Assembly (NCBI GenBank): GCA_050049995.1
Contig: JASFVE010000018.1
Location: forward strand, 1 to 27,889
From: Chlamydiota bacterium
Lineage (GTDB): Bacteria; Chlamydiota; Chlamydiia; Chlamydiales; SM23-39
Direction: 5' to 3'
Length of the DNA stretch: 27,889 bases
Shown here one piece after another: positions 1 to 27,889 of this stretch. The position numbers and the translations under genes are program-made. Position 1 is the first letter of the stretch. The number at the start of each line of letters is the position of its first letter. The notes beneath the pieces are model-generated. The model searched no databases. It worked only from the letters and a program-made list of their open reading frames with translations, and was not told the origin of the DNA.

Positions 1-708
1 ATTTTATATGGACTTGATCGTTATAGTGAAGGTTTAGATTTTTCTTTAATCAAACCTAACTCAAATTTTGACTTCAACCCTTTTCTACAAGGAATGAACG
101 CTGAGTTAAAAGCTATGGGTTTTGACTTAGATGTTTCCATTCGAAAAAAAAGTTCAAACTCAGGAATATGGTCCGCCTTTTTGAAGGCTAGCACTCTCAC
201 TCTTTTATTATCTATACGTGAAAGAACAAAAATTCGAGGAATTCATCCAGAGCAAAAGCTTCAAATAAAATTAGAAATTGACACTACTCCCCCTTTGAAT
301 CACATGCCATTTGAAAGTAAGTTAGTGAAAAAACCTATACCATTTTATGTGGCAACATATGCCCCTGCTGACCTTTTTGCTGGAAAAATGCATGCAGCAC
401 TATGCAGAAACTGGCAAAAAAGAATCAAAGGAAGAGATTGGTATGACTTAATTTGGTACATACAAAATGATATTCCTGTCAATCTATCTCATTTAAAGGC
501 AAGAATGCAGCAAACAAACCATTTACAGACAACGGATATCCTTGATAAAACAAAATTATTAGAAAAACTGCACGCAAAAATTGACGAAATTGATTGGGAC
601 TTAGCAAAGTCAGATATTGAAAATTTTATCCCAAATAAACAAACACTAGATATTTGGTCAGATCAATTTTTTCATGATATTCTTGAATATCTGAATGTCA
701 TTGAATAA
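1..708 (+). CDS. AbiEii/AbiGii-family (type IV TA, DUF1814) nucleotidyltransferase toxin-like protein, 5' truncated by the window edge
   Basis: Frame 1 is open from base 1 (ILYGLDRYSEGLDFSL...) into the 94..708 ORF. It carries the family motifs YGLDRxSExLDF, IKLEIDT and KMHAALxR...KGRDWYDL. Confidence 0.85.
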   Translation: MLYGLDRYSEGLDFSLIKPNSNFDFNPFLQGMNAELKAMGFDLDVSIRKKSSNSGIWSAFLKASTLTLLLSIRERTKIRGIHPEQKLQIKLEIDTTPPLNHMPFESKLVKKPIPFYVATYAPADLFAGKMHAALCRNWQKRIKGRDWYDLIWYIQNDIPVNLSHLKARMQQTNHLQTTDILDKTKLLEKLHAKIDEIDWDLAKSDIENFIPNKQTLDIWSDQFFHDILEYLNVIE

Positions 709-712
709 AAAT

Positions 713-1528
713 TCATGTAAGAATTTTTAATTTAGACCATTTTTCGAAAAAAGATTGCAGATCAAAAGAAGCGATATTTATCTTTTCAATGAAGTCTTGA
801 AAAGCTATTGGTTTTTCCAATAATTGAAGAGTTTCATACTCTCTCTTGAAAAGACTTTTATAAACCACTTTTTTCTCCCATCGAAATAATATGTAATAAA
901 AATTACCTTTTTCCAATTCTGGAAAGTTGTTGTCCAAATAAAAATTTTCTGAATTTTGTAGAACTTCTTGCCTAAAAGTAAAAATATCAAAAGGCAAGTT
1001 AAAAAGATGAGCATGAGGCTGGAGAGAAATTTTTGTCGTTAACTCTAAGTTTTGCACGGAAGGATATTCTGCTGAAAAAAAGCTGAGCATATATCCATAA
1101 TCCACTTTTGATGCCTCTAAAATGAATGGCTTCTCCATTTCATTGGGATAATGATCTTCTACCCACTTTGCCATGTTCTCCCCTAATATGTAGAGCGACC
1201 AACTGCTAGGGGGATACTTTTCTAAATATCTTCTGGCGATTTTATGTTCAAAATCCTTTTCTCCAAAAAGCCTAACTAATAAAGGGAAGTCATTTTTTAA
1301 ACAGCTGACTAGTCTAAGCCAGTATTGTTCATTGTAAATAGCAACTCTTTGAGCAGAAGTTAAATACTTGCCTGGTTTTACATATTGTTGGGCTGTGTCT
1401 TTATACTTAGCTTTTAAAACAGGAAGATTTAGCTCGTCCCACCCTTCCGTATCGTCTGAAATGGCTTTTCCAAACCAGCTTTGCAGTTTAAGCAAATTTG
1501 CAGGAACTTTAGGATCTAGGAGATACAT
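713..1528 (-). CDS. DUF2063 (HvfC/BufC-type) MNIO partner / precursor-recognition protein
   Basis: RVAIYNEQYWLRLVSCLKNDFPLLVRLFGEKDF...YLEKYPPSSWSL matches the DUF2063 N-terminal pattern. It overlaps the DUF692 gene by 20 nt, the usual gene pairing. Confidence 0.85.
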   Translation of the reverse strand: MYLLDPKVPANLLKLQSWFGKAISDDTEGWDELNLPVLKAKYKDTAQQYVKPGKYLTSAQRVAIYNEQYWLRLVSCLKNDFPLLVRLFGEKDFEHKIARRYLEKYPPSSWSLYILGENMAKWVEDHYPNEMEKPFILEASKVDYGYMLSFFSAEYPSVQNLELTTKISLQPHAHLFNLPFDIFTFRQEVLQNSENFYLDNNFPELEKGNFYYILFRWEKKVVYKSLFKREYETLQLLEKPIAFQDFIEKINIASFDLQSFFEKWSKLKILT

Positions 1529-2354
1529 TTTCTATTTCCTGTTGAAATTGTTTAGCTTTTAAGGCTTCTTTGCAGGTGTCTTCAAAACTTAAAAAATGGT
1601 CATCCCACTCCAATAAAGTAGATACTCCACCTGTTTTTGGATACACTTCTTTGTAAATTTGCCATACTTCGTCACAAACATAATTGTTATGGGTGTCGAT
1701 AATAAATTTATCGTAATTTGAATGGCCTGCTAAATGGATTTGCAGGACTCGATCGAAAGGCAAGTTTTCATAGTATTTTTCAGGTTCAAATCCATGATTC
1801 TTGCTGGAGACATAGATATTATTTACATCCAACATCATGAAAATATCTGATTTTTCTACGACAGCTGTATAAAACTCCCATTCAGGCATTTCATCTTCTT
1901 GGAAAGCTGCGTAGGAAGATACATTTTCTAAAGCAAAAGGCACTTCTAAATAATCTTGCACAATCTTTACCCTTTCTACTACATAGTCAATGACTTCTTT
2001 AGTATAAGGCAATGGTAGAAGATCATGGTAATGAGAGCCAGGGACCCTTCCCCAACACAGATGATCTGAAATCCAGGGTGATTTTGTCTTACGAGCCAGC
2101 TCTTTTATTTTTTTTAAATAATCAAAATTAATAGGGTCAGGACTTCCAATAGCTAAACTTACCCCATGCATAACAACAGGATAGGTTTCTAATATTTTTT
2201 CTAAATTTCTAATGGGAGGACCATCTATTAGAAAATTCTCACTGATAATTTCAAACCAGTCGATATCTGATTTTTTCGCAAATATTTCCGGATAGTGAAC
2301 CGGCCTTAACCCAACTCCGATTCCTAAATTTTTAATGTTTTGATTTTTTCCCAT
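1509..2354 (-). CDS. DUF692 multinuclear non-heme iron oxidative enzyme (MNIO; MbnB/TglH/ChrH/HvfB/BufB family)
   Basis: GIGVGLRPVH, WFEIISENF, HGVSLAIG, SDHLCW, DLLPLP, LENVSSY, LDVNNIYV, QIHLAGH, IDTH and LLEWD give the full set of family motifs including the iron ligands. Confidence 0.95.
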   Translation of the reverse strand: MGKNQNIKNLGIGVGLRPVHYPEIFAKKSDIDWFEIISENFLIDGPPIRNLEKILETYPVVMHGVSLAIGSPDPINFDYLKKIKELARKTKSPWISDHLCWGRVPGSHYHDLLPLPYTKEVIDYVVERVKIVQDYLEVPFALENVSSYAAFQEDEMPEWEFYTAVVEKSDIFMMLDVNNIYVSSKNHGFEPEKYYENLPFDRVLQIHLAGHSNYDKFIIDTHNNYVCDEVWQIYKEVYPKTGGVSTLLEWDDHFLSFEDTCKEALKAKQFQQEIENVSPRS

Positions 2355-2361
2355 ATAAAAT

Positions 2362-2391
2362 TAAGGCAAAAAGGAAACCCTTTCTGCCTTA
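2362..2391 (-). terminator. 13-bp stem-loop between precursor and MNIO gene (leaky terminator or mRNA-stabilising hairpin)
   Basis: The minus strand reads TAAGGCAGAAAGG-GTTT-CCTTTTTGCCTTA (one G-U pair), followed by ATTTTAT and the MNIO ATG. Confidence 0.7.
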
Positions 2392-2397
2392 TGAATA

Positions 2398-2739
2398 TTA
2401 GTCGTTATAGAATTTACCGCAGCGTTGATCTTCTGGTTTTTGATTATCTTCAGCATCTCTTCCAAAGATTTTATTTCTAGTTTCATCTCTTCCATTGCCA
2501 TTAGAGCAGCCACCGTTGCCGCAGCTTCCGCTACTGCATGAGCTTTTGCTGCTGCATGAGCTTTTGCTACTGCAAGATCCGTTGCCACAAGATCCTCGAT
2601 CTTGCTTTTGATCTTTTGTACATTTAGACATAGCTAGCAAGCTGTTTAAATCAAGATCATCTGTATTATTTTGAGCTGCGATACAAGCACCCGATGCTAA
2701 TCCGATCATTGCTATCTTTAATAGATCCTTTTTCTTCAT
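2398..2739 (-). CDS. Putative secreted Cys/Ser-rich RiPP precursor peptide (113 aa), MNIO substrate
   Basis: ATG at 2739 follows an AAGGAGAG Shine-Dalgarno. Signal-like N-terminus MKKKDLLKIAMIGLASGACIAA; six regularly spaced Cys in a Ser/Gly core; immediately upstream of and co-oriented with DUF692-DUF2063. Confidence 0.85.
   Translation of the reverse strand: MKKKDLLKIAMIGLASGACIAAQNNTDDLDLNSLLAMSKCTKDQKQDRGSCGNGSCSSKSSCSSKSSCSSGSCGNGGCSNGNGRDETRNKIFGRDAEDNQKPEDQRCGKFYND
2530..2574. repeat. 18-bp tandem repeat (2.5 copies) encoding the SCSSKS units
   Basis: gctactgcatgagctttt / gctgctgcatgagctttt / gctactgca, flanked by related GSCGNG-coding blocks at 2513-2529 and 2579-2595. Confidence 0.9.
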
Positions 2740-2922
2740 AATTTTTTCTCTCCTTGAATGGGTTAAAGTTAATAAACCTCTAAACCCGCAAAGTATAATC
2801 AAGATTTTTTTTTGTCCAGCTTGATTTAAAAAAATAAATTTACATTTAAACAGTTTTATTAACTTTTTTAAAAGGCTAGTTTTTGTTAAAATAATTAAGC
2901 AATTAATTAATATTAATTTAAT

Positions 2923-3546
2923 ATGATAAAAAGCCTTTTAATAATAATTTCTTTATTTTTCATTACTGGGGTACAACTATCCTTTGCAGAACAAGAAAAA
3001 TATTCTTTTTTTGACAAAAAATATTTTCCCCATGCGCAAGTAACTGACTATGAGAGCAACCTAGTTCGTTATGTATTAGACCATTTGGACTTAAATGACG
3101 AAGACCTTGTATTGGATTTAAATCAGTCAACCATAGATGTTAGTATTTTTAAAGAATATAACCTGTCTGAAAATCAAATAATAGGCATTGGAAGCTTTGA
3201 CTTTAAAGACCAGTCAGCAACCAAAATATTTATTATTGATGAACCTAAAAACTTTCACCCTTTTGAGGCATTTATAAAAGACATCTATAAAGCCTTAAAA
3301 CCAGACGGGAGAATTGCTTTTGCAACTATTTTAGCCAAAAAAGAAAATGATCTGAATATTGTTGTTGCTGATGATGTAAAAACTCAGATGAAAAATATCG
3401 GATTTAAAGATATCCATTTTGAGCCACTTGGCAAGTATGTATTTCAAGGGTCAAGCGGAGTAAAATGGCAAAAGCACTACCAAGAAGACCTGATTGACTT
3501 TTATCTAGTAGTAGCTGATAAACCCGTTGTCTTAGAACGTGTTTAA
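2923..3546 (+). CDS. Exported protein with a degenerate class I SAM-methyltransferase-like fold
   Basis: Signal peptide (MIKSLLIIISLFFITGVQLSFA). LDLNDEDLVLDL and IYKALKPDGRIAF resemble MTase motifs, but the GxGxG SAM loop is absent. Confidence 0.5.
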   Translation: MIKSLLIIISLFFITGVQLSFAEQEKYSFFDKKYFPHAQVTDYESNLVRYVLDHLDLNDEDLVLDLNQSTIDVSIFKEYNLSENQIIGIGSFDFKDQSATKIFIIDEPKNFHPFEAFIKDIYKALKPDGRIAFATILAKKENDLNIVVADDVKTQMKNIGFKDIHFEPLGKYVFQGSSGVKWQKHYQEDLIDFYLVVADKPVVLERV

Positions 3547-3619
3547 TTTTTTGTAGAACTGGGATTATAGTAATATGGAAGAGCAAGGATAAAAATTGCT
3601 TCCTTGCCCAGTTTAAAGG

Positions 3620-4039
3620 CTATTTTTCTTTTCTTGGTAAAAAAGTGAATGGTCCATCTGTAATAAACCGGATAATGCGCCTGTCTACTATTTCAGCTTT
3701 GGATCCATAATAAGCTTCTACACGCTCTCCTTCTTTACATGCAGAAGAAACTAAGCGCCCATCTGCAAGCCAATACCCCACAGGTGGTGTAATCCACAAA
3801 TTCCCTTTTTCATCTTCTTTCCATTTATAAAACCGATAGGCAGTTTTTTTTAAAGCCTCTCGCCACGCATCTTGTTCTTCTCCAGGAGCCCACCCAAAAG
3901 TATTGTGTGCTGAGGAGATCCATTTTCCAGTAGATTCACAACGTACTTGAAAAACACAAGTTGAAGATCTCAGAGTAGCTATAATTGGAGCTGTACGAGG
4001 TTTTACTAGTGGCGTTGTTTGAGAAACTGGTGTTGTCAT
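3620..4039 (-). CDS. Hypothetical protein (139 aa)
   Basis: ORF with a GGAGG Shine-Dalgarno upstream of the ATG, filling an otherwise empty gap. No family recognised. Confidence 0.7.
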   Translation of the reverse strand: MTTPVSQTTPLVKPRTAPIIATLRSSTCVFQVRCESTGKWISSAHNTFGWAPGEEQDAWREALKKTAYRFYKWKEDEKGNLWITPPVGYWLADGRLVSSACKEGERVEAYYGSKAEIVDRRIIRFITDGPFTFLPRKEK

Positions 4040-4075
4040 AACTTTTTTGCCTCCAAAATGAAATTTGACGCAGGT

Positions 4076-4103
4076 AGCTTAAGAAAGGATTGTTTTTTTG
4101 CAA
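4076..4103 (-). promoter_or_regulatory. Possible sigma66/70 promoter for the 3620-4039 gene
   Basis: TTGCAA-16 nt-TAAGCT on the minus strand. The AT-rich context makes chance matches possible. Confidence 0.3.
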
Positions 4104-4229
4104 TATTGCATAGATTTTCCTATTTCACTTTAATTGGGAAAGCATGCAAGTAATCAATTGCTTCTAAGAAAAGTTAAATACTTGCTCCTTAATTCTGAAT
4201 TCTTATATTGCAGAGTTAAGGAGAAGTCC

Positions 4230-6323
4230 ATGAAAAAGCTATTATTACTTTTTATTTTATTCCAATCTCATCTTTTTTCTGATACTCCCTCTTTTACCCT
4301 TGAGTCGAGGCAAGAGTCAGTCAACATCCCCAACCCTGCAGACCTTCCCTCTAATTGGTGGAGTTTTTTTGATGTCAAAGGAGAAGCTTTTGATACAAGA
4401 GCTAAAAAAGCTTTGGCGTATTTTGCTCAAATGCAAGAAAAACTTCCCTCTGCATCTTATCAAAAGTCAACTTACTTAATGGACAAAGTCCAAATTGCCG
4501 CAAGTACGTTAAGCAATTTAAAGAAGGCAACACCTCCTATTCCCTCTTCCAAGCCAGCGTTTCAAAATGCGTACAACCTTACCTCCTTTGTCGCTTTAGG
4601 AAATACACAAAAAGATCTAAGTGAAAAAATTGATGCTCTACACACAAAAGTGAATTTAGAAAGTTCTAAAATAAAAAGTGAAGATATTTATCTAGACTCT
4701 TTGAAAGCAGAATATATGGATTTAGATCCATCTGACACCAGGTATTTACTAGGCTTAGAAATCATTGCTACAAGAATGAACATTGCAAGCGATCAAATTC
4801 GTCTTAAAATGCAACACGGTTCTTTGGAAAATTTAAAAATTGAAGAAGAATTTTTAGAAGAAGAAATTGCACACGCAAGAAAAGTACTAGTAGTTTCAAA
4901 AGAAGACCTTACAAGTATTAATTCTGCTTTATATACCCAGGAAAGCCATAGTGAGGCTGCGCAACAAGAAGTTTTACTTATACAATCTCGCATGTCCACC
5001 CATCGAGATAGGATAACGGAGCAACAACTATTAAATGCCTTCGTCCAGCAAAATTTAGAAAAAATTCGACTTATCGATCTACAAATCCAAAAAAACATTG
5101 TTTTGCTAGGTATAAATAGTGAAGACATATCTTTGAGTACTCTTTACCAGCAAATAGATGCATGGCGAATGGATATTGAAAAAATTCAAAACGAACAGAC
5201 GATTAGAAGAAAAACAGCACGTGTAGAACTGGAAAACGCCTTAGAAGAACTGTCCCAGACAAGTGTCGATACAGAAATGTATCAACACATTCTGACTATG
5301 AATGAAACAGCATTGGTACAACTGCAAAAAATCGAACAAGAGTTATATCTTTCCGAATTTCTTTTAGACCAACTAAAGCTTCTTATTAGTGAGCATTATG
5401 CTACTTTTAAAGATAAAATCACCCAAGGTTGGCAGTCAACCATCGGATTTTTTAGGGAAAATGCCTCATGGTTTGAAAAAAGACTTTTTAAAATAGGTGA
5501 AACCTCTATTACCCCTTTTGCCCTAATAAAATTCCTTATTACAATTATTATTATTTACTTCATATCTTGGCTTACAAGAAAGGGAATTATCCGACTTGGA
5601 TCTAAACATAAAAAACTTAACCAAGCTGGCATCTATACACTTTCAAGACTATTTTTTTATGTAATGATGACGGTCGGCATCATTATAGCATTTACTACAA
5701 TAGGTATTGATTTTACTGCTTTTGCCTATATTGCTGGGGCCCTTTCACTAGGGATTGGATTTGGCCTGCAATCATTTTTTAATAATTTTATAGCAGGCAT
5801 TATTGTACTTTTAGAAAAAAATGTACGCATTGGTGACTTTATCGGCTTAGAAAGTGGGGAGCTTGGAACGGTTAAAGAAATAAAGGTAAGGACTACTCTT
5901 ATCAAAACATTGGACAATTTGGAGATTTTAATTCCTAACTCTGAGCTTGTCATGAAAAAATTCACTAACTGGACACTATCTGAAAAAATAAGAAGGATCC
6001 GAGTTCCCTTTGGAGTCGCTTATGGAACAGATAAAGAAAAAGTATCTAAAATAATTATCGAAGCCGCAAAGAAAGTTCCCTTAACTATAGAAGAAAAAGA
6101 GCCTCAAGTATGGCTCGTTAAGTTTGGAGAGAGCAGTCTTGATTTTGAACTTGTGGTATGGGTCAATGAATATATTTCTGGTGCCAGAACTTTGTCTACT
6201 TTAGCTAGATACTTATGGACTATAGAAACAACATTAAAAGAACATAATATTCAAATACCATACCCTGTAAGAGATGTTCATCTTTTTCATACGACAGAGT
6301 CAAATACTTCTACATCTAAATAA
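4230..6323 (+). CDS. MscS-family mechanosensitive channel with a long N-terminal periplasmic helical domain
   Basis: AAGGAG SD before ATG 4230 and a signal peptide MKKLLLLFILF. The C-terminal MscS core shows GALSLGIGFGLQ...NFIAG, RIGDFI, IPNS, NWT, FGVAYGTD, FGESSLDFEL and IPYP. Confidence 0.9.
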   Translation: MKKLLLLFILFQSHLFSDTPSFTLESRQESVNIPNPADLPSNWWSFFDVKGEAFDTRAKKALAYFAQMQEKLPSASYQKSTYLMDKVQIAASTLSNLKKATPPIPSSKPAFQNAYNLTSFVALGNTQKDLSEKIDALHTKVNLESSKIKSEDIYLDSLKAEYMDLDPSDTRYLLGLEIIATRMNIASDQIRLKMQHGSLENLKIEEEFLEEEIAHARKVLVVSKEDLTSINSALYTQESHSEAAQQEVLLIQSRMSTHRDRITEQQLLNAFVQQNLEKIRLIDLQIQKNIVLLGINSEDISLSTLYQQIDAWRMDIEKIQNEQTIRRKTARVELENALEELSQTSVDTEMYQHILTMNETALVQLQKIEQELYLSEFLLDQLKLLISEHYATFKDKITQGWQSTIGFFRENASWFEKRLFKIGETSITPFALIKFLITIIIIYFISWLTRKGIIRLGSKHKKLNQAGIYTLSRLFFYVMMTVGIIIAFTTIGIDFTAFAYIAGALSLGIGFGLQSFFNNFIAGIIVLLEKNVRIGDFIGLESGELGTVKEIKVRTTLIKTLDNLEILIPNSELVMKKFTNWTLSEKIRRIRVPFGVAYGTDKEKVSKIIIEAAKKVPLTIEEKEPQVWLVKFGESSLDFELVVWVNEYISGARTLSTLARYLWTIETTLKEHNIQIPYPVRDVHLFHTTESNTSTSK

Positions 6324-6504
6324 ACTACCAACAAAAAGAATAACTTTATTTATTTTTTTCTAAAAAAATCCATTTTTATTACTTATCTTTTTCTCTTAGA
6401 AAAGGAAAAACACAAATAACTGATTTTCAAAGAAATATAATTTCTTACTTTTTTTAATTTTAAAATAAAAAACTATTTATTCCATTTTTAATTAAATAAA
6501 AAAA

Positions 6505-6533
6505 TTGACAAATCTTTTGTTGTTGTTTATTGG
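6505..6533 (+). promoter_or_regulatory. Possible promoter of the + strand porin
   Basis: Perfect TTGACA at 6505-6510 after an A-rich UP-like tract. The -10 at 17 nt spacing (TATTGG) is weak. Confidence 0.3.
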
Positions 6534-6570
6534 TTGGTTCAAGAAGAGAGAATTAACCTATGTGGAAGTC

Positions 6571-7767
6571 ATGAAAAAACTACTTTTACCTTTATTAGTT
6601 GTTTCCACTGCAGTGTTTGCAGACATTAACCCTGCAGCAAAACTTGTAGCTAGGAACACAACACAAAATACGTATGATGATCAAAAAATACCATGCGGAA
6701 CTTATGTGAATCCGCTAACAGCTCAAAAAGGAAATGTTTTTTTTGAAGCTGAGTATATTTACTGGAAACCAGTCGCTAAGATTCCTTACGCAGTCGTTTC
6801 TGATCAATATCAACAACCTGATACTGCAGGAACTTTATTCTCTATTACAACCAACCGAACTATTGAACGAGTAAATTTAAAAGCCAAATCTGGTTTTAAA
6901 GTTGGTTTTGGTATTTACCTTCCTCCAGAAGGATGGATGACATCTGGTGAATATACCTGGATTAAAGGCACTAACAGAAGTACAAGTTATGGCGAACCAG
7001 TGAACACCTTAACTAATGCAGCTTCCACGAAAACTTTAGATGCTGTTTGGAGAACAGAAGGTATAGGCGATAACTCTGGCACTATTGAAAGATTAACTAG
7101 TGCAAGCGCAAAACAACACTTTAGCTACCAAGTATTTGATTGGGTACTTCAAAACACTATTTATTGGAAAAAACGTTTTACTTTTACGCCTTACTTTGGT
7201 GTAAGAGGTGCTTGGATTACTAACCAATTGGATGTTACCTATCTTGGTATTGACCAAGGTGCATCTGCTACTGTTAATGTTTCTGACATAGCAAGGGTGC
7301 AAAGCAACTATAGAGCTTGGGGTATCCGTGGTGGATTCAGAGGAATTTGGGTCTTAGGATATGGTCTTGAGATTTTTGGTAATGCTTCTATGTCATTAGT
7401 ATATGGTAAGCATGACATCAGACAAAGAGAAAATGCCCTTGCACTATCTGCAACCTCTCCTGCAGATGCATTTTTAAACTTTTCTACTACCAGTGCCAAT
7501 GACTGGTATGCTCTTAGAGAAGCATTTCAGTTAGCTTTAGGTATGGAGTGGGGTCGGCACTTCAGCTGTGATAAAGTCTACTTTGGACTTAAGGTTGGCT
7601 ATGAAGCCAATATTTGGCCAGATGTTATCCAACTTAGAAAACTGCAAAAACAAAGAAATTTTGCAGGATCTGATGCTCTTGGAACACCTGCTAACGAGCC
7701 ACTATTAGACTTTAACAGAACTTTTGCTCTACATGGTCTAACTGTAGGCGCAAGACTTGATTTCTAA
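6571..7767 (+). CDS. Lpg1974-family / MOMP-like outer-membrane beta-barrel protein (paralog 1, divergent)
   Basis: Signal peptide MKKLLLPLLVVSTAVFA, AEYIYWKP, SGFKVGFG, FTPYFGVRGAWI, VGYEANIW, and a C-terminal HGLTVGARLDF beta-signal. Confidence 0.85.
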   Translation: MKKLLLPLLVVSTAVFADINPAAKLVARNTTQNTYDDQKIPCGTYVNPLTAQKGNVFFEAEYIYWKPVAKIPYAVVSDQYQQPDTAGTLFSITTNRTIERVNLKAKSGFKVGFGIYLPPEGWMTSGEYTWIKGTNRSTSYGEPVNTLTNAASTKTLDAVWRTEGIGDNSGTIERLTSASAKQHFSYQVFDWVLQNTIYWKKRFTFTPYFGVRGAWITNQLDVTYLGIDQGASATVNVSDIARVQSNYRAWGIRGGFRGIWVLGYGLEIFGNASMSLVYGKHDIRQRENALALSATSPADAFLNFSTTSANDWYALREAFQLALGMEWGRHFSCDKVYFGLKVGYEANIWPDVIQLRKLQKQRNFAGSDALGTPANEPLLDFNRTFALHGLTVGARLDF

Positions 7768-7794
7768 GTTTAGAAAACAATGAAAAAGCTCATG

Positions 7795-7828
7795 AAAAAA
7801 AGAGGGAAATTTTTTCCCTCTTTTTTTT
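7795..7828 (+). terminator. Rho-independent terminator (potentially bidirectional)
   Basis: AAAAAAAGAGGGAAA...TTTCCCTC-TTTTTTTT, starting 27 nt after the porin stop codon. Confidence 0.9.
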
Positions 7829-7895
7829 ACTTCATTTTACTTGATATATTTAAAGTAAAAATAAAACCTACCATGCTTATATAATAAGAATCCTT

Positions 7896-9236
7896 ATGCA
7901 GGATTCTAACATTACAGCAATACTTCTTATGGCTGGCATTGGAAGCCGCTTTCAAAGCTCACTTCCCAAGCAGTACCATAATTTATCAGGAAAAAAAGTA
8001 TACTTTCACACATTAGATATTTTTTTAAAATCCAATTTATTCCAGGAAATTATTTTAGTTTGTGACGAAAAATTTACAAAAATGGTTGCTCATGAAGTAC
8101 AAAGTTTTACCCATTGCAAAGTCATTTCTGGTGGAAAAACAAGACAGGAGTCTTCCTATTTAGCACTGCTTGCCTGCCCAAAAAACACAGACTATGTAGT
8201 TATTCATGATGGTGTAAGGCCTTTTGTAAGCAGGCGTATTTTAGAAGAAAACTGTCAAAAAGTCCTTCAATACAAGGCTGTAGATACCTGCATTAAAAGC
8301 GCTGACACTATTGTCCACTCTAAAAATAATGCCCATATTAATGCCATCCCTCCCAGATCGGAATATCTAAGAGGACAAACACCTCAAAGCTTTAGCCACT
8401 CACTTATTAAACAAGCACATGAAAAAGCCATAGCAAATGCTATAAAGGATGCTTCCGATGACTGCCAATTAGTTCACAGGCTAGGACACGAAATAGCTAT
8501 TGTCGAAGGAGAAGAAAAAAATATAAAAATTACCACTAACCTGGATCTATTTCTTGCAGAGCAAATTTTTCGCCTACCCAACAAAAACATTTCATCTTCT
8601 AAAACTTCTCTCACTGGAAAGACTTTCATAGTTGTAGGATCTACAGGAGGCATAGGCAAAGAGATTTGCCGTCAATTAGAAGAATCCTTAGCCAAGGTTA
8701 TCCCTTTATCCAGACATAGTACTGAAATTACCCTCGACTTAAGTGATATGGCAAGTATTGAAAAGGCATTTCAAGAGGTGTTTTTAAAATATGGAGAGGT
8801 GGACGGTTTAATTAACGCAGCTGGGATCCTTGTAAAAAAACCACTAGACATAATTTCCCTTAAAGAGATCAAGCAAACGTTACAAGTCAATTTAACTGGT
8901 GTTATTTTATCCTGTAAGCACGCCAAGCTTAAACCCCAAGGCCATATAATAAATATCGCCTCTTCTTCTTATTTTAAAGGAAGAAAAGACTATGGCATCT
9001 ATTCTTCCACTAAAGCTGCTCTTGTCAACTTTTCACAAAGCTTGGCTGAAGAAAAGAAAGACCTTTCAGTTAATATTGTAGTTCCTCAAAGAACGGATAC
9101 TAAAATGAGAAGAGATCATTTTAATGATGACAACAAAGACTTGTTACCCCCTCAAGAAGTGGCCAGAAAAATTATTTCTGTATTGCAATCTGAAAATTTA
9201 AGTGGAGATATAATAGAAATAAGGGCTCAAAATTGA
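7896..9236 (+). CDS. Bifunctional IspD/TarI-type cytidylyltransferase + SDR reductase (Bcs1/Acs1-like CDP-polyol synthase)
   Basis: N-half has MAGIGSRF..PKQY, GGKTRQES, HDGVRPF, QTPQSF, SDD and NIKITT. C-half has GSTGGIG, NAAG and the catalytic YSSTK. Confidence 0.85.
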   Translation: MQDSNITAILLMAGIGSRFQSSLPKQYHNLSGKKVYFHTLDIFLKSNLFQEIILVCDEKFTKMVAHEVQSFTHCKVISGGKTRQESSYLALLACPKNTDYVVIHDGVRPFVSRRILEENCQKVLQYKAVDTCIKSADTIVHSKNNAHINAIPPRSEYLRGQTPQSFSHSLIKQAHEKAIANAIKDASDDCQLVHRLGHEIAIVEGEEKNIKITTNLDLFLAEQIFRLPNKNISSSKTSLTGKTFIVVGSTGGIGKEICRQLEESLAKVIPLSRHSTEITLDLSDMASIEKAFQEVFLKYGEVDGLINAAGILVKKPLDIISLKEIKQTLQVNLTGVILSCKHAKLKPQGHIINIASSSYFKGRKDYGIYSSTKAALVNFSQSLAEEKKDLSVNIVVPQRTDTKMRRDHFNDDNKDLLPPQEVARKIISVLQSENLSGDIIEIRAQN

Positions 9237-9276
9237 GCCCTTATCAAGTAAAACCAAGAGGTAATCAAGTACCTCT
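9219..9276 (-). terminator. Tandem hairpins between convergent genes
   Basis: Perfect 12-bp IR ATAAGGGCTCAA-AA-TTGAGCCCTTAT (9219-9244, covering the + strand stop codon) and AGAGGTA-N6-TACCTCT (9257-9276). Confidence 0.75.
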
Positions 9277-9281
9277 ATACT

Positions 9282-10550
9282 TTAGAAATCGAATCTAGCA
9301 CCTACAGTAAGACCATGAGTTAACAATGATCTTGTCCACATGCTCATCATGTCACCTGTATTTGGTGTTTGAGATCCAGCATATTCAGCTGTACGGATAG
9401 CATTGAAAAAGTTAGGCCATACGTTTAAGTCATAGCCTAGATTCAAACCAAGGTAGTATCCGCAGTCACCAAAATGAGCACCCCAATTAAGGCCAACACC
9501 CATTTCCCAAACAGTCTGGAAGTCAGTTACTTTAAACGATCTTGTTAATGTATATGGAAAAGACTCAGTAACAAAAACGTTAGTACCTCTAGCCAAGACG
9601 CTTTCTTTATGTTCATATTGGAACTGACCAATTAAAGCAGCTACACCACTTTTTCCATAAAAGCCAAAGCCCCAACCAAGATCTACATTAGAATTAATAC
9701 CTGAATGAAGACCCACACCTAGGTTCATGTGATTAGCTATATCAACATGGTTAGTAAATGGAACTGTACGTCCATCAGATGTTGAGCCGTATAAGTAGTC
9801 AACTCTTAAGTCAGCTTTTACCCAAGCAAAACGAACCCCAACATATGGGCTATAGGTAAATCTGTTGCAAGCAAATGTCTTTTGAAAATCAATGTCTAAA
9901 ACATTTTCTCTATGTCTTTGAATGGAACTTGCTGATACTGGTAAACCTTCATAATCAGCAAAACCAGTTGGTGGTGTATTAGTCATCCATACAGCATCAA
10001 CATAAGATCTTTCTTGTACTGGAATTCCGTTATCAACCCCTGCTCCAGAAACGCTATCTGTTCCATTGGCTTGGTATTGTCTATAAGTTGCAAGTAAGTT
10101 AGAGCAATCTGAAAAGTAAATTCCAAGATTTAATCTATAACCAGAGTGAGCATTCAACTCTGTTGTTCTTACTTGTGCATTAAATGCAGTATAGTCAGCA
10201 TCTAATAGGTCATATGGAGGAGATGCATATCTAAATATTGTATATGGCACAGTTGTGTATGTTTTCCAATACAGATATTCACCTGCTAAGGTTACATAAC
10301 CACATTTTGCTGGAAGAGGAAGCATAGGGCAGCAAGTAAGGTAATCACTGCATGTGCAGCTTGAAGGAGATTTTTTGCACTCCTTTTTTGGACATTTGCA
10401 TACCTCTTGGCATTCCTTTTTTGGACATCCACTTTTTGAATAACTTCTATTCCCATTTCTCATTGCAGCTACATCATTTGTGTCTGCAAAAGCCATATTT
10501 GCTATAGAAGCCATAGCAAAAAATACGGCCATCATAAACTTAAGCCTCAT
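9282..10550 (-). CDS. Lpg1974-family / MOMP-like beta-barrel protein (paralog 2, Cys-rich N-terminus)
   Basis: GGAGG SD before ATG 10550, signal peptide, GEYLYWK, HSGYRLNLG, RFAWVKADLRVDYL, and C-terminal HGLTVGARFDF. Confidence 0.88.
   Translation of the reverse strand: MRLKFMMAVFFAMASIANMAFADTNDVAAMRNGNRSYSKSGCPKKECQEVCKCPKKECKKSPSSCTCSDYLTCCPMLPLPAKCGYVTLAGEYLYWKTYTTVPYTIFRYASPPYDLLDADYTAFNAQVRTTELNAHSGYRLNLGIYFSDCSNLLATYRQYQANGTDSVSGAGVDNGIPVQERSYVDAVWMTNTPPTGFADYEGLPVSASSIQRHRENVLDIDFQKTFACNRFTYSPYVGVRFAWVKADLRVDYLYGSTSDGRTVPFTNHVDIANHMNLGVGLHSGINSNVDLGWGFGFYGKSGVAALIGQFQYEHKESVLARGTNVFVTESFPYTLTRSFKVTDFQTVWEMGVGLNWGAHFGDCGYYLGLNLGYDLNVWPNFFNAIRTAEYAGSQTPNTGDMMSMWTRSLLTHGLTVGARFDF
10377..10428. 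repeat. Direct repeat encoding CPKKEC twice (33-bp period)
   Basis: gcactccttttttggacat (10377-10395) and gcattccttttttggacat (10410-10428). Confidence 0.85.
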
Positions 10551-10720
10551 ATAAGCCTCCTTTTTTACTTTGGTGTATAACAAATATAATTTATTTATAC
10601 ATACTTTTTTTTAAAACTTTTTTCTGACAGGACTTTTTCTTATATGAATTAACACGAAAGTTATAAGTAAAAAGCCTCTAGAAAAGTATGTTTTCTTAAT
10701 ACTTGTTTAATAAAAGTGAA

Positions 10721-10785
10721 GTGGATTGTTAAATCCACACAAGAAAATAGAAAATTACGAAGTAGGCATTAGAAAATAATGCCTA
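10721..10785 (-). terminator. Two hairpins downstream of paralog 3
   Basis: TAGGCATTA-GAAAA-TAATGCCTA (10763-10785) and GTGGATT-GTTA-AATCCAC (10721-10738). U-tracts are imperfect. Confidence 0.5.
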
Positions 10786-10833
10786 TTATTATCTTTTAGT
10801 TGTAAAAGATTCATCTAGAAAGTTGACTTTGGT

Positions 10834-12102
10834 CTAAAAATCTATTCTTGCTCCTAATTTAAGACCATGTGTCAATAATGATTCAGTCCAACTGCTCATA
10901 AGGTCTGTCTGGTTAGGCATCTGTAATGATACATTAGTATCATCTCCTCGATATTCGCTTTGACGAATCGCTGTAAAAAACCTTGGCCATACACTTACAT
11001 CATAACCTACCTTTAGATCGAGGTAATATTTACAGTTTTGAAAGTGGCGCCCCCAATTAAGGTCGACTCCAAGCTCCCAATTTGTTTGAAAATTAGTCAC
11101 TTTAAAAGAGCGATTAGTCGTATAAGCCACTCTTTGAAAATAAGTCGATGTTGGCCTATCTGAACTGTCTACCACATCTTCTTTGTGAGCATACTGAAAT
11201 TGTCCAATTAGTGGAGCTAGAGCTATTTTTGAGTTCACTCCAAATCCCCAACAAAGTTTGATATTAGAGCTCAAACCAGCGTGTAGGCCCACTCCAAGGT
11301 TCATATGGTTCGCTATATCCACATGATTTGTAAATGGAAGGGGTAGATTTCCCTGAGTGTCATTAGAGGATCCTAGTAAATAGTCCACTCTTAAATCAGC
11401 TTTCAGCCAAGCAAAACGAACGCCAAGAAAAGGATTAAAAGTAAATCTGTTGCAGATAAATGATCGTAAAAAATCTACATCGAAAACTGTTTCTCTATAT
11501 CTCTGCGTTGCATTCGCTGAAACAGGAGCTCCCTGATTAAAATTCAGATTTGCTGGATTATTGCTCATCCAGACCATATCGATCCAACTTTTTTCTTGAA
11601 CTGGCATATCATCAGTGGGATCACCACCCGTTGAAATACCATTTGCTCCATGAGCTTGAAATTGCCTTAATGTCCCTAAGAAAAGCCAATTTTTAGAAAG
11701 ATAAATACCTAAGTTGATTCTATATCCACTATGAGCATTTAATTCAGTGCTTTCTACTTCCTGATTAAATGGTTCTGAACTATTAATTAAGAGAAAAGGA
11801 GGCGCCGCATATTTTAATATCGCATAAGGAATCTCCGTGTATGCCTTCCAGAACAGATACTCACCTGCAAAAAATACGTACCCATTTTTATTAGGAAGGG
11901 GAAGCATGGGGCAACATGTTTTATAGTCGGAACATCTACATTTTGATATATAGTGACACTCTTTCTTGATATCTTGCCGCTGCTGGAGAAAATACCCATT
12001 TTTTTCTTGCACATCCGCTTCATTATCACCGGTGCTAGCCAAAGCAATATTGCTCATAAAAAGCATCATAAAAAATACAACAGCCTTAAAATTAAACTTC
12101 AT
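10834..12102 (-). CDS. Lpg1974-family / MOMP-like beta-barrel protein (paralog 3)
   Basis: Start MKFNFK aligns with paralogs 2, 4 and 5. Same conserved blocks; ends HGLKLGARIDF. Confidence 0.88.
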   Translation of the reverse strand: MKFNFKAVVFFMMLFMSNIALASTGDNEADVQEKNGYFLQQRQDIKKECHYISKCRCSDYKTCCPMLPLPNKNGYVFFAGEYLFWKAYTEIPYAILKYAAPPFLLINSSEPFNQEVESTELNAHSGYRINLGIYLSKNWLFLGTLRQFQAHGANGISTGGDPTDDMPVQEKSWIDMVWMSNNPANLNFNQGAPVSANATQRYRETVFDVDFLRSFICNRFTFNPFLGVRFAWLKADLRVDYLLGSSNDTQGNLPLPFTNHVDIANHMNLGVGLHAGLSSNIKLCWGFGVNSKIALAPLIGQFQYAHKEDVVDSSDRPTSTYFQRVAYTTNRSFKVTNFQTNWELGVDLNWGRHFQNCKYYLDLKVGYDVSVWPRFFTAIRQSEYRGDDTNVSLQMPNQTDLMSSWTESLLTHGLKLGARIDF

Positions 12103-12127
12103 ACAAAAAAGCCTTTTTTGAGTGTTT

Positions 12128-12156
12128 TGTATAGCAAAATATTTTTTTTTAATCAA
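12128..12156 (-). promoter_or_regulatory. Putative promoter of paralog 3
   Basis: TTGATT-17 nt-TATACA with a TG extension, conserved in the duplicated upstream region of paralog 4. Confidence 0.55.
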
Positions 12157-12291
12157 AATTTTGTTAAAATTTATTTTTACTTTTCTTGTAAATTATTCTG
12201 GTTAATATAAACTTATGTTTTTTCTGATTATCTTTATCATACTTTTTAAACAGCAGATTTAATCCTGAAAAACAAGATTCAAGTTAATACT

Positions 12292-13557
12292 TTAAAAATC
12301 AAATCTAGCACCTAAATTAAGCCCATGTGTTAATAACGATTCAGTCCATTTGCTCATTATATCTACTGTATTGGGGACTGAGAGAGCATGAGTTCCAGAC
12401 CTTGTAATTTCACTTTGTCGAATGGCCGTAAAAAACTTAGGCCATACACTCAACTCATATCCAACTTTGAGTCCCAAATAATAATCGCAGTCTTTAAAAT
12501 GATGCCCCCAATTTAAATCCACTCCAAATTCCCAATTTGTTTGAAAATTAGTTATTTTATAAGAGCGCTCCATTGTGAACCTTCCTGGAAACCCTAGAGG
12601 AGCTGCAACAGTAAGAAAATCAAACATTTCTTCTCTGTGAGCAAACTGAAATTGTCCGATGAGCGGTGCTATTGCTATTTTACTGCCAATACCAAAACCT
12701 GATCCAAGATCAATATTCGAGATCAATCCTGTGTGAAGGCCTATTCCAAGATTCAAATGATTCGCAATATCAACATGATTTGTAAATGGCAGCCTTAAGC
12801 TACCAAAAGAATCCCCCACTAAATAATCAACTCTTAAGTCAGCTTTAAGCCAGGCAAAACGAACTCCCATAAAAGGATTAAAAGTAAATCTATTACAGAC
12901 GAATGATCGTAAAAAATCTATATCTAACACTTTTTCTCTATATCTTTGCGTAGCATTTGCTGAAACAGGAAGCCCTTGTTGAGCGTTACCACCTCCTATG
13001 ATTGGATATATTGATGCCCAAACCATATCAATCCATCCTCTTTCCTGAAGAGGTATGCTAGAACTATCCCCACTCCCTGAAGTTCCATCTGTCCCATGTG
13101 CTTGAAATTGCCTAAATGTTGCATTTATAAGCCAACAATTTGGCAAATATGCAGCTAAATTTAGTCTATATCCTGTATGTGCATTGAGCTTTACAGTTTT
13201 TACATCCTTATTATAATAAACATAGGCTGGATCAGATTGCTCATCTACAAAAGGGGGCACTGCAGCATTCAATATGGCATAAGGGACTAAAGTATATGGT
13301 TTCCAATAAAGATACTCACCTGCTAAAACTACATAACCATTTTCATTAGCAAGAGGAAGAGAGGGACAACATGTTCTATAGTCTGAGCATGAGCATTTTG
13401 ACATATAGTCACACTCTTTCTTTTTACTTTCTTGATACGTGGGGAAATATTCTTTATTTTCTTTTCCCTCAACTCCATTAATATCTTTACTGGCAAAAAT
13501 AATATTAGCAGTAGAAAGCGCGATAAAAAATATGGAAGCTTTGAAATTTAACTTCAT
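12292..13557 (-). CDS. Lpg1974-family / MOMP-like beta-barrel protein (paralog 4)
   Basis: Signal peptide, GEYLYWK, PFTNHVDIANH; ends HGLNLGARFDF. Confidence 0.88.
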   Translation of the reverse strand: MKLNFKASIFFIALSTANIIFASKDINGVEGKENKEYFPTYQESKKKECDYMSKCSCSDYRTCCPSLPLANENGYVVLAGEYLYWKPYTLVPYAILNAAVPPFVDEQSDPAYVYYNKDVKTVKLNAHTGYRLNLAAYLPNCWLINATFRQFQAHGTDGTSGSGDSSSIPLQERGWIDMVWASIYPIIGGGNAQQGLPVSANATQRYREKVLDIDFLRSFVCNRFTFNPFMGVRFAWLKADLRVDYLVGDSFGSLRLPFTNHVDIANHLNLGIGLHTGLISNIDLGSGFGIGSKIAIAPLIGQFQFAHREEMFDFLTVAAPLGFPGRFTMERSYKITNFQTNWEFGVDLNWGHHFKDCDYYLGLKVGYELSVWPKFFTAIRQSEITRSGTHALSVPNTVDIMSKWTESLLTHGLNLGARFDF

Positions 13558-13581
13558 GCAAAAAGCCTTTTTTGAGTGTTT

Positions 13582-13610
13582 TATATAGCAAAGAAATTTT
13601 TTTTTATCAA
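13582..13610 (-). promoter_or_regulatory. Putative promoter of paralog 4
   Basis: TTGATA-17 nt-TATATA with a TG extension, homologous to 12128-12156. Confidence 0.55.
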
Positions 13611-13839
13611 AATCTATTTAAAATATTTTCTTTTCAAATTTAAAAACTAAAATGCAGATCTCCAATATTAAAAATAAATGCCATTAACCCTAGCTAAGCT
13701 ACATTGCTTGTAATAATATTTATAGAAGTAATTTAGGTTTTTTTGACTTCCAAGCACAAAAACATCACTCTTTTTAACAGCGATCCATTTACAAGCAGAA
13801 TTTTTCAAAGCAGGAAAATAGATATCATTTTAAATATTT

Positions 13840-15099
13840 TCAAAAATCAAACCTCGCACCTAAACTAAGACCATGTGTTAATAAAGATTCAGTCCAGGTG
13901 CTCATTATATCGTTGTAATTTATAGGAATAAGCGGTTCCGTATAGAACGTCGCCTGACGAATGGCATTAAAAAAATCTGGCCAGATATTCACATCATATC
14001 CCGCTTTTAACCCAAGAAAATATTTGCAGTCATTAAAGTGGTATCCCCAATTCAGATTGATTCCCAATTCCCAATTTGTTTGAAAGTTAGTTGCTTTAAA
14101 TGACCGTTCAAGCGTTGGAGTTGTAATTGTAAAAGGAGTTTGTTCAATATCAAAAATATCTTCTCTATGCGCATATTGAAATTGGCCAACTAATGCACTA
14201 AACGCAAATTTTCCGCCAAACCCAAACCCCCAACCAAGATCTATATTGGAAGTCAGGCCAGCATGAGCACCTACTCCAAGATTCATATGGTTGGCAACAT
14301 CCACATGATTAGTAAAAGGAAGACCGGAATAAGTATTAGTATTAGAATGATTGATGAGATAATCAACTCTTAAATCAGTTTTGAGCCAAGCAAAACGAGT
14401 GCCTAGAAAAGGGTTAAAAGTAAAGCGATGGTATGTAAATGACCTCATAAAGTCTATATCCAAAACTTTTTCTCTATATCTCTGCGTTGCATTTGCAGAT
14501 ATGGGATGACCTTCAAAGCCAGTTCCTGGAGGGGCACCGGGAGTTGAGAGATCTGCAGGATAGTTATCCATCCAAACCATATCTATCCAAGAATACCCTG
14601 GCCTCGGCTCTCCACTAACGGCTCCACCAACTGAAATCCCATCTGTTCCACGCGATTGAAACTGCCTATATGTTCCAAGTAAAAGCCAGCAATCTGAAAA
14701 ATAAAAGCCCAAATTTAGTCGATATCCAGTATGAGCATGAAGTTCTACTGTTTTTACTTCTTGATCAAAAGGAATGTAGCCCTTGGTATAGGAGGGAACG
14801 GTATCATTTCCTTCTATAACATATGGTGGTACTGCAAATTTTGCTATCGCATAAGGAATAATCGTATATGTTTTCCAATAAAGATACTCTCCATCCAAAA
14901 ACAAATAGCGATTATCTTTAATTGGTAAAGGAAGAGTTGGGCAACATGACTGTGCGTATTCTTTTTGTTTATCTAGCTCTCTTTTTCTTTCGTTGAGAAA
15001 GCTTTTTGATTGGGGAGTAATGTCGTTTTCCATATTTGCATAAACTATGTTAACCATAGAAAACATGGTAAAAAATAACGACGCAAACTTCAGCTTCAT
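13840..15099 (-). CDS. Lpg1974-family / MOMP-like beta-barrel protein (paralog 5)
   Basis: GAGG SD, signal peptide, GEYLYWK; ends HGLSLGARFDF. Confidence 0.88.
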   Translation of the reverse strand: MKLKFASLFFTMFSMVNIVYANMENDITPQSKSFLNERKRELDKQKEYAQSCCPTLPLPIKDNRYLFLDGEYLYWKTYTIIPYAIAKFAVPPYVIEGNDTVPSYTKGYIPFDQEVKTVELHAHTGYRLNLGFYFSDCWLLLGTYRQFQSRGTDGISVGGAVSGEPRPGYSWIDMVWMDNYPADLSTPGAPPGTGFEGHPISANATQRYREKVLDIDFMRSFTYHRFTFNPFLGTRFAWLKTDLRVDYLINHSNTNTYSGLPFTNHVDVANHMNLGVGAHAGLTSNIDLGWGFGFGGKFAFSALVGQFQYAHREDIFDIEQTPFTITTPTLERSFKATNFQTNWELGINLNWGYHFNDCKYFLGLKAGYDVNIWPDFFNAIRQATFYTEPLIPINYNDIMSTWTESLLTHGLSLGARFDF

Positions 15100-15288
15100 G
15101 CAAGCCTCTTCTTTCTTTGTTAATATTAAAAATAAATTTATTGATATTAGTCATTTTTTAGAAGAGAAAAGATAATTAAAAGCGACAAAGTTGCTCTTTG
15201 TTAGAGTAGAAAGATCACGATAACTTAATTAGAAATAGTTGTGTGTAGTTGAATGGTAGAGGATAAACATTGGTGGCGTAATAGAAAA

Positions 15289-15361
15289 TGAGGCTTGTTG
15301 GGCTCGAACCAACGACCCTCTCCTTAAAAGGGAGATGCTCTACCAACTGAGCTAAAGCCTC
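15289..15361 (-). tRNA. tRNA-Lys(UUU)
   Basis: GAGGCTT acceptor stem, TCTCC-CTTTTAA-GGAGA anticodon arm, GTTCGA T-loop; CCA not encoded. Confidence 0.97.
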
Positions 15362-15365
15362 ATTA

Positions 15366-15440
15366 TGACCCCAAGGGGATTCGAACCCCTGTTACCGGAA
15401 TGAAAATCCGATGTCCTAGGCCGGGCTAGACGATGGGGCC
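15366..15440 (-). tRNA. tRNA-Glu(UUC)
   Basis: GGCCCCA...TGGGGTC acceptor stem, TCGGA-TTTTCAT-TCCGG anticodon arm, GTTCGAATC T-loop; 4-nt spacer to tRNA-Lys. Confidence 0.97.
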
Positions 15441-15484
15441 AAGAATGGTTAAATCTTAACCTCTTTGCCTAATTTAAAACAAGA

Positions 15485-16036
15485 CTAAATCTCTAAGATT
15501 TCTTCTTGTTTTTTTTCGCAAATCTCATCGATTTGCTTACAATAACTATCTGTTAGTTCTTGTATCTTTTTTTCTAAAGACTTCATTAAGTCTTCAGGAA
15601 TTTCCCCATCGGCCTTTTGCTTTCTGATGAGTTCATTATTTTTTCTACGCACTTCCCTAACAGCCACTTTAGCATCTTCACCTTTTCTTTTGCACTGCTT
15701 AGCAATGCTTTCACGCATTTTTGCATCCATAGGAGGAATATTAATACGAACTACATTACCTTCCACAATAGGTTGAAGATTTAGATTAGCATTTTCAATA
15801 GCCTTACCAATTACTCCAGTGTTATTAGAGTCATAAGGAGTTATAAGAATTTGCCTAGGCTCTGGAACAGTGATATTAGCAACGTCACGTAAGCGCATTT
15901 TAGCGCCATACACTTCTACACTTACACTATCTAAAATAGATGGATTAGCGCGAGATGTACGAAGGTTTTTCAACTCATTTTGCAAATGAGTAATCGCACC
16001 TTCCATGCTGCTTTTTGTTTCTTTTTCAATGGTCAT
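15485..16036 (-). CDS. frr: Ribosome recycling factor
   Basis: LRTSRANPSILD, VEVYG, INIPP and KVAVREVRR motifs; downstream of tsf. Confidence 0.97.
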   Translation of the reverse strand: MTIEKETKSSMEGAITHLQNELKNLRTSRANPSILDSVSVEVYGAKMRLRDVANITVPEPRQILITPYDSNNTGVIGKAIENANLNLQPIVEGNVVRINIPPMDAKMRESIAKQCKRKGEDAKVAVREVRRKNNELIRKQKADGEIPEDLMKSLEKKIQELTDSYCKQIDEICEKKQEEILEI

Positions 16037-16057
16037 GTTTTTTTTACCCTTGAAAGA

Positions 16058-16903
16058 TTAGGAAATAGTCCAACGCCAAAACTTAGTAAGTTTTAAAGTT
16101 TTACCAACTTTTTGACTTTGATTTGCTACATGTTTTTCCACAGTAACAGATGGATCTTTTACAAACTTCTGACCTAGTAAGCAGACTTGATCACAGTAAG
16201 CTTTAAATTTTCCAGCTATAATTTTCTCAGCAATATCAGCAGGTTTTCCTTGGATTTGCGCTCTGGCAATTTCTTCTTCTCTTTGTTTGATTTCTGCTGG
16301 AATCTCTTCAGAACTTAAGTAATCAGGATCTTCCGCTGCAATGTGCATAGCAATATCTTTTGCTAAGTCTTGCTCGAAATTAGAACCTTCAATCTCAACT
16401 ACAGCTACGATTTTTCCATTCATGTGAGAATATACACCATAAGATGCTGTTTCATTCTTAAGAATGATTTCCATTCTTTTGATTTGAATGTTTTCACCTA
16501 GAGCTTGAATAACTGTATTTCTATAGGCATCAACAGTTAGAGCTTTGTCTTCCAAAGTTGGTTGCTCTAAAAGCTCCTGAAGAGAAGAGGGGTTTGTTGT
16601 TGCAGCTTGAGCTGCGATATTTTGTAAAAACTGTTGAAACTTTTCGTTTTTCACAACAAAGTCTGTTTCCGCGCAAACTTCTACTAAAGAAATATGTTGG
16701 CCAATATCAGCAAAAGCAATAGAACCTTCTTTAGTTTCTCGCCCTTCTTTTTTTACAGCTGAGGCCATCCCTTTTTTGCGTAAATATTCAATAGCACGAT
16801 CTAAGTCACCATCAGACTCTACTAATGCTTCCTTACACTTTGCCATGCCAACTCCAGTTCTTTCGCGGAGTTCTTTAATCATTTCCATAGTCAAATTACT
16901 CAT
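16058..16903 (-). CDS. tsf: Elongation factor Ts
   Basis: IKELRERTGVGMAKCKEAL, ETDFV, GENIQIKR and IAMHIAA. ATG 16903 is well spaced from AGGAG and overlaps the rpsB stop. Confidence 0.97.
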   Translation of the reverse strand: MSNLTMEMIKELRERTGVGMAKCKEALVESDGDLDRAIEYLRKKGMASAVKKEGRETKEGSIAFADIGQHISLVEVCAETDFVVKNEKFQQFLQNIAAQAATTNPSSLQELLEQPTLEDKALTVDAYRNTVIQALGENIQIKRMEIILKNETASYGVYSHMNGKIVAVVEIEGSNFEQDLAKDIAMHIAAEDPDYLSSEEIPAEIKQREEEIARAQIQGKPADIAEKIIAGKFKAYCDQVCLLGQKFVKDPSVTVEKHVANQSQKVGKTLKLTKFWRWTIS

Positions 16904-17699
16904 TGTCTTCATCTCCTTTCTCCTCTACTTCAGGGCTATTTTCCATTTCACCCATAGGCTCAACTTTCTCTTGTTGGATTTTTTCATCACCTTTTGCAAG
17001 TGCTATGTTCATCTCACTTTTCTTGTCAGAGATAGCTTGAGAAATCGCTCCTAGTATTAATTTGATGCTCTTTAATGCATCATCATTGCAGGCAATGACA
17101 TAGTCAATGGGATCAGGATCACAATTAGTATCTACTAATGCAAGTACTGGAATACTTAATTTTTTTGCTTCTTTAACGGCTATGTGCTCTTTGGATGGGT
17201 CAACAACAATAAGAAGTCCTGGAGGCTTTCTCATTGCTCTTATTCCAGAAAGGTTGCGATCTAGTTTAATCTGCTCTTTGGATAACTCCGATAATTCTTT
17301 TTTAGTAAGTCCATCTCCGCCTGTTGCAATTTGCTTTTCAATGCGCTCTAAGGTTTTGACAGACTGACGAATAGTAGTAAGGTTAGTTAACATACCACCT
17401 AACCATCTTTCGGAGACGTAGTACTCACCACAAGATTCAGCAGATTCTCGGACAGTTGACTTTGCTTGATTTTTTGTTCCTACAAATAAAATAGATTTTC
17501 TTTTTGCTACTACTTCGGTGACGGCTTTAATCGCTTCTCGTATTTGCTGCATGGTTTTAGCTAAGTCAATAATGTAAATGCCATTTCGTTCTTCAAAAAT
17601 GAAACGCTTCATTTTTGGATTCCAGCGTCGTTTTTGATGTCCGAAGTGAGCTCCTGATTCTAATAAATCCTTTATAGTGATGTCTTCTCTTGTCGCCAA
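16896..17699 (-). CDS. rpsB: 30S ribosomal protein S2
   Basis: LLESGAHFGH..RWNPKM, RWLGGMLTN, DTNCDP and NDD; TTG start preceded by GAGGT. Confidence 0.98.
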   Translation of the reverse strand: MATREDITIKDLLESGAHFGHQKRRWNPKMKRFIFEERNGIYIIDLAKTMQQIREAIKAVTEVVAKRKSILFVGTKNQAKSTVRESAESCGEYYVSERWLGGMLTNLTTIRQSVKTLERIEKQIATGGDGLTKKELSELSKEQIKLDRNLSGIRAMRKPPGLLIVVDPSKEHIAVKEAKKLSIPVLALVDTNCDPDPIDYVIACNDDALKSIKLILGAISQAISDKKSEMNIALAKGDEKIQQEKVEPMGEMENSPEVEEKGDEDNE

Positions 17700-17735
17700 A
17701 ATTTGATTACCTCAATTTTTTTTTAACTTTTCAAA

Positions 17736-17806
17736 AGCGCCTGATCAGAATCGAACTGACACTCGTAGCTTGGAAGGCTACTGTTCTACCATTGAACTAC
17801 AGGCGC
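17736..17806 (-). tRNA. tRNA-Gly(UCC)
   Basis: GCGCCTG/CAGGCGC acceptor stem, GTAGC-CTTCCAA-GCTAC anticodon arm, GTTCGA T-loop. Confidence 0.97.
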
Positions 17807-17946
17807 ATTATTTTAGTTTCTTTATAACCTACAAATAGTGAAACAACATTTTTACTCTAAAAAACTATTTTTTTCCAAGGAAAATTATGATGACAAGCTA
17901 AATGCAAAAAATTTAAATTAATATCATCTATAGAAGTTATGCGAAA

Positions 17947-20900
17947 ATGAGCAAAGAAGAACAAATATATTTAAAGACCCACAGAATTCTTAAAGGCGTT
18001 TTTATCATAAATTTTATTTTACTTTTTCGTGTTTGGCACCTTTGTTTTTATGAAAAAGAAGAAAAATCGTTTGAAGCCCGAAAACCTCAAAGAAAAACTA
18101 TACTTTTAAAGTCTGAAAGAGGAGCTATCCATGATCGATTTGGAGTTCCTTTGGCTATCAACAGAATACGCTATAATGCAGCTATTTATTACGGGCAGAT
18201 TCTTCAAATTCCAAGAGTCAAGTGGATTAAAGGAGAAAACAAGGAAAAAATTAAGACTTATCCCCGAAAAGAGTATATCGAAAAGCTGTCCAAACTATTG
18301 GCCAAGGAACTAGATTTGAGTGAAACTAGGGTTGATGACTTAATCCACAGTAAAGCCTCCTTATTCCCCCATATGCCTTTTATCTTAAAGGAAAACATTA
18401 GTGAGAAGACTTATTATAAATTAAAGTTTTTAGAAAAAGACTGGCCAGGCCTATTTGCAGAAAGTACCTCTGAAAGGTACTACCCCCACAAAAAAGCCGC
18501 CTCTAAAATCCTTGGCTACATGGGATCTATCAATAAAAAAGAGTATTTGAAAATAGCTAATGAAATTAAGTTTTTAGAAAATATATTAAAGCAGGACTCA
18601 AATTTAGAACCTATTTTTCTCCCAGAAGGATACAAAAGTAAATTTGAAGTCCTAACCAGACTAAAACAATTAAAGGAAAAGTCTTATCGTTTTAACGATT
18701 TGGTAGGGAAAAGCGGCATTGAAAAACAGTTTGAAGAAGATCTTCGGGGCTCTTATGGAGAAAAGAGTATGGAGGTCGACATCATGGGCACTTTTGTAAA
18801 GGAGCTTCCACTTACAAAACCTGCTATTGACGGTCGCAATATTAAACTTGCTATTTCAGTAGAACTGCAAGAGTTTGCAGAAAAGCTTCTTGCACAAGAT
18901 GAACAAATACGGGAAGGCAGATCTACTCGTTATAATGCAAAACAGAAAAAAAGAGAGACACTTAAGCAGCCGATTGTGAAAGGAGGGTCTGTTGTTGCCA
19001 TGGATCCCAATACTGGTGAGATTATAACAATGGCCTCTTACCCTAATTATGACCCAAACGATTTTATCCCTTCTACTAATCCTTTATACCAAGAACAAAA
19101 AAAGCAAAACGTAGAAAAGTGGCTAGAAACAGAATCTTTTTTAGCCAGCATATGGGATGGCAAAAATGAATTGGAAAAAAGCTGGTATTCCTTTCCTAAA
19201 AAAGCATTTGAAAAAGAAAGTATACCAGTTACCTGGGAGTTTTTTTTACAAGAAATATTCCCTGAAAACTCTTCGTGTTATCAGTGCATGCAAAAAATTC
19301 AAACTGTCAAAGATGCTATTCAACTGCAAGAAGATATCGAAGCTATCTTCTATTTCTTCAAAACAAGAAATGCCCCTTTAATTTTTGATACTATTTTTAG
19401 TGAAGATATCTTGTGTGAACAAAAAGCAAGTCTTGCTGAAAAAGAGAATTATCAAAATATCTATCAAATAATAAAAGAAAGAATCGCTCCTTATGAAGAT
19501 AGGCTAAAAGACTTTTTGCATGAGGTAAAACACAACAAAGATAAACTTTTAATAATTGATATTTGCAAAATTGCAGTCTTTAGCCCTGCTTTCAGCGATG
19601 CTCTTATCCGCCAAATAAAAACCTTGAGCTTAAAAGACTATCATAATCAATCAAGAAACGTTCTTGTTTTACGCTCAGCCATCCATAAAAAAGCATATAC
19701 ACTTTTTGAAAAATACTATTTTGAAAAATGGAGAGAAGAAAACTTACACGCTTTTCTAAAAGAAAAAAGAAAAGAAGAAAAAGAAAGGAATACATACCAA
19801 AGGCCTTACATTGACTATTTGGATGAGAAAAAAAACATTTTGTTTGAAGCCTTTTGGCAAGAGAACAAAGAAAAGCTTTTGTTGATATCCCTAGGTAATA
19901 CTGAAGTAGATCTTGAAGAAGAAATGAAAGATCAGTTTCTAAAATGGAAAGAGCTTTTCCAAGAACAAACTTTCCACGATAAGAAATGCCAAAAAGCATA
20001 CGACGAACTAAAGCTTTTTTTAAAAGACTATAATCAACCTACACAGTTTGCTTTTTTCAAAAGTGTTAGATCGTTTAAAGAACTTACCAGACCTCTTCTT
20101 GCAAAATACAGAAAAGTTTACAAAAAAAACCCTACTGAAAAAGATCTTGCCGCCAAATTTTACCCTGAAGATGGGTATGGATATATGAGAGCTACTTCAT
20201 TTCAAGAGCCTGCATTGCAAGGATCTATTTTCAAGTTAGTCACAGCTTACGCTGCCTTAGAAAAAAAGCCATCTTTTGATTTTACTATCATAGATACAGT
20301 ACAAGCTGACAATAAAGGATTGATTATCGCCTTAAAGGAAAACCAGCAACCCTATTACCGAATCTATAAGCATGGCAGACTACCGAGGTCCGCACACAGC
20401 AATATTGGTACAGTAAGTCTCGTAGATGCTATTGAAAAATCTAGTAATCCTTACTTTTCTATCTTAGCTGGAGACTTTCTTAAATCCCCTGAAGATTTAA
20501 ATTATGCAGCTAGAAATTTTGGATTTGGAGAAAAAACCTATATTCAGCTTCCAGGTGAAATTTCAGGTTCATTACCCAATGATTTGAGCACTAATAAAAC
20601 AGGCCTTTATGCCTATGCCATTGGACATCATACTTTGATTGTCACCCCTCTTCAAACAGCTGTATTCTTATCAGCATTGGCTAACTTTGGAAAAATACTT
20701 GAGCCTAAAATTATTCAACAAATTGCAGGCAAACAACGAACTCCTCATTTGAGCTTTTTCCCTGAAAAATATCTTCTGCAAAAAGAGTTAAATACTTTAG
20801 GTATATTTTTCCCTGTATTTGACGAAAGCTCGTACAACAACAAGTTTCTTTGCGTGCAGAACTTTTCAAGCTTTGTAAGAAAAGATTTAGCTATCGATAA

Positions 20901-21342
20901 AAATGTAAGAGCAAAGCTTTTTGAAGGGATGAGACGAGTTGTCTCAGGTAAAAAGGGAACCGCAAGGGCAGGAATTATTAAAAACTTATACAAAAGCCCA
21001 GATCTTATGAAAAATTATAAAAAAATTGCATCTCAGCTAATAGGAAAGACTTCTACTGCAGAAGTTTTTCATAATCCTTATATAAGTGCAAAAGAGCGTC
21101 CTAAATTATATAAACACATCTGGTTTGGAGGAATCTGTTTTGATCCCACCAAGCAATCTCAAGTCTCCATTGACTCTTTCAAATATCCTGAGCTTGTAGT
21201 AATTGTTTACTTACGCTTTGGCGATGCGGGAAAAGAAGCCGCGCCTATTGCCTCTGAAGTTATTAAAAAGTATAGGGAACTGAAAAAAAAATATAGAACT
21301 CAAGTACCTGAACTTAAAGAAGCATCTTCTTCTAGTATTTGA
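17947..21342 (+). CDS. pbpB: Chlamydial-type penicillin-binding protein 2 (class B transpeptidase, large internal insertion)
   Basis: N-terminal [35 protein letters not shown]; active-site motifs SIFK, SSN and KTS. Confidence 0.92.
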
Positions 21343-22268
21343 GCAAAATACTCAATTGTTTCTTTAAGACCTTCTTCTAATTTTTTAGTCGGCTGCCACT
21401 TAAGGTTCTTTTTGGCTAGCTCAATATTAGGTTTTCTTTTTTTAGGATCATCTGAAGGAAGAGGCAGAGATATAATGGGTGACTTAGACCCCGTTAGCTT
21501 GAGTATTATTTCTGCTAAATCGATGATCCGATATTCAAGGGGATTTCCAAGATTAATAGGCCCTGTAATTGAGGCGTCAGTATTCATCATTTTAAATATT
21601 CCCTCAATTAAATCATCTACATAACAAAAAGATCTTGTCTGCTTGCCATCTCCATAAATAGTTAATGGCTGATTTTTTAAAGCCTGCACGATAAAATTAG
21701 AGACTACCCTTCCATCATTAGGCTGCATTCGAGGGCCAAAGGTATTAAAGATTCTTACAACTTTAATTGGAATTCGATAGGCTCTTCTAAAATCAAAAAA
21801 TAGTGTTTCAGCACATCTTTTCCCCTCATCATAGCAAGAACGTCTTCCGACTGGATTGACGTTTCCCCAGTAGCTTTCTTCTTGTGGATGTACTTGTGGG
21901 TCCCCATAAACTTCGCTGGTAGATGCCTGCAAAACCTTTGCATTATTTTTTTTTGCAAGCTCTAGCATGTGCATTGCACCCCACACACTTGTTTTCAGAG
22001 TTTGAATGGGATCAAGTTGATAGTGGTAAGGTGAAGCCGGGCAAGCTAAATTATAAATTTCTTGTACTTCTAAATCGACAGGAAGGCAAATGTCACGATC
22101 CAGTAACGAAAAGCGATCATTCAAAAGTAAATGGGCAATGTTTTCTTTTTTTCCTGTAAAAAAATTATCTAAACAATAGACATAATGCCCGTCATTAATT
22201 AATTTTTCACAAATATGAGACCCTAAAAACCCTGCGCCTCCAGTTACTAGTATTCGCTTATTTCTCAT
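21300..22268 (-). CDS. uxs: UDP-glucuronate decarboxylase (UDP-xylose synthase)
   Basis: [53 protein letters not shown] and DDPKKR. Confidence 0.93.
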
Positions 22269-22277
22269 CCAACTCCC

Positions 22278-25100
22278 CTATGTAGGCATTACAATTTTAA
22301 CAAACCCTATATTTTTCTTATTGAAAAAAGGTTGTAAATTTTGCAATGTTTCCTCTTCAAAAGCAACAACCATCTTATCTGAAATATCTGAATAAGCTTT
22401 TGCTTCGACAAATTGTGCTTTCATTCGGGTAAATAATATTGTTATATCGTATTTTTCTTTTAACTGTTCTATCAATTGCTTAAAAGAAGAAGAACGTAAA
22501 ATTTCATATCCAAACCTGGTCTTACCCCCGCTTGTCATGAAATCATAACATCCTACAGTTCTTATATATTTTCCTGTTTTGCCTTCTATGAACTGTAACA
22601 ATCCTGCAGACTCTTTCGAAGGGAAATTGGAGTGAAAATCACAATCAATAACAAGAACCTTTTTCTCTATCTTTCCTAAAACAGTGGCAAGTCCATGAGA
22701 AAAGTCAGGACCTTTACCTCCTATAATACTAACAATGTTTGGTTTATCTGTCCCAATAAAATACGATATATTACGAAGTGTTTCCAAATCAGAGTCCTGA
22801 ATGTACTCTAAATTAGGTCCATCCAAATGCCTAGAAACCTCTCCCAAAGCATTTTGTTGAAGGGCTTTTAAATTATCGAGTGACGCCTGAAAACCTCGAT
22901 GGAAAAAAGTAAAAAACTTATATAAAAAGGCAAGAAAACATCCTAAAAAAAACGTAGCAATCAACCAAACGATAATGTTTTTCTTTTCTGCTCGATAAGG
23001 TAGAGACGCAAAGTCCAAAGTATTCGAATTAATAAGATCTAAATTATGAGAGATGGTTTTAGACTCTGTCAAAGTTGTTAGAGATTCGATCATTTTGATG
23101 GCAATATCTGCATCAAGAGTTAATTTTTTTTCTAATTTCCATTTGGTGGGTAAATGCACCATTTTTCCTTTCAGCTCCTCCATCTTACTTTGAATGAGGC
23201 TATTTTCTTGAGATAAGTCTACTTTTCTAGCCTGAACAAAGTCTTGTACTCTGTGGTTTAATATGGAAATCCTTTGGTTTACTCGATCTAATGTGACCAT
23301 TTGAAGGGAATGGATTTTTTCTTTAAATATATTTTGCTGAATTTCCTTCACATGACGAAGTTCATTGATATGCCCTTTTAAAAAGGTGCGAATAAGTTTA
23401 AGATCTTCTTTTATCCGAACAATGTCCTTTTCACTTAAGTTTTTTCTATCATTTAGCTTAAAATAACAATCCCCTGCTTTCACAAGCAAATTTTGGCTGA
23501 TGCCATCATGCAACACACTACTTAAAGAACTAATATCAAAACTCTCATCATTAAGTTGTGTTAAGACATGTGTAAAATGCTCTAGCTCTGCCTGTACATC
23601 ATCTAGCTTTTTATTATAATTTATATACAGTCCCATAGCACTATCTAGATCGATCCCTTCAAAATCCTGCCAAGTTTTTTCTGAATGCTTTACTCTTTCC
23701 GATAAAATTTTCTCTTTTAAAGAAAGTACTCTCGTATAATTTTTCAAATAGGAAACAAAGTCATTTTTTATAAAATCTTTTTCAGTGCTTTCTTGCAGCT
23801 TATCTAACCATAAAAAAACAAGATTTCTAGGGACATCGGTTAAAAAAACATTTTTCTTTAACACTGGCTTTCCCTGCTCGACAGAGTTAATTAAAGAGAC
23901 AAGACTTTGCTGATCCCCTCTTAACTGCTCTAGCTGTTGCAAGTGATTTTCCATAGCAACAATGTCTAAAGATTCTTTGGAATTCAAAGCTATCTCAAGA
24001 GCGTCTTTATCCTGTTTTAGCTTATTGATTTCTTGATAAACAAGGGATATTTCCGAGCCAAATTTTCCATCTGTGATGAATTGCCCTCTCCATTTATCAA
24101 GTCTTGATTCTTCCAAATCATTTTGAAATAGTCGATCAGCAAAATTCGCTTGCGGTTTAATTAATGCTTCCGTTTGCTCTTCTACCCCCAAAAAACCTGT
24201 TTCTAGCAGGTTTTTTTGCAAATAATCACTATAAAGTTCTAAAGAATGGTCGAACTGCTCTGAAATTTCCTCCTTTCTTTTTTGCAAATAGGCAAGCTGC
24301 GCTTTAGCAAATTTTTCATTTTGTGTTATTAAATAGTGTTGATAGGACTTCATTAAAGTATTTACGATGTTTTTCGCTAAATGCCGGTTTCTGTCTTTAT
24401 AAGAAATATGAAGCATGCGCTGGTCATCTTTATCTGTTTTTATGCTAATGTCCCTTTTGATACTTTCATAAATGAAGTTAAAAGGAGTAATACTCAAGGT
24501 ATATAAATGCTTTTTTCGGTAGGTTTTGGGAACATTGGTTAAAGTAAATTCCACATCTTGTAGTTTAACAGGAATGTGTACTCTTCCTTTCGCTAATAGT
24601 TTTTTTTCACTAGATAAAACTTCAAAAGAATCTTTGTCTAAAAATTGAAGATATAAGTTTAAAGGGACTTCTTTTTCATAGCTGCCATTAGCAAAACGAA
24701 ACTGGTCTAAGTCGTATAAAGATTTGTTTGTTTGCACATACCAATTATCTCTATACCTTCGAAGAACCCTTAAGAAAATATTTCTTTTTTTTTCAGCGCA
24801 GCAAAATTGCAGTCCTAGTTTTTTAGATAGATCTTTAATCACTGCTTTAGAAAGCATAACACCTTTACTGGAGTCAGATTTTGTATCAAGGGATATTAAT
24901 AAATCCTTCAAGCCTCCTGAACTTTCTTTTTTGCCGCTAGAATCTATAAATGAACCCGACGCCTCGTATTTAGGAGCTCTTAACATCATAAGAGAAAAAC
25001 TAACTGAGGCACAAAGTAGTCCAACACCGATCATCCATTTTTTATAGCGATGAAATATTGCTACTAAATCGGAAAAACAAAAAACAACCTCTTCTGTCAT
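22278..25100 (-). CDS. Wzc/GumC-like polysaccharide co-polymerase with a degenerate kinase domain
   Basis: TM, large periplasmic coiled-coil region, second TM, then a cytoplasmic domain with KKVLVIDCD. ATGA overlap with the wza stop codon. Confidence 0.8.
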   Translation of the reverse strand: MTEEVVFCFSDLVAIFHRYKKWMIGVGLLCASVSFSLMMLRAPKYEASGSFIDSSGKKESSGGLKDLLISLDTKSDSSKGVMLSKAVIKDLSKKLGLQFCCAEKKRNIFLRVLRRYRDNWYVQTNKSLYDLDQFRFANGSYEKEVPLNLYLQFLDKDSFEVLSSEKKLLAKGRVHIPVKLQDVEFTLTNVPKTYRKKHLYTLSITPFNFIYESIKRDISIKTDKDDQRMLHISYKDRNRHLAKNIVNTLMKSYQHYLITQNEKFAKAQLAYLQKRKEEISEQFDHSLELYSDYLQKNLLETGFLGVEEQTEALIKPQANFADRLFQNDLEESRLDKWRGQFITDGKFGSEISLVYQEINKLKQDKDALEIALNSKESLDIVAMENHLQQLEQLRGDQQSLVSLINSVEQGKPVLKKNVFLTDVPRNLVFLWLDKLQESTEKDFIKNDFVSYLKNYTRVLSLKEKILSERVKHSEKTWQDFEGIDLDSAMGLYINYNKKLDDVQAELEHFTHVLTQLNDESFDISSLSSVLHDGISQNLLVKAGDCYFKLNDRKNLSEKDIVRIKEDLKLIRTFLKGHINELRHVKEIQQNIFKEKIHSLQMVTLDRVNQRISILNHRVQDFVQARKVDLSQENSLIQSKMEELKGKMVHLPTKWKLEKKLTLDADIAIKMIESLTTLTESKTISHNLDLINSNTLDFASLPYRAEKKNIIVWLIATFFLGCFLAFLYKFFTFFHRGFQASLDNLKALQQNALGEVSRHLDGPNLEYIQDSDLETLRNISYFIGTDKPNIVSIIGGKGPDFSHGLATVLGKIEKKVLVIDCDFHSNFPSKESAGLLQFIEGKTGKYIRTVGCYDFMTSGGKTRFGYEILRSSSFKQLIEQLKEKYDITILFTRMKAQFVEAKAYSDISDKMVVAFEEETLQNLQPFFNKKNIGFVKIVMPT

Positions 25101-26167
25101 GGTATAAATAGCCCCCAACCTCGACATTTGTTTCCTAGAACTTCAAATCCAGTAAAAGCAGGAAGGAGTTGGGATATGAATCTATTCCATTCAGTAATTG
25201 GCTTAGCTGCAACATATACGATATCCCCTGGCATTAAAAGCAGACTGTCATTAGGCAAATGAATGACATGTTTCCAACTTAGGGTATAGATTTTAGGTTT
25301 TACAATATTGCCACGAATAATTTGAATATATGATTTATCTCCTGTAAAAGGAATTCCTCTTGCCGCTGCTAAAGCTTCTCTTAAAGAAATGTAGCCATGG
25401 GGTAATGGGACAATAGATTCGCAACCAACTTCCCCTAAAACCATTAAATTCGCTGAAGAAGTATCAGCAATATAAATCTTATCCCCTCCTCTCATAACTA
25501 TGTTTTGAGACATGTCCCCTTCTTTTAAAAGCTTATAAAAGTCGACTGCTACAAAATCATTATCTCGTATCATGTAGCTTTTAAAAAGATTTGCATTAGG
25601 AGGTGGCTTAGCAATAGATAAAACATCAAAAAGGCGAATTTTCCCGTTTACAGGAATGCTTGAAGCTGCAACCAAACCTGCTAGCTCTACTCGCTTGATA
25701 ATACGATCTTTATAGGTGACAAAGACCTCAATGTCATTGATTTGCTCTAAGTATTTTTTTTGAATTTCTTCTTTTGCTTCTTTTAAAGTAAGTCCCTGCA
25801 CTTCAATAGGCGGTAAATCAGGCAAATAAATTTTACCTTCCATAACCCTATAACCAATGCTTGTCCCAATCTTAGAAACTGCTAGAACAATATCATCTCT
25901 TTTAGGGTGGTATATTTCGATTTTTAGAATATCATCTTCATGAATGGTATCTTTGTATTCGGCTAAATATTCCTCAGGAAGATCGTCTTGATATTTCCCT
26001 TCCATTTCTAAAATGGAAAACTTACCTTCTCTGATTTTATAAGAATCTAAAACAAACTCGTCAGCTCCATACACATCTTTTCCCATATAAGGGGTTGAAC
26101 AAGACGAAAAAAATAAAGAACCTACTAAAAGTAGGTTCCAAAAACTAATCTTTTTTAAAAACCCCAT
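25097..26167 (-). CDS. wza: Polysaccharide export outer-membrane lipoprotein
   Basis: Lipobox-like FSSC, Poly_export segment (GKIYLP..VQGLTL), SLBB-like repeats, and C-terminal PITEWNRFISQLLP helix. Confidence 0.9.
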   Translation of the reverse strand: MGFLKKISFWNLLLVGSLFFSSCSTPYMGKDVYGADEFVLDSYKIREGKFSILEMEGKYQDDLPEEYLAEYKDTIHEDDILKIEIYHPKRDDIVLAVSKIGTSIGYRVMEGKIYLPDLPPIEVQGLTLKEAKEEIQKKYLEQINDIEVFVTYKDRIIKRVELAGLVAASSIPVNGKIRLFDVLSIAKPPPNANLFKSYMIRDNDFVAVDFYKLLKEGDMSQNIVMRGGDKIYIADTSSANLMVLGEVGCESIVPLPHGYISLREALAAARGIPFTGDKSYIQIIRGNIVKPKIYTLSWKHVIHLPNDSLLLMPGDIVYVAAKPITEWNRFISQLLPAFTGFEVLGNKCRGWGLFIP

Positions 26168-26265
26168 AGAAAAATGAACTTACGGTCCAATTTAAATTAT
26201 CAATTGTTTAAGCTAACCTTATATAGCATAACGTTAGATATGTAAAAAAGATTTTAAGAAGGTAA

Positions 26266-27234
26266 ATGAAGAAAATTTTAATAACAGGTGCCGCAGGATT
26301 TATTGGATTTCACCTTGCCTTAGCATGTAAAAAAAGAGGAGACTTTGTAATTGGAATAGATAACTTCAATACCTATTACGATGTTGCCTTAAAAAAAGAA
26401 CGCGAAAGGATATTATCTAAAAATGGTATCTCCATTCTCAATATAGATATACTCCAACAAAGTGAATTGGAAAAACTATTGCTCTCACATGATATAACTC
26501 ATGTCGTTCATCTTGCAGCTCAAGCTGGCGTAAGACATTCGTTTAATCATCCAGAAGATTATATTTCCTCTAATATTAATGGGTTTTCTTCGGTTATGGA
26601 AGCACTTAGAAAATTTCCAGATATTTACTTAGTCTACGCTTCTTCTTCTTCTGTTTACGGTACAAATAAAAAAACCCCTTTTCAAGAAGAAGACAAAACA
26701 GATCATCCCGCCAACTTATATGGCGCTACTAAAAAATCAAATGAAGTAATGGCAGCTTCTTACCGCCACCTTTATAATATTCGATCTACAGGATTAAGGT
26801 ATTTTACTGTCTTCGGCCCATGGGGACGCCCTGATATGGCTTATTTTTTCTTTGCTAAGTCAATTATTGAGAAAAAGGAAATCCCTTTATTTAATCGTGG
26901 CCAAATGCGAAGGGACTTTACCTATATTGATGATATTGTCGACGGGACTATAGCAGCCATTGATAAAGAATCTGATTTTGAAATTTTTAACTTGGGTAAT
27001 AGTAAACCTATTGATTTAATGCTGTTGGTGCAAACATTGGAGAGTTTTCTTGGCCAAAAAGCTAATATTAAAATGCTTCCCATGCAGCCGGGGGAATTAT
27101 TAGAAACTTATGCAGATATTCATAAAAGCAGGCGAGCATTAAATTACTCCCCTAAGACCCCTTTTAATGAAGGGATGAAAAGATTTGTCGAATGGTTTAA
27201 AGAATTCTACCTACTTGAAGCTGCAATTGTTTAA
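26266..27234 (+). CDS. UDP-glucuronate 4-epimerase (GAE/LpsL/CapI-type extended SDR)
   Basis: GAAGFIGFH, HLAAQAGVR, YASSSSVYG, YGATKK, GPWGRPDMA and RDFTYIDDIV. Confidence 0.92.
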   Translation: MKKILITGAAGFIGFHLALACKKRGDFVIGIDNFNTYYDVALKKERERILSKNGISILNIDILQQSELEKLLLSHDITHVVHLAAQAGVRHSFNHPEDYISSNINGFSSVMEALRKFPDIYLVYASSSSVYGTNKKTPFQEEDKTDHPANLYGATKKSNEVMAASYRHLYNIRSTGLRYFTVFGPWGRPDMAYFFFAKSIIEKKEIPLFNRGQMRRDFTYIDDIVDGTIAAIDKESDFEIFNLGNSKPIDLMLLVQTLESFLGQKANIKMLPMQPGELLETYADIHKSRRALNYSPKTPFNEGMKRFVEWFKEFYLLEAAIV

Positions 27235-27889
27235 AAACAAGTGGCAGCATATCAATTAAATCAGAAGCAATTAAGCTATAAGAAGATTTTTTTTCTGCCG
27301 CCCATTCCCCTGCAACTCCATGAAGAAAAACACCTAGTAAAGCCGCTTGATAAGAATCTACATTTTGAGCTAATACTGCTGCAATAATGCCTGTCAGAAC
27401 ATCTCCTGTTCCAGCTGTTGCCATACCAGGATCACCATGGGCGATTATAACGGGCTTATTTTCATAATGGAAGATCACACTTGGAGCTCCTTTTAAGACA
27501 ATTACCAGCTGATGTTTTTTGGCATAGGCCTGACATTTGTCATAAAGCTCATCATCATCCTTTACACTTTCTATTTTTAATAATCTCATCATCTCTTTGT
27601 GATGAGGCGTTAAAATACTATTTTTGGGAAAACTATTATTATCAATAAGGTAAAGAGCGTCAGCATCAAAAACAGTTGGCACTTCAATTTTTGGAACAAA
27701 ATTATATAAAAATCTTTTAGTATGTTCTTCTCTTCCAAGACCTGGACCAATAAAACATGCTTTAGCTCTTTTTAACTCTTGTAAAATGGAAGAAAAATCT
27801 TCGAGGCTAAAAGGGTTTTTTACAATTTCTAAAGGAGCATTTTCCATTTCACTTATTGAATTTTCAGGATAAAAAAGACGTATAATTCC
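27197..27889 (-). CDS. nnr: ADP-dependent NAD(P)H-hydrate dehydratase domain (NnrD/YjeF C-terminal), 5' truncated by the window edge
   Basis: IGPGLGR, DADAL, LTPH..E, VLKG and MATAGTGDVLTG; the frame stays open to the window end. Confidence 0.93.
   Translation of the reverse strand, partial: GIIRLFYPENSISEMENAPLEIVKNPFSLEDFSSILQELKRAKACFIGPGLGREEHTKRFLYNFVPKIEVPTVFDADALYLIDNNSFPKNSILTPHHKEMMRLLKIESVKDDDELYDKCQAYAKKHQLVIVLKGAPSVIFHYENKPVIIAHGDPGMATAGTGDVLTGIIAAVLAQNVDSYQAALLGVFLHGVAGEWAAEKKSSYSLIASDLIDMLPLVFKQLQLQVGRIL

Follow-up and report, generated by a model that had tools for sequence, protein, structure and literature searches.

A chlamydial operon of the bufferin-2 captophorin class with a candidate lineage-specific precursor

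The window, that is, the whole 27,889-nt stretch of chlamydial DNA analyzed here, carries three genes encoding a Cys-rich candidate precursor, an MNIO (DUF692) enzyme and a PME1 partner. Sequence comparison assigns this operon to the bufferin-2 captophorin class and places its precursor outside the Buf1, Buf2 and EGKCG families. We consider it probable that the operon falls within the bufferin-2 branch of the captophorins and has a lineage-specific precursor, whose Cys residues would be converted to 5-thiooxazoles and which, exported by Sec, would buffer periplasmic copper. What appears to be new is a precursor subfamily that has no match in Pfam, in NCBIfam or in the available part of the precursor table of PMC13097082, from which the motifs AMSKC, KSSCSS and GSCGNG are absent. 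The gain is incremental, as earlier work has documented the class, its chemistry and its occurrence among Chlamydiota.

Organization and expression signals of the operon

An ORF check of the window recovered three frames, all on the minus strand, that span positions 713-2739. The tight, co-oriented packing described in the sequence-only reading was confirmed: a gap of 43 nt separates the precursor and enzyme genes, and the enzyme and partner genes share 20 nt (1509-1528). The features of the locus are:

713-1528, minus strand: PME1 partner, 271 aa, with an N-terminal DUF2063 and a C-terminal RRE-like domain
1509-2354, minus strand: enzyme, MNIO (DUF692) of BufB type, 281 aa
2362-2391, minus strand: hairpin of 13 pairs between the precursor and enzyme genes
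2398-2739, minus strand: precursor of 113 aa, read from the ATG at 2739 and matching no model in Pfam or NCBIfam
2750-2755, minus strand: ribosome-binding site AAGGAG, 10 nt upstream of the precursor ATG

The precursor frame has an alternative start, a TTG at 2802. Upstream of the precursor, approximately 80 nt including the AAGGAG differ by one base from the corresponding DNA of a genome of the same genus (G401). The hairpin has an energy of -19.2 kcal/mol (z -4.2; 1 of 200 shuffles was as good) and was returned as a terminator-like match by a terminator scan. G401 retains it with an altered loop (z -5.6), and it probably keeps enzyme mRNA less abundant than precursor mRNA. A promoter scan gave 8 sites against 9.7 expected.

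Purifying selection acts on all three operon genes. Compared with G401, dN/dS is 0.11 for the precursor, 0.05 for the enzyme and 0.18 for the partner, and precursor codons 1-56 show nine synonymous and no nonsynonymous changes. Because these ratios are low, the three genes are more than chance ORFs. Recent transfer, or residence on an island, was rejected given the GC content of the operon (35.1%, genome 34.9%), the single chlamydial clade of the enzyme, and an upstream neighbor in common with G401.

No DoxX, sigma factor or copper gene was found beside the operon in a Pfam/NCBIfam search of the window; two DoxX genes are present elsewhere in the genome. Positions 1-708 of the window encode an AbiEii-family type IV toxin-antitoxin nucleotidyltransferase that is cut by the contig start. 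This gene ends 4 nt from the partner stop, and the available part of the G401 locus has no similar DNA. Further along are five PF05150 paralogs (Legionella-type major outer membrane protein; 6505-7767 and 9282-15099), four of them in tandem, and an IspD-like cytidylyltransferase fused to a short-chain dehydrogenase (7896-9236).

The enzyme and its partner

Assignment of the second gene to DUF692, with metal-ligand motifs, was borne out by a PF05114 score of 340.7 bits (cut-off 25) and by alignment of the ligands. The enzyme scores 319.9 bits against NF050167, the equivalog model of the bufferin maturase BufB (cut-off 310). This is the sole equivalog passed; HvfB (242, cut-off 360), ApyH, ChrH and the methanobactin enzyme MbnB (48.3 bits, cut-off 325) were missed. 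TglH has nine iron ligands (available part of PMC10880893), and alignment to structure 8hci maps these to H63, H98, E143, D176, H207, E249, N179, D220 and H222. All nine positions are invariant across 62 aligned homologs, and the metal site is, as judged from the alignment, intact.

According to the available part of PMC13097082, the catalytic Asp precedes a Phe in enzymes of the EGKCG type and an Asp in those of the Cys-Lys (Buf2) type, and only one MNIO group conserves a second Arg. Equivalents of FonB-Phe250 and FonB-Arg16 were assigned by motif from this source. The window enzyme has an EWDD motif, comprising the base D251 and the D252 of the Cys-Lys group, and a GLRP motif that lacks the second Arg. 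As in Bufferin 2 enzymes, the FonB-Phe250 position is thus occupied by Asp, and the FonB-Arg16 position lacks Arg. The assignment could be checked because a second chlamydial clade, with ERDF and GFRR at these motifs, passes the HvfB model and has EGKCG-like precursors. Together, EWDD and GLRP therefore identify the window enzyme, by motif, as an enzyme of the Buf2 branch.

The enzyme is the only MNIO in its genome. The sequence-only reading had called the locus chlamydial and, among the matches listed, eight of the nine closest named records (65-77% identity) are indeed titled as such. The remaining record of this closest group is titled 'uncultured bacterium', and the other 71 among the matches listed share at most 56% identity.

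The partner, correctly read from the sequence as a DUF2063 protein overlapping the enzyme, scores 53.9 bits against PF09836 (cut-off 27.2), with DUF2063 at residues 15-122. A model built from an 84-row alignment has a pLDDT of 96, and its C-terminal domain of three strands plus helices is RRE-like. A Foldseek search with this model returned TglI (8hi7 and 8hci, E 7e-7 and 9e-7) and NGO1945 (3dee, E 3e-6) as the only three matches under 0.001; a search of the PDB with the partner sequence found nothing real. On the modeled fold, which is like that of TglI and NGO1945, this protein is a PME1 partner. Complex prediction with enzyme, partner and precursor gave a score of 0.27, the mark being 0.32, and counts neither for nor against a complex.

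The precursor

The first gene had been read as encoding a secreted, Cys-rich peptide of 113 aa. Its length and Cys content stand (nine Cys, one within a signal-like stretch, C19, and eight in the core), and "secreted" is a call by inspection: the basic, hydrophobic and small-residue layout of the N-terminus (approximately residues 1-22) suggests a Sec signal. The remainder comprises AMSKC (C40), a core in which two GSCGNG(S/G)C pentad pairs surround SCSSKS hexads, and a charged tail with C107. The inner Cys residues C51, C56, C62, C68, C73 and C78 are spaced by 5, 6, 6, 5 and 5. The residue after every core Cys is small (T, G or S), and FonBC prefers a small residue after Cys (available part of PMC13097082). 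Tat export was considered because RRDF leaders occur in related precursors from Acidobacteria and Planctomycetes. It was rejected on account of the KK in the leader and of a search that found no TatC in the host genome. A lipoprotein was likewise rejected by inspection, the SGA before C19 not being a lipobox.

No Pfam match was found at E up to 0.01, DUF2282 included, and no NCBIfam match. NF050166 (BufA2) gave no match to the precursor at E up to 1, nor did NF050137 or NF050188, and the EGKCG motif is absent. By this HMM search the precursor is not a member of Buf1, Buf2 or EGKCG. An NF050166 search of the host genome also gave no match, but the same search missed its Caulobacter control and was set aside in favor of a profile built for this analysis. 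The predicted model has a pLDDT of 51.8 and is mostly coil, consistent with predicted disorder. In the ESM Atlas the best match reached 0.79 and an HvfA-named cluster 0.78, all under the lead level of 0.9.

A profile that leaves out the window precursor, G401 and P0001 finds the window precursor at 53 bits (E 2e-14), and the precursor is the only strong profile match in its genome. A 17-row precursor profile retrieved 43 database homologs, two of which are source-named Chlamydiales, the rest being without a name. In a 45-row alignment the leader and AMxKC are conserved and the core is variable. Most rows end in RKSAAQK, an end that the window precursor lacks, and most subfamily members have no C-terminal Cys. 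The G401 precursor has two extra hexads (11 Cys) and that of P0001 has five inner Cys; these two and the window precursor all retain the first and last Cys. Based on these alignments, the precursor represents a subfamily at the family level in which the ends are conserved and the Cys/Ser repeats of the core vary.

Comparison with characterized systems

The general traits of a captophorin or bufferin locus are present: a BufB/HvfB-group MNIO with its ligands, a PME1 gene next to it, and a Cys-rich precursor directly upstream. With Bufferin 2 (BufA2-BufB2-BufC2 of Caulobacter vibrioides; the BUF_6/12Cys, Cys-Lys captophorins; available parts of 10.1101/2024.03.18.585515 and PMC13097082) the operon shares the gene order precursor-MNIO-PME1, the absence of DoxX and sigma factor genes, an enzyme that passes NF050167, has its catalytic Asp followed by another Asp and lacks the second Arg, a putatively exported precursor, and hexad Cys six residues apart. 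Unlike Bufferin 2, its precursor has eight core Cys rather than six or twelve, none of them before Lys, and no NF050166 match; it is predicted to be disordered, not a small folded domain; and its repeat number varies within the genus, with homologs that often persist without an MNIO.

Similar to the EGKCG captophorins (oxazolin HvfA, fontiphorin, gonophorin; available part of PMC13097082), the core is of low complexity and variable in its repeats, contains two CGxGxC pairs spaced as in KCGEGKCG, and has a small residue after each Cys. The operon departs from this Buf_EGKCG/oxazolin type in lacking EGKCG repeats, an NF050137 or NF050188 match and an HvfB-type enzyme, the window enzyme falling below the HvfB cut-off without the RR and DF signatures. 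Bufferin 1 has the same class and gene order and a possible first-to-last Cys disulfide, but its DUF2282 precursor with four Cys has no counterpart here, nor is there a DoxX, SigF or NrsF gene nearby. TglHI and MbnBC have the same iron ligands and partner fold. The window enzyme, however, scores much lower than their models require (MbnB 48 of 325), and TglHI and MbnBC differ in chemistry and act on substrates that no signal peptide exports. Compared by description with the 'CxxxxC' family of PMC12452194, the precursor has three CxxxxC spacings and lacks the Lactamase_B_2 gene that neighbors 54% of that family's precursor clusters (available part of the same source).

Distribution in Chlamydiota

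Among 401 genomes sampled from the phylum, 139 have a PF05114 match, and operons of this kind are common in environmental chlamydiae. In the host's family, 28 of 103 genomes have the enzyme. With chlamydial pairs already tabulated as well, the locus belongs to the captophorin class and is not the new RiPP system that had been proposed. We examined 112 loci of the main chlamydial MNIO clade, a non-random set made up of the 30 best scorers, same-family hits and picks across families, leaving out duplicates, L051 and eight second-clade loci. The partner directly follows the enzyme in 108 of the 110 loci with enough downstream DNA, and by a heuristic rule a candidate exported Cys peptide precedes the enzyme in 100 of 107. 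In a quick tree of 189 enzymes, 114 rows form one clade (SH-aLRT 100) that is chlamydial except for one unclassified record. Its sister is a group of 11 mostly verrucomicrobial rows (support 95), and the outgroup enzymes around it have largely BufA2-like precursors. Given the limited outgroup sampling, this tree suggests that the operon was inherited within Chlamydiota.

Of 85 loci outside the host's family, 53 have a Buf2-like precursor whose six Cys sit in a helical scaffold, as against none of 22 within the family; the six-Cys profile was seeded from 45 of the loci outside the family and is circular for those. All seven tested six-Cys precursors from outside the family match BufA2 at 32-41 bits, under the cut-off of 60, and hexad precursors of the host's family touch NF050166 weakly (L034: 23 bits). 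The Cys context is Lys/Ala in 183 of 291 cases in the six-Cys precursors and Ser/Asn/Gly in 129 of 197 in the window subfamily. Six-residue Cys spacing, the spacing of Buf2, accounts for 168 intervals in the six-Cys precursors. Descent of the window subfamily from Buf2 by repeat drift is plausible from these comparisons.

Several other arrangements were observed. The Buf2-like six-Cys loop inside a helical scaffold, which most other chlamydial loci have (L003, L020, L022, L021, L023 and many others), often lies after, or is fused to, a second low-complexity precursor, and some scaffolds lack the Cys loop. Members of the second chlamydial MNIO clade (L180, L181, L183, L186, L187, L189, L190, L191) are 34-38% identical and have EGKCG-like precursors; the three tested pass the HvfB cut-off, and G160 carries both clades. 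One genome (G304) contains five MNIO loci (L046-L050) with short divergent precursors, one of the enzymes having an internal stop. Precursors with Cys hexad repeats are also present in Alphaproteobacteria MAGs (L079, L085) and Legionella spp. (L101, L107), and those of L079 and L085 contain SCxxKS units like those of the window precursor. Locus L266:3345-9952 (G315:C36) is a hybrid RiPP cluster with an MNIO of the main chlamydial clade and its partner. Its precursor combines a pair of NHLP leader domains with a short four-Cys core at the C-terminus, and the cluster also encodes a YcaO/SagD protein of 728 aa, a SagB dehydrogenase and, in convergent orientation, an MFS transporter. A single peptide may there be the target of both azole-forming and MNIO enzymes, and this cluster is possibly more novel than the window operon.

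Chlamydiae feature in earlier surveys, of which parts were available. The Planctomycetes/Verrucomicrobia/Chlamydia group is named among MNIO hosts in 10.1101/2024.03.18.585515. The available text of PMC12452194 does not mention chlamydiae, and its genome table gives DUF692 plus DUF2063 with no recognized precursor in five of eight Parachlamydiales rows. PMC13097082 has 15 rows with 'chlamyd' plus Waddlia, Estrella and Criblamydia; six-Cys precursors, uncategorized, were present for three of the six partner accessions tested. Conserved 'RiPP-like' clusters were reported in two chlamydial groups (10.1101/2021.12.21.473556), and we infer that these are the same loci. The available parts of PMC13229535 and PMC10989515 add nothing further on MNIOs in chlamydiae. 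In the literature searched, mostly outside subscription papers, no characterized chlamydial MNIO product was found, in line with the sequence-only reading, which knew of no characterized RiPP from the phylum; no Protochlamydia copper transcriptome was found either, and no RNA data were listed among sequencing runs.

Precursors without the enzyme

The expected linkage of precursor homologs to DUF692 genes held in part. The precursor profile matches 29 of 103 genomes of the host's family; 19 of these have an MNIO, and protein and profile searches found none in 10. The profile was built from enzyme-linked genes, which favors the linked count. DUF2063 is absent too in the five MNIO-less genomes tested of the 10. 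These orphans are unusual because known bufferin precursors almost never lack the enzyme (0 of 864 Buf2 and 21 of 4072 Buf1 genomes; PMC12452194 Table 3, as available), the comparison genomes being closed and the chlamydial ones MAGs.

One site bounded by an EamA gene has precursor, enzyme and partner in five genomes and the precursor alone in eight. In six of the latter (79-99% complete) no MNIO was found anywhere, and two have one elsewhere. Placed on the EamA tree, these states suggest no fewer than three independent losses of the enzyme pair, if these were losses rather than gains. Complete orphans from MNIO-less genomes contain 3-12 core Cys in seven of eight cases, the exception (G432) having lost every core Cys, and all eight keep the RKSAA-like C-terminal motif. 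In genus g11 (L257, L258, L259, L260) the precursor follows a heavy-metal P1B ATPase, directly in three MNIO-less genomes and with a two-gene insert between them in G338, which has the MNIO. The g11 ATPase passes TIGR01512 (Cd family) and not TIGR01511, and is thus of the Cd/Zn family, not Cu.

Proposed mechanism and alternative explanations

In the reading we favor, an MNIO-PME1 heterodimer would use O2 and a mixed-valent iron centre in the cytoplasm to act on precursor Cys, oxidizing them to 5-thiooxazoles (-4.03 Da each), with the hairpin making precursor mRNA the major transcript. The modified peptide would exit via Sec, and the disordered multi-ring product would bind excess periplasmic copper. 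Six inner Cys would be modified and C40 and C107 would form a disulfide, the weakest step, for a total of approximately -26 Da; repeat slippage would alter the number of binding sites. The sequence-only reading had MNIO and partner oxidizing Cys, with a loss of about 4 Da per residue and absorbance near 300 nm, to give heterocycles that bind metal. The evidence fits this, with the absorbance put at 305 nm, and, by analogy, narrows it to the bufferin-2/Cys-Lys 5-thiooxazole branch. All characterized MNIO-PME1 products contain 5-thiooxazoles, across unlike precursors, and generally bind Cu; fontiphorin has seven rings and binds up to four Cu (available part of PMC13097082). In Buf2 the central four Cys lose 4.03 Da each, and a disulfide probably joins the first Cys to the last, as it may in Buf1 (available part of 10.1101/2024.03.18.585515). 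Since most members of the chlamydial subfamily lack a C-terminal Cys, the disulfide would hold for three near relatives only.

The host genome (98% complete, 122 contigs) has cytochrome bd, which fits O2 use. No heme-copper oxidase was found in it which, together with the missing TatC, suits Sec export and detoxification over copper supply. Heme-copper oxidase is present in 25 of 28 MNIO genomes and 43 of 75 others, kin that are not independent, and the host genome is an exception. Its CPH-type copper ATPase is split over two contig ends, and copper ATPase co-occurrence across the host's family showed no clear pattern. Several observations count against the proposal. The precursor fits no described family and lacks Cys-Lys, even with the Cys-Lys-linked Asp retained in the enzyme; the g11 neighbor ATPase is of Cd/Zn type; and no DoxX, sigma factor or copper gene lies beside the operon.

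The orphans raise the question of what the peptide does by itself, as 10 of 29 homolog genomes without an MNIO mean that it may not need modification. An MNIO-independent role that the conserved ends would carry, either thiol metal binding or a disulfide-linked envelope role, with modification optional and dropped by several lineages, would explain the EamA site, the repeated losses, the retained Cys and C-terminal motif, and the position of the g11 orphans directly after the ATPase. Yet the orphans may be recent relics, as G432 illustrates, the genomes are MAGs, and the window precursor lacks the C-terminal motif while its enzymes are under strong selection; we regard this explanation as unlikely. 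We would give a somewhat better chance, still doubtful, to a chlamydial family of exported Cys-peptides in two states, either MNIO-modified (thiooxazole) or unmodified yet useful after repeated independent deletion of the pair, with a Cys-Lys-type enzyme retargeted to Ser-Cys-Ser repeats.

The shift in Cys context from Lys/Ala to Ser/Asn/Gly, the Cd-family ATPase in g11 and the same-clade enzyme in the YcaO/SagB cluster of G315, which indicates that the clade can be re-used, would also suit a peptide that is modified to another structure or for another job, such as Zn/Cd/Co binding, redox or HOCl defense, or proteolysis to short ring-bearing peptides. This is distinctly unlikely in our estimation, given the constancy of 5-thiooxazoles in the characterized products and the unchanged active-site residues of the window enzyme. 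Very improbable indeed is that the adjoining gene is not the substrate and that a true six-Cys Buf2-like one was lost or lies in unassembled DNA. In favor of this, the enzyme keeps its Cys-Lys signature, other chlamydial families commonly have six-Cys precursors, and the assembly is fragmented. Against it, the six-Cys type is missing from every examined locus of the host's family, the best genome-wide match to the six-Cys profile scores 14.5 bits as compared with 42-130 for true members, and the dN/dS of the enzyme implies that a substrate exists.

Biological significance

Amoebae poison engulfed bacteria with copper. Phagocytes are described as doing likewise (available part of 10.1101/2024.03.18.585515). 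If the copper-buffering reading is true, roughly one in three sampled chlamydial genomes would carry an inherited peptide of this kind, a contribution to symbiont survival that has yet to be studied. For enzymology, captophorin substrates would be extended to Ser-rich repeats. The two-state family, if true, would provide a natural test of the benefit of rings over plain thiols, and no ribosomal metallophore would have been shown earlier in a chlamydial symbiont with an obligate intracellular life.
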